Assembly: GCA_040218735.1 (NCBI GenBank)
Contig: JAVJQW010000019.1
Location: forward strand, 64,001 to 128,000
Direction of reading: 5' to 3'
Source of the DNA: Deltaproteobacteria bacterium
GTDB taxonomy: Bacteria > Myxococcota > Kuafuiibacteriia > Kuafuiibacteriales > Kuafuiibacteriaceae
DNA length: 64,000 bases
The notes beneath the pieces were generated by a model, which ran no database searches, was not told the DNA's origin, and saw nothing but the letters and a program-made list of their open reading frames with translations. Position numbers and translations under genes: made by a program. This document shows, piece after piece, positions 1 to 64,000 of the stretch. Within the stretch, counting starts at the first letter, position 1. Each line of letters opens with the position of its first letter.

Positions 1-22
1 CGGCTAGGGTGCGCGTGCTTCG

Positions 23-514
23 ATGCCTCGAAGATCGCGACGAACATTCGGCGGCTACGCGCTCCGCGACATCGCTGTCGCGCTCGCGATCGCGTGTACC
101 GGCTGCGGCGGCCTCACGCGGGGGATGATTCGAACGTCGCCGCCCGCCAAGAACCTCGAACGCCTCGACCACGAGCGCAGCTGGGTCCGCGAGGACGCCG
201 CCACCGCGCTCGGCGCGGCGCGCGCCGCGGAAGCCGTCGGCCCCCTCGAGCAGCTCGTCACGCGCCGCGACGAACGCGACTACGTCCGCGCCGCCGCCGC
301 GCGCGCGCTGGGAGAGATCGGTGCGGCGTCCTCCCTCGGGGTGCTCGCGGGAGTCGCGACCGAACGGGGCGCGCCGCCCGCGCTGCAGATCGCGGTGATC
401 GAAGCGGTGTGCCGGTACGGCAAGACCGACGAGACCGCCGCGCAGGCGATCGCGCCGCTCGCGCAGCACGAGGATCTGCTCGTCTCCGCTTCGGCCCAGC
501 GAGGTTGCCGGTGA
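23..514 (+). CDS. HEAT/PBS-lyase repeat lipoprotein
   Basis: Lipobox-like LAIACTGC, then HEAT-like repeats (VREDAATALG, VRAAAARALGEIG). Start uncertain. Confidence 0.7.
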   Translation: MPRRSRRTFGGYALRDIAVALAIACTGCGGLTRGMIRTSPPAKNLERLDHERSWVREDAATALGAARAAEAVGPLEQLVTRRDERDYVRAAAARALGEIGAASSLGVLAGVATERGAPPALQIAVIEAVCRYGKTDETAAQAIAPLAQHEDLLVSASAQRGCR

Positions 515-1662
515 GGCGTACGTTCCCCCGGCAAGCTCGATCCTTCGTGACGCCTCGGACGGTGGGCGCCGTAGCGCTCACCGCGGCGCTCGCGCTCGGA
601 TGTATCACCACGCCCCCGGACGTCTACGATCTGATGGACGCCCCCGACGAGCCCTCGCGGCTCGACGCTTCCGCCGAAGCCGCGCAGCTCCTCACGCGGC
701 GCGGCCCGATCGCGATCCGGCTCGCCGCCGCGCGCACCCTGGGTCGCCTGCGGGTCGTCGACGCGACCGTGATCGGCGCGCTCCGTTCGACGCTCCTGGC
801 GCGCGACGTCCCCGAGCTCCGCGCCTACGCCGCTTGGGCGCTCGGCGAGCTACGCTCGGACGCATCGCTCGCCGCGCTGCAAGACGGCTTGCGCGTGCAG
901 CTCGAGCCGATCGTCGCCGAGCACGTCATGGAGGCGCTCGCCAAACACTACGCGGTGATGACGAAGGACCGCGAGACCCTCGTGGAGGTCGTCGAGGCGC
1001 TCGTCTACTTCGCGGGCAACCACGGGCAAGCGCTGCCGTCGAGCTACGATCTCCTCAGCGCCAACACCCGCACGGTCACGGTGAACGTCGAAGTGCTGCG
1101 GCGGACGGTGGACCGCGCCGTCGACCAGGAGAAGCAGGGGAAGAAGCTCAGCGCGGAGGAGCGCGCGGCGACGTACAGCGCGGCGTACGAGCTGCTGACC
1201 CGACTGAGTGACAACCGCCCCGAGATCGTCGCGGGGCCCGCCGAGTGGGCGACGCGGGTGGATGCTTCGGTTGACGTGAGCGTCGATGCGATCGCCACCG
1301 GTGACCCGCAGACGGCGCTCGTCATCCTCTACTACCTCGGCCGCCTCGCTGAGGTCCCGGAGATCGCGCGTCCCTCCGCGAAGCGCCTCCCGACTCCGCT
1401 GCTCGGCGCCGGCCGCGAGATGCGTCGCGACACGCCGCGCGGCCCGACGGATCCCGTTGCGCTCTCGCACCGGATCGTGACGACGTGGGCGGTCGCTCGG
1501 ATGCAGGTGCACGCGCTCGGACCGCGTCGCGCGCTGCTCCTCGACGTGCTCTCGAAGGAGATCGAGCCGCAGGTGCTGCGACTCCTCGCGGACATGTCGC
1601 GACGCAACGGCGACTTCGATCAGCTGCAGAAGATCCTCGGCGTCACCGGAGCGGACGGATGA
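511..1662 (+). CDS. HEAT-repeat lipoprotein
   Basis: GTG at 511 overlaps the upstream TGA (GTGA). Lipobox LALGC; IRLAAARTLGRL and LRAYAAWALGEL repeats. Alternative start 547. Confidence 0.7.
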   Translation: MRRTFPRQARSFVTPRTVGAVALTAALALGCITTPPDVYDLMDAPDEPSRLDASAEAAQLLTRRGPIAIRLAAARTLGRLRVVDATVIGALRSTLLARDVPELRAYAAWALGELRSDASLAALQDGLRVQLEPIVAEHVMEALAKHYAVMTKDRETLVEVVEALVYFAGNHGQALPSSYDLLSANTRTVTVNVEVLRRTVDRAVDQEKQGKKLSAEERAATYSAAYELLTRLSDNRPEIVAGPAEWATRVDASVDVSVDAIATGDPQTALVILYYLGRLAEVPEIARPSAKRLPTPLLGAGREMRRDTPRGPTDPVALSHRIVTTWAVARMQVHALGPRRALLLDVLSKEIEPQVLRLLADMSRRNGDFDQLQKILGVTGADG

Positions 1663-3098
1663 AGCGGCTCCTCCCGATCCTGCTGGCGCTGGGCTGTACC
1701 GGCCTCGAAGCACCGAGGCTCCCGCCGACGGTCGACGTCAGCGGCGTGTTCCGGAGCGGACGCGGCCCCGTCGATCTGCGCGACGTCGAGCTGAGCGCGC
1801 TGTACCTCGTCCCGCGCGAGGTCCGCGAGGGTCGGCCGTACACGATCCACGTCGAGGATCGAAACCTCGCGCTCGTCGACTTCGTCGGCGTGCTCGCGAA
1901 GGACGGCGCGCTCTACGTGAACGACGTGCTCCACGAGCGGCTCCCGCCGGTCTATCAGTACGACAAGATCTCGCCGCGGCAGATTCGGTTCTCTTCGAAG
2001 CAGGGATCGTTCGTCGGACCCCAGCAGCTCTTCGTCCCCGACCCGAACGTCCTCGCGGCGCTCGACACCGGCTACGAGATCGAAGTGCGCGTGAACGACG
2101 TCGCGGACCGCTTCGTCTTCCGCCCGCTCTACGACGCCGCGCTCTACCGACCCTACGACCGCGCCGGGAACACCGGCCCCGCGGGGCGCGCGGGCGTGAG
2201 CGGCAAAGACGGGCCCGACGGCTCCAACGGATCGGACGGCAGCGACGGCGAAGACGGGAGCGACGGCGGCGACGGCACCGACGGCGAAGACGGCTCCGAC
2301 GGCAGCAGCGGCGACATCGGTAAGAACGGACGACGCGGCGCCCCCGGCGGCGTGGGTGATCCGGGCCCGGAGCTCCTGCTGACGTTCCGCCCGATCTACT
2401 CGAAGTTCTACCCGGACGAGGAGCTGGTGTTCCTGCACGTCGAGGCGCGCTACCGACACGCGCGCCAGTCGAAGCCGTACAAGGTCGAGAACCACCGCTA
2501 CGTCTTCCACGCCGGCGACAAGTTCCGCATCACCACGCGCGGCGGCGACGGCGGCCAAGGCGGCGCGGGCGGCAACGGCGGCGCGGGCGGCGACGGCGGA
2601 AGCGGCGGCGACGGCGGTGATGGCGGCGACGGCGGCGACGGCGCGTCGAGCACCTCCGGCCCCGGCGGCAACGGCGGCAACGGTGGTGACGGCGGAGACG
2701 GTGGCGACGGCGGCAACGGCAGCGTCGGCGGCCGCGGCGCCCCCGGCGGACGTGGCGGAGACGGCGGAGACGGCGGCGCGATCACCGCGCGCTTCTTCGG
2801 CAACGACGCCTTCACGCGACGCGTCCGCGCCTCGATCCAGCTCGTCAGCGCCGCCGGCGTCGGCGGCAGCGGCGGACGCGGCGGCAGCGGCGGACGCGCC
2901 GGCTACCGCGGCAACGGCGGCGACAAAGGCGAAGGCGGAGACGGCGGCCAGGGCGGCTCCGGCACGCCCCGCGGCCAGAACGGCCGCGACGGCAACAACG
3001 GCTTCGACGGCGCCGACGGCGAGATCGGCTCAGCCGGCCGCGCCGCACCCCCCGGGCAACCGGGCGCGAACGGCCGGCGCAGTCGCACGGCCTGGTAG
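1659..3098 (+). CDS. Gly-rich collagen-like (G-X-Y/GGX) lipoprotein
   Basis: ATGA overlap; MKRLLPILLALGC lipobox; three blocks of Gly-every-third-residue repeats separated by short globular segments. Confidence 0.75.
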   Translation: MKRLLPILLALGCTGLEAPRLPPTVDVSGVFRSGRGPVDLRDVELSALYLVPREVREGRPYTIHVEDRNLALVDFVGVLAKDGALYVNDVLHERLPPVYQYDKISPRQIRFSSKQGSFVGPQQLFVPDPNVLAALDTGYEIEVRVNDVADRFVFRPLYDAALYRPYDRAGNTGPAGRAGVSGKDGPDGSNGSDGSDGEDGSDGGDGTDGEDGSDGSSGDIGKNGRRGAPGGVGDPGPELLLTFRPIYSKFYPDEELVFLHVEARYRHARQSKPYKVENHRYVFHAGDKFRITTRGGDGGQGGAGGNGGAGGDGGSGGDGGDGGDGGDGASSTSGPGGNGGNGGDGGDGGDGGNGSVGGRGAPGGRGGDGGDGGAITARFFGNDAFTRRVRASIQLVSAAGVGGSGGRGGSGGRAGYRGNGGDKGEGGDGGQGGSGTPRGQNGRDGNNGFDGADGEIGSAGRAAPPGQPGANGRRSRTAW

Positions 3099-3258
3099 CG
3101 GCACCGCCATCTTGCACGCCGCGGTCGAGCGCGGCGCCGCGAAGAACGGCACCTTCGACCACGCGCCCACGCCGTCGGGGTTGAGCGGGGAGACGGGAGT
3201 ACGCCTCCGGCGACGACGACCGCGCCGCACCGACGCGGTCGCCAGCGCAAGCGATCGA

Positions 3259-5202
3259 TCAAGGCACCCCGATCACCACGTACCCGATCTGCTCCGTCGT
3301 GTGCCCGACCTCGGCGTCCCCCGACGCCTCCTCCTCGACCTTCACCTGCACGCTCGACGTCCCGAGGTTTCGGTAGCGCACCGCGGCGGGGTCGCTGCCG
3401 TCGAACGTCTGCATGGCGGCGAAGAACGACGGCGTGTTCACGCTGTTCGCGAAGCTCACCGTCGACCAGGCGTCGGTCACCGAGTTCCCCGTGCGCCCGA
3501 CCACGACGCGACGCCCCGCGACCGTCGTCGTCCCGCGCTGGATCGCGATCCAGTGCACCGACTCCGTCGTGTGGGTGCCGTCGTTGCCCTCTTCCTCCTG
3601 CAGCCGCATCTGGAACGACGTCGCGGAGACGTTGCGGATGCGCACCGTCACCGCCTGTCCGCCGTTGCGCGAAGCGACCTGCGCCAACACAACCGGCGCC
3701 GACGGGAACGACTGCGACAGGTTCACCGTCACCCAGTCGTGGTCCAAGTTCCGCGAGCCCGCCTGCGCCGCGAGCGTTCCGATCTGCCGATTGCCCGAAC
3801 CCATCGCCCACCAACCGACGCTCTCCGAGACGTGCCCACCGTCGAGGTAGTCCCACTCCTCGAGCTGATACGAGAAGCTCGACGCGCTCACGCTCTGCAC
3901 GCGCATCACCGCGGGCTGGCTGCCACCGAACGACGGTGGTCCCATCACCACGATCGGGTTCGCAGGCGCGCCGGTCATCGACTGCGTGTAGAAGGTCGCG
4001 CCGTCGGCCTGGCTGCGCGTCGCCGTCCCGTACACAAACGGCACCGCCGACGGGCGGAACGCCGCGACGATCGCGGCCGTGTTGTTGATCGTACGGAAGT
4101 TCTCCCGCTGGTTCGCGATGCCCGTTGCGAGCCCCTGGTGCGACACGTTCGGGTTCGAGAAGTACGGCGCACGCGCGCAGCCGCCGGTGCACTGGTTCGA
4201 GTACGACATCACCGTGCGGTACGCCCCCGAGTGGAAGTGCCCGAACGCGTACGGGTACGACGCCGACGACGGCGATGTACCGTTCGCCGGGTCGTGCTCA
4301 CACCCCTGGTTGTGACCGAACTCGTGCGCGAAGGACAGGTTGCCGACCGCGCAGCTGCGCGTCGTCACCTGGAACCCGAACGGCGCGAAGCTCGCCCCCG
4401 GCGTCCGCTGCACGTAGCCGATACCGCAAGCTCCGTTGCTCTCCACGATCATCGACACGAGGTCGGCGCCGTGGGTGTTGCGGAGGTTCTGCACCGTCGA
4501 GTTGTTGCGGAGGTTGTTGAGGTCCGTGCTCGAGTTGTTGCTGTCGTTGATCCCGATCTGCTGCACGTGGACGAGGTTCAAACGCACGTCGACGCCGCTG
4601 TTCGCGTACGCGGTGTTCGTGATGTCGACCGCCGCCTGGATCGTCGATTGGATCTGCGCCGTACCACCCGCGCCGTCACGGGCCTGCGGCGTGTAGACGA
4701 CCATGACGTCGATATCCACGACGTCGCCCGCCACCGCCGCGGTCTGCGCCGCCTGCGCCTTCCCGCCAACCGAAGGCGCATCCTCCTGCGCACACTCCGG
4801 GTACATCGCCGGATCGATCATCGCGAGGCGCGGACCGCCGGGGCCCGGGAGCACCTCGTACTGCACCCACGGCGTGTAGATCAGCCCGGAGATCGCGCCG
4901 TCGTGCTGCGTGAGGAGGACGTCCCAGCCGCCGTGGATTCGCCCTCGCCACGTGAAGCCGGCCTTGCGCGTGTCGATACGCTCGAGCTTCGCGGTGAACA
5001 CGCCGTCCGGGAGCACCAGCTCGACCGCGCCGGCGTCGGCGAGCGCGCGCAGGTCGATCTCCAACCGGTGCTCGTCCACGGACGCGATGCCCACGTTCTC
5101 CTCGAACAACTCCGCGGCGCGGATCGTCGTGGGCGCCGCGTCGGCGTTCGCCGCGACGAACGTCAATGCAAGCCAGCTTGCCAAACCTGTCGTGTGCTTC
5201 AT
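3259..5202 (-). CDS. Secreted M12B/reprolysin-like zinc metallopeptidase with three C-terminal beta-rich repeats
   Basis: Signal peptide MKHTTGLASWLALTFVAANADA; metzincin motif HEFGHNQGCEH; Met-turn TVMSY; three ~70-aa repeats ending EE..DG.H..E.V.W. Confidence 0.85.
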   Translation of the reverse strand: MKHTTGLASWLALTFVAANADAAPTTIRAAELFEENVGIASVDEHRLEIDLRALADAGAVELVLPDGVFTAKLERIDTRKAGFTWRGRIHGGWDVLLTQHDGAISGLIYTPWVQYEVLPGPGGPRLAMIDPAMYPECAQEDAPSVGGKAQAAQTAAVAGDVVDIDVMVVYTPQARDGAGGTAQIQSTIQAAVDITNTAYANSGVDVRLNLVHVQQIGINDSNNSSTDLNNLRNNSTVQNLRNTHGADLVSMIVESNGACGIGYVQRTPGASFAPFGFQVTTRSCAVGNLSFAHEFGHNQGCEHDPANGTSPSSASYPYAFGHFHSGAYRTVMSYSNQCTGGCARAPYFSNPNVSHQGLATGIANQRENFRTINNTAAIVAAFRPSAVPFVYGTATRSQADGATFYTQSMTGAPANPIVVMGPPSFGGSQPAVMRVQSVSASSFSYQLEEWDYLDGGHVSESVGWWAMGSGNRQIGTLAAQAGSRNLDHDWVTVNLSQSFPSAPVVLAQVASRNGGQAVTVRIRNVSATSFQMRLQEEEGNDGTHTTESVHWIAIQRGTTTVAGRRVVVGRTGNSVTDAWSTVSFANSVNTPSFFAAMQTFDGSDPAAVRYRNLGTSSVQVKVEEEASGDAEVGHTTEQIGYVVIGVP

Positions 5203-5286
5203 GGCGCGCATCCTCGCGGCGCACCGGAGGACGCGCACTCGGGCGTTCCACTGAAAACGTTCGTCAGGTTGTGTCAGATGTCCGCG

Positions 5287-7242
5287 TCACGGCGATAACG
5301 TACCGGCCAGCTCGAACGTTGCCGCGTCGCGTCCGACGTGCACGCCGTAGTCGATCGCTTCCACGATCCAACCATCGTCGTAATACGCGAGGTGTCGATC
5401 TTCCACGCGCAAGCGAACCTGCGCCATCTCCCCCGGTTCGAGCTCGACCCGAGCAAATCCCGCGAGCAAACGCTCCGGTCGCTCGACCGACGACCCCTCG
5501 AAGGACACGTAGAGCTGCGCCGTCTCGATGCCCGCGCGCTCGCCGGTGTTCGTCACGTCGAACGAAACCTCGCGACCCTCGATGCGGAGGTTCGTGTACG
5601 CAAACGTCGTGTAGCCGAGCCCGAAGCCGAGCGGGAAGTGCGCCTCGATGCCTTGGCGATCCAGGTGACGCTGACCGTGGAAGAGATCGTACGTCACCTC
5701 GTCCGCCGCCGGATCGAACGGCACCAGGTCCTCCGCCCGCACCGGGACCACGGTCGGCAGCCGACCCGACGGATTCACGTCGCCGAGCAACACGTCGGCG
5801 ATCGCGTGGCCGCCCTCCATGCCCGGGTACCAAGCCATCAACACCGCAGCGACGTCGTCGATCCACTCCAGCGTGATCGCGCTGCCCCCCTCCAACACGA
5901 CGATCGTCGGCACCACCGCCGCCGTCGCACGCACCAGCTCGACGTCCGCCGGATCCAACGCGAGCGACGTCCGATCCCCGCCGCGGTTGGGCGGGATCAG
6001 CTCCCCCTCGTCCTCCGCGTCGAGCCCGACGACGACCACCGCCACGTCGAACCCGGCCGCCGCCGAAGCGGTCGTCACGAGCGTCACGTCCGCGCGCGCC
6101 GCGAGGCCCTCGTAGGGCGTCGTGACCGAGGTCGGGAACACCGCGCTCGAACCGTTGTCGCCGAGGTTCTCGACGTCGGCCAACGCACCGAGCATCGCGA
6201 TCCGTTCGTTACCCGCGAGCGGGAGCACCTCGTTCTTCAAGAGCACGATCGACTTGTTCGCCGCCTCGCGCGCGAGCGCACGGTGCGCCTCCGACTCGAC
6301 GACACGAACATCGACCGGCGCTGGCGAGCTCAACGCGAACTCGGCGTGTTTGCGGAGGATGCGTCGCACCGAAGCGTCGATCGTCGCCTCCTTCACGAAG
6401 CCCCGACGCACCGCCGTCCGCAGGTCGTCGCCGAAGAACGTCGCGAACGGCATCTCGATGTCGAGCCCCGCGTTCGCCGACTCGATCGTGCTGTGCGTGC
6501 CGAGCACCCAGTCCGACTCGACCCACCCGTCAAAGCCCCACTCCCCCTTGAGGATCGTCGAGAGCAGCGCTTCGTTCTCCGAGCAGTAGGCGCCGTTCAC
6601 CTTGTTGTACGCGCTCATCACCGACGCGACGTCCGCCTCCACCACCCGCCGAAACGCCGGGAGGTACACCTCGCGGAGCGCGCGGTCGTCCACGCGCACG
6701 TCGACCTCGAAGCGGTTGTTCTCGATGCTGTTGAGCGCGAAGTGTTTGACGCTCGCGAGCACGTGCCGCTGCGCGCCTTCGACGAACGCGACGCCGAGCG
6801 CACCGAGGTGCTCCGGGTCCTCGCCGTACGTCTCCTGCGCGCGTCCCCACCCCGGGTGGCGCAGCACGTTCACGACCGGCGCGAGGATCACGTTCGCGCC
6901 CTTCGCGCGCGCTTCGAGCCCGATCGCCTCGCCGACGCGACGTTCGAGCTCCACGTCCCACGTCGCGCCGCGTGCCATCCCCACCGGAAACGCAGTGGCG
7001 TAGGTGGAGCGCACGCCGCGCGGGCCGTCGACCATTCTGTACGGCACGATGCCGAGGCGCTCGTTGCCGCCGGCGTCGTAGATGCCTTCGTTGGACGCGA
7101 GGGACGCGCCGCCCTTCATCGCGATCTTCTCTTCGAGCGTCAGCGCCGCGAGCCAGGCGTCGACCTGCGCTTCGACCGGGTCGACCTCGACCGCTTCGGC
7201 GCCGCAGCCGGCGAGGAGGAGGAGTGCGAGGGCCCAGCGCAT
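5287..7242 (-). CDS. Glycoside hydrolase family 3 beta-glucosidase (lipoprotein)
   Basis: MRWALALLLLAGC lipobox; DGPRG, GRAQETYGEDP, KHFA, MSAYN, ESDW (nucleophile Asp), VLLKN, and an FN3-like C-terminus. The ORF-track extension to 8025 is rejected. Confidence 0.92.
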   Translation of the reverse strand: MRWALALLLLAGCGAEAVEVDPVEAQVDAWLAALTLEEKIAMKGGASLASNEGIYDAGGNERLGIVPYRMVDGPRGVRSTYATAFPVGMARGATWDVELERRVGEAIGLEARAKGANVILAPVVNVLRHPGWGRAQETYGEDPEHLGALGVAFVEGAQRHVLASVKHFALNSIENNRFEVDVRVDDRALREVYLPAFRRVVEADVASVMSAYNKVNGAYCSENEALLSTILKGEWGFDGWVESDWVLGTHSTIESANAGLDIEMPFATFFGDDLRTAVRRGFVKEATIDASVRRILRKHAEFALSSPAPVDVRVVESEAHRALAREAANKSIVLLKNEVLPLAGNERIAMLGALADVENLGDNGSSAVFPTSVTTPYEGLAARADVTLVTTASAAAGFDVAVVVVGLDAEDEGELIPPNRGGDRTSLALDPADVELVRATAAVVPTIVVLEGGSAITLEWIDDVAAVLMAWYPGMEGGHAIADVLLGDVNPSGRLPTVVPVRAEDLVPFDPAADEVTYDLFHGQRHLDRQGIEAHFPLGFGLGYTTFAYTNLRIEGREVSFDVTNTGERAGIETAQLYVSFEGSSVERPERLLAGFARVELEPGEMAQVRLRVEDRHLAYYDDGWIVEAIDYGVHVGRDAATFELAGTLSP

Positions 7243-7411
7243 CGCCGGCCGCACCGTCGCCGACCGGGCTACTCCAGGCAAGGCAGACCCGCTGACCTCG
7301 CTGGCGCGGGACGACGGAGGGGCCGCAGCCCGGTGCGCGTGACCGCTGTCATTCGCCCCCGCCGACCACCGCGCCTGGCGACTCGGAGTCGGGTGCGGTA
7401 CGGCTAGGGAG

Positions 7412-8515
7412 ATGCGCCTGTCAGTCGTGGTGCTGCTCCTCTCAACGGCCTGTGCGACCACCACGTCCGCGGACGTGCGGCGAATGCAACGCGCCGGCGA
7501 CGTGGACGGCCTCGTCACCGCCTGGGACGAAGCCGCGCGCGACAGCATCCGCGTGAGTGTGCTCGACGCGCTCTCGGACCACGCCGTCGATCCACGTGCG
7601 CGTTCGATCGTCTTGTCGACGGCCGAGCGCCACCCGAGCGAGCCGGTGCGCGTCGCCGCCGTGCGCGGCCTGACGCGCATCGACGGCGACGACGCCACAC
7701 GCACCCTCGTCGCGGGACTCGGCGATCCGTGGCCTTCCGTGCGTGACCTCTCGCGCGCGACGCTGGAGTCGAAGGGCGAGGCCCCCCTCCCGAACCTCGA
7801 AGAAGCCGCCGCGGCGCACTCGAACCACCTCGTTCGTGCGTCGTCGCTGCAGCTGCTGGTGCGCGCCGCGACGAAGTGGCCGGCGCGCCGCGCCAACGTG
7901 GAGAAGCTCCTCGTCGATCGCGTGCGCACCGACGATGCACCGAAGGTGCGCGTCGCCGCGGTGCGAGGGCTCGGGGTGCTCGCGGTGAAGCCTGCGCAGA
8001 CGCTCCTCGAGAACGTGAAGCGCACGGACGACGATCAGCTCGTGCGCGTCGCCGCCGACAAGGCGTTGAAGCGGCTCGGCGCGACGACGATCGAGGAACG
8101 TGTCGTCGTCGCGGTGCTCCCGATTCAGAACGACGCCAACCAGGACGCCGAGCTGTCGCGGCTCGGTGAGCAGCTCCGTACTTATGTCGCGGCGCGACTG
8201 TCGGGCGCTAAGGTCTGCGACGTCGTCGACCGCGACAAACTCGACCGCGCGCTCGAGGAGATGCGGAAGGTCGGCAAGGCGATCTACGACGGTGACGCCC
8301 CGAACGCACCGGAGATCGGCAACTTCAAGCTCGCGAACCAGCTCGTGTTCGGCGCGGTCCAGCGCCAGGGCGGGCAGTTCACGATCGTGCTCAACCGCAT
8401 GGACGTCGCGACGCTCGCGCTCGTCCCCGGCGCGTCGGCGACGGCGACCGGCTACCGCGCGGACCTCGAACAGCTGAAGGTCGAGGTCACGGAGCGCTTC
8501 CTCGCGCGGTTCTGA
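7412..8515 (+). CDS. HEAT-repeat lipoprotein with C-terminal CsgG/TolB_N-like domain
   Basis: Lipobox LSTAC; several VRxAAxRxL HEAT repeats; C-terminal VAVLPI...VVDRDKLDRALEE...EIGNFKLANQLVFGAV is typical of CsgG/FlgO-like folds. Confidence 0.72.
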   Translation: MRLSVVVLLLSTACATTTSADVRRMQRAGDVDGLVTAWDEAARDSIRVSVLDALSDHAVDPRARSIVLSTAERHPSEPVRVAAVRGLTRIDGDDATRTLVAGLGDPWPSVRDLSRATLESKGEAPLPNLEEAAAAHSNHLVRASSLQLLVRAATKWPARRANVEKLLVDRVRTDDAPKVRVAAVRGLGVLAVKPAQTLLENVKRTDDDQLVRVAADKALKRLGATTIEERVVVAVLPIQNDANQDAELSRLGEQLRTYVAARLSGAKVCDVVDRDKLDRALEEMRKVGKAIYDGDAPNAPEIGNFKLANQLVFGAVQRQGGQFTIVLNRMDVATLALVPGASATATGYRADLEQLKVEVTERFLARF

Positions 8516-9066
8516 TGAAACGGCTCGCGTTCATCCTGCTGCTGTGGCCCGCGGTCGCCTCCGCCGACCCGATCTTCGATCGCGTCGTCGCTGAGGGCAC
8601 CGACGCATTCCCCACCGAGCTCGGCTCGAAGTGGACCGCCCCGAACGTGCCGCAGGCGCTCGCGAAGACCCTCGTCGACACACGCCTCCTCGAGACGCTC
8701 CACCGCTTCGACGCCGCACCGAAACACGACGACGGCGCCATCGACGTGAAGCGCTTCGAGCGCATCGGGGTGTTGGATCAAGGAGGCCGCCACTACACCT
8801 TCGCCTACGCGGGCGGTCGCTTGAGTGTATTGCTCGCGCGCATCGCCGTCCCGGTGATCCCGGACCGCGGCGAAGGCTGGTCGAAGGACCGCCTCGCGCG
8901 CCGCCGCACCGAGCTCGCTTCGCTCGCGAGGTATCGACTGCAACCGCTGAAGAAGGATCGCTACGGCAACGTCTTCCGCTGGGGCGGCGTCGCCAAGCGC
9001 GGACGCGTGTTCGTCGAGTACCGCCCGGAGCGCGACGAGCTGCTGGTGCTCTACGTCGCGCGCTGA
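8515..9066 (+). CDS. Secreted hypothetical protein
   Basis: TGATG coupling with the upstream gene; signal peptide MKRLAFILLLWPAVASA. Confidence 0.65.
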   Translation: MKRLAFILLLWPAVASADPIFDRVVAEGTDAFPTELGSKWTAPNVPQALAKTLVDTRLLETLHRFDAAPKHDDGAIDVKRFERIGVLDQGGRHYTFAYAGGRLSVLLARIAVPVIPDRGEGWSKDRLARRRTELASLARYRLQPLKKDRYGNVFRWGGVAKRGRVFVEYRPERDELLVLYVAR

Positions 9067-9091
9067 GCGAAGGCCTGCATCCTGAGAAATG

Positions 9092-9179
9092 AACAGGGAG
9101 ACGGTGAGGGCGGGAGATGCCGTGCACTCGCCGACGACCGCGAGTGCACGGCATCTCCCGCCCTCACCGTCTCCCTGTT
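9092..9179. repeat. Perfect 40-bp inverted repeat with 8-nt loop (REP/MITE-like palindrome, possible bidirectional terminator)
   Basis: 9092-9131 AACAGGGAGACGGTGAGGGCGGGAGATGCCGTGCACTCGC is the exact reverse complement of 9140-9179; loop CGACGACC; lies between convergent genes. Confidence 0.92.
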
Positions 9180-9206
9180 GATATTTTCAGGTGGGCACGG
9201 CGACCG

Positions 9207-9884
9207 CTAGCGCAGAGGCTTGGCGACCAAGCACAGCTCCGGCCCGAGGACCGGCTCCCCCGGCGTGGGCTCGTTCCAGCACACGTACAGCGCCGCGGCG
9301 TCCACGGTCGTGTGCGTTCCGAGCGCGAGGTCGAGGCGGCCGTCGCGTAGCAGGTCGGTGGCCGTTACGGACGAGCCGCGCAGCAGGCGACTGAGATCGA
9401 TCGGCAGCGCGCCCTTGCGCTCGCGGCAGCACACGTCGAGGGCGCGCCCGAAGAGATCGTTCGTGGGCCGCAGGTCCTCGCGCACGAAGCGTGGGTCGAC
9501 TGCGGCGTCGCCGCCCGACACGATCCCCTCCAACCAGATCGCCTCCGAGCCGAAGCGCTGCGTCACGCCGCGGACCTCCGCGCCGAAGACGAGCTGCGCC
9601 GTGGTCACCTCGCCGGGGACGCGGTCCACGACGAACGACATGCGCACGCCGTTCGGCTCACCGGGCTGCGCGACGAACGGCCCCTGGTGGCCCTCGTACC
9701 AACGCGACAGGCTGCCGACCAACAGCAGCAACACGATCCCGGGCACCGTCATCGCCGCCCAGACGCGCTTCGCGCGCTCCGATTCGATCGTCAGCGCGAG
9801 GAACGCGACACAGAGGTAGGCGGTGGCGACGACGACCAGCCGAGCGGCGAGGAGAGGGCGTCGAGCGAAGAACAGCCACCGCAT
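9207..9884 (-). CDS. Hypothetical membrane protein
   Basis: Two N-terminal hydrophobic segments; TACATT box 8 nt upstream of the ATG. Confidence 0.6.
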   Translation of the reverse strand: MRWLFFARRPLLAARLVVVATAYLCVAFLALTIESERAKRVWAAMTVPGIVLLLLVGSLSRWYEGHQGPFVAQPGEPNGVRMSFVVDRVPGEVTTAQLVFGAEVRGVTQRFGSEAIWLEGIVSGGDAAVDPRFVREDLRPTNDLFGRALDVCCRERKGALPIDLSRLLRGSSVTATDLLRDGRLDLALGTHTTVDAAALYVCWNEPTPGEPVLGPELCLVAKPLR

Positions 9885-9931
9885 CGATTTTCAATGTAGC
9901 GGTTCGGGCCGAGGAAGGGAACGCGAGGGCC

Positions 9932-11329
9932 TCAATCGGCCTCGTCCTCCGCATTCTTGGCGCGCGCCAGGATGCGGTGCAGCACGTTGCGGTGCACCTG
10001 CGCCTGCTCCGCGGCCTTGGTGATGTTCCCGCCCGCGAGCTCCACGACGTACTGCGCGTAGGCCAGCTCGAACGCCTCCAACGCCTGCTTCCGGGCTTCC
10101 TTGTACGGCAGCCCGAAGAATCCGCCGACCAACACGCCGCTCGCGCCGTCCTTCGCGTTGCGGATCGTGGTCGCCTTCTGCTTCGCCTTCAGGCGCAGCG
10201 CGAGGGACAGCCCCTCGCTCGACAGGGACGCCGCCTGGTCGATCACGTTGCGCAGCTCGCGAACGTTGCCCGGCCAGTCGTACGAAGTGAGCGCCGCGAT
10301 GATCTCCGGGGTGAGCTCGAGGTCGCTGTTGTCCTCGTGCTCCTGTTTGTGACGCTCGAGGAAGCGGCGCGCGAGCACCGGGATGTCCTCGCGACGCTCG
10401 CGCAGCGAGGGGAGGTTCACGCGGATCACCGCGAGGCGGAAATAGAGGTCGCTGCGGAAGCGCTTCTGCTGCACCTCCTCCTCCAACGAACGGTTCGTCG
10501 CGGCGATGACGCGTACGTCCACCGGCACGAACTCGTTCGCGCCGACGCGTTTGATTCGGCGCGTCTCCAACACGCGGAGCAAGCGAGGTTGCAGCGCCGG
10601 CGGGAGCTCGCCGAGCTCGTCGAGGAAGATCGTGCCGCCGGTCGCCGCCTCGAACGCACCCACGCGATCCGTGACCGCGTTCGTGTACGCGCCCTTCACG
10701 TGCCCGAACAGCTCCGACTCGATCAGGTTCGACGGGATCGATGCGCAGTCGACCACCACGAACGGCTCGTCCTTGCGCGCACACGCCTCGTGGATCGCCT
10801 CCGCGACCATCTCCTTGCCGGTCCCCGTCTCGCCGCAGATCAGGACCGTCGCGTCCGTGCGCGCGGCGCGCTCGAGGACCGCGAACACCTCGCGCATCTT
10901 GCGGCTCTTGCCGATGAGCCGCCCGAACGACGTCTCCTCGGACGGCGGGATCGGATCCACCTTCTCGGGCGCGACGAGCTGCAGCTCCGTCTCGCCGAGC
11001 TTGAACACCGCGCCCGGGCCGAGGTCGAGCTGGTCGAAGCGGCTGCCTTCGTAGAAGGACCCGTTCGTCGAGCCCAGATCCCGCGCCGTGACGTACCCGC
11101 CGCGGTTGATCAGCTCGATGTGTTTCCGGGACACCGACGCGTCCGGGATTCGCAGCGTGGTCTCGAACCCCGCGCCGATGACGAAGGGCTCCTTGCCGAG
11201 GAGGACCGCTTCGCTCCCCTTCAGATCCCCGCTGAGGATCCGGATGATGAGCACACCCTCGGACCCGTCGATGGAGCCCGAATCACCGCCGATGATTCGG
11301 GTGAGGCGTGTTCCGTCACCCTCGGTCAT
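9932..11329 (-). CDS. FHA-domain sigma-54-dependent enhancer-binding protein (Fis-type HTH)
   Basis: FHA (VSRKH, DLGSTNGSF); Walker A GETGTGKE; ESELFGH; GAYTNA (GAFTGA variant); LFLDE-like Walker B; FRSDLYFRL; WPGNVRELRN; C-terminal HTH. Confidence 0.93.
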   Translation of the reverse strand: MTEGDGTRLTRIIGGDSGSIDGSEGVLIIRILSGDLKGSEAVLLGKEPFVIGAGFETTLRIPDASVSRKHIELINRGGYVTARDLGSTNGSFYEGSRFDQLDLGPGAVFKLGETELQLVAPEKVDPIPPSEETSFGRLIGKSRKMREVFAVLERAARTDATVLICGETGTGKEMVAEAIHEACARKDEPFVVVDCASIPSNLIESELFGHVKGAYTNAVTDRVGAFEAATGGTIFLDELGELPPALQPRLLRVLETRRIKRVGANEFVPVDVRVIAATNRSLEEEVQQKRFRSDLYFRLAVIRVNLPSLRERREDIPVLARRFLERHKQEHEDNSDLELTPEIIAALTSYDWPGNVRELRNVIDQAASLSSEGLSLALRLKAKQKATTIRNAKDGASGVLVGGFFGLPYKEARKQALEAFELAYAQYVVELAGGNITKAAEQAQVHRNVLHRILARAKNAEDEAD

Positions 11330-11420
11330 GCGGTCCCGGAATCTCGCAGCGTTCGCGCTTTCCGGCAAGGCTCCGGCAGGTTTGACGCAGCGCGAGCCTG
11401 ACTGCTACTCGCCGTCTCCT

Positions 11421-13043
11421 ATGAAGCGCTGGGGCTGGTTCCTCCTCGCCGCGACGATGCTCGCGGGCTGCGATGGCTGCAAGAAGACCGAGCGGGCTTC
11501 CCCGCTCGCGTTCATCGGCAAGGACGCCGACGCGGTCCTCGAGATCCAGGACATCGGCGCGCTGTCGAAGCTGCCGGCCTACGTCGAGCAGCACCTCGGC
11601 AAGGTGATCAACAAGGCGCAGGTCGACTCGCTGCGCCAAGAGCTCGAGCTCACGATCGGCTTCGACCCGACCACCCCCGAAGGCCTCGCCCAAGCGGGCC
11701 TCCCCAAGACCGGCGTCGTCGCGGCCGCGCTCGATGCGGACGGCAGCGGCGCGCTGTGGCTGATCCCCGTCGCCGACGCGAAGAAGCTCATGCCGCTCCT
11801 CACGCGCCAGGTGAAGGCGCGGTCGGGCGCGGACAAGGAGAAGAAGTCGAAGGTCGGCGCGGTGGAGATCACGACGCTCACCAACGAGTTCGGCCCGGAC
11901 GTCGTCGAACGCGCCGCCTACGCCGTCGACCGCGGGCACGTCCTGCTCGCGTTCGGTCGCGAGGCCACGAAGCACATCACGGAGGCGCTCGGCCGAAAGC
12001 CCGCCGACTCGATCGTCGAGCACGCCGAGTACAAGGCGCTCACCGCCGCGCTCGGATCGAAGTACCACGCCCGCGTCATCGCGCCGGCCGGCGGCGCCGC
12101 GCTCAACGGCGTGCTGAAGTTCGCCTCGCGCATGGCGCCGGAGCTGTCCGGGATGCCCGTGCCGATGGAAGGTGAGATCCGCGGCGCGGGGTGGAACTTC
12201 TCGCTCGACCCCGACGCGCTGCGCGTCACCGGCCGCGTTCGCCTGAGCGATGCCGGGCTCGCCGCCGCGAAGAAGGTGTTCACGCCGAAGACCGCCGTCG
12301 GTCCGGGCGTCGTCTCACTCGACCTCCCGGACACGGTCATCCACGCGCAGGTCGCGGTGGACCCGGCCGCGCTGATCTCCACGCTCGCGCCGAAGGGCAC
12401 GCCCGCGCGCGCGAAGCTCGACGCGACGTTCGGGCGGGTGAAGAACGACGTGAAGATCGACGTCGAACAAGAGCTGGTCCCGATGTTGTCGGGGCACGGC
12501 GCGTTGGCACTCGGCGTGGGCAACCTGGAAGGCAAGTCGTTCAAGCAGATCGTGGGCAACCCGCGGGGCTTCCTGTGGACGGCGTTTGCGCTCGGTTCGG
12601 ACGCGCCGAAGGACATCGTCACCATGGAGAAGCGCCTCGACGAAGGCCTGCAGCTCCGCGGCCTCGACGTCGCGCCGCGCAAGTTCAACAACATCGAGCT
12701 TCGCTCCGTGAAACCGAAGATGGGCGACGTCGCGCTGGTCGAGACGTTTGCGCTCCCGAAGGCGTGGGTGTTCGCCAACGAGCCGGCGATCGCTGACCGC
12801 ATCATCCTGAACGGCGGCGGCAAGGATCAGCTCGCGGGCAAGAACGGGGCGGTCGTGGAGCTGCGCCTGAAGACGCTCGCGTCGCAGGTCGCGAAGTTCG
12901 ATCAGAACTCGCTGCCGCTGTTGTGGCGCGGCATGGTCTCGAAGGGTCTCGATCTCGTGAAGCTCTTCGACCGCGCCGAGGCCAGGGCGGTGCTCGTCGA
13001 GGACGGCTTCGACGTGAGCGGCGGCCTGGTCTTCGCGAAGTGA
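11421..13043 (+). CDS. Large lipoprotein (DUF3352-like, tentative)
   Basis: MKRWGWFLLAATMLAGC lipobox; first gene of an operon coupled to the ABC transporter genes. Confidence 0.65.
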   Translation: MKRWGWFLLAATMLAGCDGCKKTERASPLAFIGKDADAVLEIQDIGALSKLPAYVEQHLGKVINKAQVDSLRQELELTIGFDPTTPEGLAQAGLPKTGVVAAALDADGSGALWLIPVADAKKLMPLLTRQVKARSGADKEKKSKVGAVEITTLTNEFGPDVVERAAYAVDRGHVLLAFGREATKHITEALGRKPADSIVEHAEYKALTAALGSKYHARVIAPAGGAALNGVLKFASRMAPELSGMPVPMEGEIRGAGWNFSLDPDALRVTGRVRLSDAGLAAAKKVFTPKTAVGPGVVSLDLPDTVIHAQVAVDPAALISTLAPKGTPARAKLDATFGRVKNDVKIDVEQELVPMLSGHGALALGVGNLEGKSFKQIVGNPRGFLWTAFALGSDAPKDIVTMEKRLDEGLQLRGLDVAPRKFNNIELRSVKPKMGDVALVETFALPKAWVFANEPAIADRIILNGGGKDQLAGKNGAVVELRLKTLASQVAKFDQNSLPLLWRGMVSKGLDLVKLFDRAEARAVLVEDGFDVSGGLVFAK

Positions 13044-13729
13044 GCGCGGTCGTCGCCCTGTCGGGCGTCGCCCGTTCGTTCGAAGAGGGCGGACGCCGCC
13101 GCGACGTGCTCGCGGGGATCGATCTCGAAGTGAACGCGGGCGAGATGGTCGCCCTCGTCGGTCCGAGCGGCTGCGGCAAGACGACGCTTCTTTCGATCGT
13201 CGGCGCGCTCGACGCGGGCTTCGCGGGGCGCGCGGAGCTGCTCGGTCGGGACCTCGCGAAGCTCGACGACGACACCCGCAGCGGCCTCCGCGCCGCGCAG
13301 CTCGGCTTCGTGTTCCAGGCGTTCTGCCTACTCGACCACCTGACGGTGCGTCAGAACGTCGAGGTGCCGCTGTGGCTGCTCGACGACGGCCCCGACGCGG
13401 AGGCGTCGGCGAGACGGGCGTCCGAGATGCTCGAGCGCGTCGGCCTCGGCGGGCGCGAAGCCGAGTCGGTGATGCAGCTGTCCGGCGGCGAACGCCAGCG
13501 CGTGGCGATCGCGCGCGCGATGATCAACCGACCGAAGCTCCTGCTCGCCGACGAGCCGACCGGGAACCTCGACCCGAAGACCGGCGCGCGGATCTTCGAG
13601 CTGTTCGACGCGATCCGCGGCGAGGAGGGATGCGCGGTGCTCGTCGCGACCCACGACGCGGCGCTCGCGGAGCGGGCGGATCGGGTGGTGCGGTTGGACG
13701 GGGGTCGGGTGGAGGGCTCCCCGCCATGA
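13040..13729 (+). CDS. ABC transporter ATP-binding protein (LolD/MacB-like)
   Basis: GPSGCGKTT, LSGGERQRVAIARA, LLADEPTGNLD, ATHD; GTGA overlap. Confidence 0.93.
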   Translation: MSAVVALSGVARSFEEGGRRRDVLAGIDLEVNAGEMVALVGPSGCGKTTLLSIVGALDAGFAGRAELLGRDLAKLDDDTRSGLRAAQLGFVFQAFCLLDHLTVRQNVEVPLWLLDDGPDAEASARRASEMLERVGLGGREAESVMQLSGGERQRVAIARAMINRPKLLLADEPTGNLDPKTGARIFELFDAIRGEEGCAVLVATHDAALAERADRVVRLDGGRVEGSPP

Positions 13730-14994
13730 GGCTCGGCGCCCTGATCCGCAGCGACCTCGCGCGCAGCAAGCGCCGGCTCCTCGTCGTCGTCTCCGCCGTC
13801 GCGTCCGGCATCACCGTCCTCGTGCTCCTGGCGAGCATCGCGCTCGGCCTCTACGAAGGTGTCGTCGAGCCGCTCCTCCCACGCCTCCCGCTCGACGTGC
13901 TCGAAGTGAAGCCGCGCACCGTCGGCGTCGGGTTCCTCGCGTTCGAAGGGGGCGGCAAGCTCGACGCCGCCGCGGTGAAGAGCCTCGAGCGCATCGAAGG
14001 CGTCGAGGCCGTGCACGGCGTACTCGGCGCCGCGTTCCCGATGCGCGCGGAGGGCGGCGAAGGGTTCATCGGCCACCGAATGCGCACCGACGTCTTCGCG
14101 ACCGGCGTGCCGCCGACCCTCGTCGCGGGCGACGTCGCCGAAGGTTACACGTTCGAAGACGAAGCGGAGGGCAAGGTGCCGGTGCTCGTCGCGCGGCGGC
14201 TGCTCGATCTCTACAACACGACCGTCGCCCCCTCGATCGAGAAGCCGCGCCTCACGGAGGAGGCGGTGGTCGGGTTCGAGTTCCTGCTCGTGCTCGGGCA
14301 ATCGTACGCGAGCGGCACGCCGAACCCGGCGAAGGTCGAGCGGCGCACCGCGCAGATCGTCGGGTTCTCGGATCGCGCGAACCTCGTCGGCATCACCGTG
14401 CCCGCGCCGACGCTCGAACGGTGGAACCAACGGATCGCCGCCAAGCCCTCGCCCGTGACCGGCGCGTACGTGAAGACGTCCGGGCCCGGTCAGGTCGGCG
14501 CCGTGACGAAGGCGATCGAACGTGCGGGGCTCGCGGTGGACGACACCCCCAAGATCATCGGCGCGGCGCTCGCGGTGATCGGCGCGCTGGGCGGGTTGTT
14601 CGCGGGGGCGCTGTTGCTCCTGTCCGCGTTCGGGATCGCGCAGACGTTCTTCCTCCTGATCGCGGAGCGTCGACAGGAGCTGGCGATCCTGCGCGCGGTC
14701 GGCGCGCGGCGGAGGGATCTGTCGCGGCTGGTGTGGATCGAGGCGACGCTCGTCGGCGTCGCCGGCGGGCTGGTCGGGGTCGTCCTCGGCGCCGCCCTCG
14801 CGCTCGGCCTCGACGCGCTCATCATCGCGACCCTCCCCGACATCCCGTTCAAGCCGGCGCACGTCGTTGCGCTGTCGCCCACGCTCCTGCTCTCGGCGGC
14901 GCTGCTCGGGCCCGTCGCCGCGTGGATCGGCGCGGCCGTCCCCGCCGCCTCCGCAGCCCGGGCGAACCCCGCCTCCGCGCTGCGATCCGCGTGA
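13726..14994 (+). CDS. ABC transporter permease (FtsX/MacB-like)
   Basis: N-terminal TM, periplasmic domain, ERRQELAILRAVGA motif, three C-terminal TMs; ATGA overlap. Confidence 0.88.
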   Translation: MRLGALIRSDLARSKRRLLVVVSAVASGITVLVLLASIALGLYEGVVEPLLPRLPLDVLEVKPRTVGVGFLAFEGGGKLDAAAVKSLERIEGVEAVHGVLGAAFPMRAEGGEGFIGHRMRTDVFATGVPPTLVAGDVAEGYTFEDEAEGKVPVLVARRLLDLYNTTVAPSIEKPRLTEEAVVGFEFLLVLGQSYASGTPNPAKVERRTAQIVGFSDRANLVGITVPAPTLERWNQRIAAKPSPVTGAYVKTSGPGQVGAVTKAIERAGLAVDDTPKIIGAALAVIGALGGLFAGALLLLSAFGIAQTFFLLIAERRQELAILRAVGARRRDLSRLVWIEATLVGVAGGLVGVVLGAALALGLDALIIATLPDIPFKPAHVVALSPTLLLSAALLGPVAAWIGAAVPAASAARANPASALRSA

Positions 14995-15056
14995 TCCGAA
15001 TCCTTACCCGGCGCCCGTAATTGTGGTGTGGCCGCGGGCTCTTCATCCTGGGGAGG

Positions 15057-15851
15057 ATGTCGAACGCCGCCGAGACCATCGCCCTCCCCAGCCCCGTCAC
15101 GCCGGAGGAGACGCTCCCGCAGTCGCTCGTGGGCTCCTCGGGCGCGCACGCCGTCTATCGCGGTGGACCGAGCGGCGACGTCACGCGGTACGGCTCGCCC
15201 CGGCCGTCGCCGGTGCACGTCCACGGCGCGTCGGATTGGCCGGACGAGGCGCCGACCGTCGGCATCGCGGGCGGCGCGCCCCGCAACGTGCGGGGGTTCG
15301 GCGTGAAACGACCCTCCGGGCCCCGCGCCCTCGTCCGCGAGCGCGCCGACACCCGACCGCCCGCGCCAAGTGCAGACGGCCGGCTCCCCCGCGCGCGCCC
15401 CGACGCGATCCGCCCCGCCCCCTTCGATTCGAGCGCACGCGTACGCCCCGGGCGGGTCGGCGCGTCGGTCGGGCCCGCGGCGGCGCTGGGTCCGGTGCCG
15501 GTGCGACCGCTGCGGATCGACGACCCCGCCGAGGCGCGACCCGCTCGCGCCGTCTCGCCGTTCCGGCCGGAGCCCCTGGCCGCCGTGCACCCCGGCGAGC
15601 GCACGCACGACATCGAAGACACCACGCCCTCGCGCCAAGTTCGGGCCTACGTGCCGGCCGAGCAGCACTCCTCGCAGCTCCGCCTGAAGAAGCCGTCCCC
15701 GAAGGCCCTCGCGTCGCGGCAGCCCACGGTGCAGTACATGCCGGAGCCCGAGACCCACGCCCTGGGCATCGGCGCGACCTCGCTCTTCCTCACCGCGGCC
15801 CTCCTCGCGGGCTGCGCGGCGGGCATGGCCGCTTTCCAGCTATTGATCTGA
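15057..15851 (+). CDS. Pro-rich hypothetical protein with C-terminal TM helix
   Basis: Low-complexity body; hydrophobic tail LFLTAALLAGCAAGMAAFQLLI; fills the gap between co-oriented genes. Confidence 0.55.
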   Translation: MSNAAETIALPSPVTPEETLPQSLVGSSGAHAVYRGGPSGDVTRYGSPRPSPVHVHGASDWPDEAPTVGIAGGAPRNVRGFGVKRPSGPRALVRERADTRPPAPSADGRLPRARPDAIRPAPFDSSARVRPGRVGASVGPAAALGPVPVRPLRIDDPAEARPARAVSPFRPEPLAAVHPGERTHDIEDTTPSRQVRAYVPAEQHSSQLRLKKPSPKALASRQPTVQYMPEPETHALGIGATSLFLTAALLAGCAAGMAAFQLLI

Positions 15852-15873
15852 TCCCAAGCTATACTCCCGGCCG

Positions 15874-18069
15874 GTGGGCGTCTTCCCCGAGCCGCGCCCC
15901 GAGAAGTTCGGGCGCTACATCCTCCTCGACCGCATCAACGTCGGTGGTATGGCGGAGGTGTTCCGCGGCAAGAGCTCCGGCGTCGAGGGGTTCGAACGGC
16001 TCGTCGCGCTGAAGCGCATCCTCCCGAACATCGCCGCCGACCAGGACTTCATCGACATGTTCGTCGACGAAGCCAAGCTCGCGGTGCAGCTTCAGCACGC
16101 GAACATCGCGCAGGTCTACGACCTCGGGAAGCAGGACGAGACCTACTACATCGCGATGGAGTACATCTCCGGCGTCGACCTGAGGTCGATGTGGGATCGC
16201 GCGCGCAACCGCAACCGGCTGCTCCCGATCGCGATGTCCTGCCACATCATGCAGAAGGTCTGCGAGGGGCTCGACGCCGCCCACCGCAAGAAGGACCAAG
16301 AAGGCAACGACATCAGCCTCGTCCACCGCGACGTGTCGCCGCAGAACGTCCTCGTGTCGTTCGAAGGTGAGGCGAAGGTGATCGACTTCGGCATCGCGCG
16401 CGCGGCGAACAAGGTGTCGAAGACGCAGGCCGGCGTGCTGAAGGGCAAGTTCGGTTACATGTCACCCGAGCAGGTGCGCGGCATCGAGCTCGACAACCGC
16501 TCTGACATCTTCGCGTGCGGTGTGGTGCTCTACGAGCTGCTCGTCGGCGACCGGCTGTTCCTCGGCGAGTCGGACTTCTCGACGCTCGAGAAGGTCCGCA
16601 ACGTGGAGCTCGTCCCGCCGACGCGCCTCAACAAGAACCTGTCGCCGCACCTCGAGCGCATCGTGATGAAGGCGCTCGCGAAGAACCGCGAGGATCGTTA
16701 CCGCTGGGCGAGTGAGATGGCGGAGGACCTCCAGCGCTATCTGTTCGCGACGAACCAACCCTTCGCGCGGACGGATCTGCAGCGCTACATGCAGCAGCAC
16801 TTCAAGGAGGAGATGGAGAAGGAGCGTCAGCGGCTGGACCGCTACAAGACGATCCACTACGCCGACTTCGACGAGCCCGCTCCGAGCCCCGCGCCGCGCG
16901 CGATGTCGGGGCGCGCGGACATCCCGACCGAGGTGTCGACCGGCCTGCAGGAGCAGGTGATGCAGCCGCAGGCGCGCTTCCCGTCGGCGCTGAACGCGGC
17001 GCCGATGAACCTGCAGCAGCCGTCGATGGACCAGCTGCCGCGTCAACCCAGCTTGCAGATGCCGCCTCCGCCGCAGGCCCCGCAGAAGGGCGGGTTGCCG
17101 ACGTGGGCGGCGGTGCTGATCGGCGCGCTGTCGGTGTTGTTGCTGGTAGCGATCGTCGGGATCGTCTACCTCAACGTCGCGAAGCCCAAGCCGGGCGCGG
17201 TGACGATCGAGTCCACCCCCGCGAACGCGGAGGTGCTGCTGAACGGCAAGGTCGTCGCGAACAAGACGCCGCTCACGCTCGACAACCTGGAGCCCTCGAC
17301 CTACGTGCTGACGGTGCAGGCCGAGGGTTACGAGACGGTGATTCGGCCGGTCACGATCGAGGACGGCGAAGCGCGCATCGAGACGATCGAGCTCAAAAAG
17401 GAGGTCGGCTCTTCGAGTGTCATCCTGCGCACCAAGCCGCCGGGGCTGAAGGTGATTGTGGACGGTCGCGATACGAAGCAGCAGACGCCCGCCACCGTCA
17501 CGGGGCTGTCCGCCGGCAAACACCAGTTCATCCTGCAGCGCGACGACGGCACGATCGTGCACCGCGTCCGGATGGATCTCGCGGAGGGCGCGGCGGAGGT
17601 GATGGAGGTCGACACGCGGAACCTCCAGCCGCTCCTCGACGTCGCGTCGGTGCCCTCGGGCGCGGCACTGCGCGTGGACGGGAAGCTGAAGGGCACGACG
17701 CCGGTGACGGTCGCGGGCCTACGCCCGGGGCGCGCGCGCATCCAGCTCGAGCACGAGGGGTGCGCCAAACACGAGCAGACGATCGAGCTCGAGCGCGCGA
17801 CGGTGGTGCCGCTGGAGATCACGCTGTCGTGCGGCGGCAAGACGTTCGACGAAGGGGGCTCGGCGGACGGGCGCATGGACGTCACGGCGACGGTGGTCGC
17901 GGACGTGTTCGTCGACGGCGTGCGCGTCGGCCGCACGCCCGTCATGGGCGTCGCGGTACCGCGGGGTCGACGGAAGTTGAAGCTGGTGCCGGTCGGCGCG
18001 CAGAAGCCGCCGTACGTGACCGAGGTCGTCGTCGGCGAGGGCGTCCGCAGCTTCCACCACCAGTTCTAG
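15874..18069 (+). CDS. Hanks-type Ser/Thr protein kinase with TM helix and PEGA domains
   Basis: GGMAEVF, VALK, HRDVSPQN, DFG, GKFGYMSPE, SDIFACG; TM; about four PEGA repeats (e.g. VDGKLKGTTP). Confidence 0.95.
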   Translation: MGVFPEPRPEKFGRYILLDRINVGGMAEVFRGKSSGVEGFERLVALKRILPNIAADQDFIDMFVDEAKLAVQLQHANIAQVYDLGKQDETYYIAMEYISGVDLRSMWDRARNRNRLLPIAMSCHIMQKVCEGLDAAHRKKDQEGNDISLVHRDVSPQNVLVSFEGEAKVIDFGIARAANKVSKTQAGVLKGKFGYMSPEQVRGIELDNRSDIFACGVVLYELLVGDRLFLGESDFSTLEKVRNVELVPPTRLNKNLSPHLERIVMKALAKNREDRYRWASEMAEDLQRYLFATNQPFARTDLQRYMQQHFKEEMEKERQRLDRYKTIHYADFDEPAPSPAPRAMSGRADIPTEVSTGLQEQVMQPQARFPSALNAAPMNLQQPSMDQLPRQPSLQMPPPPQAPQKGGLPTWAAVLIGALSVLLLVAIVGIVYLNVAKPKPGAVTIESTPANAEVLLNGKVVANKTPLTLDNLEPSTYVLTVQAEGYETVIRPVTIEDGEARIETIELKKEVGSSSVILRTKPPGLKVIVDGRDTKQQTPATVTGLSAGKHQFILQRDDGTIVHRVRMDLAEGAAEVMEVDTRNLQPLLDVASVPSGAALRVDGKLKGTTPVTVAGLRPGRARIQLEHEGCAKHEQTIELERATVVPLEITLSCGGKTFDEGGSADGRMDVTATVVADVFVDGVRVGRTPVMGVAVPRGRRKLKLVPVGAQKPPYVTEVVVGEGVRSFHHQF

Positions 18070-18111
18070 TGCCAGCCGTTCCGAAGTCCGTTCCGAGTCG
18101 GAATGCTGGCA

Positions 18112-18996
18112 CTACGCTCCCGCTTCGAGCTTCGCGCGGTACGTCTTCTCTTCCTCGCCGAGGTCTTCGATGACGCTCGTGAGGTGATTGGCGATCGCGC
18201 GGTACGTCTTCGCGGTCGCGGGGGCGTCGAGGAGCTCGCCGAAGTCGACGGGCGCGCCGTAGACGACCACGACCGGGGTCCCCTTCTTCGTGAAGTTGCC
18301 CTTGATCTGCTTGTAGAGATCGTTACCCAGCCCGTTGATGAAGATCGGGATCACCTTGGGGCGCGCGAGGTGAATCAGGCGGCCGATCCCCGCCTGTGCG
18401 GGGAGGAGTTTGTAGGGATCGTCACGCATGTTGCGGCGGCCCTCGGGGTGGATGCCGGCGCCGCGGCGGTCGAGCTTCAGCGCGCGCGAAAGCTCGGTCA
18501 TGGCGACATGATTCAGGCTAATGCGTTTCTTGTCGCGGAAGATGGGCGGGTACATCGAGAACCAGCTCATGATGCCGTTCACGAAGAGGCCGAGCGGGTT
18601 GTCGTAGAAGAAGCTCGAGCGCACGGGGAACAGGAGGCGCTGCCTGAAGCCGTGGCGGTAGAGGATCATGTTCACGACGAACATGTCGAAGAACGAGCGG
18701 TGATTGCACGCGAGGACGACGCTCTGGCCCTCGCCGATGTCCGTGACGCGCTCGATTCCGACGGCGTGACGGATGTGTTTCGTGCAGTGGTGCACCCAGA
18801 AGACGCCCGGCACGCGCTGTCCCCACAGCAGGAACGCGTTGAGCCACTTCAGCTCGAACGTCTTGCGGACGAACCCGATGTTGAAGCGTTCGAGCCAGGA
18901 GAGGCGATCCTTCACGTCGGCGAACGACTCGGCGCGCGCGGGTCGGCGTGCGTCCTCTTCGGGGCTCGGGGCGTTCTCTGCGATCGGGGTGCCCAC
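18112..18996 (-). CDS. Lysophospholipid/1-acyl-glycerol-3-phosphate acyltransferase (PlsC family)
   Basis: NHRSFFD (HX4D) and HPEGRR motifs. Start uncertain (18996-19017). Confidence 0.85.
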   Translation of the reverse strand: MGTPIAENAPSPEEDARRPARAESFADVKDRLSWLERFNIGFVRKTFELKWLNAFLLWGQRVPGVFWVHHCTKHIRHAVGIERVTDIGEGQSVVLACNHRSFFDMFVVNMILYRHGFRQRLLFPVRSSFFYDNPLGLFVNGIMSWFSMYPPIFRDKKRISLNHVAMTELSRALKLDRRGAGIHPEGRRNMRDDPYKLLPAQAGIGRLIHLARPKVIPIFINGLGNDLYKQIKGNFTKKGTPVVVVYGAPVDFGELLDAPATAKTYRAIANHLTSVIEDLGEEEKTYRAKLEAGA

Positions 18997-19108
18997 GGCG
19001 ATGCCCCACACAATCAAAACGGAGCGATCCGCTCAACCGATGAATGCCCGGACGCGATGGAGCGTCCCAGCGCTTGACACCTCATCCATCTGGGAGTTTG
19101 TAACCGCC

Positions 19109-19786
19109 ATGCGAAAGACCACTCTGCTTCTCTGTTCGGCCGCTTTCCTCTTCACCGCTTCTTCGGCGCACGCCGGCATCAAGGGCTCGGTGAGCTACAA
19201 GGGCAAGGCGACCGCCAAGGCCATCGACATGAGCTCCGACCCGAAGTGCAAGAAGCTCTCGCCGGACGCGAAGTCGAACGACCTCGTCGTCAACGGCGGC
19301 AAGGTCCAGGACGTGTTCGTCTACGTGAAGAACCCGCCGAAGGGGAAGTACAAGGCCCCGAAGACGAAGGCCAAGCTCGACCAGAAGGGCTGCCGCTACA
19401 TCCCGAAGGTGCTCGGGGTGATGAAGAAGCAGAACATCGAGATCATCAACAGCGACCCGACGCTCCACAACGTGCACGCGTTCGCGAAGCGCGGTGAGTT
19501 CAACCAGGCCATGCCGAAGCAGGGTCAGAAGATCACCAAGAAGTTCAAGAAGGCGCAGGTGATGGTGCCGATCAAGTGCGACGTCCACTCGTGGATGGAG
19601 GCGTACATCGGCGTCATGGAGCACCCCTTCTTCGCGACCAGCGGCTCGGACGGCTCGTTCGAGATCCCCGGCGACGGCCTGAAGGACGGCGAGTACGAGG
19701 TCGTCTTCTGGCACAAGACGCTCGGTGAGAAGACCGCCAAGGTGAAGGTCGCGGGCGGCAACGGCGCGCTCGACTTCGGCTACTGA
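19109..19786 (+). CDS. Secreted cupredoxin-like / carboxypeptidase-regulatory-like domain protein
   Basis: Signal peptide; DQKGCRY.P, NSDPTLHNVH and CDVHSWM give a type-1-copper-like His/Cys/His/Met ligand set. Confidence 0.78.
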   Translation: MRKTTLLLCSAAFLFTASSAHAGIKGSVSYKGKATAKAIDMSSDPKCKKLSPDAKSNDLVVNGGKVQDVFVYVKNPPKGKYKAPKTKAKLDQKGCRYIPKVLGVMKKQNIEIINSDPTLHNVHAFAKRGEFNQAMPKQGQKITKKFKKAQVMVPIKCDVHSWMEAYIGVMEHPFFATSGSDGSFEIPGDGLKDGEYEVVFWHKTLGEKTAKVKVAGGNGALDFGY

Positions 19787-19795
19787 GCCATCGCC

Positions 19796-20491
19796 ATGGC
19801 TTCGGACACGGTGACCGTCGATCCTCCTCGCGAGTCCGCGGTGCAGTCGCGGATTGCGGCGATCGTCGGTTCACCGTGGTCCTGGCTCGCCTTCTTCGCG
19901 ATCGCGTTCGGCTTCCACATCGGCCGCGCGATGCTCGCGGACCCGCCGCGGGACCCGCCGCCCGTCCTCTACACGATGCCCGAGTTCCAGCTGACGGATC
20001 AGTTCGGGCGGGAGTTCGGATCGCGTGAGCTCGTCGGCAAGATCTGGGTCGCGAACTTCATCTTCACGCACTGCCCGACGCGCTGTAACGACCTCACGGA
20101 GTCGATGAAGAAGGTGCAGAAGCGCCTCAAGTACATGCGCGACGGCGTCTACCTCACGTCGTTCTCCGTCGATCCCGAGCACGACACACCGGAGCGGCTG
20201 CTCGCCTACGCCAAGAAACACGAGGCGAAGCAGTCGACTTGGCGCTTCCTCACGGGAGAGCTCGGCGCCGTTCAGGCGGCGGTCGTCGACGGCTTCAAGC
20301 AGCCGATCGCCCCCGGCGAGCCGCTCCCTGCGGACGACGAGATGCCGGTCGGGGACCGGCTCATGAACATCACCCACGGCACTCGTTTTGTGCTCGTGGA
20401 CCGCCAGCATCGCATCCGTGGGTACTACGAGACCGACGAAGCGAGCCTGGACGACCTCCTCGGCGACATCGCCCTCGTCGGCCTCGAATAA
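19796..20491 (+). CDS. SCO1/SenC copper chaperone
   Basis: N-terminal TM; FIFTHCPTRC (CxxxC); SVDPEHDTPE; ITHGTRFVLVD. Confidence 0.92.
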   Translation: MASDTVTVDPPRESAVQSRIAAIVGSPWSWLAFFAIAFGFHIGRAMLADPPRDPPPVLYTMPEFQLTDQFGREFGSRELVGKIWVANFIFTHCPTRCNDLTESMKKVQKRLKYMRDGVYLTSFSVDPEHDTPERLLAYAKKHEAKQSTWRFLTGELGAVQAAVVDGFKQPIAPGEPLPADDEMPVGDRLMNITHGTRFVLVDRQHRIRGYYETDEASLDDLLGDIALVGLE

Positions 20492-20583
20492 CCCTGGGAC
20501 ACCCGACCCCTCCGGAGGCCTCGGGTCCGCCATTGGTCCGCTGTTCGCGCGACCCGGTTCTGCGGGATCGTGGCGGCGCCGTG

Positions 20584-21237
20584 GTGCGTGTGCTGGTGGG
20601 CAAGACGATCGTGGAGCAGGACGGCCCTGCGCTCGAACGCCTGCGCGCCGACTATGCGCGCGTCGTGATGGACGTGGGCACCGGCGACGGGCGCTTCGTG
20701 CTGCGCGGAGCGCGCGACGACTCGGATGCGCTACACATCGGGATCGACGCGGTGGGCGACAACATGGTCGCGACCGCTCAGAAGGCGAGGAAAAAGCCGG
20801 GCAAGGGCGGCGCGCCGAACGCCATGTTCGTGGTGTCGGCGATCGAGCAGCTGCCGGAGGTCTTCGACGGTTGGGCGGACGCGCTCCACGTCGGCTACCC
20901 GTGGGGCTCGTTGCTGCGCGCGTTCGTCGCACCCGACCGGGACGTGCTCGACCGCATCGTGCGCCTCGCCAAACCGGGGGGCGCGATCTTCGTGCGCCTC
21001 AACCAGAGTGTCTTCGACGACGCCGAGTACATGACGCGGCTCGAGCTGCCTCCGTTCGACCCGTCGCGGCTGGGTGAAGCGCTCGTGGACGTGGGCTTCG
21101 AGGTGCAGAGCGCCGAGGTCCTCGCGGGGGACTCCGGGGAGCGGACGACGTGGGAGCGACGGCTGGTCGCGGGGAGTCACCGGAGGACTTACGCGATCAA
21201 GGGTGTGCGGGCCGAGGCGCGATCGACCGCCGTCTGA
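20584..21237 (+). CDS. 16S rRNA (adenine(1408)-N1)-methyltransferase, KamB/NpmA/Kmr family (aminoglycoside resistance candidate)
   Basis: VRVLVGK N-terminus, DVGTGDG SAM motif, GID, KKPGKGGAPN, EQLP, YPWGSLL and TTWERRL all match motifs recalled for KamB/NpmA. Confidence 0.85.
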   Translation: MRVLVGKTIVEQDGPALERLRADYARVVMDVGTGDGRFVLRGARDDSDALHIGIDAVGDNMVATAQKARKKPGKGGAPNAMFVVSAIEQLPEVFDGWADALHVGYPWGSLLRAFVAPDRDVLDRIVRLAKPGGAIFVRLNQSVFDDAEYMTRLELPPFDPSRLGEALVDVGFEVQSAEVLAGDSGERTTWERRLVAGSHRRTYAIKGVRAEARSTAV

Positions 21238-21548
21238 GCTCACAGGAGACGGGAGTCTGAGTGTTCGGGCTGAGGCGCGATCTACCGGCGTCTGAGCTCA
21301 CAGGAGACGGGAGTCTGAGTGTTCGGGCTGAGGCGCGATCTACCGCCGTTTGATTTCATACGAGACGGGAGTCTGGTTGTGCGGGCCGAGGCGCGATCTA
21401 CCAGCGTTCGATTTCACACGAGACCGGAGTCCGCGTGTGCGGGCTGAGACGCGATCCACCGCCGTTTGATTTCACATGAGACGGGAGTCTGGGTTGTGCG
21501 GGCTGAGGCGCGATCGACCGCCGTCTGAATTTTCACAGGAGACGGGAG
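21203..21548. repeat. Tandem array of six ~58-bp units
   Basis: Units start at 21203, 21261, 21319, 21377, 21435 and 21494; consensus approx. GTGTGCGGGCTGAGGCGCGATCTACCGCCGTCTGA(GC/TT)TCACAGGAGACGGGAGTCTG(A/G); no spacers. Confidence 0.92.
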
Positions 21549-21648
21549 CTCGGGAGGTTTGGGGGGGGCGCCGGCGCTTCGATCCGGTGCTTCGAAATTC
21601 GTTGGGCCAACGCGTTCTCGCGCGTTCGTTCCCGGTGGGGCGTGCTGA

Positions 21649-21685
21649 GGCATCTTTTGTCCTCACCGTCTCCTTGTGAATTTCA
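21649..21685. repeat. Inverted copy of the ACAGGAGACGG repeat motif; homologue of the 9092-9179 palindrome arm
   Basis: 21649-21677 matches 9150-9178 at 24/29 nt. 21666-21685 is an imperfect reverse complement of 21526-21545. Confidence 0.75.
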
Positions 21686-21714
21686 ACGAACGGGCTGGGC
21701 GTTCGCGGCTGGGG

Positions 21715-22530
21715 TCAGAGGCTCACCGGAGGCAACGTCCCGTCGGGCGTGTCCGAGCCGCTGCTCGCGAGGACGACGCCGCCCACCACCGCCCCCGCCA
21801 CAACGACGGCGGCCGCGGTCCAGAACCACCAACGCGTGTAGATCGGCGGGTCCTCGGGCGTGGGTTTCGGGCGCGTGACGACCGCGGGTGCCGCGGTGCG
21901 TGCGACGACGACGGAGAGCGGCGCGGTCGCGTCGGCGACGGTGACGAGCGCGGCGTCTTCGCTGCGACCGACGAGGTAGTAGTCGAGGCGCAGCTGCGAC
22001 AGGCTCGGCACCTCGACCACGGCCGCCGCGCGATCTTCGCGACGGGTCATCGTGTGCCGTTCGAACGGCTCGTCACCCGCCCGCGCGTAGAGCTCGACCG
22101 CGACGAGGGCGTCGCGCGGGTCTTCGATGCGGGCGGAGACGACGACGCGACGCCCCTCGGGGATCGCGGTGACGTCGACGAGGCGCGGCGCGACCTTGGC
22201 CTGCGCGCGCTCGAAAACGGCGCGGATCTTCGGGGAGAGGCGGACGTCGAGGGTGTAGCTCGGGTCGATGGCGAGCAGCGCTTCGAACGCAGCCTCCGCG
22301 CTCTGCGGTTTGTCGCGCGCGACGTACGCGACACCGAGGAGCCGATACGCCTCGACACGATCCGCTTCGCCGAGGTCACGATCCTCGAGGGCGCGCTCGA
22401 GGAGCGTGATCCCCGCCTTGTACCGGAGCTCCTCGCGGATGAGGCGGTCGGCCTGGTCGATGCGCGCATCGGCCGCGAGCGCCGGGGCGGCCGCGAAGAC
22501 GCAGAGCACGAAGACCAACCGAGGGAGCAC
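21715..22530 (-). CDS. TPR-like secreted protein with C-terminal membrane anchor
   Basis: Signal peptide VLPRLVFVLCVFAAAPALA; AYRLLGVAY..AFEALLAIDPSY TPR-like motif; PIYTRWWFWT-TM tail. Confidence 0.75.
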   Translation of the reverse strand: MLPRLVFVLCVFAAAPALAADARIDQADRLIREELRYKAGITLLERALEDRDLGEADRVEAYRLLGVAYVARDKPQSAEAAFEALLAIDPSYTLDVRLSPKIRAVFERAQAKVAPRLVDVTAIPEGRRVVVSARIEDPRDALVAVELYARAGDEPFERHTMTRREDRAAAVVEVPSLSQLRLDYYLVGRSEDAALVTVADATAPLSVVVARTAAPAVVTRPKPTPEDPPIYTRWWFWTAAAVVVAGAVVGGVVLASSGSDTPDGTLPPVSL

Positions 22531-22642
22531 CGAAGCGACCGTAGGGCCGGCCGAGGCCCGGGACAAGCGCCGTGCGTGGAGGTGGGCGACGGCGCACGCT
22601 GCCGATATCAACCTCACCCCGAGGCCTTATACTCGGCGACGC

Positions 22643-24490
22643 GTGGGCCGCGGGATACCGTTCGGGGAGTACCGGCTCCTCCGCCGACTGGGTTCGGGGG
22701 GGATGGCCGAGGTGTTCCTCGCGAAGCGCGAGGGCCCGGGCGGGTTCGCGAAGCAGCTCGTCATCAAGCGCATCCTCCCGCACCTCGCAGCGTCGGAGCG
22801 CTTCACCTCGATGTTCCTGCGCGAGGCGCGGCTGGCCGCGTTGGTCGACCACCCGAACCTCGTGCACGTGTCGAGCTTCGGGGAGATCGACGGCGAGTAC
22901 TACCTCGCGATGGAGTACGTCGACGGCTTCACGCTGGCCGACCTCCTCCAGCGCACCGCCGTCCTCTCACCCGGCGTGTCCACGCGCATCGCGGTCGACG
23001 TGCTCGACGCGCTGTTTGCGATCCACACCGCGAAGAGCGACGAGGGTGAACCGCTCCAGCTCGTGCATCGCGACGTCACCCCGCGCAACGTGATGATCAC
23101 GCGTGCGGGCGCGGTGAAGCTGCTCGACTTCGGCATCGCGGTGAGCGCGGAAGACGAAGGCCTGTCGTCGATGGGGACGCGCCAGTACATGGCGCCCGAG
23201 CAGTACGACGGCGTCGGGATCGATCACCGCGCCGATCTCTTCGGCGTAGGCGTGCTCCTCTACCTCACGATCTGCGGGGGGCTCCCGTTCCCGGGGCGCC
23301 CGCTCGAGCGCGCGAAGCGCCACCGCCGGATCCCGGAGGGCGTGTGGAAGGTCGTGAAGACCGCGTTGGAGCTCCACGCAGCGGATCGGCCGCCCGACGC
23401 CCGCGCGATGCAAAAGCCGCTGGAGCTGTTCATGGCGTCGCGCGGGGTCGAGGGGACACGCGCGCACCTCGCGGAGATCGCGGGGTCGCTCGCGCCGTCA
23501 CCGGCCGTGCGCGTGCTCTCGCGCATCACGCAGATCGGGCCGTTCACTCGGCGCACGGGAACGGTGGACGAGAGCGCCGTGGTCACGACGGGTCCGCGCT
23601 ACGCGCGGGTGGTCGGCGCCGGGATGCTCGCGGGGCTCCTCGGCGTCGGGACGTTCGTGCTCGCGGGCGGCGCGGATCGGTGGCTCGACGATTCGAGGGG
23701 GGAGGCCGTCGCGTTGGCGAGCGTCGGCGAGGGACTGGATGGCGAAGGCAACGACGCCCGGTCGGGTCAGGGCGGCTCAGGGAACGGTAGAGCGGGCGCC
23801 GCGATTCGAGGGGCCCGCGGTGTTTTGGGCGGGTCGACGGGCGAAGAGCGACTGCGCGACGACGCGAGGCCGGGCGCGCGCGAGGCGCTCCGCGGGCCAG
23901 CGACGGTGCGCGGCGATCGCCTGACCGAAGATGCCGAGCGCACACGCGATGCGGCGAGGACCAACGCCGCCACCGAGGAGGATGGCCGGAGACCACGCGA
24001 TCCGACGAGCACCGCGGACGATTCCGCGAACCGCGCGGAGGCCGACGACGCGACCGCGCGCTCGGCGGGCGACGCGACCGCCACGGGCGGAGACGACGAC
24101 GCGCGCGCGGACACCACCGACGAGGGGCGCGACGACCCGACGAAGGCCCGCGCGACGGAGACGACCCGCGGTCGAGATCCAAGCGAACCGGCGACGACCT
24201 CGAGGTCCGAGCGCACCGCAAAGAAATCCGAACGCACCGAGGCCCCCTCCCGGCGCGCCGCAAAGAAATCCGCGCGCAAGAAGGGCACCGGCCAGCTCAC
24301 GATCGACACGACGCCGTGGACCGTCGTCTACCTCGGCGACAAGAAGCTCGGCATGACACCGCTCCAAGGCGTGAAGCTCCCCAGCGGAAAGCACCGCCTC
24401 CGCCTCGCCAACCCGAACAGCGGCGCGGAAGCCTCCATCGTCGTCACAATCCGCGCCGGCCGCACGACCCGCATCCGCCGCACGCTGTGA
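22643..24490 (+). CDS. Hanks-type Ser/Thr protein kinase with TM, disordered linker and C-terminal PEGA
   Basis: LGSGGMAEVF, HRDVTPRN, DFG, YMAPE, ADLFGVG; C-terminal TTPWTVVYLGDKKLGMTP. Confidence 0.92.
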   Translation: MGRGIPFGEYRLLRRLGSGGMAEVFLAKREGPGGFAKQLVIKRILPHLAASERFTSMFLREARLAALVDHPNLVHVSSFGEIDGEYYLAMEYVDGFTLADLLQRTAVLSPGVSTRIAVDVLDALFAIHTAKSDEGEPLQLVHRDVTPRNVMITRAGAVKLLDFGIAVSAEDEGLSSMGTRQYMAPEQYDGVGIDHRADLFGVGVLLYLTICGGLPFPGRPLERAKRHRRIPEGVWKVVKTALELHAADRPPDARAMQKPLELFMASRGVEGTRAHLAEIAGSLAPSPAVRVLSRITQIGPFTRRTGTVDESAVVTTGPRYARVVGAGMLAGLLGVGTFVLAGGADRWLDDSRGEAVALASVGEGLDGEGNDARSGQGGSGNGRAGAAIRGARGVLGGSTGEERLRDDARPGAREALRGPATVRGDRLTEDAERTRDAARTNAATEEDGRRPRDPTSTADDSANRAEADDATARSAGDATATGGDDDARADTTDEGRDDPTKARATETTRGRDPSEPATTSRSERTAKKSERTEAPSRRAAKKSARKKGTGQLTIDTTPWTVVYLGDKKLGMTPLQGVKLPSGKHRLRLANPNSGAEASIVVTIRAGRTTRIRRTL

Positions 24491-24719
24491 TCCCCTGGGG
24501 AGCCCGTCCGCCGATCGTGAAGTCCGCTGCGCAAACGCCAACGAAATCCGTAAGCGCCCGATCTCGCTCTGAATGATCCCCAACGAATTCCGCCCGACCG
24601 AGTGACCTGCCAAGTCGACTTCACAAGTCCGCGTCCCGTCGCGGCGCGCTCACCCGCAAAAACATCAACCACCTCCGCGCGCGGCCGCCTTGGCCGGCGT
24701 CTTGCTTTTACCTCCACGC

Positions 24720-25727
24720 ATGAAGAAAGCCCTCCTGCTCCCGAGTCTCCTGTTCGTCGCGTGTGTCCCCGGTCCAGGACCCGACGCCGAGCTCGAGGTC
24801 GCCACGGTCACCGACAACCTCAGTATCATCGACGACGACGGCGACGGCGTCCCGGACTGCATCGACGTCGATGGCGACGGCACCTGCACCGCCGCCGACC
24901 GCGCGCTGCCCGGCATCCCCGGCAACGGCTGCCGCCCGACGCGCCTCGACATCGACGGCGACGGTCAGTTCGACGGCATCGACACCGACTGCGACGGCGT
25001 GCTCGACGTGACGTGGAACTTCTGTCGCCCCGCTCCGATCGACAGCGACGGCGACGGTGTCCCCGACGGCATCGACACCAACTGCGACGGCACCGTCGAC
25101 ATCCCGATCGGTGGCTGTCGTCCCGCGCGCCTCGACACGGACGGCGACGGCGTCCCCGACGGCATCGACACCGACTGTGACGGCGTCATCGACGTCCCGC
25201 TCAACGGAGGCGGCGGCGGCACGCCGGGCTGCACGCCGACCCCGATCGACAGCGACGGCGACGGCGTCCCCGACGGCATCGACACCGACTGCGACGGCGT
25301 CATCGACATCGGGCGCCCCTCCACCGGCGGCTGCGTGCCCACCCCCATCGACGATGACGGCGACGGCATCCCCGACGGCATCGACACCGACTGTGACGGC
25401 GTCATCGACGTCGGTCGCCCCGGCGGCGGCGGCGGCGCCTGCATCCCGCAGCCGATCGACACGGACGGCGACGGGCGCCCCGACGGGCTCGACACCGACT
25501 GCGACGGTGTCATCGACATCTCCACCTGCCGCCCGCAGGCGGTCGACGATGACGGCGACGGCATCCCGGACGGGATCGACAACGACTGCGACGGGACGAT
25601 CGACGTGCCCTTCACGCCGCCGAGCGGTGGCGGCCAGTGCGTGCCCCAGGTCCTCGACACCGACGGCGACGGGCGCCCCGACTGCCTCGACGTCGACTGC
25701 GACGGCGTCGGTGACATCTGCCGCTGA
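24720..25727 (+). CDS. Lipoprotein with nine Asp/Cys-rich Ca-binding-like repeats (DxDGDGxPDGIDTDCDG)
   Basis: Lipobox LFVAC; repeat C-x-P-x-x-(I/L)-D-x-DGDG-x-PDG-IDTDCDG-VID, thrombospondin type 3-like. Confidence 0.85.
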   Translation: MKKALLLPSLLFVACVPGPGPDAELEVATVTDNLSIIDDDGDGVPDCIDVDGDGTCTAADRALPGIPGNGCRPTRLDIDGDGQFDGIDTDCDGVLDVTWNFCRPAPIDSDGDGVPDGIDTNCDGTVDIPIGGCRPARLDTDGDGVPDGIDTDCDGVIDVPLNGGGGGTPGCTPTPIDSDGDGVPDGIDTDCDGVIDIGRPSTGGCVPTPIDDDGDGIPDGIDTDCDGVIDVGRPGGGGGACIPQPIDTDGDGRPDGLDTDCDGVIDISTCRPQAVDDDGDGIPDGIDNDCDGTIDVPFTPPSGGGQCVPQVLDTDGDGRPDCLDVDCDGVGDICR

Positions 25728-25768
25728 GGCCCCGGCGGCAGGGACGTCGGCCGTGGTAGCTTCGCGCC

Positions 25769-27997
25769 ATGGCCGACGTCTTCAAGCCCAACGCCTGCAT
25801 CCTCTGCGAGTGCAACTGCGGAATCGAGGTTCAGCTCGGCGGTGAGGACAACCGTCACCTCGTCAAGATCCGCGGCGACCGCGCCCACCCCAGCTCCCAG
25901 GGCTACGCCTGCGAGAAGGCCCAACGCCTCGACCACTACCAGAACGGCCGCGACCGCATCCTCCTCCCGCAGCGACGCCGCCCCGACGGAACCTTCGAGA
26001 CGATCGACTGGGACACCGCGATCCGCGAGGTCGCCGAACGCCTGACGCGGCTCCGCGACGAACACGGCGGAACCTCGATCTTCTATTACGGCGGCGGCGG
26101 CCAAGGGAACCACCTCCCCGGCGCCTACTCCGTGTCGACGCGACGTGTCCTGGGCTCGCGCTACCGCTCGAGCGCCCTCGCCCAGGAGAAGACGGGTGAG
26201 TTCTGGGTCAACGACCGCATGCTCGGAACCTACGTCCGCGGTGACTTCGAGCACTGCGAAGTCGCATTCTTCCTCGGCAAGAACCCGTGGTTCTCACACT
26301 CCATCCCGCGCGCCCGCGTCACCCTCCGTGAGATCGCGAAGGACCCGCAGCGCAAACTCATCGTGGTCGACCCGCGCCGCACCAAGACCGCGGAGCTCGC
26401 GGACATTCACGTGCAGGTCCGACCGGGCACCGACGCCTGGTTCATGTCCGCGCTCGTCGCCGTCCTCTTCGAGGAGGACCTCGTCGACGCCGACTTCTGC
26501 GACGCCAACACCGCCGGGCTCGAAGACGTCCGCGCCCGCTTCACGAACGTCCCGATCGCAGAGTACTGCGCCCACGCCGGCGTCGACGAAGCGCAGGTCC
26601 GCGAGGTCGCGCGGGTCATCGGCGGCGCGTCGAGCGTCGCGAGCTTCGAAGACCTCGGTGTGCAGATGAATCACCACTCCACGCTGGTGAGTTACCTGCA
26701 CAAACTCACGTGGCTACTCACCGGCAACTTCGGCAAGGCGGGCACGCAGTTCATCCCCACGCCGATCGTCAACATCGCCGACGGCAAGACCAAACGTGAC
26801 AGCCCGGTCACCGGTTCGCGCATCGTCGGGGGCCTCGTCCCCTGCAACGCGATCGCCGACGAGATCCTCACCGACCACCCCGACCGGTTCCGCGCGATGA
26901 TCGTCGAAGCCGCGAACCCCGCGCACTCGCTCGCCGACGCCCCCCGCATGCGTGAAGCGCTCGGCGCGCTCGATACCCTCGTCGTCATCGACGTCGCCAT
27001 GACCGAGACCGCGCGCCTCGCGGACTATGTGCTCCCCGCCTCGACCCAGTTCGAGAAGGCGGAGGCGACGTTCTTCAACATCGACTTCCCGAAGAACTTC
27101 TTCCACCTCCGCCCGCCGCTGTTCGCGGCGCCGGAGGGTCCGCTCCCCGAAGCCGAGATCCACGCGCGCCTCGTGGAAGCGATTCAGACCTTCGACGACG
27201 AACCGTTCGCGAGCCTGAGGGCCGCGGCCGACGAAGGTCTCGAGGCCTACGCCGCGAAGTTCATGGAGACCGTCGCCTTCGACGGCAAGCTGAACGTCAT
27301 CGCCCCCTACGTCCTCTACCGGACGCTCGGACCGTCCCTCGGCGAGCTCGCGGAGGGGGCCGTGCTGTGGGGCCTCGCGCTCCAGGTCGCGGCGAAGTAT
27401 CCGGCGTCGCTCGCGCGCGCCGGCTTCGAAGGCTCCCCGGTCGACGCCGCCAACGCGATGTTCCGCGCGATCGTCGAACGCCCCTCCGGGACGATCTTCG
27501 CCGTCGACGACTGGAGTGAAGTGTTGAAGCGCGTCGGCACCCCCGATCGCAAGATTCAGCTCGCGCTCGACGATCTCCTCGACGAGCTCGGCAAACTCAC
27601 CGACGGCCCGGCGGCGCCCGACCCCGAGTTCCCGTTCACGCTCTCCGCGGGTGAGCGCCGTGCGTTCACGGCCAACACGATCGTCCGCGACCCCGCGTGG
27701 CGGAAGAAGGACGCCGCCGGCGCCCTCCGCGTGCACCCCGACGACGCCGCCGAGCTCGGCGTGGGCGAAGGCGACCGCATCTGGATCCAGACACACCGCG
27801 GTCGCGTCGAGGTCGGCGTGACCCTCGACGACGCCATGTCGCGCCGGCACGTCTCCCTCCCCAACGGGATGGGTCTCGCCGGCGACGACGCGAGCTCCGG
27901 CGGCATCCCCACCAACGAGCTCACGACGACGGCGCACAAGGATCCGTTCGTCGGCACCCCCTGGCACAAGGCCGTGCCCGCCCGGTTGGAGCGCTGA
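25769..27997 (+). CDS. Molybdopterin-dependent oxidoreductase (DMSO reductase superfamily) with 4Fe-4S site
   Basis: CILCECNC...C cluster motif, IVVDPRRTKTAELAD, TETARLADYVLP, HPDDAAELG dinucleotide-binding tail; no Tat signal. Confidence 0.92.
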   Translation: MADVFKPNACILCECNCGIEVQLGGEDNRHLVKIRGDRAHPSSQGYACEKAQRLDHYQNGRDRILLPQRRRPDGTFETIDWDTAIREVAERLTRLRDEHGGTSIFYYGGGGQGNHLPGAYSVSTRRVLGSRYRSSALAQEKTGEFWVNDRMLGTYVRGDFEHCEVAFFLGKNPWFSHSIPRARVTLREIAKDPQRKLIVVDPRRTKTAELADIHVQVRPGTDAWFMSALVAVLFEEDLVDADFCDANTAGLEDVRARFTNVPIAEYCAHAGVDEAQVREVARVIGGASSVASFEDLGVQMNHHSTLVSYLHKLTWLLTGNFGKAGTQFIPTPIVNIADGKTKRDSPVTGSRIVGGLVPCNAIADEILTDHPDRFRAMIVEAANPAHSLADAPRMREALGALDTLVVIDVAMTETARLADYVLPASTQFEKAEATFFNIDFPKNFFHLRPPLFAAPEGPLPEAEIHARLVEAIQTFDDEPFASLRAAADEGLEAYAAKFMETVAFDGKLNVIAPYVLYRTLGPSLGELAEGAVLWGLALQVAAKYPASLARAGFEGSPVDAANAMFRAIVERPSGTIFAVDDWSEVLKRVGTPDRKIQLALDDLLDELGKLTDGPAAPDPEFPFTLSAGERRAFTANTIVRDPAWRKKDAAGALRVHPDDAAELGVGEGDRIWIQTHRGRVEVGVTLDDAMSRRHVSLPNGMGLAGDDASSGGIPTNELTTTAHKDPFVGTPWHKAVPARLER

Positions 27998-29701
27998 TCA
28001 GGGCTGCCGAAAGACGTAGGTCTTGATGCTGCTGGCGTCGTTGAAGTCGCCAGGGTTCGCGCCGTTCGAATGCCACGGGCGCTCCGCGCCGCAGATGATC
28101 AGATCGTCCTTACCGTCGCGGTTGAGATCCGCGATGACGTTGCCGCACTCCGCGATCGGATTCGGCATCGGGATCGCGTCCGTCACCCATTCGAAGTCAC
28201 CGTTGCCCAGGTTCCGGAACAAGAAGTTCTGGAAGATGTACTCCGCGAAACGATCCTCGAGCCAGCGCCGGTGCCCCTGGACGACGACCTCCGGCCACCC
28301 GTCGCCGTTCAGGTCACCCACGGCGATCGAAGGGAGGTCCACGTTTCCGACGCCGCTGTTCGTGAAGTCACCGCCGAGGTTTCCGGGCAACCCACCCGCG
28401 CCGATGTGAACGTTCTCCCAGGTGACGTAATCCAGCCCCGTGCCGGTGACGTTTCGGAGGATCGCCACGGAGTAGTGCGTGCTCCCGGGGTATTGCGGAC
28501 CGACGCGACCCGAGAACCCACCCGAGCCCGCGGACACGATATCGTTGAACCCATCGTTGTCGAGGTCGCCTATCCAGTACTGGAGGTTGTCGCCCCCGTT
28601 GCAGAAGTTCCCAGTGCGATTCGGGTTGGGCGCGGTGTTGATGTCGTCGCGCCCGTAATTGCGAAGTGAGTAGTTCGGAATCACCGTCCAGTAGTCACGC
28701 CCGAACGTCCCGCCGTTGTTCTTGTGAATCTGGCCGTACAGCTCGTTGCCGCAGAAGTAGTCGCCGAAGGGCACCGCCGCGTTTCCGCCGATCGCGATCT
28801 CCGGGTACCCATCTCCGTCGAGGTCACCCGCGGCGATCGTTCCGCCGTAGACGATCTGATGCGGGAAGCCTGTCTGCATCTTCGCGAACCCCGCGCCGTT
28901 CCAGCGGTACCAGAGCCCGGACCCCGCGCCGCCGAAGCTGTCGGCATAACCGTCGGCGTTGAAGACGATGTCGTCGGTGCCGTCCTGGTCGATGTCCGCG
29001 ATCGCCATACCGATCGAGTTGGAATGCACGCCGAAGCCGGGTTCGAGCGCGGCCGTCGTGAAGTTGCCGTTGCCGTCGCCGAAGTAGGCGAGGGTGTCGC
29101 GCTCGACGCTGATCTGCACCACGAAGTCGCGGTGCCCATCGCCGTTCACGTCGCCGGTCACGACCGACGCTTCACACACGCCCTGGTTGGGCCAGGTCTG
29201 CGCGAGGACGAACGACGTCGGGCCGCCCATCGTCGACACGTTCTCGTAGTAGCGCCCCTCCATCGAGCCGCTGCAGTTGATGCCGTCGGAGTGGCCGGCG
29301 TCCCAGAATCCGAACATCACGACGTCGTTGTCGCCGTCCTCGTCGAAGTCTTCGACGCCGATGCCGCCGAGGTACATGCCCGGGATGCCCGGGTCCTCGC
29401 GGATCAGCCCGAACGGACCGGGGTCGGCGGGGCCGAGGTCGGGCCGCGGCCCGCCGTCGCGCGGGGGCCTGCGGCCCGCGTCGCGGAAGCCGGCGTCGAC
29501 GCCGCCCGCCGGACCGGCGTCGCGCACGGCGTTCGGTCCGCCGTCGCGCACCGCATTCGGACCGCCGTCGCGGGGCGCCGCGTCCTCGCCGCCACCGTCA
29601 CCCGGGACCTGCCCCGGGATGTTTCGCTCGAAGCGTGACTCGCCGTCGGGGACACACGCTGCGGCGCAGAGCACGAGCAAGGCAGGCGCACGCAGGTCCA
29701 T
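27998..29701 (-). CDS. FG-GAP/VCBS-repeat beta-propeller lipoprotein
   Basis: Lipobox CAAAC; repeated GDxNGDGxxD/E motifs; RDGG/DAG linker repeats. Confidence 0.85.
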   Translation of the reverse strand: MDLRAPALLVLCAAACVPDGESRFERNIPGQVPGDGGGEDAAPRDGGPNAVRDGGPNAVRDAGPAGGVDAGFRDAGRRPPRDGGPRPDLGPADPGPFGLIREDPGIPGMYLGGIGVEDFDEDGDNDVVMFGFWDAGHSDGINCSGSMEGRYYENVSTMGGPTSFVLAQTWPNQGVCEASVVTGDVNGDGHRDFVVQISVERDTLAYFGDGNGNFTTAALEPGFGVHSNSIGMAIADIDQDGTDDIVFNADGYADSFGGAGSGLWYRWNGAGFAKMQTGFPHQIVYGGTIAAGDLDGDGYPEIAIGGNAAVPFGDYFCGNELYGQIHKNNGGTFGRDYWTVIPNYSLRNYGRDDINTAPNPNRTGNFCNGGDNLQYWIGDLDNDGFNDIVSAGSGGFSGRVGPQYPGSTHYSVAILRNVTGTGLDYVTWENVHIGAGGLPGNLGGDFTNSGVGNVDLPSIAVGDLNGDGWPEVVVQGHRRWLEDRFAEYIFQNFLFRNLGNGDFEWVTDAIPMPNPIAECGNVIADLNRDGKDDLIICGAERPWHSNGANPGDFNDASSIKTYVFRQP

Positions 29702-29787
29702 CCCATAGGAATGATAGAACCGGGGGATCTGTGACGACAAAGCCCGACTTCGTCGCCGACGCACCGCGACATCCTACCCTTCCCGGA

Positions 29788-29811
29788 AATTAGTTGCGTT
29801 CGCAACCAATT
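29788..29811. promoter_or_regulatory. Palindromic operator (likely MarR autoregulatory site)
   Basis: AATT-A-GTTGCG-TT-CGCAAC-C-AATT ends 17 nt before the marR-like start and just after a TACCCT -10-like box (29775-29780). Confidence 0.65.
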
Positions 29812-29828
29812 GGAGTCAGCGTCGCGGC

Positions 29829-30275
29829 GTGAACGCCCAAGACCTACGGGCCGGGGTGCAGGGGTTCGTCCGCCGCTTCGGACTCCTCGCCCCGGATCGA
29901 ACGCCCTGCGGGGAGGCGCTGCCCCCCGCGACCGCCCACGCGCTGCTGTTCCTGCTCGACGCGCCCGCGCCCACGCAGCAGGACCTCGTCGAAGCGCTCG
30001 GCCTCGACAAGAGCAACGTCGCGCGGCTCTGCCAGCGCCTCGAGCGCGCAGGGCACGTGACCCGGCTCGTCGACGCCGAGGACCGCCGGGCGCGGCGCGT
30101 TCGGCTGACGGCGAAGGGCCACCGCCTCGCGTCGCGGGTCGATGCGTCGAGCCGCGCGCGCTTCGACGCGGTGTTCGCGGCGCTGTCCGTCCGTGACCGC
30201 TCCGTCGTCGTGGACGCGCTCGCGCGACTGACGGCGGCGATCGACGTCGTCGCCGACGAGCGGGTGAGCGCATGA
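29829..30275 (+). CDS. MarR-family transcriptional regulator
   Basis: TQQDLVEALGLDKSNVARLCQRLERAGHV...EDRR..VRLTAKG; TPCG motif. Confidence 0.9.
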   Translation: MNAQDLRAGVQGFVRRFGLLAPDRTPCGEALPPATAHALLFLLDAPAPTQQDLVEALGLDKSNVARLCQRLERAGHVTRLVDAEDRRARRVRLTAKGHRLASRVDASSRARFDAVFAALSVRDRSVVVDALARLTAAIDVVADERVSA

Positions 30276-30850
30276 GCTGCCGACGCAGAATCCTCGTTAC
30301 TTGCGAAGCCACAGGCTTGGTCCGCGTCGCCGGGGCGTTGTTCGCGGCCGCGCTCCTCGCGGGGTGTCCGGCGGCGAAGACGGTCGAGGCGCAGCCGGCG
30401 GCGCCGACGTCCGCGCCCGCCTCGCAGCCCGCCTCGCCGCACGCCGAGCTCACGCAAATGGACGGGCGCATCGTGGTCCCGATGCCGCCGCGCATGGCAA
30501 ATCATCACCGGCAGCAGATGCGGTCGCACCTGGAGGTCGTGCAGCAGATCGTCGCTGCGCTCGCGACCGACGACTTCGCCCAGGTCCGCAAGGCGGCCGA
30601 GCCGATCGCGGCGTCGGCGTCGAACGATCACCAGTGCGAGATGATGGGACGCGGCGCGGAGGGCTTCACGGAGCAGGCGCTTCGTTTTCACGAGACGGCG
30701 AACGGGATCCTCGGGGCGGCCGACAAGAAAGACCGCGCCGGCGTGCTCACCGCGCTGTCCGAGACCGTCGCAGTGTGCACCGGGTGCCACGCGGCGTTCC
30801 AGCAGGAGATCGTGACCTGGGATGATTGGAAAGCGCGCACGGCGAAGTGA
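30272..30850 (+). CDS. Class II (c'-like) cytochrome c lipoprotein
   Basis: Lipobox LLAGC; helical body; C-terminal CTGCH. Start may be later (TTG 30318). Confidence 0.78.
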   Translation: MSCRRRILVTCEATGLVRVAGALFAAALLAGCPAAKTVEAQPAAPTSAPASQPASPHAELTQMDGRIVVPMPPRMANHHRQQMRSHLEVVQQIVAALATDDFAQVRKAAEPIAASASNDHQCEMMGRGAEGFTEQALRFHETANGILGAADKKDRAGVLTALSETVAVCTGCHAAFQQEIVTWDDWKARTAK

Positions 30851-30898
30851 CCCGCGCACGGGTTGTCATCCGCCCTCGTCCCCGGGGAAGCTGGAGCC

Positions 30899-31303
30899 GT
30901 GAAAGGTATTCTGCGCTGCCTCGTGGTCGCGGCGTTCGCGCTGGTCGCGGGCTGCGGCGACGGCCCCGACACCACCGGCGCGGGGATGCTCCCGGTGCGC
31001 TTCGTCGTCGACCCGCAGGACTACAAGTTCGGCCCGGTCGACGTCGGCACGGTCGCCACCGCGACGATCACCCTGACCAACCTCACGAACCGCTCGGCCC
31101 GAGTCGCGCTCGGCGACACCACCTCGGACGTGTTCACGTTCGAGCTCGAATCGATGGACGTCCTCCCGAGCGAGGTCAAGAACCTCCGCGTCACGTTCGA
31201 ACCGAACGGCACGGGCGCCTTCGAACACGACCTCGACGTGCACCTCAGCCTGACGACCGGCGAGGCGACCATCGCCGTACGCATCGAAGGGCGCGGACTC
31301 TAA
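30899..31303 (+). CDS. Lipoprotein with Ig-like ASH/choice-of-anchor-D domain
   Basis: GGAG then GTG; lipobox LVAGC; FGPVDVG..ATITLTN...VTFEP...IEGRG. Confidence 0.72.
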   Translation: MKGILRCLVVAAFALVAGCGDGPDTTGAGMLPVRFVVDPQDYKFGPVDVGTVATATITLTNLTNRSARVALGDTTSDVFTFELESMDVLPSEVKNLRVTFEPNGTGAFEHDLDVHLSLTTGEATIAVRIEGRGL

Positions 31304-31360
31304 CGGAATAGCCGGCAAGGGAGTGGCCAGGTCACTCACGCAGCGAGAGACCGTCAGGAC

Positions 31361-32710
31361 CTAGCCCTCCCCGTACGGGTCGTTCGTCGCGGCGAGGTGT
31401 TCATCGAGCCGACCGCGTAGCCGGGCGAGGACGGGCGCGAGCGCATCGTCGTCGACGCGGTTGTCCTGCTCGTTCGGATCCACTTCGAGATCGTAGAGCT
31501 CTTCGGGCGCCCGCGGCGCCCGCCACGGGTGGTCCTCGGCGAGCTCGAGCGCCTGCACCCAGTCTTGCCCGCCGCCCTCCAGCGGAACGGGAAGATCGTT
31601 GTCGTTGCGGATGTAGCGGTACCGTCTATCGCGCACGCTGCGCATCGGGAACGCCGGGCCGGTGTGCGCCGTCATCTCGCCGAACACGACGTCGCTCGCC
31701 GCGAAGTCATCGCCGGCGAGCAGGGGGGCGAGCGAACGCCCCTGCACCGACGCCGGGATCTCGACGCCGGCGAGGTCGAGCAGCGTGGGCATGAGGTCGA
31801 CGGACGAGACGAGCTGGGCGCTGCGCCGGCTCTCGAGCGCCGCCGGCCAGTGGAAGAAGAACGGCGTGCCCGTGCCGCGATCGTAGAGCGTCAGTTTGTT
31901 GTGCGGGAACGGGCTTCCGTTGTCGCTGATGAACGCGATGAGCGTGTCGTCGAGCAGGCCGTCCGCTTCGAGCGCGGCCACGACCTCGCCGATCATCACG
32001 TCCATGCGATCGACCTGGCTGTAGTACGCCGCGAGCTCTTCCCGCGCGCCCGGGACGTCCGGCAGCACCATGTACTCCGGCATCGTCAGCGCCGCGGGAT
32101 CGCGCGGGTGATCCGCGTGCTGCGTGAACGCGCCGAGCAGGTTGCGGTGCGGGTTCATGTAGTTCAGCTCGAGGAACCACCGCTCGCGGCCCCGGCGTCG
32201 GATGAAGTCGATGGTCTGCGACGCGTCGACGATCCACTGCGTCGCGAGCGTCGTCATCACCTCCTGGTACCCGAAGCGATCCGCCTCGCTCGGGAACGCG
32301 AGGTGGAACTTGCCTTCGATCGCCGTGACGTACCCCGCGTCGCGCAGGTGCCGCGCGAGCGTCGGCGAGCCGTCCGGCAGCGACAGCTCCGGCATCCGGT
32401 GCACCAGCCCGGTCACGCCGTGCGTGTGCGGGTACTGACCGGTCGCGTACGTCGTACGGCTCGACGAACAGGTCGAGGTCACGTCGAACGCGTGGGAGAA
32501 GGAGACGCCGCGCGCTTCGAGGCGATCGAGGTTCGGCGTCGAGGCGTTCGGGTTGCCGGCGGACGACAGATCCTTCCAGCCGAGGTCGTCCGCGGTGATG
32601 AACAGGATGCGCTCGGGCGTCCGCGCCGAACCGCACGCGAAGAGTGGCCCCACGGCGACGGTCGCGCCCGCCGCACGGAGAACATCGCGCCGCGTCCAGC
32701 TCCCGACCAC
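31361..32710 (-). CDS. Tat-exported sulfatase
   Basis: TRRDVL twin-arginine; ITADDLG; CSSSR formylglycine motif; GKFHL; SDNG; EELYDLEVDPNEQDN. Confidence 0.9.
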   Translation of the reverse strand: MVGSWTRRDVLRAAGATVAVGPLFACGSARTPERILFITADDLGWKDLSSAGNPNASTPNLDRLEARGVSFSHAFDVTSTCSSSRTTYATGQYPHTHGVTGLVHRMPELSLPDGSPTLARHLRDAGYVTAIEGKFHLAFPSEADRFGYQEVMTTLATQWIVDASQTIDFIRRRGRERWFLELNYMNPHRNLLGAFTQHADHPRDPAALTMPEYMVLPDVPGAREELAAYYSQVDRMDVMIGEVVAALEADGLLDDTLIAFISDNGSPFPHNKLTLYDRGTGTPFFFHWPAALESRRSAQLVSSVDLMPTLLDLAGVEIPASVQGRSLAPLLAGDDFAASDVVFGEMTAHTGPAFPMRSVRDRRYRYIRNDNDLPVPLEGGGQDWVQALELAEDHPWRAPRAPEELYDLEVDPNEQDNRVDDDALAPVLARLRGRLDEHLAATNDPYGEG

Positions 32711-32789
32711 GGGACGAAGACTGCCGCCCGGACACCGACGACGTCCACCGACGGTTGTCACCACCCATCGCGCGAGGAAAGCTGTGCGC

Positions 32790-33200
32790 GTGGCGCTCTC
32801 GCTCCGATTCGCAGCGACCGCGCTCGTCGCGTTCGTCGCGAGCTGCGGCAATGACGTGATGGTGGTCGAAGCCACCGAACGACCTCCGTTCGAGCTCGAG
32901 GTTCGGCCCTCCCGCTACAAGTTCGGCGGTGTCGATATCGGCGCCACCGTGACCGCCACGGTCAGCGTCCACAACGTCGGGAGGGAGCCCGTCGCGGTGA
33001 CCCTCGCGGACCTCAGCGCCGGTCCCTTCACGTTCGCCATGGCGGAGAGCCTCGTCACGCCCGTGCGCTTCGGTGCGCCCCTCCTCGTGACGTTCGCTCC
33101 GACCGAGCCGGGCGAAAGCACCCACGTCCTCGAGATCCGCGGCGAGCTGCGAGGCCACGAACACATCGTCACCCTCGACGTGGAAGGCCGAGCGTTCTGA
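32790..33200 (+). CDS. Lipoprotein with Ig-like ASH domain (paralogue of 30899-31303)
   Basis: Lipobox VASC; YKFGGVDIGATVTATVSVHN...VTFAP...VEGRA. Confidence 0.7.
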   Translation: MALSLRFAATALVAFVASCGNDVMVVEATERPPFELEVRPSRYKFGGVDIGATVTATVSVHNVGREPVAVTLADLSAGPFTFAMAESLVTPVRFGAPLLVTFAPTEPGESTHVLEIRGELRGHEHIVTLDVEGRAF

Positions 33201-33215
33201 CGAGTAGGACCCGCG

Positions 33216-34787
33216 CTACGGCTTCTTGCCCGCGAACACGTGCGTCACGATCGTCTCCGGCGTGTTCTTGTCGTCCGGGTTGTTGCCGTTCGAGTGGAAC
33301 GGCTCCTCCGCGCCGCTGACGAGCAGGTCGTTCCACCCGTCGCCGTCGAAGTCCGCGATCACGCCGCCGCCTTCGCCGAAGTCTCGCTGCAGGCCGAGCA
33401 CGCTGTCGTCCCACTGCCACGTGCCGTCGGCCTGGTTCACGAAGAACAGCGTGTCGAACTTGTAGCCGCCGGGGTTCTTCTCCCAGTCGCGCCGGTGCCC
33501 CTGCAGGAAGATCTCCGGCCACCCGTCGCCGTTGAGATCCCCGACCGCGATGCTCTGCAGGTCCACGTTGCCCGCGCCGGTGTTCGTGCTGTCGCCGAAG
33601 TTGTGCCCTGCCTTGCCGTCCGGCCCCATCCCCTCGTTCTCCCAGGTCACGAAGTTCTTCCCCGTGCCGTCGACGTTCCGGAGGATCGCGAAGCTGTAGT
33701 GCGCCTCGCCCGGCATGTCGCGGCGCCCGAGGAAGCCGGCGGAGCCGGCGGAGATGATGTCGTTGTGCCCGTCGCGATCGACGTCCGCGATCACGTACTG
33801 GAGGTTATCGCCGCCGAGACAGCGGTTCGCGAAGCGCTTCGGGTTCGGCGCCTCGTCCGCGCTCGCCCGCCCGTAGTGTTTGAGCGCGAAGTTCGCGACG
33901 ACCACCATCGCCTCCTTCGCGATCTTCCCGCGCACGTTTGCATGCACCTGTCCGTAGAGGAGGTTCTCGCAGTAGTACGTCCCGAACGGCGCGCCCGCGT
34001 TACCGCCCACCGCGATCTCCGGGTACCCGTCGCCCGTCAGATCCCCCGCCGCGATCGTCCCGCCGTAGGACATGCGGTGGCTGAAGTCCTTCTGCATCCC
34101 GCGCCAGCGTTTACCGGTCCATCGGTACCAGAGCGCCTCGCCCGCCTTGTAGTGCTCGGCCTCGCCGCTGCTGTTGAAGATCAGATCGTCCTTGCCGTCG
34201 CGATCGACGTCCGCCGCCGCGAGCCCCATCGACGTCGAGTGGTTCCCGAAGTTCTTCTCCAGGATCGTTCGCTTGAATGTACCGTCACCGCGACCGAAGT
34301 ACGCCGACGTGTCGACGCCCTCCCGCACCTCGAACGCAAAGTCCGCGTGACCGTCACCGTCGAAGTCGCCCACCACGACTTGCGCCGCGCACACGCCGAT
34401 GTCTCGGTACCGCTGCTTCTGCTCGAACCGGATCGGACCGCCCTTCGTCGAACGGCTGAGGAACACGCGCACCTCGATGCCCGGCTGACAGATCTGCTGC
34501 GCGTCCAAGCAGCGCTTCTCGAAGTACCCGGCCATCACCACGTCGGCGCGACCGTCTTCGTCGAAGTCCGCCGTCGCGACGCCGCCCATGTACATCCCGG
34601 GGACGCCGTGGTCGGCCTGAAGCTCGAGCCGCGGACGCGGCACACGCAGCTTCGGCGGCGCCTCGACCTTCGGTTCGGGCGCCGCGGCCTCGACCGCGAC
34701 GGGCGGAGGAGGCGCCGGCGGCGGCGCGCTCGTGCAGGCCATCGACACGACGCACAGGACCCACGCTCGAGACCGGTCCGGAGGCAC
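33216..34787 (-). CDS. FG-GAP/VCBS-repeat lipoprotein (paralogue of 27998-29701)
   Basis: Shares long blocks: PGMY.GG, YGGTIAAGDL.GDGYPEIA.GGN, GGDNLQY, GNVDL.SIAVGDLNGDGWPE, HSNG.NP.D.N. Confidence 0.85.
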   Translation of the reverse strand: MPPDRSRAWVLCVVSMACTSAPPPAPPPPVAVEAAAPEPKVEAPPKLRVPRPRLELQADHGVPGMYMGGVATADFDEDGRADVVMAGYFEKRCLDAQQICQPGIEVRVFLSRSTKGGPIRFEQKQRYRDIGVCAAQVVVGDFDGDGHADFAFEVREGVDTSAYFGRGDGTFKRTILEKNFGNHSTSMGLAAADVDRDGKDDLIFNSSGEAEHYKAGEALWYRWTGKRWRGMQKDFSHRMSYGGTIAAGDLTGDGYPEIAVGGNAGAPFGTYYCENLLYGQVHANVRGKIAKEAMVVVANFALKHYGRASADEAPNPKRFANRCLGGDNLQYVIADVDRDGHNDIISAGSAGFLGRRDMPGEAHYSFAILRNVDGTGKNFVTWENEGMGPDGKAGHNFGDSTNTGAGNVDLQSIAVGDLNGDGWPEIFLQGHRRDWEKNPGGYKFDTLFFVNQADGTWQWDDSVLGLQRDFGEGGGVIADFDGDGWNDLLVSGAEEPFHSNGNNPDDKNTPETIVTHVFAGKKP

Positions 34788-34843
34788 GGTGGATCAGATA
34801 CCACGCGCAGCGGCGGTCACCGAGGCGGGCGGCGAAGAAGGCC

Positions 34844-35164
34844 TCAGTGCGTCGCCGTCACCTTGAGGCCGACGACGGACGCGAGGAGCGTCGCGACGAA
34901 GAACATCCGAAGAGGCGGGAGACCTTCACCCGCGAGCAGCGCCCCGCCGATCGCGCTCCCCACCACGCCGATGCCGACCCAGACCGCGTAGGCCGTGCCG
35001 ATGGGGAGCGTTCGTGTCGCGTGCGCGAGGAGGACCATACTGCCGACGATCGCCGCGCCGGTCGCGACGCTCGGAACGAGCCTCGTGAAGCCCTCGGTGT
35101 AACTGATGCCGAGGGACCACGCGACTTCGAGTGCGCCAGCGAGAAAGAGGACGAGCCACGCCAT
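34844..35164 (-). CDS. gdx: SMR-family guanidinium exporter (Gdx/SugE)
   Basis: 106 aa with four TMs; MAW..L..AG.LEV.W (Glu13); LPIGTAYAVWVGIG; GGAGG SD; upstream guanidine riboswitch. Confidence 0.88.
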   Translation of the reverse strand: MAWLVLFLAGALEVAWSLGISYTEGFTRLVPSVATGAAIVGSMVLLAHATRTLPIGTAYAVWVGIGVVGSAIGGALLAGEGLPPLRMFFVATLLASVVGLKVTATH

Positions 35165-35178
35165 GGAAAATCACCTCC

Positions 35179-35220
35179 ACGGCCCGTCGTGCCTACCTGG
35201 TACGGGTCGTCCTCGTCAGG
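35179..35220 (-). ncRNA. Guanidine-III (ykkC-III) riboswitch
   Basis: Minus strand CCTG-ACGAGG-ACGACCCGT-AC-CAGG-TAGG-CACG-ACGGGCCGT. P1 CCTG/CAGG; pseudoknot ACGACCCGT/ACGGGCCGT; conserved ACGAGG; abuts the SD of the SMR gene. Confidence 0.82.
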
Positions 35221-35296
35221 GCTCTTGATGAGCGTCCAGGAGGCTACGAAGCGACGCGGCACACGTCAACGCTCGACCTTGGGTGTGCCCGTCGAA

Positions 35297-36523
35297 TCAG
35301 AAGTCACGGTACGCAAGGTGCCAACCGCTCGGGACCATCTGGTCGTTGGGTTCGTCGCCGTTGAGTCCGAACACCGCGCCCGCCTTCGACTCCGACGGGC
35401 CGAAGTGCATCGCCGGGTTGCGCGTGCGGACGACGGCGTCCCCGAGCGCGACCGCTTCGAAGGCCACGATCGAACGCAGGTCCTTCGACACCACGAAGCG
35501 GCCGAGCAACCGACCGTCGTACTTGGTGTCGTTCTCCGGGCGGGAAGCGTCGAGGTGGAACTCGCCGGACAGCTCCAGGTGGACGACGTCCGACGCGACC
35601 GTCGACACCTTCGCCTTCAGCCACGAATTCGTCAGGTCCGGCGGGACCCAGGCCTGCCCCTCCGGCGTGAGCAGGTTCGTCAGCCCGAACCGCTCCACGT
35701 ACTTCGCGTCGAGCGATCGCTCGGCGCCCGGCTTCAGCTGCGACGGCACGAAGTCCGCGACTTCCGACTTCTTGATCCACAGGTAGTCGAAGTGGAAGTA
35801 CATCGCGTTGCGCTGGTCCAGGTCCGGGAAGCGCGGGTCCGGAAGCGACCGCTTCGTCACGCGGATGTCGATCACGTCCTCACGCGACGGGCGCCAGTGT
35901 GGCAGCGCGTCACCGGGCCGCAAGGGCTCTTGCAACAGACGGTCGGACTTCTCCATCCGGTCGTAGTCCCGTTTCGCCGCCTTCAACGCCTCGAGCGCGG
36001 ACTCGGGATCGTAGTCCGTGTAGTGCTCGAAGAGCTTGCCCGTCGAGCTCGCGAGCATGATGCCCTGGTACGCTCCCGGGAACGGCGACTGCGCGTAGAG
36101 CCGCTGCATGATCGCGTACTCCCGCTTCCCCGCCTCCTTGCGGTTCACGTACTCCAGGTCGCTCGTCGCGACCGCCACGAAGTTCTCTCGAATGTATTGC
36201 GCCACGCGCGGGTCGTTGCAGACCAACTGCCTGCTTCGTACGCCGTTCTGTCAGCACGCGCCTCGCGGGCCCCCGAAGTACAGCCACAGGAGCAACGGTT
36301 TGTCGGTGCGCTGCGATTCGCGGATGCCCTCGTAGGCGGTCGAGTGCCAGTTGACCGCCTGAAACTGCAGGTCACCGGGGCGGAGCCGGACGAGCTCTTT
36401 CACACGGTCGTACGTGGAAGGGGTGAGCTCTCGGGGGACCGTCGCGGGGTCGATCGCCGGTACGGACGGCGTGCTCGCGCAGCCGAGCATCGCCACGAAC
36501 GGGAGCCACTTCTCGATCCGCAT
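35297..36523 (-). CDS. Probable selenoprotein: thioredoxin-like lipoprotein with Cys-Sec (UGA at 36253-36251)
   Basis: ORFs 36251-36523 and 35297-36226 are in one frame, separated only by TGA: KPLLLWLYFGGPRGAC-U-QNGVRSRQLVCNDPRVAQYIRENFVAV. Lipobox MLGC; SECIS-like hairpin follows. Confidence 0.75.
36211..36244 (-). promoter_or_regulatory. Putative bacterial SECIS element
   Basis: GCAGGC-AGTTG-GTCTGC 6-bp stem (one G-U) begins 16 nt after the UGA, with G at loop position 2; lower pairs GG/CC and CGT/ACG. Confidence 0.62.
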
Positions 36524-36534
36524 CGTCGCCCTCT

Positions 36535-37740
36535 TCAATCGCGCGAGGCCCGCTTCTTCTTCCGCCGCGCCTTGCCTTTTCGTTTCTTCGGCGGCGCCTT
36601 CTTGCCGAGGTCGGGCGTGAGGAGATCTTCCTCTTCGGGATCGAGCCCGTCGAGCGGATCTTCCGGTGCCGGCGGCGGCGGCGGACGACGCATCGCCTCG
36701 CGTCGCTCCGCGGGGGAGGCCAGGTGCCAGTACGTGCGCTTCGCGAGCCGCGCGACGACGTCCTCGGAACGTTTGCGCCCGCTGTTCTTCACCGCGATCG
36801 CGAACACCACCGGCCGCTTCTCGCTCATGTAGAAAACGGAGAAGTCGCAGATGCGCCGGAACTGGGTGCCCGTCTTGTGTGCGAGCGGGATGGAGTCGGG
36901 GAGACCGGCGCGGACGCGGCGCCGGCCGGTCTCGGTGCCGAGCATGACCTTGATCATCGCTTCGCTCGCGGCGCCGTCGATGACCTTCCCGGTGGCGAGT
37001 TGTTCGAGGAGAGCCCCCATCGCGGAGACCGGCGCCGTGTTGTAGCCCTGCGCGTAGTAGTCGTAGAACGCGCGCGAGTAGTCGGAGGTGGTGAACGTGC
37101 CGGGTGGCTCGTCGAGCATCTGCGTGAACTTGAGGAGGCGTTTCTCGAGCGGACGCGTGACGCCGAGACTGAAGATGTCCTGCGGCGAGAACGACGCGGT
37201 GCGGGTGTCGATCTGGCGGTAGACCAGGCGGCGAACGTCGAGGAGCGTGGTGATGGGACCGAAGCCCTCCAGGCCCATCTCTTTCAGCACGGCGTTCACG
37301 TTTTCGAGGCCGACGTGGCGGATGACCATGTCGGTCGCGGCGTTGTCGCTCTGCTGGATCATCGCCTCCACGAGGATGCGGAGCGAGACCGGCGTCCCCA
37401 CGCGAAGGAACGACAGGAGCGGAGCACCGTCACGGACGTCGGCGGCGGTGTAGATCATCTCCTCGTCGAGCGTCGTCTGGCCGGCGCGGATCTGCTTGAA
37501 GAGGGCGATCATCACCGGGACCTTCACGCCGGACGCGAGGTACATCGGGGTGTTCGCGTTGTAGGTGTACTTCACCCCCGTGGAGAGGTCCTTCACGTAC
37601 AGCGCGAACTCGCCGTTGAAGCCCTTGGCGATCTTGACCACGTCCGACTGCAGCTCGACCGGCCACGTCGGCAGATGAGGTTCCTCGGCGCGCGCCGTCG
37701 AAGCCGCGAAGACGAACGTGAGCGCGAGGAGGGGGCGCAC
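36535..37740 (-). CDS. Class A beta-lactamase-like serine hydrolase
   Basis: Signal peptide; ASGVK (SxxK), SDN, HKTG; acidic/basic low-complexity tail. Confidence 0.85.
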   Translation of the reverse strand: MRPLLALTFVFAASTARAEEPHLPTWPVELQSDVVKIAKGFNGEFALYVKDLSTGVKYTYNANTPMYLASGVKVPVMIALFKQIRAGQTTLDEEMIYTAADVRDGAPLLSFLRVGTPVSLRILVEAMIQQSDNAATDMVIRHVGLENVNAVLKEMGLEGFGPITTLLDVRRLVYRQIDTRTASFSPQDIFSLGVTRPLEKRLLKFTQMLDEPPGTFTTSDYSRAFYDYYAQGYNTAPVSAMGALLEQLATGKVIDGAASEAMIKVMLGTETGRRRVRAGLPDSIPLAHKTGTQFRRICDFSVFYMSEKRPVVFAIAVKNSGRKRSEDVVARLAKRTYWHLASPAERREAMRRPPPPPAPEDPLDGLDPEEEDLLTPDLGKKAPPKKRKGKARRKKKRASRD

Positions 37741-37781
37741 CGTCGCGATCCTGCCGGGTCGATCGACGTTCCGCAAACGCC

Positions 37782-38858
37782 TCAGGACCCCTTCTTCGCG
37801 TGATCGGCCAGGATGAGGTCGTACGCCTTGCGGGCGATCCGCGCGATCGCCGCCTCCGAGGACGGCACGGTTCCGCCCTTGGTGCAGGCGGTGACGATCA
37901 TGGGTTTGCCGTCCGGGAGAAACACCACGCCGAGGTCGCAGAGGCGCTCGAACTGACTGCCGGTCTTGTGCGCGACGCGCGTCCCTCGCGGGAGGCGGCC
38001 CAGAATGCGGTGCGTGCTCGTGCGCGCGCCGGTCATCAGCTCGAGCATCTCTTCGCTCGCCTTCGCGGAGACGAGCTGCTTGCGGAGCATCTTCTCGAAC
38101 ACGAGTCCGACGGTCGCCATCGGGGCGTTGTTCACTTCGGTGGCGTAGAAGCGGTCGTACGCCTTCATGAGGTCGTCCTTGGAGTAGGTCCGGCGGGGGA
38201 CCCCGAGCATCTCGTTCAGCTTCGCGATCTGCGGGTTCCAGATGCGGGTCCAGCGGATCGTGCGGACCTCCAGGGGGGTGAGGTCGTCGGCGGTGACGTC
38301 GAGGTTGCGGTAGATGCCCCGACGGACGTCGACCAGGTACGTCAGGGGCGTGAACCCTTCGAGGCCCTCGTCGACGAGGCCGCGGTTGATCGCCTGCAGG
38401 TCGGCGCGCTCCGCGAGGATGTCCGACGCGGCGTTGTCACTCGACCGCATCATCCAGTCGAGGAGGGTGTGGATCGACACCTGCGTCCCCAGCTCGATCT
38501 TGTTCGACCGGGGGCCGCCGTCGCGCAGGTTCTTCTCGGTGAAGGTGATCTTCTCGTCGAACGTGAGCCCGTCGTGCTCCCGCGCCCGAAAAATCCCGAT
38601 CATGAACGCGATCTTGACTCCCGACGCGAGATAGAACGGTTTGCCAGCGTTGAACCCATACCGGTAGCCGCGGTAGGGGTCGGAGACGTAGGCGGCGAGC
38701 TCGCCGGAATAACGACGATTGATGCGCTCGATTTCGCGGTCCAGGTCCTTCGTCCAAGGCGCCGGCTTCAGCTCGGCGATCGGCACGAGCTCGACCTCCT
38801 CGGCGGACGCCGAGGACGCGAACAAACCCAGGGCGATGGCGAGCGCGAAGATCCGCAA
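37782..38858 (-). CDS. Class A beta-lactamase-like serine hydrolase (tandem paralogue)
   Basis: ASGVK, SSDN, HKTG; signal peptide LRIFALAIALGLFASSASA. Start approximate. Confidence 0.83.
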   Translation of the reverse strand: MRIFALAIALGLFASSASAEEVELVPIAELKPAPWTKDLDREIERINRRYSGELAAYVSDPYRGYRYGFNAGKPFYLASGVKIAFMIGIFRAREHDGLTFDEKITFTEKNLRDGGPRSNKIELGTQVSIHTLLDWMMRSSDNAASDILAERADLQAINRGLVDEGLEGFTPLTYLVDVRRGIYRNLDVTADDLTPLEVRTIRWTRIWNPQIAKLNEMLGVPRRTYSKDDLMKAYDRFYATEVNNAPMATVGLVFEKMLRKQLVSAKASEEMLELMTGARTSTHRILGRLPRGTRVAHKTGSQFERLCDLGVVFLPDGKPMIVTACTKGGTVPSSEAAIARIARKAYDLILADHAKKGS

Positions 38859-38883
38859 GAGCGCCGCGAACCTAACACACCGC

Positions 38884-40242
38884 GTGGCCGTCGTCGTGTC
38901 GCTCGCCGCGTTCGTCGGCTGCGCGACGCCGACCGAGTGGCGACGCCAACAGCAGAACGACTTCGAAGACGAAGAAGCGCAGATCGTCGAACGCCAGCCG
39001 ACGAAGAAGAAGGGCAAGCGCAAACGTCGTCGGCGCCGTCGTCGCTCTCGCGACCCGGAGTCGCGCGAGCTCGACGGGCTCGCGTTGAAGCTCGGCGCCG
39101 CCGCGGAGGCGATCGAGAACCCGTGCAAGAACCCGCTGTGCACGAGCCGGGCGCTCGACCCATTCTTCAAGAAGCTCGACGAGATCCAGAAGGACCGTGA
39201 CGGACACGCACGCGTTCTGCACCTCGGCGACTCACACATCGCGGCCGACTACATCACGCGCGTCGTGCGGCGCCGTCTGCAGGAGCGGTTCGGCAACGGC
39301 GGGCGCGGCTTCGTCGCGATCGATCAGCGCGCACGCTACGGCGGTCGGCGCCTCAAACGCGCCGGCTTCACGCGGACGCGCATCGTCGACAAGGGCCACG
39401 GCGGCGAGCCGTTCGGCTTCTCCGGTATGGCGATCCACGCTGCGCGCGGCGGTGCGAAGGTTTCGTTCGAGCTGGAGCCGGAGGACGACGACCTCGTCGT
39501 CTACTACCTCGCCGAGCGCTCCGGCGCGGAGGTGAAGATCTACGTCGAGAAGGAGGAGGTCGGCACGCTCGACACCCGCGCGCGCAACGTCGCGAGTGAG
39601 ACGAAGCGCTTCGAGATCCCGATGCACCGCCTCGGCGGCGCGACGCCGCCCGAGTGGATGGAGATGGTCACGGAGTCGCGCGGCCCGACGTTCATGGGGC
39701 TGTCGTTCGAGTCGATCGAGCCCGGCGTCATCTACGACTCGATCGGCCCCGTCGGCGCCGACGCGCGGGTGTACCTCAGCCTCGACAAGGAGAGCCTGCG
39801 CGACCACATGAAGGCGGCGAAGCCGAACCTCGTGGTGCTGATGGTCGGCGGCAACGACGCGCTGATGGTGCGGCAGAACAAACGCACGCTCGCGCAGGTG
39901 AAGAAGGATCACGTCGCGTTGATCCGCCGCCTCAAGAAGTACGCGCCGCAGTCGGCGTGCCTGATGTTCGGACCGATGGACGCCGCCGAGCGCCTCGACG
40001 ACGGCACCGTCGTCACGAAACGCTTCGTCCCGGAGATCAACGAGATGCAGCGCGAGGTCGCGAAGGAGGAGGGGTGCGCGTTCTGGGACACGTTCGCCTC
40101 GATGGGCGGCCCCGGCGCGTTCGGCGTGTGGCTCGAGGAGGGCATCATGAACCAGGACCTCGTGCACCCGCGCTCCAAGGGCGGCGATCTCCTGGGGCAC
40201 CTCTTCGCGCGCGCCCTGATGGACGCGTACCTCGGGCGATGA
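38884..40242 (+). CDS. SGNH/GDSL hydrolase-family lipoprotein (possible peptidoglycan O-acetyl transferase/esterase)
   Basis: Lipobox FVGC; LHLGDSH, GGNDA and DLVHP catalytic blocks. Confidence 0.82.
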   Translation: MAVVVSLAAFVGCATPTEWRRQQQNDFEDEEAQIVERQPTKKKGKRKRRRRRRRSRDPESRELDGLALKLGAAAEAIENPCKNPLCTSRALDPFFKKLDEIQKDRDGHARVLHLGDSHIAADYITRVVRRRLQERFGNGGRGFVAIDQRARYGGRRLKRAGFTRTRIVDKGHGGEPFGFSGMAIHAARGGAKVSFELEPEDDDLVVYYLAERSGAEVKIYVEKEEVGTLDTRARNVASETKRFEIPMHRLGGATPPEWMEMVTESRGPTFMGLSFESIEPGVIYDSIGPVGADARVYLSLDKESLRDHMKAAKPNLVVLMVGGNDALMVRQNKRTLAQVKKDHVALIRRLKKYAPQSACLMFGPMDAAERLDDGTVVTKRFVPEINEMQREVAKEEGCAFWDTFASMGGPGAFGVWLEEGIMNQDLVHPRSKGGDLLGHLFARALMDAYLGR

Positions 40243-40252
40243 TCGTCGGGCG

Positions 40253-40867
40253 ATGATCGCGTGGTCCAAGCTCGCGCTGCACCGGCGCGAGATCGCGAAG
40301 CGCTGGCGCTCGGTCTACGCACTCCCGATCGTTCGCCGCGGTAAAGCACTCGCGGCGGAGACGATCCAACCGGGGTGGTCGGTCCTCGAAGTCGGCGCGG
40401 GGGACGCGAGCCTCGCGAAGCGACTCCCGGACGGCGCGACGTACGCGTCGATGGACATCGACCCAGAGGTCGACGCGACCTACCACGACCTCGACGGCAT
40501 CGACGTGACGTTCGACTGCGTCGTCGCGATCGAAGTGATCGAGCACCTCCCGGTCGACGACGTGCTGCCTTGGCTCTCGCGCCTGGTGTCGCTCCTGAAA
40601 CCCGGCGGCACGCTGCTGCTGACGACGCCGAACATCTACTGCCCGTCGGCGTTCCTGCGCGACGCCACGCACCGCACGCCGATCGCCTACGACGAGCTCG
40701 GCGGCCTGGTGACCGCGGCGGGGACGACGGTGCGGGCGATGTACCGGATCGACGGCGACGCGGCGCTGCGGCGGGGGATCAACCGATACCTGCTGTTCTG
40801 GCTCTATCGTCTGATGCGCCTCGACCACGCGCAGCGCGTGGCGGTGGTCGCGACGCGCGTAGACTGA
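40253..40867 (+). CDS. Class I SAM-dependent methyltransferase
   Basis: VLEVGAG, FDCVVAIEVIEHL, LKPGGTLLLTTPN. Confidence 0.85.
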   Translation: MIAWSKLALHRREIAKRWRSVYALPIVRRGKALAAETIQPGWSVLEVGAGDASLAKRLPDGATYASMDIDPEVDATYHDLDGIDVTFDCVVAIEVIEHLPVDDVLPWLSRLVSLLKPGGTLLLTTPNIYCPSAFLRDATHRTPIAYDELGGLVTAAGTTVRAMYRIDGDAALRRGINRYLLFWLYRLMRLDHAQRVAVVATRVD

Positions 40868-40985
40868 ACGCGGGACGCAGATCATCTTCACGCGATCGCT
40901 GCGACGCGGATGTCGTGGTCGACGACGGCGAGGCCAGGGATCTGGTGAAGGCGGCGGTGGTCTCCGGCTTGCTCGATCCGACGCC

Positions 40986-41783
40986 GTGCATCGACCCTTC
41001 GCGCTCGCCGCCCTCTCGACCCTCGTACTGCCCGGTACGGTGCTCGCCGACGCTATCGACATCCCCACGCCCGCGCCCTGCCCGACGACGCAGCTTCGGC
41101 ACCGCGTCTTGCTGCCGTTCGACCAGGCGCAGGACGTCCCGGTGAACGCGTCCATCTGGGCGATCGAGGACACGCAGAACGGGGGACCGCCCCTCGAGGT
41201 CATCGACACCACGACGAACGAGGCGGTCGCGCTCGACGCGTCGTACCACGCCACGGCGGTCGGCGTGGTGGTGCAGCTCGCGCCCGTCGACGCGCTGATG
41301 CCCGGGCGGACGTACGAGATCCGCAACGCGGGGACCGACGCTCGGCGGTTCACGACGGGGAGCGACCGCGACGACATCGCCCCGCGCGCACCGTCTTTGG
41401 GGAACGGCTACGCGCAGTACCTGACCTGCACATCCGCGTACGGATTGGCGGTGGCGTTCGACGCGGAGATCAACACGCTGACGTTCGCGAGGCGCACCGA
41501 CGGGACGCTCATCGGATTCGCGGAGCCGTCGTACCCGCTGACCGTCGCCGGCGACCTCGATGCCCAGGTGGAGTTTCGCGCGTACTCGGTCGACCTCGCG
41601 GGGAACGTGGGCGACGACAGCGCGACGCGCCGTCAGGAGATCGTGGTGTCGGACGGAGCGACGGATGACGGCGTCGGGTGCACGTGCGCTGCTCCGGGTC
41701 GCGCCGGGATCGCAGCGGGCCTCCTGCTGTTCCCGCTCCTGATCGCGGTCCGAAGGCGACTCGCACGCACGAGCGCCGCATGA
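40986..41783 (+). CDS. Secreted Ig-like protein with MYXO-CTERM-like tail
   Basis: Signal peptide; DDIAPRAP and VDLAGN motifs; tail GCTCA...LLLFPLLIAVRRR. Confidence 0.75.
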   Translation: MHRPFALAALSTLVLPGTVLADAIDIPTPAPCPTTQLRHRVLLPFDQAQDVPVNASIWAIEDTQNGGPPLEVIDTTTNEAVALDASYHATAVGVVVQLAPVDALMPGRTYEIRNAGTDARRFTTGSDRDDIAPRAPSLGNGYAQYLTCTSAYGLAVAFDAEINTLTFARRTDGTLIGFAEPSYPLTVAGDLDAQVEFRAYSVDLAGNVGDDSATRRQEIVVSDGATDDGVGCTCAAPGRAGIAAGLLLFPLLIAVRRRLARTSAA

Positions 41784-41864
41784 CCCGAATGTCGCGGTGC
41801 CGCACGTGACGGTTTCGCGCATCGACGAAACCAGGTGGCCTCGGATTTGCTCCTCCGAGATCAC

Positions 41865-42641
41865 ATGAAACGCACCCTCGCCTTCGCTGCCCTGTCGACC
41901 TTCGGACTGCCCGCCGCGGCGTTCGCCGACGCCGCCCCCTTCCGGGCGCCGCCCGTTTGTCTGGGGACGCAGGTGCGTCACCGCGTCATGCTCCCCACCA
42001 ACGGAGCGCGGGACATCCCGCTGAACGCTTCGATCTGGGCGATCGAGGACACGCGGAACGGCGACGTGCCGCTGGAGCTCATCGACACCGTGACGGACGA
42101 GGCGATCGCGCTCGACCCGGTCTACTACCCGACCGCGACGGGCGTCGTCGTGCAGTTCAAGCCGACGGAGGACCTGCAGCCGAGCCGGGTCTACACGGTG
42201 CGGAACACCCATCGCCCCGACTACCAGTTCACAGCGGGCCGCGACCGTGACGAGGTCGCGCCGCGCGCGCCGACGATGCTGGACGGGTTCGGCCAGTACT
42301 TCGCTTGCGGCGAGACGTTCGGCCTCGCGGTGTTCCTCGACGCCGAAGCCGACACCCTCACCTTCGCGGAGCGCGCCGACGGGGCGCTCCTCGGCTACTC
42401 GGAACCGTTCGACGCGCTGCAGGTCGCGGGCGAGGTCGAAACCGAGGTCGAGTTCATCGCGTACTCGGTCGACCTCGCGGGCAACGCCAGCGAGGACACC
42501 GACACCCGTCGGCAGAAGATCGAGGAGACGCAGAGCTCGACGATCCTCCCGTTCGGATGCACCTGCGCCGACTCGGGACGCGCGGGGCTCTGGGCCGGGC
42601 TCCTGCTCCTCCCGCTCGCGCTCCTGGCCCGCCGCCGGTGA
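41865..42641 (+). CDS. Secreted Ig-like protein with MYXO-CTERM-like tail (tandem paralogue)
   Basis: Colinear with the previous gene (NASIWAIEDT, YSVDLAGN); tail GCTCA...LLLLPLALLARRR. Confidence 0.78.
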   Translation: MKRTLAFAALSTFGLPAAAFADAAPFRAPPVCLGTQVRHRVMLPTNGARDIPLNASIWAIEDTRNGDVPLELIDTVTDEAIALDPVYYPTATGVVVQFKPTEDLQPSRVYTVRNTHRPDYQFTAGRDRDEVAPRAPTMLDGFGQYFACGETFGLAVFLDAEADTLTFAERADGALLGYSEPFDALQVAGEVETEVEFIAYSVDLAGNASEDTDTRRQKIEETQSSTILPFGCTCADSGRAGLWAGLLLLPLALLARRR

Positions 42642-42645
42642 CGGT

Positions 42646-43677
42646 TCAGCGAAGGCCGTAGAAGCGCGCCGCGGTCAGGTTCTCCTCGAACCTCAGGTCG
42701 TAGCGACGCTGGAGCTGCGCGACCAGCCGTCGGTAGGTGGCCGGCGGGAGGTAGCCGGGCTGGTGCGGCGAGAGCACCCAACGGCCGGGCCGCCCCATGA
42801 CCGGCGTGCGCCGGAGGACGACCTCGGCGGCGAGGACTCGGCCCGTCGCGGTCTCGACGATTGCGCGCTCCACGCGCGCGTAGGTCGCGAGCGCTCGCGT
42901 GATGACGAAGGTGCGGGGGAGCCCCGGCTCGGCGACCGGCGGTCGCGCCGCGGCGATCTCGCGATCGACGACCGCCGGGAGGCGGCGGTAGAAGCGCCGC
43001 AGCGCAGACACGGCGACCACGCCTCGGTTCGACTCGTGGTTCGGGGCCTTGAACGACTCCACCGACCCCGTGCTGCCACCGTCGAGCCGAGGGTCGAAGA
43101 TCGCGCTCTGGTTGATCCAACGACGTGCGACGAGCGCACCCGTCTTGGCGTCCTGAATCACGACCCGCACCGCGACCTGTCCGGCGGGAAATACGGAGGC
43201 CCGGTCGAGGGTGCCGCCACCGGCGGACAGTTGGATCCAGTGCTCCTCGTAGCTCACGCCGTAGAAGTGATGGACTTCGGTCCCGAGCACGAACTCCGCC
43301 GCCTCGCGCTCGTCCGTGACCTCGCAGAACGCGGCCGCCTCGAGCGTGGCCTTGATCCCCACGCGGAGATCATCGACGAACCGTTCGCCCCGAATGCTCT
43401 GCGAGGCTTGGTACGTGATGAACTCCGTCGACTGAATCCACATCACCGGAATGAGCGGCAAGAGCAGACGGAGGTGTTTGTTCTCGCCGCCACGGCGCTC
43501 GTGCTCGGGGCGAAGATCCACTGGGCGCTCGACCAACACGCTGCACGCGCGCTTCGGCAACGCGATCGGCTGACGCTCGAGCGGCTCCGAGCCCATGTTC
43601 CGTTGCGCGAACGTCGCGGTGCAGCCGGTACCGACGACGAAGACGGCCGCGATGGGGAGGTAGCGATGGGACTTCAT
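42646..43677 (-). CDS. Hypothetical lipoprotein
   Basis: MKSHRYLPIAAVFVVGTGC; ATGA-coupled to the upstream gene. Confidence 0.62.
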   Translation of the reverse strand: MKSHRYLPIAAVFVVGTGCTATFAQRNMGSEPLERQPIALPKRACSVLVERPVDLRPEHERRGGENKHLRLLLPLIPVMWIQSTEFITYQASQSIRGERFVDDLRVGIKATLEAAAFCEVTDEREAAEFVLGTEVHHFYGVSYEEHWIQLSAGGGTLDRASVFPAGQVAVRVVIQDAKTGALVARRWINQSAIFDPRLDGGSTGSVESFKAPNHESNRGVVAVSALRRFYRRLPAVVDREIAAARPPVAEPGLPRTFVITRALATYARVERAIVETATGRVLAAEVVLRRTPVMGRPGRWVLSPHQPGYLPPATYRRLVAQLQRRYDLRFEENLTAARFYGLR

Positions 43678-44300
43678 GAGCGTGCTCCGGTGATCTCGTG
43701 GACGAGGTACTGCGCGACGACGTCCAGCGCATCGACGTCGGTTCGAATCAGCAGGCGATGGGTGCCCGTGCGCACCACGCCACCGCCCCAGCGATAGCGA
43801 TAGACGACCCGCACGAGGTCGACGCACGTCTGATCGTCGAGCTCTGACATCTGTTCGTCGCGCTCCCAGCGATGAATCTCGAAGGCGTCGATCGTGACCT
43901 CGAGTCGGTCGAGCTCGACGCCGGCGAGTGCCTCGGATCCCGGCGCCGACGCCCGATCGGAAACGACGAAGACAGAGGCGCCGCCGCTTCGGAGCCCGTC
44001 GACCGTGCGATCACGCAAGTGCTCGACGAGGTTGGGGACGACGTAGATCTCTGCGACGGGAACCGCCTCGCGCTCGTCGAGGTAAGAACCGTGCGGTGCG
44101 AGCGTTCGGTCACCGAACGGGAGTACAAGCACCGGACGCTTGCGCCCCTTCGAAGGAGCGGCGCCGGGCGCCGCCGAGAACCCGCCGTGCTCGGCGAGTG
44201 CGGCTTCGAACAGTGGGAGCGGGTTGAGGTGGAGGCCGGCGCGTCGATGGGAAGCGCAGCCGGCGAGGCACACGAGCGCCACGACGCTCGCCCACCTCAC
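43674..44300 (-). CDS. Hypothetical lipoprotein
   Basis: MRWASVVALVCLAGC lipobox; GTGA coupling. Confidence 0.62.
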   Translation of the reverse strand: MRWASVVALVCLAGCASHRRAGLHLNPLPLFEAALAEHGGFSAAPGAAPSKGRKRPVLVLPFGDRTLAPHGSYLDEREAVPVAEIYVVPNLVEHLRDRTVDGLRSGGASVFVVSDRASAPGSEALAGVELDRLEVTIDAFEIHRWERDEQMSELDDQTCVDLVRVVYRYRWGGGVVRTGTHRLLIRTDVDALDVVAQYLVHEITGARS

Positions 44301-44605
44301 GGCTTCACCGCCCGCTCGGCTTCCGCCTTCGCGACCTCTTCCAGCTTCGTCTTCGTGACGACGTCGCCGGGTAGCAGCGTGGAGCCTTGGTGCTCGTCGT
44401 CGCGGTGGACCTCGCGGAGGGAACGCTTCGCGATGGTTGTGTGGGTGTCATTCAACGTGCGGTGGTCCAGGGCGAAGAACCCCTGGTGGAGCGCCCGCCA
44501 CCCGCGACCCTTGGGCGGGGGCGCAGGAGGCCGAGCGGAAGCGCAAGCGGCGGTGAGCAGGACGGCGCTCAGCGCCATCGTCCAGGGGCGTCGGGAGGCA
44601 GGCAT
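44297..44605 (-). CDS. Small hypothetical lipoprotein
   Basis: MALSAVLLTAAC lipobox; first of three coupled lipoprotein genes. Confidence 0.55.
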   Translation of the reverse strand: MPASRRPWTMALSAVLLTAACASARPPAPPPKGRGWRALHQGFFALDHRTLNDTHTTIAKRSLREVHRDDEHQGSTLLPGDVVTKTKLEEVAKAEAERAVKP

Positions 44606-44676
44606 GGCGCTACCGAGTGCAGCGGACATGCCAGCGGAGAGCGCGGTGCTTTGGTGCGGGTGCCCTGGAGCGCCGA

Positions 44677-44725
44677 ACGAAGCTCGGACGAAGCTCGGAC
44701 GGCCGGCGAACGAATTTCGGACGAA
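44677..44725. promoter_or_regulatory. 11-bp-periodic direct repeats (putative wHTH regulator site)
   Basis: ACGAAGCTCGG at 44677 and 44688; ACGAATTTCGG at 44710; ACGAA at 44721; located in a divergent intergenic region. Confidence 0.45.
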
Positions 44726-44900
44726 CGCGGTTCGCGAGCCGCCCGGCGGGGATCGCGGTGGGGCTCCAGTTCCGGTCGCTCGTGTTCCTGGGCGGTCGTC
44801 GTGGGCCGGGAGGCGCCTCGGGGGCACGATGGGACTTCTGCCTCGGCGGCGTTCGAATCTGTCGTTGCCGAGAGGTCGCACCTTTGCCGATGATTGGGGG

Positions 44901-45335
44901 GTGCGATTCCGGCACGGACCGCTCGAGCTGGAGCTCCCCGAGGGGTGGGCGGACCAGTCCACGTTGGCGTTCGTCGCGCCGGCGGAGGCGCCGCGGGTCC
45001 TGACGACCGCGGCGGTCACGCCGCCGACGGAGGCGGTGCAGATCAACTTCGTGGCGGGTGCGCCGGATTCGATCCTGGAGGCGCAGGCCGCGGAGCTCGG
45101 CGAGGAGCACCGGGTCGAGGTGCTGGAGCGCCGGGACTTCTCGTGCGCGCTGGGTGCGGGGCGGCTGTTCCACCAGCGCATGACACTCGCGGAGCAGTCG
45201 CTCGATCAGCTGGTGTTCGCGGTGGCGGTCGGCGACGCGACGGTGCTCGCGAGCGCGGCGTGCGCGACGGAGCGCTTCGCGGCGAAGCGCGCGACGCTGG
45301 AGGGCGTGCTCGCGTCGATCGGAGCGTCGTCGTGA
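44901..45335 (+). CDS. DcrB/DUF1795 (EagR-like) protein
   Basis: LELPEGWADQSTLAF N-terminal motif, PsbP/Mog1-like pattern, F....ATLEGVLAS ending. Confidence 0.65.
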   Translation: MRFRHGPLELELPEGWADQSTLAFVAPAEAPRVLTTAAVTPPTEAVQINFVAGAPDSILEAQAAELGEEHRVEVLERRDFSCALGAGRLFHQRMTLAEQSLDQLVFAVAVGDATVLASAACATERFAAKRATLEGVLASIGASS

Positions 45336-45396
45336 ACGGATCGCGCCACCGGAACGGCGCATCGCGGCGTGACGTCGTGGAGATCGGAGCGTCGTC

Positions 45397-47142
45397 ATGA
45401 GAGCGAAACGTCGTCTGTACGCCGGGTCCGGGCTCGTCGCGAAGAAGGTCGCGGAGTCGGAGCCGGGGATCGAAGCGAAGGACGTGAAGCTGCGCGTCGA
45501 CGGCGCGGACGTCGACACCGAGCAGGCGGTCGCGGACTTCGAGGGGCTGGAGGAGGCGATCTACCAGCTCGCGACGCTGGAGACGCCGCTGCTCGAGCCC
45601 GAGCGCGAGGACTTCGATTCGGATGAGGCGTTCGAGCGCGCGATGACGCGTTACGAAGGTCGCCTCGAGCGGAAGAAGCTCGCCGAGACCGCGCCGAAGC
45701 GCGACGACTACGAATCGGACGCGGACTTCGAGCGCGCGCAGCTCATCCACAAACGCCTGTCGACGCGGAAGAAGTGGATCGGCGAGCTGCTCGCCGCGGT
45801 GCCGAACGGCGTGAAGGCGATCCGAGCGACGGCCGAGAACCCGCCCGCGCTGTCGCCGACGGAGCAGCGGCGGCTCGCCTCGGGTGAGCACCTGCCCGTG
45901 CTCCCGGACGCCGACGCGTTGCTGCCGACGATGAAGTACGGCGCGGCGTTGTTGGTGACGGACTCGGTCAAGGAGACCGGCAAGCGGCTGCACCAGGCGA
46001 AGGACCTGCTCGTCGGGGGGGTGAAGCGGCTCTTTTCGCTGCGGAAGCACCCCGTCGTGGCGACGCCGACCGCGTTCGTCGCGCAGAACGCGAAGCGTTT
46101 GTTGGACAAGCCGGCGATGCGGCCGGTGAAGGTCGCGGGCGGTTACGCGGTGGACGCGGCGCCCTATCCGGTCGACGTGCTGCGCGAGGCGTTGTTCCGC
46201 GCGCACCCGCACAAGGTCGCGGCGACGCACCTCGTGGAGGCGACGCTCCCCGACGGGACGCAGAAGTTCGCGCGGGTGTCGGTGTCGGATCCGGGGATCG
46301 AGCTTTCGATCCTGAAGGAGGTCATCGGCACGAAGGTCGCGTCGATTCCGCCGTTCATCCCGTTCTCCGGGATCCCGCTGTGCGGGGCGTTGGCGGTGCG
46401 GTTCCATAAGTTGGCGACGGCGGCGTACCGCGCAGGGAACCTCCCGGAGGCGAAGGCCTTCGAACGCGCGCGCGACGACCTGGTGGTCTACTCGCTGGTC
46501 GGCGCCACGTGGGTCGTCGGTGAAGGTCTGTACTCCGCGGCGGCGGCGCTGCACGGCGCGCGCGCGCAGAGCGTGAAGGACGAGGACTTCGTCGAGATCG
46601 AGTGGCTGCGTTCGATGCCGGAGATCGATTTGCCGGAGAAGCAGCGCAAGCCACCGCCCGCGCTGCGTTCGCTGTTGGCTTCGTTCCGCGCGGCGAGCGC
46701 CGCGGCGGCTTCGAAGTACCGGCGGCGCCGGTTGGATCGCGTGATCGGATTGGAGAGCCTGGCGTTGGCGGCCAAGGATCCGGCGGCGGCGGTTTCATTG
46801 TTGCGGTCGTCGGTGATGCGCGGCCTCGAGCAGAGCCAGCACGCGCAGACGATGATGCGGCTGTCGGAGGCCTCGGCGGCCAAGGGCAACACGGCGCTGT
46901 CGGAGCTGTACCGGCGCACGGCGGTGAAGGCGATCGAGGCCTCGCTGTGCTCGGAAGGCGTCGCGGAGGCGCTGGAGAAGGCGATCGAGAAGGTGGAGTC
47001 CGGTGAAGGCCCGGACGAGACGACGATCGCCGCCGCGCAGAAGGCGGCGACGAAGCAGCTCACCGCGGAGGCGCCGATCGAAGCGGCGCTCGCGAAGGCG
47101 ACGGTCGAGGCGACGGAAGCCTTGTCGTGGCCGAACGACTAA
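45397..47142 (+). CDS. Hypothetical helical protein (581 aa)
   Basis: Long ORF with host-like codon use; internal repeat P.R.D(F/Y).SD..FERA x2; two hydrophobic segments. Confidence 0.65.
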   Translation: MRAKRRLYAGSGLVAKKVAESEPGIEAKDVKLRVDGADVDTEQAVADFEGLEEAIYQLATLETPLLEPEREDFDSDEAFERAMTRYEGRLERKKLAETAPKRDDYESDADFERAQLIHKRLSTRKKWIGELLAAVPNGVKAIRATAENPPALSPTEQRRLASGEHLPVLPDADALLPTMKYGAALLVTDSVKETGKRLHQAKDLLVGGVKRLFSLRKHPVVATPTAFVAQNAKRLLDKPAMRPVKVAGGYAVDAAPYPVDVLREALFRAHPHKVAATHLVEATLPDGTQKFARVSVSDPGIELSILKEVIGTKVASIPPFIPFSGIPLCGALAVRFHKLATAAYRAGNLPEAKAFERARDDLVVYSLVGATWVVGEGLYSAAAALHGARAQSVKDEDFVEIEWLRSMPEIDLPEKQRKPPPALRSLLASFRAASAAAASKYRRRRLDRVIGLESLALAAKDPAAAVSLLRSSVMRGLEQSQHAQTMMRLSEASAAKGNTALSELYRRTAVKAIEASLCSEGVAEALEKAIEKVESGEGPDETTIAAAQKAATKQLTAEAPIEAALAKATVEATEALSWPND

Positions 47143-47399
47143 AACGGCCGGTGCATCGGCCTCCCCGCCTACATCCGGACGCGGACGAGCGTCGTCGCAC
47201 GATGAAGTAACGCGTTCCGGGTGGGTCGACCTCCCAATCGTCCTCTTCTGCAATGCTGTGAGTAGTTGAGGTTGATCGGTTACCCGGCACGTCCTAGTCT
47301 CTTTCGCCCCTCACTGTTGAGTCGTCGCGAATGGCACTCCCAAACTGAAGCTGGTGCCGTTGTAAGGTCCTTTCGAACTCCCAGCATGAGATTCAGTCT

Positions 47400-50231
47400 A
47401 TGAGCAACTTTCGTATCTTCCTCTCGTCGCCGAATGCGGGACTTGGGAAGCACCGCGCATCCGTTTCTCAAATCGTGGACACGATGAATGGGTTTGAGCT
47501 GGTTTCAATGGAGCGGTTCTCTGCGATGCCCGAGCAACCCGCCGTGGCGTGCGTGGAGGCTGTCGATGCCTGTGATCTTGTGCTTGTCGTGCAAGGTCAC
47601 GCCTACGGGACTATCGTACCAGAGCAGAATATCTCCTTTACTCACTATGAATATGTCCACGCGAAACGCAACTCCAAACCGGTACTTGTCTTCCTGGAGC
47701 AGTTCCTTGCCAAGATGGAGCCCTCAGAACCGGTGGATCGATTCCGTCGAGAACTACTCCAGAACAGCGTCGTTGATTTCTTCAAAGACCCGTCCGATCT
47801 GGCGGCGCGGGTGGCGACAGCCATTCACAACTGGCACCATCAAACGGGCGGTCAAAGTTCCGTATCTGTAGAGCCACTTCCACCACAGCCTCGAATTGCG
47901 CATCCCTATCCGCTTGACGGATCGTTCGTTGGACGCACGACCGAGCGACGGGTCCTTTCGAAGTGGTTCACGCAAGGCGAAGAACAGATTCTTGTAATCG
48001 AGGCGATAGGCGGTCTTGGAAAGAGCGCCCTGGCTTGGTTCTGGTGCCAAGTTGACTTGCTCGGCGTACCGATGCCGAGCAAACACACACTGCCGCGCTG
48101 TCATGCGGAGGTCGAACCTGAAGGCGTGCTCTGGTGGTCATTCTACGAGGTGAATGCCAGGTTCCCTCAGTTCGTTGCGGGAGCCCTCGAATACGTTCGC
48201 GGAACAAAGGAGAGGAAAGGGGGTGGAACCGAGGAACTCTTGCAGCGGCTCCGGGAAGGTCGGTTCTTGATAGTTATCGACGGGTTTGAGCGAGAGCTAC
48301 GAAGCTACGAGGCCGGCTATGGTTCAAGTCAGGGGGACACACCGCCGCGCGGGAGCCGTCGGGAGGCACGTCAGTGCCTCGATCCGGACGCCGCGCGATT
48401 TCTTCGAGACTTCGCCTCTACGCCCGCGATGCGGTCACGCATCCTGATGACAACTCGCCTTTTTCCAATAGAACTAGAGGCTACGGACGGAGAGCCGCTC
48501 CCTCTATGTCGCCGGCTAAGGCTTGGAGATTTTGAGGACGATGAGGCAGTTGCACTGTTTGATCGCTCGGGCATATCCGCATCACGAAGCGACATTCTGC
48601 ATCTTGCTTCGAAGTACGGACATCACCCACTTGCTCTTCGTCTCCTGATTGGCGTCATTAAGAACGACCTTTTTGAAGACCCGGCATCTCTTTCTGCTGC
48701 TGAGACCTATGATCCTATCCCTAGACTTATTCGCCGCGACCACCATATCCTGGAAGTCGCATACGATTCGCTCGCCGCACCGAACAGAGCACTCCTAAGT
48801 AGGCTCGCTGCATTCAGGGGTGTTGTTAACTCTCCGAAGATTCGAGTCGCAGAGAAGGCAGGTGCAGGTCGCGATGAGACTGAGCTACGTGCGGCGGTGC
48901 GAGATCTGGTTGAGCGCAACCTGCTCCTCAAGGAGCCTCGACGAGGTGTGTTCGACCTACATCCGGTGGTGCGCAAGTACGCCTACGACCGACTCTTAAA
49001 CAAGAGATCAGTTCATCTCGATCTATCTAACTACTTTCAAGCATACTCGACAGATGTTGCGATCGAGAAGCGAGGCGACCTTGAAACAGTAATAGAGTTG
49101 TTTCATCAACTTGTTGCTTCTGGTGATCGCCATGAAGCGCTCAAGCTGACCAGGCTACGTCTGCATGCTCCGCTTGTGGATCGTTTTCACGATATCCGGA
49201 CGGCGCTGGAAATCTTTGGAGCTCTTGCGCCCGACGAGATGCCAAGACCGGCGCCACCAGGCCCCTTCAATCTCTGGTACTGGTTCAACCAGCGCTATGG
49301 ACCCTTGCTACGTTCTGCGGGTTTCGCAGACCGAGCCCAGCGGTGGATTAGGTCGGCGTTGGTGGACGGTCATAGCCAGGCTGCCATCTTCGATCTTCAA
49401 CAGACGATTACAGAGGCACTTGAAAAAGCCGTTGACCACGCGATGAGTCTTCGGGCGGTCGGCAGGCTATCTGAGGCTCTCCATATTTGTAGCACCAACA
49501 TAGGCGCGAGCAACACCGGTCTAGCCGCGCCCACCGAGGCCGTCGTTCTGGCCCGTATATCACTCGTATGCGAGTCGGGACTAATTTTCGCCTACAGCGG
49601 TCAGCTTTCGAAGGCCGAAGAGTTCCTTGAGCCGGAGTTCGCCTGGCCGAACGAGTCCGCTGCCGTCGCGGTGGTTTCGGCTCGCCAGAGCCGGTATCGA
49701 TCTTTTCTCTATACGCTGAAGGGAAACACGAGGCGCGCCGCCGTCCTCGCGCGCTGCGGTCTTGATAGGCTCGACGCTCTATCTCAAAAGAGCGTTGGCG
49801 CCGTTGAAGAGAGGATCTTCGCGTTGAGCCAGTTCGCGGTCTGCGTCGCGAAGGGAGAGCCGGCTTCATCTGAACACTTTGGCAGTATTAGCATCGAACT
49901 CAACGAAGCCATCCGACAGGCGAGAGAGCTAGCGCTCGGCGAGGCTGAACTCGACGCATTAATTGCTGCGGCCCAGATAAGCTCAAGGATGGAACTTGAA
50001 GCCGAGGCAGAACGCTACGCGCGAATGGCAGTGGATTGGGCCGAGCGGGGAGGTTATCGCCCAAGACTATCGGACTCAATTCTAATCCTAGCCAGACTAG
50101 TCGGCGAGGAAAATGGGGCAGTCGACCTTGCACTCCGAGCCTTGGCGGTCTCCCGTTTCGATTCGAAGTTGCCGTATCGGATTGGCGTCGATGCGGCCAG
50201 CGAGCTCGCAATGCTGAGCGAAGGTGAATAG
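47400..50231 (+). CDS. DUF4062 - STAND (NB-ARC-like) NTPase - TPR-like protein on a low-GC island
   Basis: N-terminal RIFLSS..ME.F..C.EAVDACD..G.AYG..SFTHYEY (DUF4062); FVGR; Walker A AIGGLGKS; Walker B LIVIDGFE; LMTTR; HPLAL; LHPVVR; helical C-terminus. Confidence 0.82.
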   Translation: MSNFRIFLSSPNAGLGKHRASVSQIVDTMNGFELVSMERFSAMPEQPAVACVEAVDACDLVLVVQGHAYGTIVPEQNISFTHYEYVHAKRNSKPVLVFLEQFLAKMEPSEPVDRFRRELLQNSVVDFFKDPSDLAARVATAIHNWHHQTGGQSSVSVEPLPPQPRIAHPYPLDGSFVGRTTERRVLSKWFTQGEEQILVIEAIGGLGKSALAWFWCQVDLLGVPMPSKHTLPRCHAEVEPEGVLWWSFYEVNARFPQFVAGALEYVRGTKERKGGGTEELLQRLREGRFLIVIDGFERELRSYEAGYGSSQGDTPPRGSRREARQCLDPDAARFLRDFASTPAMRSRILMTTRLFPIELEATDGEPLPLCRRLRLGDFEDDEAVALFDRSGISASRSDILHLASKYGHHPLALRLLIGVIKNDLFEDPASLSAAETYDPIPRLIRRDHHILEVAYDSLAAPNRALLSRLAAFRGVVNSPKIRVAEKAGAGRDETELRAAVRDLVERNLLLKEPRRGVFDLHPVVRKYAYDRLLNKRSVHLDLSNYFQAYSTDVAIEKRGDLETVIELFHQLVASGDRHEALKLTRLRLHAPLVDRFHDIRTALEIFGALAPDEMPRPAPPGPFNLWYWFNQRYGPLLRSAGFADRAQRWIRSALVDGHSQAAIFDLQQTITEALEKAVDHAMSLRAVGRLSEALHICSTNIGASNTGLAAPTEAVVLARISLVCESGLIFAYSGQLSKAEEFLEPEFAWPNESAAVAVVSARQSRYRSFLYTLKGNTRRAAVLARCGLDRLDALSQKSVGAVEERIFALSQFAVCVAKGEPASSEHFGSISIELNEAIRQARELALGEAELDALIAAAQISSRMELEAEAERYARMAVDWAERGGYRPRLSDSILILARLVGEENGAVDLALRALAVSRFDSKLPYRIGVDAASELAMLSEGE

Positions 50232-50388
50232 CAAGCCGTCGCTCAATCCAACCCCAACACGGTACTCGTTCCGCAGTTGCGCAAACCACGCGGTACGCCG
50301 AGACCTTGCCTGTGTCGGCGTAGAGAGAGGTCTACGAGTTCCCCACTAACTAAACGCTTGAGAATCTTGCCCGGTTCGGCTCCTCGGT

Positions 50389-53187
50389 TCAGTCCACGAT
50401 CGCCTTCACCAACGCGTCCAACCCCGCCTCGACATCCGCGCCCAGGTGCACGCGCACCAGGCGTCGCTCGCGCTTCGACAGCGCCAGAATATCCCCGGCC
50501 TCCTGCGCCCGCTTCAACGCCCCAAACGTGTAGCTCTCGCCGGGGACGTCCAGATCCGTCGCGTCGTCGCTCGTGATCACCAAGAACACCCCGTTGTTCG
50601 CGCCGCCCTTGTGCAGCTGCCCCGTCGAGTGGAGGAACCTCGGCCCGTACCCGACCGTCGTCGCCACCCCCTTCGAGTCCCGGAGGTGGTGCCGGATCGC
50701 CTGCAGCCGCGCATCGTTCGCGTCGTTCATCTCCACGTACGCGTTGAGCGCCACATAGTCCCCGTCACCCGCACGACCCAAGTGCGCCTTCAAAGCCGCC
50801 GCCAGATCCGACGCCCCCTCGAAGACCCCCGCGTTCGCCGCGTCGGTGCTCAGCGCGATCCCGTCGAACGTTCCCACCGACTCCAACTTCTCGACGTCAC
50901 GCCCCTCGAGGATCTCCTTCGTGAACGTCTTCGACTCCTGCACGTTCGGCTGGTCGAACGGGTTGAAGCCCATGACGTGCCCCGCCGTCGCCGTCGCGAT
51001 CTCCCAGCGGAACATCTCCTGCACCAGGTCCTCCGGCTCCGGCAGCACGAAGCGCAGCACCGGGTGCCCCGCCGCCTCCAGCGCCGCGAGCTTCTCGACG
51101 TCGTCAGCGACGTCATCGCCCGCCACCACCAGGTGCGCGAACACCCGATCGCTCCCGTACACCTCAGGCGCCCCGAGCGACTCCCCGTCGATCGGCACGA
51201 TCCCCTTGCCGTGTTTGCCGGTGCTCTCCGCGATGAGCTGCTCGACCCAGGCCCCGAACGTCGCGATCGACGACGAACACACCAAGGTCAACTTGTCCCG
51301 CCCAGCGAGCGCGAGCTCGCCGAGGATCACCCCCAACCGAACGCCCGGGTTCGCGTGCGGCGGCACCGACGCGTCACACGAGCCGATCATCAACCGCGCA
51401 CGGTCCAACAGGTCCTGCACGTCCATCCCCATCGCCGCCGCCGGCACCAAGCCGAACGGGGACAGCGCCGAGTAACGCCCGCCGACCTCCGGGTCGCCGT
51501 TGTAGATGCCACGGAAGTCGCGCTCCATCGCCATGCGCTCCAGCTTCGAACCCGGGTCCGTCACCGCGATGAACTGCCCGCCGTCCGACTCCCGAGCCCA
51601 GAAGAACGAATCGAACGCGAGCGGCTCCGTCGTCGTGCCGCTCTTGCTCGCGACGATGAACACCGTGTCGTCATCACCGATCGCCGAGACCATCGACGCC
51701 ACCTGCGCCGGCACCGTCGAGTCCAACACCATCAGCTCCGGCGCGTCCTCCTGCGCGCCGAACGTCGCGCGGAACACGTCGGGCGCGAGCGACGAACCGC
51801 CCATGCCCATCACCACCACGCGCCGCACGCCGTCGTCGCGCAGGTCGTCGATTAGATCCTCGAGGTGCTCGACGTTCGCCTCCATCGTGTGCGCGATGTC
51901 GAGCCAACCCATGTACGAAGCGGCGACGCCGTGGTCCTTCGACGTCGTCCCGAACAACGTCCCGTCGCGCGCCCACAGCCGACGCACGAACGACGAAGAC
52001 GCCAGCCGATCCAACCGCGCCTCCACGTCCGTGCCGAACGATCCGATCGACACGTCCATCGTCGAGAGGTGCCCCGTCAGCGCCGCCTCGCGACGCTGCG
52101 CGACCGTCGACAGCAACCCGTCGAACGCCACCGCGAACTTGTCGACGCCTTCCTTCTCGAGCTGCGCCGCCGCCGCGCCGAGATCGATCCCACACGCCGC
52201 CAGCTCCGCGAGCGCCGCCTCGGCGCCGTCCTGCACGAGGGTGTCCGCGACCTCGCCGTGGTCGAGGAACGCCTCGAACGTCTTCGTTGGGATCGTGTTC
52301 ACCGTGTCCGGCCCGATGAGCTGCTCGACGTAGAGTGTGTCGCGGTACGCCGGATCCTTCGTCGACGTGCTCGCCCACAGCAGCCGCTGCGGACGCGCCC
52401 CCGCCGAAGCCAACGCCGCCCACCGATCACTCGCGAGCAGCTCCGTGTAGATCCCGTACGCCGCGCGCGCGTTCTGGATCGCGACCTGCCCGCGCAGCGC
52501 ATCCAGCCGCGAAGCGAGCGAAGGATCCTCCGCCTTGCGCGCGTCGATCTGTCCATCGATCAGCGCGTCGATCCGGCTCACGAAGAAGCTCGCGACGCTC
52601 GCGATCCGCGACGGGTCTCCGCCGTGCTCCACGAAGTGCTCCAGCCCCGCGAGGTACCCCTCCGCGACTTCGCGGTAACGCTCGCACGAGAACAAGAGCG
52701 TGACGTTCACGTTCACGCCCTCGCCGATCAGGTGCTCGAACGCCGTGAGCCCCTCCTCGGTCCCGGGCACCTTGATCATGAGGTTGTCGCGACCGACGTC
52801 CTCCCAGAGCCGCTCCGCCTGCTCGACGGTGCGCTCGGTGTCGTACGCGAGGTGCGGCGAGACCTCGAGGCTGACGTAGCCGTCGACGCGATCCGTGTCG
52901 CGGTACGTCGGGCGGAGCACGTCACACGCGAAGCGCACGTCGTCGATCGCCAGGGATTCGTAGACCTCCATCGGTCCGACGCCCGTGCGGACCACGTGGT
53001 AGATCGCCGGGTCGTAGTCGTCGGAGGAGCCGATCGCCTTCTCGAAGATCGAAGGGTTGGTGGTGACACCCCGGACGCCGTGGTCGGCGACGAGCCGGTA
53101 GAGGCCGCCCGTCCAGATCATGCTGCGTTCGAGATCGTCGAGCCACACGGACTGACGGCGTTCCTGGAGGTCTCGGATTCGGCTCAT
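50389..53187 (-). CDS. tal: Bifunctional transaldolase / glucose-6-phosphate isomerase
   Basis: GVTTNPSIF, VSLEVSP, MIKVP, NVNVTLLFS, LWASTSTK; then GMGGSSL, SKSGTT.E, GGRYS, EQLIAESTGK, NPFDQPNV. Confidence 0.95.
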   Translation of the reverse strand: MSRIRDLQERRQSVWLDDLERSMIWTGGLYRLVADHGVRGVTTNPSIFEKAIGSSDDYDPAIYHVVRTGVGPMEVYESLAIDDVRFACDVLRPTYRDTDRVDGYVSLEVSPHLAYDTERTVEQAERLWEDVGRDNLMIKVPGTEEGLTAFEHLIGEGVNVNVTLLFSCERYREVAEGYLAGLEHFVEHGGDPSRIASVASFFVSRIDALIDGQIDARKAEDPSLASRLDALRGQVAIQNARAAYGIYTELLASDRWAALASAGARPQRLLWASTSTKDPAYRDTLYVEQLIGPDTVNTIPTKTFEAFLDHGEVADTLVQDGAEAALAELAACGIDLGAAAAQLEKEGVDKFAVAFDGLLSTVAQRREAALTGHLSTMDVSIGSFGTDVEARLDRLASSSFVRRLWARDGTLFGTTSKDHGVAASYMGWLDIAHTMEANVEHLEDLIDDLRDDGVRRVVVMGMGGSSLAPDVFRATFGAQEDAPELMVLDSTVPAQVASMVSAIGDDDTVFIVASKSGTTTEPLAFDSFFWARESDGGQFIAVTDPGSKLERMAMERDFRGIYNGDPEVGGRYSALSPFGLVPAAAMGMDVQDLLDRARLMIGSCDASVPPHANPGVRLGVILGELALAGRDKLTLVCSSSIATFGAWVEQLIAESTGKHGKGIVPIDGESLGAPEVYGSDRVFAHLVVAGDDVADDVEKLAALEAAGHPVLRFVLPEPEDLVQEMFRWEIATATAGHVMGFNPFDQPNVQESKTFTKEILEGRDVEKLESVGTFDGIALSTDAANAGVFEGASDLAAALKAHLGRAGDGDYVALNAYVEMNDANDARLQAIRHHLRDSKGVATTVGYGPRFLHSTGQLHKGGANNGVFLVITSDDATDLDVPGESYTFGALKRAQEAGDILALSKRERRLVRVHLGADVEAGLDALVKAIVD

Positions 53188-53279
53188 GGGCGGGGACTCA
53201 AGCGCGACCCTTCGGTCGCGTCAACACGCGCCTATTCGTTGGCGCGGGCGCCGGGTTTGGGGCACCATCCCCCCTCCTC

Positions 53280-54155
53280 GTGCCGTTCTCCTGGCTCCTG
53301 TTCGGGTCCGTAAAAGCGTCGGCGACCGACCGCGCGGAGGCCCTCGCGTCCAAGACGATCGAGCACGTCACGGACTCGACGACGTCCTGCACGACCGTCA
53401 CCGGGGGCAAGCAGACGAAAGGTGCGCTGCCGGTCACCTCCGACTTCTTCGACGCCGCGATCTACTCGTCGCGCGGACGCGGCTACGCGCGTTACAACGA
53501 GGACGGCGCGCAGCTCTTCCGCGACGAGCGCGGGCACGTCTACGCGGGCGTCTTCGACCAGGCCGGCGGGCTCGGCGGCAACGTCCGCGGCGAAGGCAGC
53601 GCCCTCGCCGCGAAGGCGTTGTTCGGCGCGTTCCGCAAGGTCGCCACCGCGAAGCCCGGCACGAGCGACATCCCCGCGCTCCTCACGCAGGGCGTGCAGG
53701 ACGCCCACCAGGCCCTCGTCGGCCGGCGCCAAGGCGAGGTGACGACCACCGTCGCGGTGATCGCCGAGCCCGGCCGCGCCCGCCTCGTGAACTCCGGCGA
53801 CTCCGCCGCGATGTTGTTCGATGCGAAGGGCGAGGGGAAGACACACACCGCCAAACACGAGGTCACCACCGCGGGGGGCATCGGCTGCCTCACCCACGCC
53901 GTCGGGCTGGAGCCGGAGGGGCCTTCGCCCGAGACCTACGAGTGGGGCCTCGCGAAGGGGGACTGGCTCGTGCTGTGCTCGGACGGGCTGCTCGACTCGG
54001 GGATGCCGCTCGACGAGCTCGGCCGGATGATGCGCGAGGCGGACAACGCGGAGGCGTTCGTGAACGCGCTGGCGACGAAGGTGCTGAAGCGGATGGCGTT
54101 GATGCAGGCGAAGCCTGACAACCTGACGATCATCGCAGTCAACGTCCTCGGTTGA
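53280..54155 (+). CDS. PP2C-family Ser/Thr phosphatase
   Basis: NEDG, GVFDQAGG, NSGDS, LCSDGL, DNLT. Confidence 0.85.
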   Translation: MPFSWLLFGSVKASATDRAEALASKTIEHVTDSTTSCTTVTGGKQTKGALPVTSDFFDAAIYSSRGRGYARYNEDGAQLFRDERGHVYAGVFDQAGGLGGNVRGEGSALAAKALFGAFRKVATAKPGTSDIPALLTQGVQDAHQALVGRRQGEVTTTVAVIAEPGRARLVNSGDSAAMLFDAKGEGKTHTAKHEVTTAGGIGCLTHAVGLEPEGPSPETYEWGLAKGDWLVLCSDGLLDSGMPLDELGRMMREADNAEAFVNALATKVLKRMALMQAKPDNLTIIAVNVLG

Positions 54156-54282
54156 ACCAACACACGGTCACCCCACCTCCATCCCCCGCTCCCGGTTCCG
54201 ACTCTTCAGTTCCCCGTTCCCAGTGCCCCAATCGGATCCACCACCCTCGAACCGCAGGTGATCCGCGCTACAATCGAAAGCG

Positions 54283-55590
54283 TTGGAGTTCTTCCACGTC
54301 CTCTTCGCCGGGGCCGCCTGCGCCGCCGCGGCCCTCGTCGCCTCGCGCACCGCGCGGGCGCGCCGCACCTTGAGCGCGTTGGAGCACCTCGCGGGTGAGC
54401 TCGGCTTCTTCCTCACCGAGCGCACCACGGGCGGCGGCACGATCGAAGGTGAGATCGAGTCTCGCCACTGCTCCGTCGAGATGCACGCCGAGCAGGACTC
54501 CACGCTGATCATCATCGGCGTGAACGCACCCGACGCGTTCGCCACGGACGCCCGCATAGCGCTCGATCCGCGCCAACCGATCGGCCTCGAATCGGACCTC
54601 GGCGTCACCGCCGCGTACGTGGACGGCGAGCTCCTCGACATCGCCCAGGGCGCGCACTTCTTCAGCGTCGACCGCGGACGCGCCGTGCTCCACTGGCGCC
54701 TCGACGCGCTGTCGAAGTGGGACGAGGACCCGACGAAACAACAGTGGCCGCTCGAGGGCGCGCAAGATCGCTTGCACCGCTTCGCGCGCTGGACGAGCCG
54801 CGCTGCGATGCGCAGCCACACCACCCCCGAACGCCTCGCGGAGTCCGCGATGCACAACCCGGATCCCGCGACGCGCATCCGCGCGCTGCGCTCGCTCCGA
54901 TCCTGTTACCCGAACACCGACGCCGCCCACGAAGCACGCCGCGCCGGGCTCGACGATCCGTACCCGGAGGTCCGCGTCGAAGCCGCTACGCGCCTCGGCC
55001 CCGACGGCCTCTCCGTGCTCGCGTCGATCGTGCGAGATCCGAAGATCGCCGCCGCGACGCGCGTGCGCGCGATCGAGCGCCTCGCGTACGAAGCCACGCG
55101 CCCGATGATGTGCCGTGTGCTGTTCGACGTCGCGTTCGACCCCGACCGCGAAGTGAGCATCCAGGCGATCGAGCGCCTCGCGCGGATCGCCGACGACGCG
55201 ACCGCCGCCCGCGTCATCACGATGGCGCGCTACCGCACCCTCGACGAGGGCCCGCTGATCGCGCTGTCCCGCTTCCTCGGCGTCCGCGGCGGCGAAGAAG
55301 CCGCCGCGCTCCTGCTCTCGCTCCTGGAGGTCCGCAGCGAGCCCGCGCTGATCGCCGCCGCGACCGAGTCCGCCATTCACCTCGGCCCCGGCGTCGCCGC
55401 GCGCGCGATGGCGATCCTCAAGGACCGCCCGGGCCTCGCGAAGCTCGGTGAAGCACGCCGGGCGATCGAAGACCTGCGCATCGCGATCGGCGAAGGCCAC
55501 CGCGGCGGCCTCGCCTTCGCGGGCGCCGACGCCGGCACCCTCTCCGTGTCCCGCGGCGAAAAGGGCGCGGTCAGCGTCGACGACGAATGA
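54283..55590 (+). CDS. HEAT-repeat protein with N-terminal membrane anchor
   Basis: TACAAT 8 nt before TTG; hydrophobic N-terminus; LDDPYPEVRVEAATRL-type repeats. Confidence 0.68.
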   Translation: MEFFHVLFAGAACAAAALVASRTARARRTLSALEHLAGELGFFLTERTTGGGTIEGEIESRHCSVEMHAEQDSTLIIIGVNAPDAFATDARIALDPRQPIGLESDLGVTAAYVDGELLDIAQGAHFFSVDRGRAVLHWRLDALSKWDEDPTKQQWPLEGAQDRLHRFARWTSRAAMRSHTTPERLAESAMHNPDPATRIRALRSLRSCYPNTDAAHEARRAGLDDPYPEVRVEAATRLGPDGLSVLASIVRDPKIAAATRVRAIERLAYEATRPMMCRVLFDVAFDPDREVSIQAIERLARIADDATAARVITMARYRTLDEGPLIALSRFLGVRGGEEAAALLLSLLEVRSEPALIAAATESAIHLGPGVAARAMAILKDRPGLAKLGEARRAIEDLRIAIGEGHRGGLAFAGADAGTLSVSRGEKGAVSVDDE

Positions 55591-55629
55591 CGGAGCGCGC
55601 GGCGACCGCGCCATCCCTAAGCTCGCCGG

Positions 55630-56256
55630 ATGCTCGGCACGCTGATCGCCACGCTCGTCATCGCCGCTCCCAGCGCTCGGGTCGTGTCCGGACCGATCGA
55701 CTTCACGCCGACCGGCTCCGTGCTCCCGGCGAACGGGGTGCTGTTCGTGCTCTACGCCCACGCAGGCGGCTCGCCGGACGTCACGTACACGTCGAGTGTG
55801 TTCGGCTCCGGGACGCTCACCGAGTCGGCGCGCTACGGCGGGCTGGTGCTGTTCGATCTGCCGGAGGGTCCCGGGCCGCTCTCGATCACGATCGAAGACG
55901 ACTCGGTGCGCCTGCAGACCAACGTCGAGCTGACCGACACACGCGACGACGACGCCCCGGCGGCGCCCGCCGCAGTCGCCACCGCCTGGAGCCCCGCGTC
56001 CGACGACGCCCTCGCGATCGTGAACTACGAGGGGACCACCCCGGTCGACGTGTTCACCGAGAACTCGCAGTACTCGAACCGCCGGAACGACATCGGCGGG
56101 TCGTGCGAGACGGCGCGTGTCATCGACCACGCGGGGAACGTCAGTGACTCGGCACCGCAGGTCTGCGCCGACGCAGAAACCGGCGGCTGCACCACGAGCG
56201 GCGCCGCGTCGTGGTGGGTGCTCGCGGGCCTGCTCGTCGTCTACCGCCGTCGATAG
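55630..56256 (+). CDS. Secreted protein with MYXO-CTERM-like tail (distant relative of 40986/41865)
   Basis: Signal peptide; DDDAPAAP and IDHAGNVS motifs; tail GGC...WWVLAGLLVVYRRR. Confidence 0.68.
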   Translation: MLGTLIATLVIAAPSARVVSGPIDFTPTGSVLPANGVLFVLYAHAGGSPDVTYTSSVFGSGTLTESARYGGLVLFDLPEGPGPLSITIEDDSVRLQTNVELTDTRDDDAPAAPAAVATAWSPASDDALAIVNYEGTTPVDVFTENSQYSNRRNDIGGSCETARVIDHAGNVSDSAPQVCADAETGGCTTSGAASWWVLAGLLVVYRRR

Positions 56257-56888
56257 ATCCGCACCCAGTCCGGCCCCCACGTGAAGGGCGCGTACAGCGT
56301 GCGCTCGAGATCGAACGCGGCGTGATCGATCGCGTGCGACACCGCGACCACGCGCGCGTTCGGCGCGAGGGATTCGAAGCGCTCCACGAGCCGGGCGATC
56401 GTCGAACGTGAGAAGCCCGTCCAATTCACGAACGCGCAGTCGACGTCGGCGTAGTCAGCCTGCAAGGCATCTTGCGCTTCGAGCTTGGCCCCCGCCTGCG
56501 CGAGCGGGCGCGCGGCGACCAAGACGTGCTCCTGGACCAGCTCGTAGCCGGTCGCCTCGGCGTCGAGCCGACGCGCCGCCAAGAGTAAACGCCCGCGCCC
56601 GGCGCCGACGTCCACGACCCGCGAGCCGCTCCGCACCCGGGCGAGCCACAGCAACAGCACCCCCACGAACAGCGGCACCTCCCCGTAGACCAGCTCGTCG
56701 AGGGACTGGCCGCTGGCCTTCACACTCGCGACGTCGCGGTACGCGCGCGGCCAGACGTACGGCGACTTCGCGAAGCGCGCCCGGGTCAGGGCGAAGTAGG
56801 CGCGCAAGAGGTCCGGGCGCGTGGCCAGCACGGCCACGTCGATCACCCGCCAGACCGCGCCGACGAGGTGAAGGAAGATCCGAACCAC
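56241..56888 (-). CDS. Class I SAM-dependent methyltransferase (DOT1-like YGE motif)
   Basis: LVYGEVP, VVDVGAGRGR, GYEL, FTWG. Confidence 0.75.
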   Translation of the reverse strand: MVRIFLHLVGAVWRVIDVAVLATRPDLLRAYFALTRARFAKSPYVWPRAYRDVASVKASGQSLDELVYGEVPLFVGVLLLWLARVRSGSRVVDVGAGRGRLLLAARRLDAEATGYELVQEHVLVAARPLAQAGAKLEAQDALQADYADVDCAFVNWTGFSRSTIARLVERFESLAPNARVVAVSHAIDHAAFDLERTLYAPFTWGPDWVRIYRRR

Positions 56889-56939
56889 CCCCGATGGTTA
56901 CCTCATCGGGGCTTTACGATCCCGCCGGCAGGCCCCAGG

Positions 56940-57479
56940 ATGACCCAAGTGAAGTCGAAGAAGCGCCTGTACCTGATGATCGCCCTCGTGTCCGTGCTCC
57001 TGATGTGGAGCTTCTGCGGCACCAACCAGTCGCAGGACGGCGGCGGCCTCACGCATCTGCACGACCGCCCCTGGCTCACCAACATCCCCGAGACCCCCAA
57101 GGATGCGACCAACGTGCTCGTGTTCGCGTCCGAGCACCCGATCGGCGTCTCGGTCAACGGCAGCCCCTACCAGCACATGGTCACGATGCTGGGTCACAAG
57201 GAGAAGGGGAACAAGATCACGATCGAGGTCCTGCAGGCGGGCAAGAAGTTCACGACGCTGGCGCGCACCTACGAATGCAAGGGCCCGACCAAGGACATCG
57301 ACCTGTGCCTCGAGCTCGGCCCGCGCATGAAGAAGCTCAAGTTCTTCAGCTCGACCAAGTGGCGCCAGGGTGAAGAGGGCACACCGAGCTTCGGTGTCGG
57401 CACGCTCCCGACCCAAATCGAGGCGAAGTCCCTCACCGAAGTCGACGAGCTCACGGGGCTGGGGCTCCTTCACCTCTGA
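56940..57479 (+). CDS. Hypothetical exported/membrane-anchored protein
   Basis: Basic N-terminus plus hydrophobic helix; host-like codon use. Confidence 0.62.
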   Translation: MTQVKSKKRLYLMIALVSVLLMWSFCGTNQSQDGGGLTHLHDRPWLTNIPETPKDATNVLVFASEHPIGVSVNGSPYQHMVTMLGHKEKGNKITIEVLQAGKKFTTLARTYECKGPTKDIDLCLELGPRMKKLKFFSSTKWRQGEEGTPSFGVGTLPTQIEAKSLTEVDELTGLGLLHL

Positions 57480-57616
57480 TCCGATCCTGGGCAAGCCCCC
57501 GGAATCGCCGGTCCAGGGTGGGGGCTACAGACCACGGCTTTTCTCCGCTGACTCCGACCAAAACTGAATATTTCCGCTGACTTGTGCTGACTCGTCGGGA
57601 TCGCTAGCCTGATCGT

Positions 57617-59257
57617 ATGCGACGCGCTCTGCTCCTCGTCGCCGCGCTCGCGTCCGGGTGCATCGGTCGCATCGGCGACCCCGGCGCGGACGTGGACGGC
57701 GACAAGGTCGACCGCCCCGATCCCCCGGAACGCGAGGTCTGCGTCCCTGGCCAACCGCCGATCGTCCCGCGCCTGAAGCGGCTCACCTTCGCGCGCTACG
57801 ACGCCACGATCCAAGACGTCCTCGGCGTCGACCTCAACCCCTCCTCCGCGCTCGGCCCGCAGGTCGCCGGCATCACGCCGCTGCTGTGGTCCGGCGTGCA
57901 AGCCGCCGCCGCCGACGTCGCCGAAGCGGTGGTCTCGGACAACAACCGCTTCACCGCGCTCGTCCCGTGCCAGACCGACGACGCCGCCTGCGCGCGCCAG
58001 TTCGTCAGCACCGTCGGCCGCCGCCTCTACCGCCGCCCGCTCACGCCCGCCGAGGTCGATCGTTACATCGTCCTGTGGGACGCGCGCGCCGAGGTCACCG
58101 AGAACGACACCTTCGAAGAAGGCATCGGCGTCCTCCTCGAGGCGATGCTCCAGTCACCCACGTTCCTCCTCCGCGTCGAAGCATCCACGATGCAAGACGG
58201 CGAACGCATCGTCCTGTCCGGCTACGAGCGCGCCACCCGCATCGCCTACGCGCTGTGGGACGCACCGCCCGACGACGCGCTCCTCACCGCCGCCGCCGAA
58301 GGCCGGCTCGACACCAAGGAAGGCGTCCGCACCGAAGCGCGCCGGATGCTCACCTCCCCCGAAGGCCTCGCGAAGACCCGCCGCATGATGCGCTCGGCGC
58401 ACGCCGACTGGCTCGGTATGACCGGCGCCTACGCCGCGTTCTGGTCGAACACGCAGCGCGACAGCAACCTGTACCCCGAGTTCTCACCCGGCATCGACGC
58501 CGCGTTCCGCGAGGAGGTCCTGCGTTTCCTCGACGTCGTCGCGTTCGAGCGCGAAGGCGCCTTCTCGGACCTCCTCACTTCGCAGGTCACGCAGGTCAAC
58601 GCGCAGCTCGCGCCGATCTACGACCTCGACGGCATCGGCCCCGAGTGGACGACCGTCGAGCTCGACGCCAACCGGCCCGGCCTCCTCACCCGCGCCGGGT
58701 TCGTCGGCACCCACGGCCGCTTCTCGCGGGGGTCTCTCATCTTCCGCGGCGCGTTCGTGCTCACGCGCCTGCTCTGCCAGGAGGTCGGCTCGCCACCCGC
58801 CGGCGCCGACGCGACGCCGCTCCCGAGCGGCGCCGAGCTGCGCACCACGCGCGAGCGCGTCGAGGCGATGACGGCCGGTCAGCCCTGCTCGGGCTGCCAC
58901 ACCACGCGCATCAACCCCGCCGGCGCGGCGCTCGAGTCGTTCGACGGCATCGGCCGCTTCCGCACCGAGGACAACGGCGTCCCGGTCGACACCACCGGCA
59001 CCCTCACGATCGACGGCGAAGCGAAGTCCTTCGCCGATGCGCGTGAATACGCCGAGCTCCTCGCGGTCTCGGGTGAAGCGCAGCAGTGTTACGTCGACAA
59101 ACTCACCGCCTACGCGTTCAACGACGAACACGCACGGCTCGACTGCGGCGGCGGTGCCCTGACGACGTCGCTCGGCAGCGGCTCGCTCACCGACTTCCTC
59201 GTCGACCTCGTGTCCGACGACAACTTCCTGTACCGCGCCACGGAGGAAGCCGAATGA
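57617..59257 (+). CDS. DUF1592/DUF1588 (PSD/PSCyt3) lipoprotein with heme-c motif
   Basis: Lipobox LASGC; RLTFARYDATIQD; RRPLT; LQSPTFLLR; LW..PPD; CSGCH; ESFDGIGRFR. Confidence 0.9.
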   Translation: MRRALLLVAALASGCIGRIGDPGADVDGDKVDRPDPPEREVCVPGQPPIVPRLKRLTFARYDATIQDVLGVDLNPSSALGPQVAGITPLLWSGVQAAAADVAEAVVSDNNRFTALVPCQTDDAACARQFVSTVGRRLYRRPLTPAEVDRYIVLWDARAEVTENDTFEEGIGVLLEAMLQSPTFLLRVEASTMQDGERIVLSGYERATRIAYALWDAPPDDALLTAAAEGRLDTKEGVRTEARRMLTSPEGLAKTRRMMRSAHADWLGMTGAYAAFWSNTQRDSNLYPEFSPGIDAAFREEVLRFLDVVAFEREGAFSDLLTSQVTQVNAQLAPIYDLDGIGPEWTTVELDANRPGLLTRAGFVGTHGRFSRGSLIFRGAFVLTRLLCQEVGSPPAGADATPLPSGAELRTTRERVEAMTAGQPCSGCHTTRINPAGAALESFDGIGRFRTEDNGVPVDTTGTLTIDGEAKSFADAREYAELLAVSGEAQQCYVDKLTAYAFNDEHARLDCGGGALTTSLGSGSLTDFLVDLVSDDNFLYRATEEAE

Positions 59258-60897
59258 AACTCTCGCGACGCAGTCTACTCAGTGGATTGGGCGCCTCCGT
59301 CCTCCTCCCCGCGTTCGGTCGACGCGCGATGGCGCAGGCCGCGCCGAGTCAGCCGAAGAACGCCGTCTTCATGTGGACGCCCAACGGCTTCAACATGAGC
59401 ACGTTCTATCCGCGCACCCGCCACAACGGCAGCGCGTTCGGGCCGCTCACCGCGGAGGCGTTCGCGGCGCGCCCGCTCGATACCGGCAACGAGGTGATCG
59501 ACGGCGTCCCGCGCGCCATCTTCCGGCACCCCGAGTGGGGCCTGTCGAGCCTCGGCGCGTACGCGGATCGCATGAACGTCCTGCGCGGGATGCGCAACTC
59601 GCGGCACGGCTTCCGCGACCTCGCCGACGGCGGCGACCACGGCATGAACACCGCGTGTCGTTTCACCGCCGCGGGAATCGGCTCCGGTCGCGGCCTCGCG
59701 CTCGGGCGCTCCGTCGACTACGCGATCGCCGAAGCGATCAACCCCACGATCGACGGCGGCCGCGCGCCGCTCGTCCTGCACGTCGGCCGCAACTCCGACC
59801 CGCGCAACGGCAACGGCACCAGCTTCGTCAGCTACCGCGGCTCCGAAGATCCGGACCCCGGCATCAACAACCCGTGGGTCGCGTACCGCCGCCTGATGGG
59901 CATCACCGGCGGCTCCCCCGCCGAGGACCACCTCGTCGTGAAACGTCGCCGCATCGCGGACCTCGTTCGCGGCGAGCTTCAGCAGCTCCAGAGCGGGATG
60001 CCGCTCGGCGGCTCGGACCGTCGTCTGCTCACCGACTGGCTCGGCCTCCTCGAGTCCACCGAAGACGACATGCGCAACATGAACATGATGTGCACGACGG
60101 ACACGCGCGACCGCGTGGCCCCGACGTCTCGCGTGCAGACCTACGAAGGACGCACCAACGACCAGCTCGGTCGCTACGAAGACTTCACGGACATCGGCGA
60201 CCTCATGATCCGCATCATCGCGCTGTCGATCCTCTGCGGTCACACCCACGTCGCGACGCTCCAATGGGACGCCGGCGCGGGTGGCCCGGCGTTCGGCGCG
60301 ATGAACATGGGCGACGGTCAACCCGGCACCTGGCACGGCGGCGAACGCCACCACGAGCTCTCACACCGCAACGGCAGCGACGGCGCGGAGCCCGGCTTCC
60401 TCACCGACGTCGAGCGCAACATGTCGTGGATTGACCAGTGGTACGGGCAGCGCTACCGCGACCTCCTCGGGCACCTCGACGACTTCAACCTCCTCGACGA
60501 CTCCGTCGTGGTCTGGATGCCGGAGTTCGGCGACGGCCGGCAGCACCACTTCATCGACATCACCGCCGTCGTCGCGGGGAGCGCGGGCGGCTACCTGAGC
60601 ACGGGGCGCCACGTCGACTGCTCGGCGAACGGCCGCTGGAACGATCGCCTCGACACCGAGACGAACGGCCCGCGCATCCGAGCGCACGACAACCCGGCGA
60701 ACGTCTACGACCTCGACATCGGCTGGACCGACGGCTGCACCTCGCACAACAAACTCCTGACGACCGTCTACAACGCGGTGCTCCCGCGCGACGGGAACGG
60801 GCAGCCGATGGGGGCGATCAACCGCTTCCCGGAGGTCGACACCGCCGACCCGCACAACCTCATCGAGGCCGGCGAGCTGGATCAGATCAAGGCGTGA
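59254..60897 (+). CDS. DUF1552 (HXXSHH) Tat-exported protein
   Basis: LSRRSLL Tat signal; TPNG; SVD..IA; HHELSH; LLDDSVV; ATGA-coupled to the DUF1592 gene. Confidence 0.9.
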   Translation: MKLSRRSLLSGLGASVLLPAFGRRAMAQAAPSQPKNAVFMWTPNGFNMSTFYPRTRHNGSAFGPLTAEAFAARPLDTGNEVIDGVPRAIFRHPEWGLSSLGAYADRMNVLRGMRNSRHGFRDLADGGDHGMNTACRFTAAGIGSGRGLALGRSVDYAIAEAINPTIDGGRAPLVLHVGRNSDPRNGNGTSFVSYRGSEDPDPGINNPWVAYRRLMGITGGSPAEDHLVVKRRRIADLVRGELQQLQSGMPLGGSDRRLLTDWLGLLESTEDDMRNMNMMCTTDTRDRVAPTSRVQTYEGRTNDQLGRYEDFTDIGDLMIRIIALSILCGHTHVATLQWDAGAGGPAFGAMNMGDGQPGTWHGGERHHELSHRNGSDGAEPGFLTDVERNMSWIDQWYGQRYRDLLGHLDDFNLLDDSVVVWMPEFGDGRQHHFIDITAVVAGSAGGYLSTGRHVDCSANGRWNDRLDTETNGPRIRAHDNPANVYDLDIGWTDGCTSHNKLLTTVYNAVLPRDGNGQPMGAINRFPEVDTADPHNLIEAGELDQIKA

Positions 60898-60907
60898 CCG
60901 GCGCCCG

Positions 60908-61426
60908 CTAGCGGCAAGCCCCGCACCCCGCGCAGACGTCGATGTCCTTCATGCGCTCGTCGCTGGCCACGAGCTCCCCGGTGGGTGCGATGGCCTCGGC
61001 GGTGATGCGGAATCGTAGCGGGAGCGTGATGGGGAGGTCGCCGAGCGCATCGCGGAGCGCTTGGAGGTCGGCCTCCGACAACAGCTCCACCGTCGCCTCG
61101 GCCTGCTCACCCGGTCCGAGCGCCGCGCCCCTCGCCGGGAGGTCCCTCGGCGTCGCCGGACAGTAGGTCGCGGCCTCTGCGCCGCGGAACCTCGCCGTCG
61201 CACACTCGATGGTCGAGGTCAGCCGGAGCACCTGGAGTCGCTCCGCGGTTCGATTCTCCAGCAGCACACGAACGCCCGTCGCGGGCGGCGCGTCGACGTC
61301 CAGCGTCAGCGTCTCTGCCGCGTCGCCCGTGGGGCACGCGAGGCCGTTGACGAGGAGACCGGGGGCTTCGTCGCCGCCGCACGCCGTCACGAAGGCGAAG
61401 AGTCCTGCGAGCAGCGCGTTACGCAT
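60908..61426 (-). CDS. Hypothetical lipoprotein
   Basis: MRNALLAGLFAFVTAC; TAAGCT 7 nt upstream; C-terminal DVCAGC. Confidence 0.62.
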   Translation of the reverse strand: MRNALLAGLFAFVTACGGDEAPGLLVNGLACPTGDAAETLTLDVDAPPATGVRVLLENRTAERLQVLRLTSTIECATARFRGAEAATYCPATPRDLPARGAALGPGEQAEATVELLSEADLQALRDALGDLPITLPLRFRITAEAIAPTGELVASDERMKDIDVCAGCGACR

Positions 61427-61508
61427 GCCCGATAGCTTACGCCGCCTCGTGCGCGCCCGCACACCCGCCCCGTCGCCAATCCCGCGGGACCGCTTGTACG
61501 GGCCCTGC

Positions 61509-62840
61509 ATGAAGCGAAACCTACTCGTCTGCTCTTCTCTACTCCTCGCTTTCGCCTGCCTCGAAGGGGGCTCGAACCTCAACGGCCAGCGGTCCGGTAA
61601 CCGCGAAGGGGGCATCCAGCTCTGGCTCGGCGACATCGCCGTGGACGCGGACGGCCGCTACTTCCTGAGCCGCTCCGAGGACCACCTCGTGGTGGGCGAC
61701 CTCCAGCTCGGGTCGCTGTCGGTCATCGACGAGATACCGGTTCCCGAGGTGCTGGTGTTCCGCCCGGATCGGACCGCCGGCTTCTACGCCGTGCACGTCG
61801 AGGTCGACCAGGACGGCACACCGCGCGAGACGGTGACCTCGTTCGACCTCGACCGGCGCGCGATCCTCTGGGAGAAGCGCCTCACGCGCTGGGACTTCAC
61901 GATGGACGTGACCAAGGACGGCGACCGCCTCGTCCTCACGTCCGGCGACTCGATCCTGGTCCTCGACACCGACGACGGCCTGCAGATCGCCGAGGTTACA
62001 CTCGAGCACCCCGCGGTCGACGTCGACCTGCTGAGCGACGGCCGCATCGTCGCGATGGAGCAGCGCACGTTCGACGCAAACAACCTCCCCGAGGCGCGCG
62101 TGTCGGTGTGGTCCTCCGCGGACGGCTCCGCGATCTGCGAAACGACGATCGACAACTGCGACTCGGAGCTCGTCGTCACCCAGGACAGCGCCCGCGCGTT
62201 CATCGCACCGACCCGCTGCGGCCGCGATCCGATCTCCGTCGTCGACCTCGACTCGTGCACCTACCGCGGCAACCTCCCCGGCTTCGGACCCGTCGCGCTC
62301 TCGCCGGACGGCGACACCGTCGTCGGCTTCGCGGACCGCGACGCCAACGATCCCACTGCGCCGCCGCTCCCGCAGTCCGTGCTCGAGAGCGACGACCGCT
62401 ACCACCTGATGTTCGTGGACGTGGAGTCGCTCGACTACGACACCACCGCGATCGGCGACCTCCTCCCGCGCTACGCCTTCACGCCGAACGGCGCGACGCT
62501 GATCGTCGACCACGACGTGGACCGCAACCAGTCGCGCCCCGGTCCGGTCGTGCTCGTCGACGTCGACGACCGCACCCTCCGCGAGGTCGTGGGACCCGAG
62601 GTGGAGATGAACCACTTCGCGCTGACGCCCGACTCGTCGCGCGCGTTCGTCGTCGACCTCGGCCTGTTCGAGCTCGACATCGAAGAAGCGCTCACGAAGC
62701 GCGTCCCGCTGTCGTTCGACCCCGCGTCCGTGAACATCACGCCGCGCGGCGAGACGCTGCTCCTGAAGGACGCGGTCTACGGCCGCGTGCACCTCTTCGA
62801 CATCGCGTCCGAAGAAGAAGGCGCGACGCTCTCGCTCTAG
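61509..62840 (+). CDS. Beta-propeller (YncE/WD40-like) lipoprotein
   Basis: Lipobox LAFAC; blade motifs VTKDG, LSPDG, FTPNG, LTPDS, ITPRG. Confidence 0.75.
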   Translation: MKRNLLVCSSLLLAFACLEGGSNLNGQRSGNREGGIQLWLGDIAVDADGRYFLSRSEDHLVVGDLQLGSLSVIDEIPVPEVLVFRPDRTAGFYAVHVEVDQDGTPRETVTSFDLDRRAILWEKRLTRWDFTMDVTKDGDRLVLTSGDSILVLDTDDGLQIAEVTLEHPAVDVDLLSDGRIVAMEQRTFDANNLPEARVSVWSSADGSAICETTIDNCDSELVVTQDSARAFIAPTRCGRDPISVVDLDSCTYRGNLPGFGPVALSPDGDTVVGFADRDANDPTAPPLPQSVLESDDRYHLMFVDVESLDYDTTAIGDLLPRYAFTPNGATLIVDHDVDRNQSRPGPVVLVDVDDRTLREVVGPEVEMNHFALTPDSSRAFVVDLGLFELDIEEALTKRVPLSFDPASVNITPRGETLLLKDAVYGRVHLFDIASEEEGATLSL

Positions 62841-62923
62841 AGGCGGAAGCCGAGCGCGGAGTGGTCGGTCTGACGGCTGTGCCCAGGTCGCCCGCCCGGA
62901 GGGCGACCGTGAAGGGCGTAGCG

Positions 62924-64000
62924 TTAGCGTAGCCCGAGCAGCCGCTTCACCGCGGGGACGTCCGCGTCCTTCGCGCCGAGCATCTTCCACGCGCGATCGA
63001 TCGTCGCGCGCTCCAGCTTCGGGTTGGCGGCGAGGAGGATGGCGGCGAAGTCGTCGAGCGCCCCGGCTCCGTCGCGCTCCGTGCCGCGGATGTCGTGCAC
63101 GGCGCGTGGGTCGGTCAGGAGCTTCGTGATCCCGGCCGGCGTGACGTCCGCGTCCTTTGCGTTGGCCGCGGTCGCGAGCCCCACGCCGAGCGCGAGTGGG
63201 CTCGCGAAGCTCGTCCCCTCCGATTCCTCGACCTCCCCCATCTGAATCCACACCGGGAGCTTCGTCCCCTGCGCAGCGAGGGCGATGCGGCCCGCCGCCG
63301 AGAACGTCGCGACGCGATCGTCGCGCGGATCGGCGAGGCGCCCGAGGTCCAGCGCGCCGATCCGCAACAGGCCGCGCGTCCCCGTCGAGCCCGACTTCGA
63401 CAGCTCGGGGCGCCCCGAGCGCTTCGCGTCCGCGTACTCATTGCCCGCCGCCTCGAACACGAGGATGCCGACCTTTTGTGCTTCGAAGAGCGCCGTCGTG
63501 AGCTCGGCGCGGGCGGTGTCCATCCGCGCGCGGAAGTCCGTCGTTTGCATCACCTTCATCAGCGCGGGATAGGCCAACCGCTGCTTCAGGGCCTCGACCT
63601 GCGCCTCCATCTTCTCGAAGTCGAATTCGGGCAGGTCCGCGGGTGGGCCCTCCCACGGCGCGTCGTCCGGACCGACCTCGAACGGTTCGTCACAACGCGA
63701 AAACGGCGGTGGCTCGAACGAGATGCCCTCCGGGATCACGACCGGCGCCTCGCCGAGCGTCTCCTTGGCGAGGGCGTGCAGCGGCGAGCCCGGCGGCGCC
63801 GACAGGACCTCCTCGGCGATCGTCTTTGCCATGCGATCCGGGCTCTGGCCGAACGACATGTTCACGAAGATCCGCTTCGCCTCCGGGAGACGTTCGCGCT
63901 GCGCCGCGAGCTGGAGCGTGCGCAGCCGCTTCTCGAGCATCATGCGCTCGAGCTCGTCGGCGGCCCCCTGCACCAACACCTCGAACGACGGCGGCGGTCC
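62924..64000 (-). CDS. S8 subtilisin-like serine peptidase (5'-truncated by window edge)
   Basis: VNMSFG, EAAGN oxyanion motif, GTSFASP catalytic Ser; frame open to the window end. Confidence 0.82.
   Translation of the reverse strand, partial: GPPPSFEVLVQGAADELERMMLEKRLRTLQLAAQRERLPEAKRIFVNMSFGQSPDRMAKTIAEEVLSAPPGSPLHALAKETLGEAPVVIPEGISFEPPPFSRCDEPFEVGPDDAPWEGPPADLPEFDFEKMEAQVEALKQRLAYPALMKVMQTTDFRARMDTARAELTTALFEAQKVGILVFEAAGNEYADAKRSGRPELSKSGSTGTRGLLRIGALDLGRLADPRDDRVATFSAAGRIALAAQGTKLPVWIQMGEVEESEGTSFASPLALGVGLATAANAKDADVTPAGITKLLTDPRAVHDIRGTERDGAGALDDFAAILLAANPKLERATIDRAWKMLGAKDADVPAVKRLLGLR

Follow-up and report, generated by a model that had tools for sequence, protein, structure and literature searches.

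Two open reading frames (ORFs) lie in one frame and are separated by a single TGA. Does this TGA end the first of two genes, or is it read as selenocysteine (Sec) within one longer gene? The locus that raises this question is on the minus strand of the window, that is, the whole 64,000-nucleotide stretch of DNA analyzed here. We found that the locus is a genuine selenoprotein gene, mis-annotated, of a widespread family. The explanation that fits best is one gene, probably encoding an exported two-domain selenoprotein with a Cys-Sec oxidoreductase role in the periplasm.

One reading frame with a single internal UGA

The complete selenoprotein gene covers positions 35297..36523 (minus strand, as are all features below) and has 408 codons plus a stop TGA (35299-35297), with the internal UGA read through. 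From the start ATG (36523-36521, placed by reading the sequence) to the stop, the frame is broken once only, by the TGA at 36253-36251 that comes right after the TGC codon (36254..36256) for Cys90. With translation table 11, the two ORFs in this common frame are 36251..36538 (95 aa) and 35297..36226 (309 aa). The original prediction described two ORFs of one frame parted by a single TGA after a Cys codon, a 408-aa readthrough product with Cys90-Sec91, and a downstream half without a convincing start of its own. The coordinates and the translation bear out the first two points. As to the third, the "start" TTG of the 309-aa ORF is the UUG within the loop of the hairpin described below. The UGA (36251..36253) is assigned as Sec91 on the basis of the TGA found in the same column in relatives.

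The 5' end has the layout expected of a gene start. A Shine-Dalgarno-like AGAGGG (36529..36534; from reading the sequence) precedes the ATG by 5 nt and abuts the stop codon (36537-36535) of a beta-lactamase-family gene upstream; the ATG is 11 nt past that stop. When 34700-39400 was scanned for promoters and terminators, nothing resembled a promoter, and the one terminator-like site was located far upstream. None of the public RNA runs was listed as containing this stretch.

The translated N-terminus begins with a predicted lipoprotein signal peptide (36479..36523) that ends in a lipobox-like A-M-L-G-Cys15. Read directly, the N-terminus is MRIEKWLPFVAMLG-C, with Cys15 as the lipobox-like residue. 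Relatives from the Myxococcota have a Cys after a hydrophobic stretch, and those from other phyla have ordinary signal-peptide-like N-termini. Judging from this region, the protein is a predicted lipoprotein and is probably exported and anchored to lipid. Alignments with homologues span residues 14-408.

The in-frame UGA is conserved in relatives

We found the same TGA in relatives from related genomes. A six-frame search of 41 related genomes gave matches in 4, the window's own genome among them, and the relatives were 69%, 43% and 30% identical to the window protein. Every match had exactly one internal TGA, always in the same column. The context was GPRGAC*QNG in two of the relatives and HPLACT*NNG in the third (asterisk, TGA). 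Relative L025 has C-T-TGA at this column.

A motif scan based on alignment A2, in which each GTDB species was represented by one genome, gave a larger set; the pattern was [LM]WLYFG[DG]P[RL]. The pattern matched 24 stretches, 21 of which were confirmed as relatives; two of these (contigs L023/L024) were already in the 41-genome search. All 21 loci had Cys-TGA followed in the same frame by [QN]NGxKTRQ, and the protein was conserved on both sides of the TGA (21/21 loci; alignment A4). Cys90 was invariant in alignment A2 and in all 21 loci. The real stop was TAA or TAG in 13 of the 20 loci that reach the end of the gene and TGA in the other 7; the final stop of the window gene is TGA as well. Among the 21 loci there was no version of the close Cys-Sec subfamily with a Cys codon in place of the TGA. 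Because the TGA column recurs in the window, in 21/21 loci and in L025, its position reflects more than chance. As judged from these alignments, the TGA is not a lesion. It had been part of the original prediction that homologues should carry TGA, and not an ordinary residue, at this site and should be encoded in one frame and not two; both hold for the close loci. Arg occupied the Sec column in P0048 and P0082, two distant full-length relatives (<=27% identity) outside the Cys-Sec subfamily.

Carriers were identified from record titles and NCBI taxonomy. They belong to the Myxococcota (Myxococcales), the Armatimonadota (including Fimbriimonadaceae), the Verrucomicrobiota (Akkermansiaceae, Rubritalea profundi and Oceaniferula spumae) and the Planctomycetota (including Rohdeia mirabilis). 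One carrier contig bears the label Thermodesulfobacteriota.

Protein databases hold the family largely in pieces. We searched 1.84 billion representative proteins with phmmer, obtained 238 matches (E <= 0.001), and classified the best 150 of the 238. Of these 150, 80 were ORFs with the C-terminal part only, 35 had the N-terminal part only, 34 spanned the site, and 1 was ambiguous. Most of the N-terminal pieces (30/35, among the best 150 of 238) ended in Cys at the residue preceding Sec. They typically closed in ...WLYFG[DG]P[RL]GxC, and two ended in GCT. From where they end, we read these pieces as what they are, the footprint of gene callers halting at a conserved UGA. A word-indexed profile search in which 8000 candidates were scored returned 7 family members and no new ones.

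It is very improbable that the UGA terminates translation, leaving either two genes (a 90-aa exported peptide and a separately started 309-aa protein) or a pseudogene. Gene callers and GenBank do split the locus in this way, into "hypothetical proteins" of 309 aa and 86 aa, and the use of TGA as the gene's final stop is in keeping with termination. However, the stretch from the UGA to any restart is conserved as protein in 21/21 loci. The predicted restarts vary from locus to locus (query starts 100-157), and the one in the window is a TTG in a hairpin loop. Furthermore, a lesion would not last across four phyla. Two more arguments against termination, from strain-level variation and from the protein fold, are given below.

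Strain-level variation indicates one continuous frame

The gene is also covered by contigs from four further public runs, which belong to four studies. The listing, from which four lesser-supported differences were left out, contains 39 in-gene differences. None of those listed is at 36251-36253, three bases that the contigs do cover.

The listed differences were concentrated at third codon positions, both upstream of the UGA (11/15; binomial p = 0.002 against one third) and downstream (21/24; p = 6e-8). This bias on both sides therefore indicates purifying selection on one continuous frame. That third-position variation runs on past the UGA in the same frame counts against termination.

The genome encodes the machinery for Sec

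We found that the 11.6-Mb genome of the window has the genes for Sec synthesis and decoding, a point on which the original prediction depended. Matches to selA (493 bits), selB (341 bits), selD (326 bits) and tRNA-Sec (70.4 bits) were all above the curated cut-offs, and selD has its own single in-frame TGA. Both selA and selB were above cut-off in 5/5 other carrier genomes tested.

These findings bear on whether the UGA could be read by an ordinary tRNA (for Trp, Cys or Gly, through near-cognate suppression or a variant code) and not as Sec. The thermodynamic signal of the hairpin described below is weak, as this explanation would allow. Against it, TGA is a real stop in 7/20 relatives and in the window gene, each of the six carrier genomes examined has both selA and selB, and selD of the window's genome bears a classical Sec-TGA. 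In addition, Cys is the commonest residue at the Sec column of relatives that do not have TGA (among the best 150 of 238 matches). We regard decoding by an ordinary tRNA as highly unlikely. Our results are in much better agreement with a real selenoprotein, and the prediction of Sec at codon 91 is very likely to be correct.

A SECIS-like hairpin follows the UGA

The original prediction included a hairpin that begins 16 nt after the UGA, has G at loop position 2 and fits the bacterial SECIS model. This hairpin, GCAGGC-AGUUG-GUCUGC (36218..36234), has a 6-bp stem (GCAGGC/GUCUGC) and the loop AGUUG. It begins 16 nt 3' of the UGA, and the distance from the UGA to the loop is 22 nt. In the bacterial SECIS model as set out in a recent review, the loop measures 3-9 nt, a G falls within its first two positions, and 16-37 nt separate the UGA from the loop (PMC13188914). 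The hairpin in the window is within these limits: its loop has 5 nt, with GU at positions 2-3, and lies 22 nt from the UGA.

The hairpin also covaries among relatives. An alignment of 22 genes over 75 nt spanning the UGA was free of gaps. Over the 22 sequences, 90.9% of the cells in the 6-bp helix were paired, and three helix pairs had two-sided changes (CG 10 / GC 3; CG 10 / AU 7 / GC 3 / GU 2; and AU 19 / CG 3). The covariation score for the whole tested structure was 0.365, compared to <=0.097 when the partners were slid by 1-3 columns, and none of 500 shuffles reached the observed score. RNAalifold independently gave the same core helix, with a weak consensus energy (-1.82 kcal/mol). A proposed lower helix was just 69.7% paired.

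The same nucleotides encode a conserved peptide, TRQ[LF]V, which could account for some of the hairpin's conservation. The two-sided changes correspond to switches between Arg codon families and to third positions of Thr/Ser codons, and vary together with the amino acid that follows Val (Cys, Trp, Phe or Ala). Because the changes track codon switches and the post-Val residue, conservation of the peptide alone does not explain the covariation. The 60 nt 3' of the UGA fold at -18.8 kcal/mol; compared to shuffled sequence, the hairpin region has no excess stability (z -0.15; 80/200 shuffles folded equally well or better). A search of 36100-36350 against Rfam gave no match at E <= 10. We suggest that SelB with Sec-tRNA would read the UGA at codon 91 and that the hairpin 16 nt downstream would guide it.

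The UGA is inside a predicted thioredoxin fold

We modeled the protein with AlphaFold using alignment A4 (46 sequences). The model was confident (mean pLDDT 92.6, pTM 0.88) and had a single thioredoxin fold at residues 52-193 (35945..36370) that extends across the UGA. Cys90-Sec91 lies between strand 77-82 and helix 92-102, where thioredoxin folds hold their CxxC, so that the break is at the redox-motif site, as originally predicted. A stop at the UGA would therefore cut the thioredoxin fold in two, between its first strand and its first helix, which argues further against termination.

The closest solved chains to residues 52-193 were exported or luminal thioredoxin-like domains: 3f9u_B (score 13.8, rmsd 3.5, 127 aligned), AGR3 (11.8), DsbH (11.2), the UAS domain of UBXD7 (9.7) and the C-terminal domain of DsbD (8.9). 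Foldseek gave E 4.3e-4 for 3f9u. By sequence the relationship was more distant. The Pfam family Thioredoxin_7 (PF13899) fell short of its threshold (14.3 bits, where 27 are required; E 0.045), and a PDB sequence profile had just two marginal thioredoxin-like matches (E 0.17 and 0.19).

The window protein differs from the Thioredoxin_7, DsbD-gamma, DsbH, AGR-ERp18 and UAS domains at the active site and in its architecture. Those domains have CxxC; a CxxC-type motif is absent here, where the pair is a vicinal C-U; in relatives the motif is C-x-U, C-x-C or x-x-C, or Cys is missing. The window protein also adds a C-terminal domain of ~210 aa (about residues 200-408; 35300..35926), beta-rich in the AlphaFold model. 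We found no convincing solved structural relative of this domain; its weak matches were small ligand-binding or membrane barrels. The beta domain is specific to the family of the Cys-Sec protein. To the thioredoxin fold the family adds a new accompanying domain and an unusual active site, a vicinal Cys-Sec; in none of the 21 close relatives found had Cys taken the place of Sec.

The wider superfamily and possible functions

More distant relatives differ at the Sec column. We examined 34 full-length relatives without Sec (from the best 150 of 238 matches). Cys was the commonest residue in this column (12/34); with the two preceding columns included, the motif was C-x-C in 9 and x-x-C in 3. The remaining 22 had S (6), D (5), A (3), G (3), R (2), N (1), Q (1) or V (1). 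The absence of Cys from this column in 22/34 relatives means that a redox centre is not required throughout the wider superfamily. A second Sec-containing form, C-T-U, is found in L025, P0134 and P0151.

Several relatives are sensor-like fusions, Ser/Thr kinases or ECF-sigma-linked proteins in which a membrane span precedes the module (P0019, P0022, P0033, P0102, P0132, P0145 and P0106; the Pfam search covered P0019 and P0145). From these comparisons, the Cys-Sec form is one branch, and apparently the most frequent, of an extracytoplasmic module that is not redox-active in every case.

The gene neighborhood is not shared. In the window, two beta-lactamase-family genes come before the gene and an SMR transporter gene comes after it, an order that is not kept in other phyla. 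Across ten loci (Pfam on 45 of 87 ORFs), there was no neighbor shared across phyla and no electron donor.

Based on the fold and the motif, we rather favor an oxidoreductase role. The adjacent Cys90 and Sec91 would stand in for the usual CxxC at the active-site position of the thioredoxin fold. Sec91 would be the attacking residue and reactive centre of a periplasmic thiol/selenol oxidoreductase, and Cys90 would resolve it to a vicinal selenenylsulfide, with chemistry as in the GCUG of thioredoxin reductase. The beta domain may hold the substrate or a partner. The GCUG centre of thioredoxin reductase cycles as a selenenylsulfide. The vicinal Cys-Sec pair is common to the mammalian enzyme, as described in a recent paper (PMC12839072), and to the window protein. 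The two differ in that the pair of thioredoxin reductase is on the flexible C-terminal tail of a flavoenzyme; the window protein has its pair within the chain, as part of a thioredoxin fold, and has no flavin domain.

The main rival to the oxidoreductase role is that the protein is a real selenoprotein in which Cys-Sec serves as a ligand for soft metals or metalloids, or as a redox or ligand sensor (for Hg, As, Cu or organometals), with the beta domain as a binding barrel. Most bacterial CU families in a 2026 catalogue of prokaryotic selenoproteins are from organometallic or metal contexts, namely SaoL, SaoC, HgcA, MbdU and a 2Fe-2S-binding protein (PMC13188914). Related modules face outward on Ser/Thr kinases and ECF-sigma-linked proteins (P0019, P0145), and the weak structural matches of the C-terminal domain to small ligand-binding or membrane barrels point the same way. 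In contrast, Cys-Sec is exactly at the redox-motif site of thioredoxin-fold enzymes, 9/34 relatives (from the best 150 of 238) have CxC, a redox-type spacing, and no metal-resistance or transport genes are kept nearby in the ten loci. We consider this alternative unlikely.

Comparison with selenoprotein N and other selenoproteins

The pair may resemble the centre of eukaryotic selenoprotein N (SELENON), a membrane-tethered ER protein that has neighboring Cys and Sec (SCUG) at its centre, in a luminal region that is thioredoxin-like (PMC12839072). In both proteins an adjacent Cys-Sec is the proposed redox centre, in a thioredoxin-like region. Both are membrane-tethered, the window protein by prediction, and both face an oxidizing compartment (the ER lumen for SELENON, the predicted periplasm here).

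There are several differences. With its flanks the pair of SELENON reads S-C-U-G, compared to A-C-U-Q in the window protein. The EF-hand (none found with Pfam) and the type-II transmembrane segment of SELENON are absent from the window protein, which has a lipoprotein- or signal-peptide-like N-terminus. The SECIS of SELENON is in the 3'UTR, and the one here is a bacterial, in-frame SECIS. SELENON ends shortly after its Sec region, in contrast to the window protein with its ~210-residue beta domain after the thioredoxin fold.

We also compared language-model features using the Atlas, in which a score <0.9 is a lead only and >=170 common features are typical of true family members. The top look-alike of P0031, a full-length relative that contains Cys, was a "Selenoprotein N" cluster that is 98% Eukaryota (score 0.89, 183/256 features); the clusters of its own bacterial family scored 0.88. 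The downstream ORF of the window gave unnamed bacterial clusters only. In the full-text literature we found no relevant paper on prokaryotic homologues of SELENON, nor on selenoprotein N with a UAS domain, and two short strings flanking the Sec were not found there.

True homology, by which the Cys-Sec family would be a prokaryotic relative of selenoprotein N, has in our judgment an even chance of being correct. If this kinship is true, the protein would be the first SELENON-like selenoprotein recognized in bacteria, and it is present in cultured organisms. The family would then provide a tractable bacterial system for the reaction and substrates of the protein that is mutated in SEPN1-related myopathies, and a bacterial origin of SELENON would be suggested.

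Bacterial selenoproteins share some of these properties. The thioredoxin-like ones (Trx, DsbA-like, TlpA-like and Sec.1/Sec.2, with UxxC, CxU or UxC) have Sec in the redox motif of a thioredoxin fold, and many are exported. They differ from the window protein in motif spacing and in their Pfam domains (PF00085, PF13098, PF01323, PF13192 and PF08534), none of which is matched by the window protein, and none has been described with its C-terminal domain. Catalogued bacterial CU selenoproteins likewise have an adjacent Cys-Sec and a bacterial SECIS (PMC13188914). These (SaoL, SaoC, HgcA, MbdU, KCU-star and form 2, the 2Fe-2S-binding one) differ in fold and architecture.

The family in catalogues and annotation

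The family is very probably uncatalogued, as judged on NCBIfam models and on the motif and domain IDs of the catalogue. No NCBIfam family matched the window protein at E <= 1. The 2026 review of the prokaryotic selenoproteome gives 119 families with motif and domain IDs in its Table 1 (PMC13188914). The CU rows of that table are SaoL, SaoC, HgcA, MbdU, KCU-star and a 2Fe-2S-binding protein, and SaoB is CUxxT (PMC13188914). A comparison of motifs and domain IDs gave no family among the 119 that pairs a thioredoxin-like fold with a CU motif (PMC13188914). Nearly all of the families in these CU rows have NCBIfam models, none of which matches the window protein. Selenoprotein N and the phyla found here are not mentioned in the text of the review (PMC13188914). 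New families in the deep-Sep paper were drawn from Desulfo- genomes (PMC12013277).

Selenoproteins are commonly lost in annotation, and here a whole family, which spans no fewer than four phyla and includes three cultured species (Oceaniferula spumae NT6N, Rubritalea profundi SAORIC-165 and Rohdeia mirabilis Pla163), is stored as pairs of hypothetical fragments. As the original prediction anticipated, standard annotation misses the gene: GenBank records label the fragments "hypothetical protein" (e.g., MEQ9501841.1, 309 aa, and MGB0776068.1, 86 aa).

Selenoproteins of the genome and of the superfamily

We found a selD gene (selenophosphate synthetase; 326 bits) outside the window but in the same genome, at G000:C18:152317-153240 (locus L010). 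selD itself contains one in-frame TGA. Therefore, the organism has at least one classical selenoprotein, the selD product, besides the selenoprotein encoded in the window.

A second branch of the superfamily also contains Sec and is marked by the motif GHP[LM][GA]-C-T-U. We found this motif at L025:631-1851 (minus strand), a locus in another genome, and in the database proteins P0134 and P0151. In this branch the Cys is two residues ahead of the Sec, in contrast to the adjacent Cys-Sec of the window's form, and the RNA 3' of the UGA folds differently in the two forms.

The two-domain module (thioredoxin fold plus C-terminal beta-rich domain) was also found without Sec, fused to Ser/Thr protein kinases (P0019, P0022, P0033, P0102, and P0132) and to sigma/anti-sigma-like, ECF-sigma-linked sequences (P0145 and P0106). 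The Sec-less module forms the extracytoplasmic end of these proteins, which suggests that it has a sensor role there.

Gene neighborhoods

At two Armatimonadota loci (L028:2724-3878 and L038:2751-3902), a gene for a Cys/Met-metabolism PLP enzyme lies upstream of and divergent from the selenoprotein gene. No such divergent gene was found beside the selenoprotein gene in the other phyla among the ten loci covered (Pfam on 45 ORFs). The copy at L042, on a contig titled uncultured Thermodesulfobacteriota, is by eye much nearer to the Rubritalea copies (L039 and L044) than to any other. The contig may have been assigned to the wrong bin or acquired by recent transfer.

In the window, two class-A beta-lactamase-family genes (PF13354) lie in tandem immediately upstream of the selenoprotein gene, on the same (minus) strand. 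The nearer (36535-37776), whose product carries a Lys/Arg-rich tail at its C-terminus, ends 11 nt from the selenoprotein ATG. The farther ORF (37782-39239) has a long, Arg/Ser-rich N-terminal extension, which may reflect an over-called start. Downstream, also on the minus strand, are genes for an SMR-family transporter (34844-35164; 106 aa) and an FG-GAP-repeat protein (33216-34787; 523 aa). The N-terminus of the latter is lipoprotein-like.
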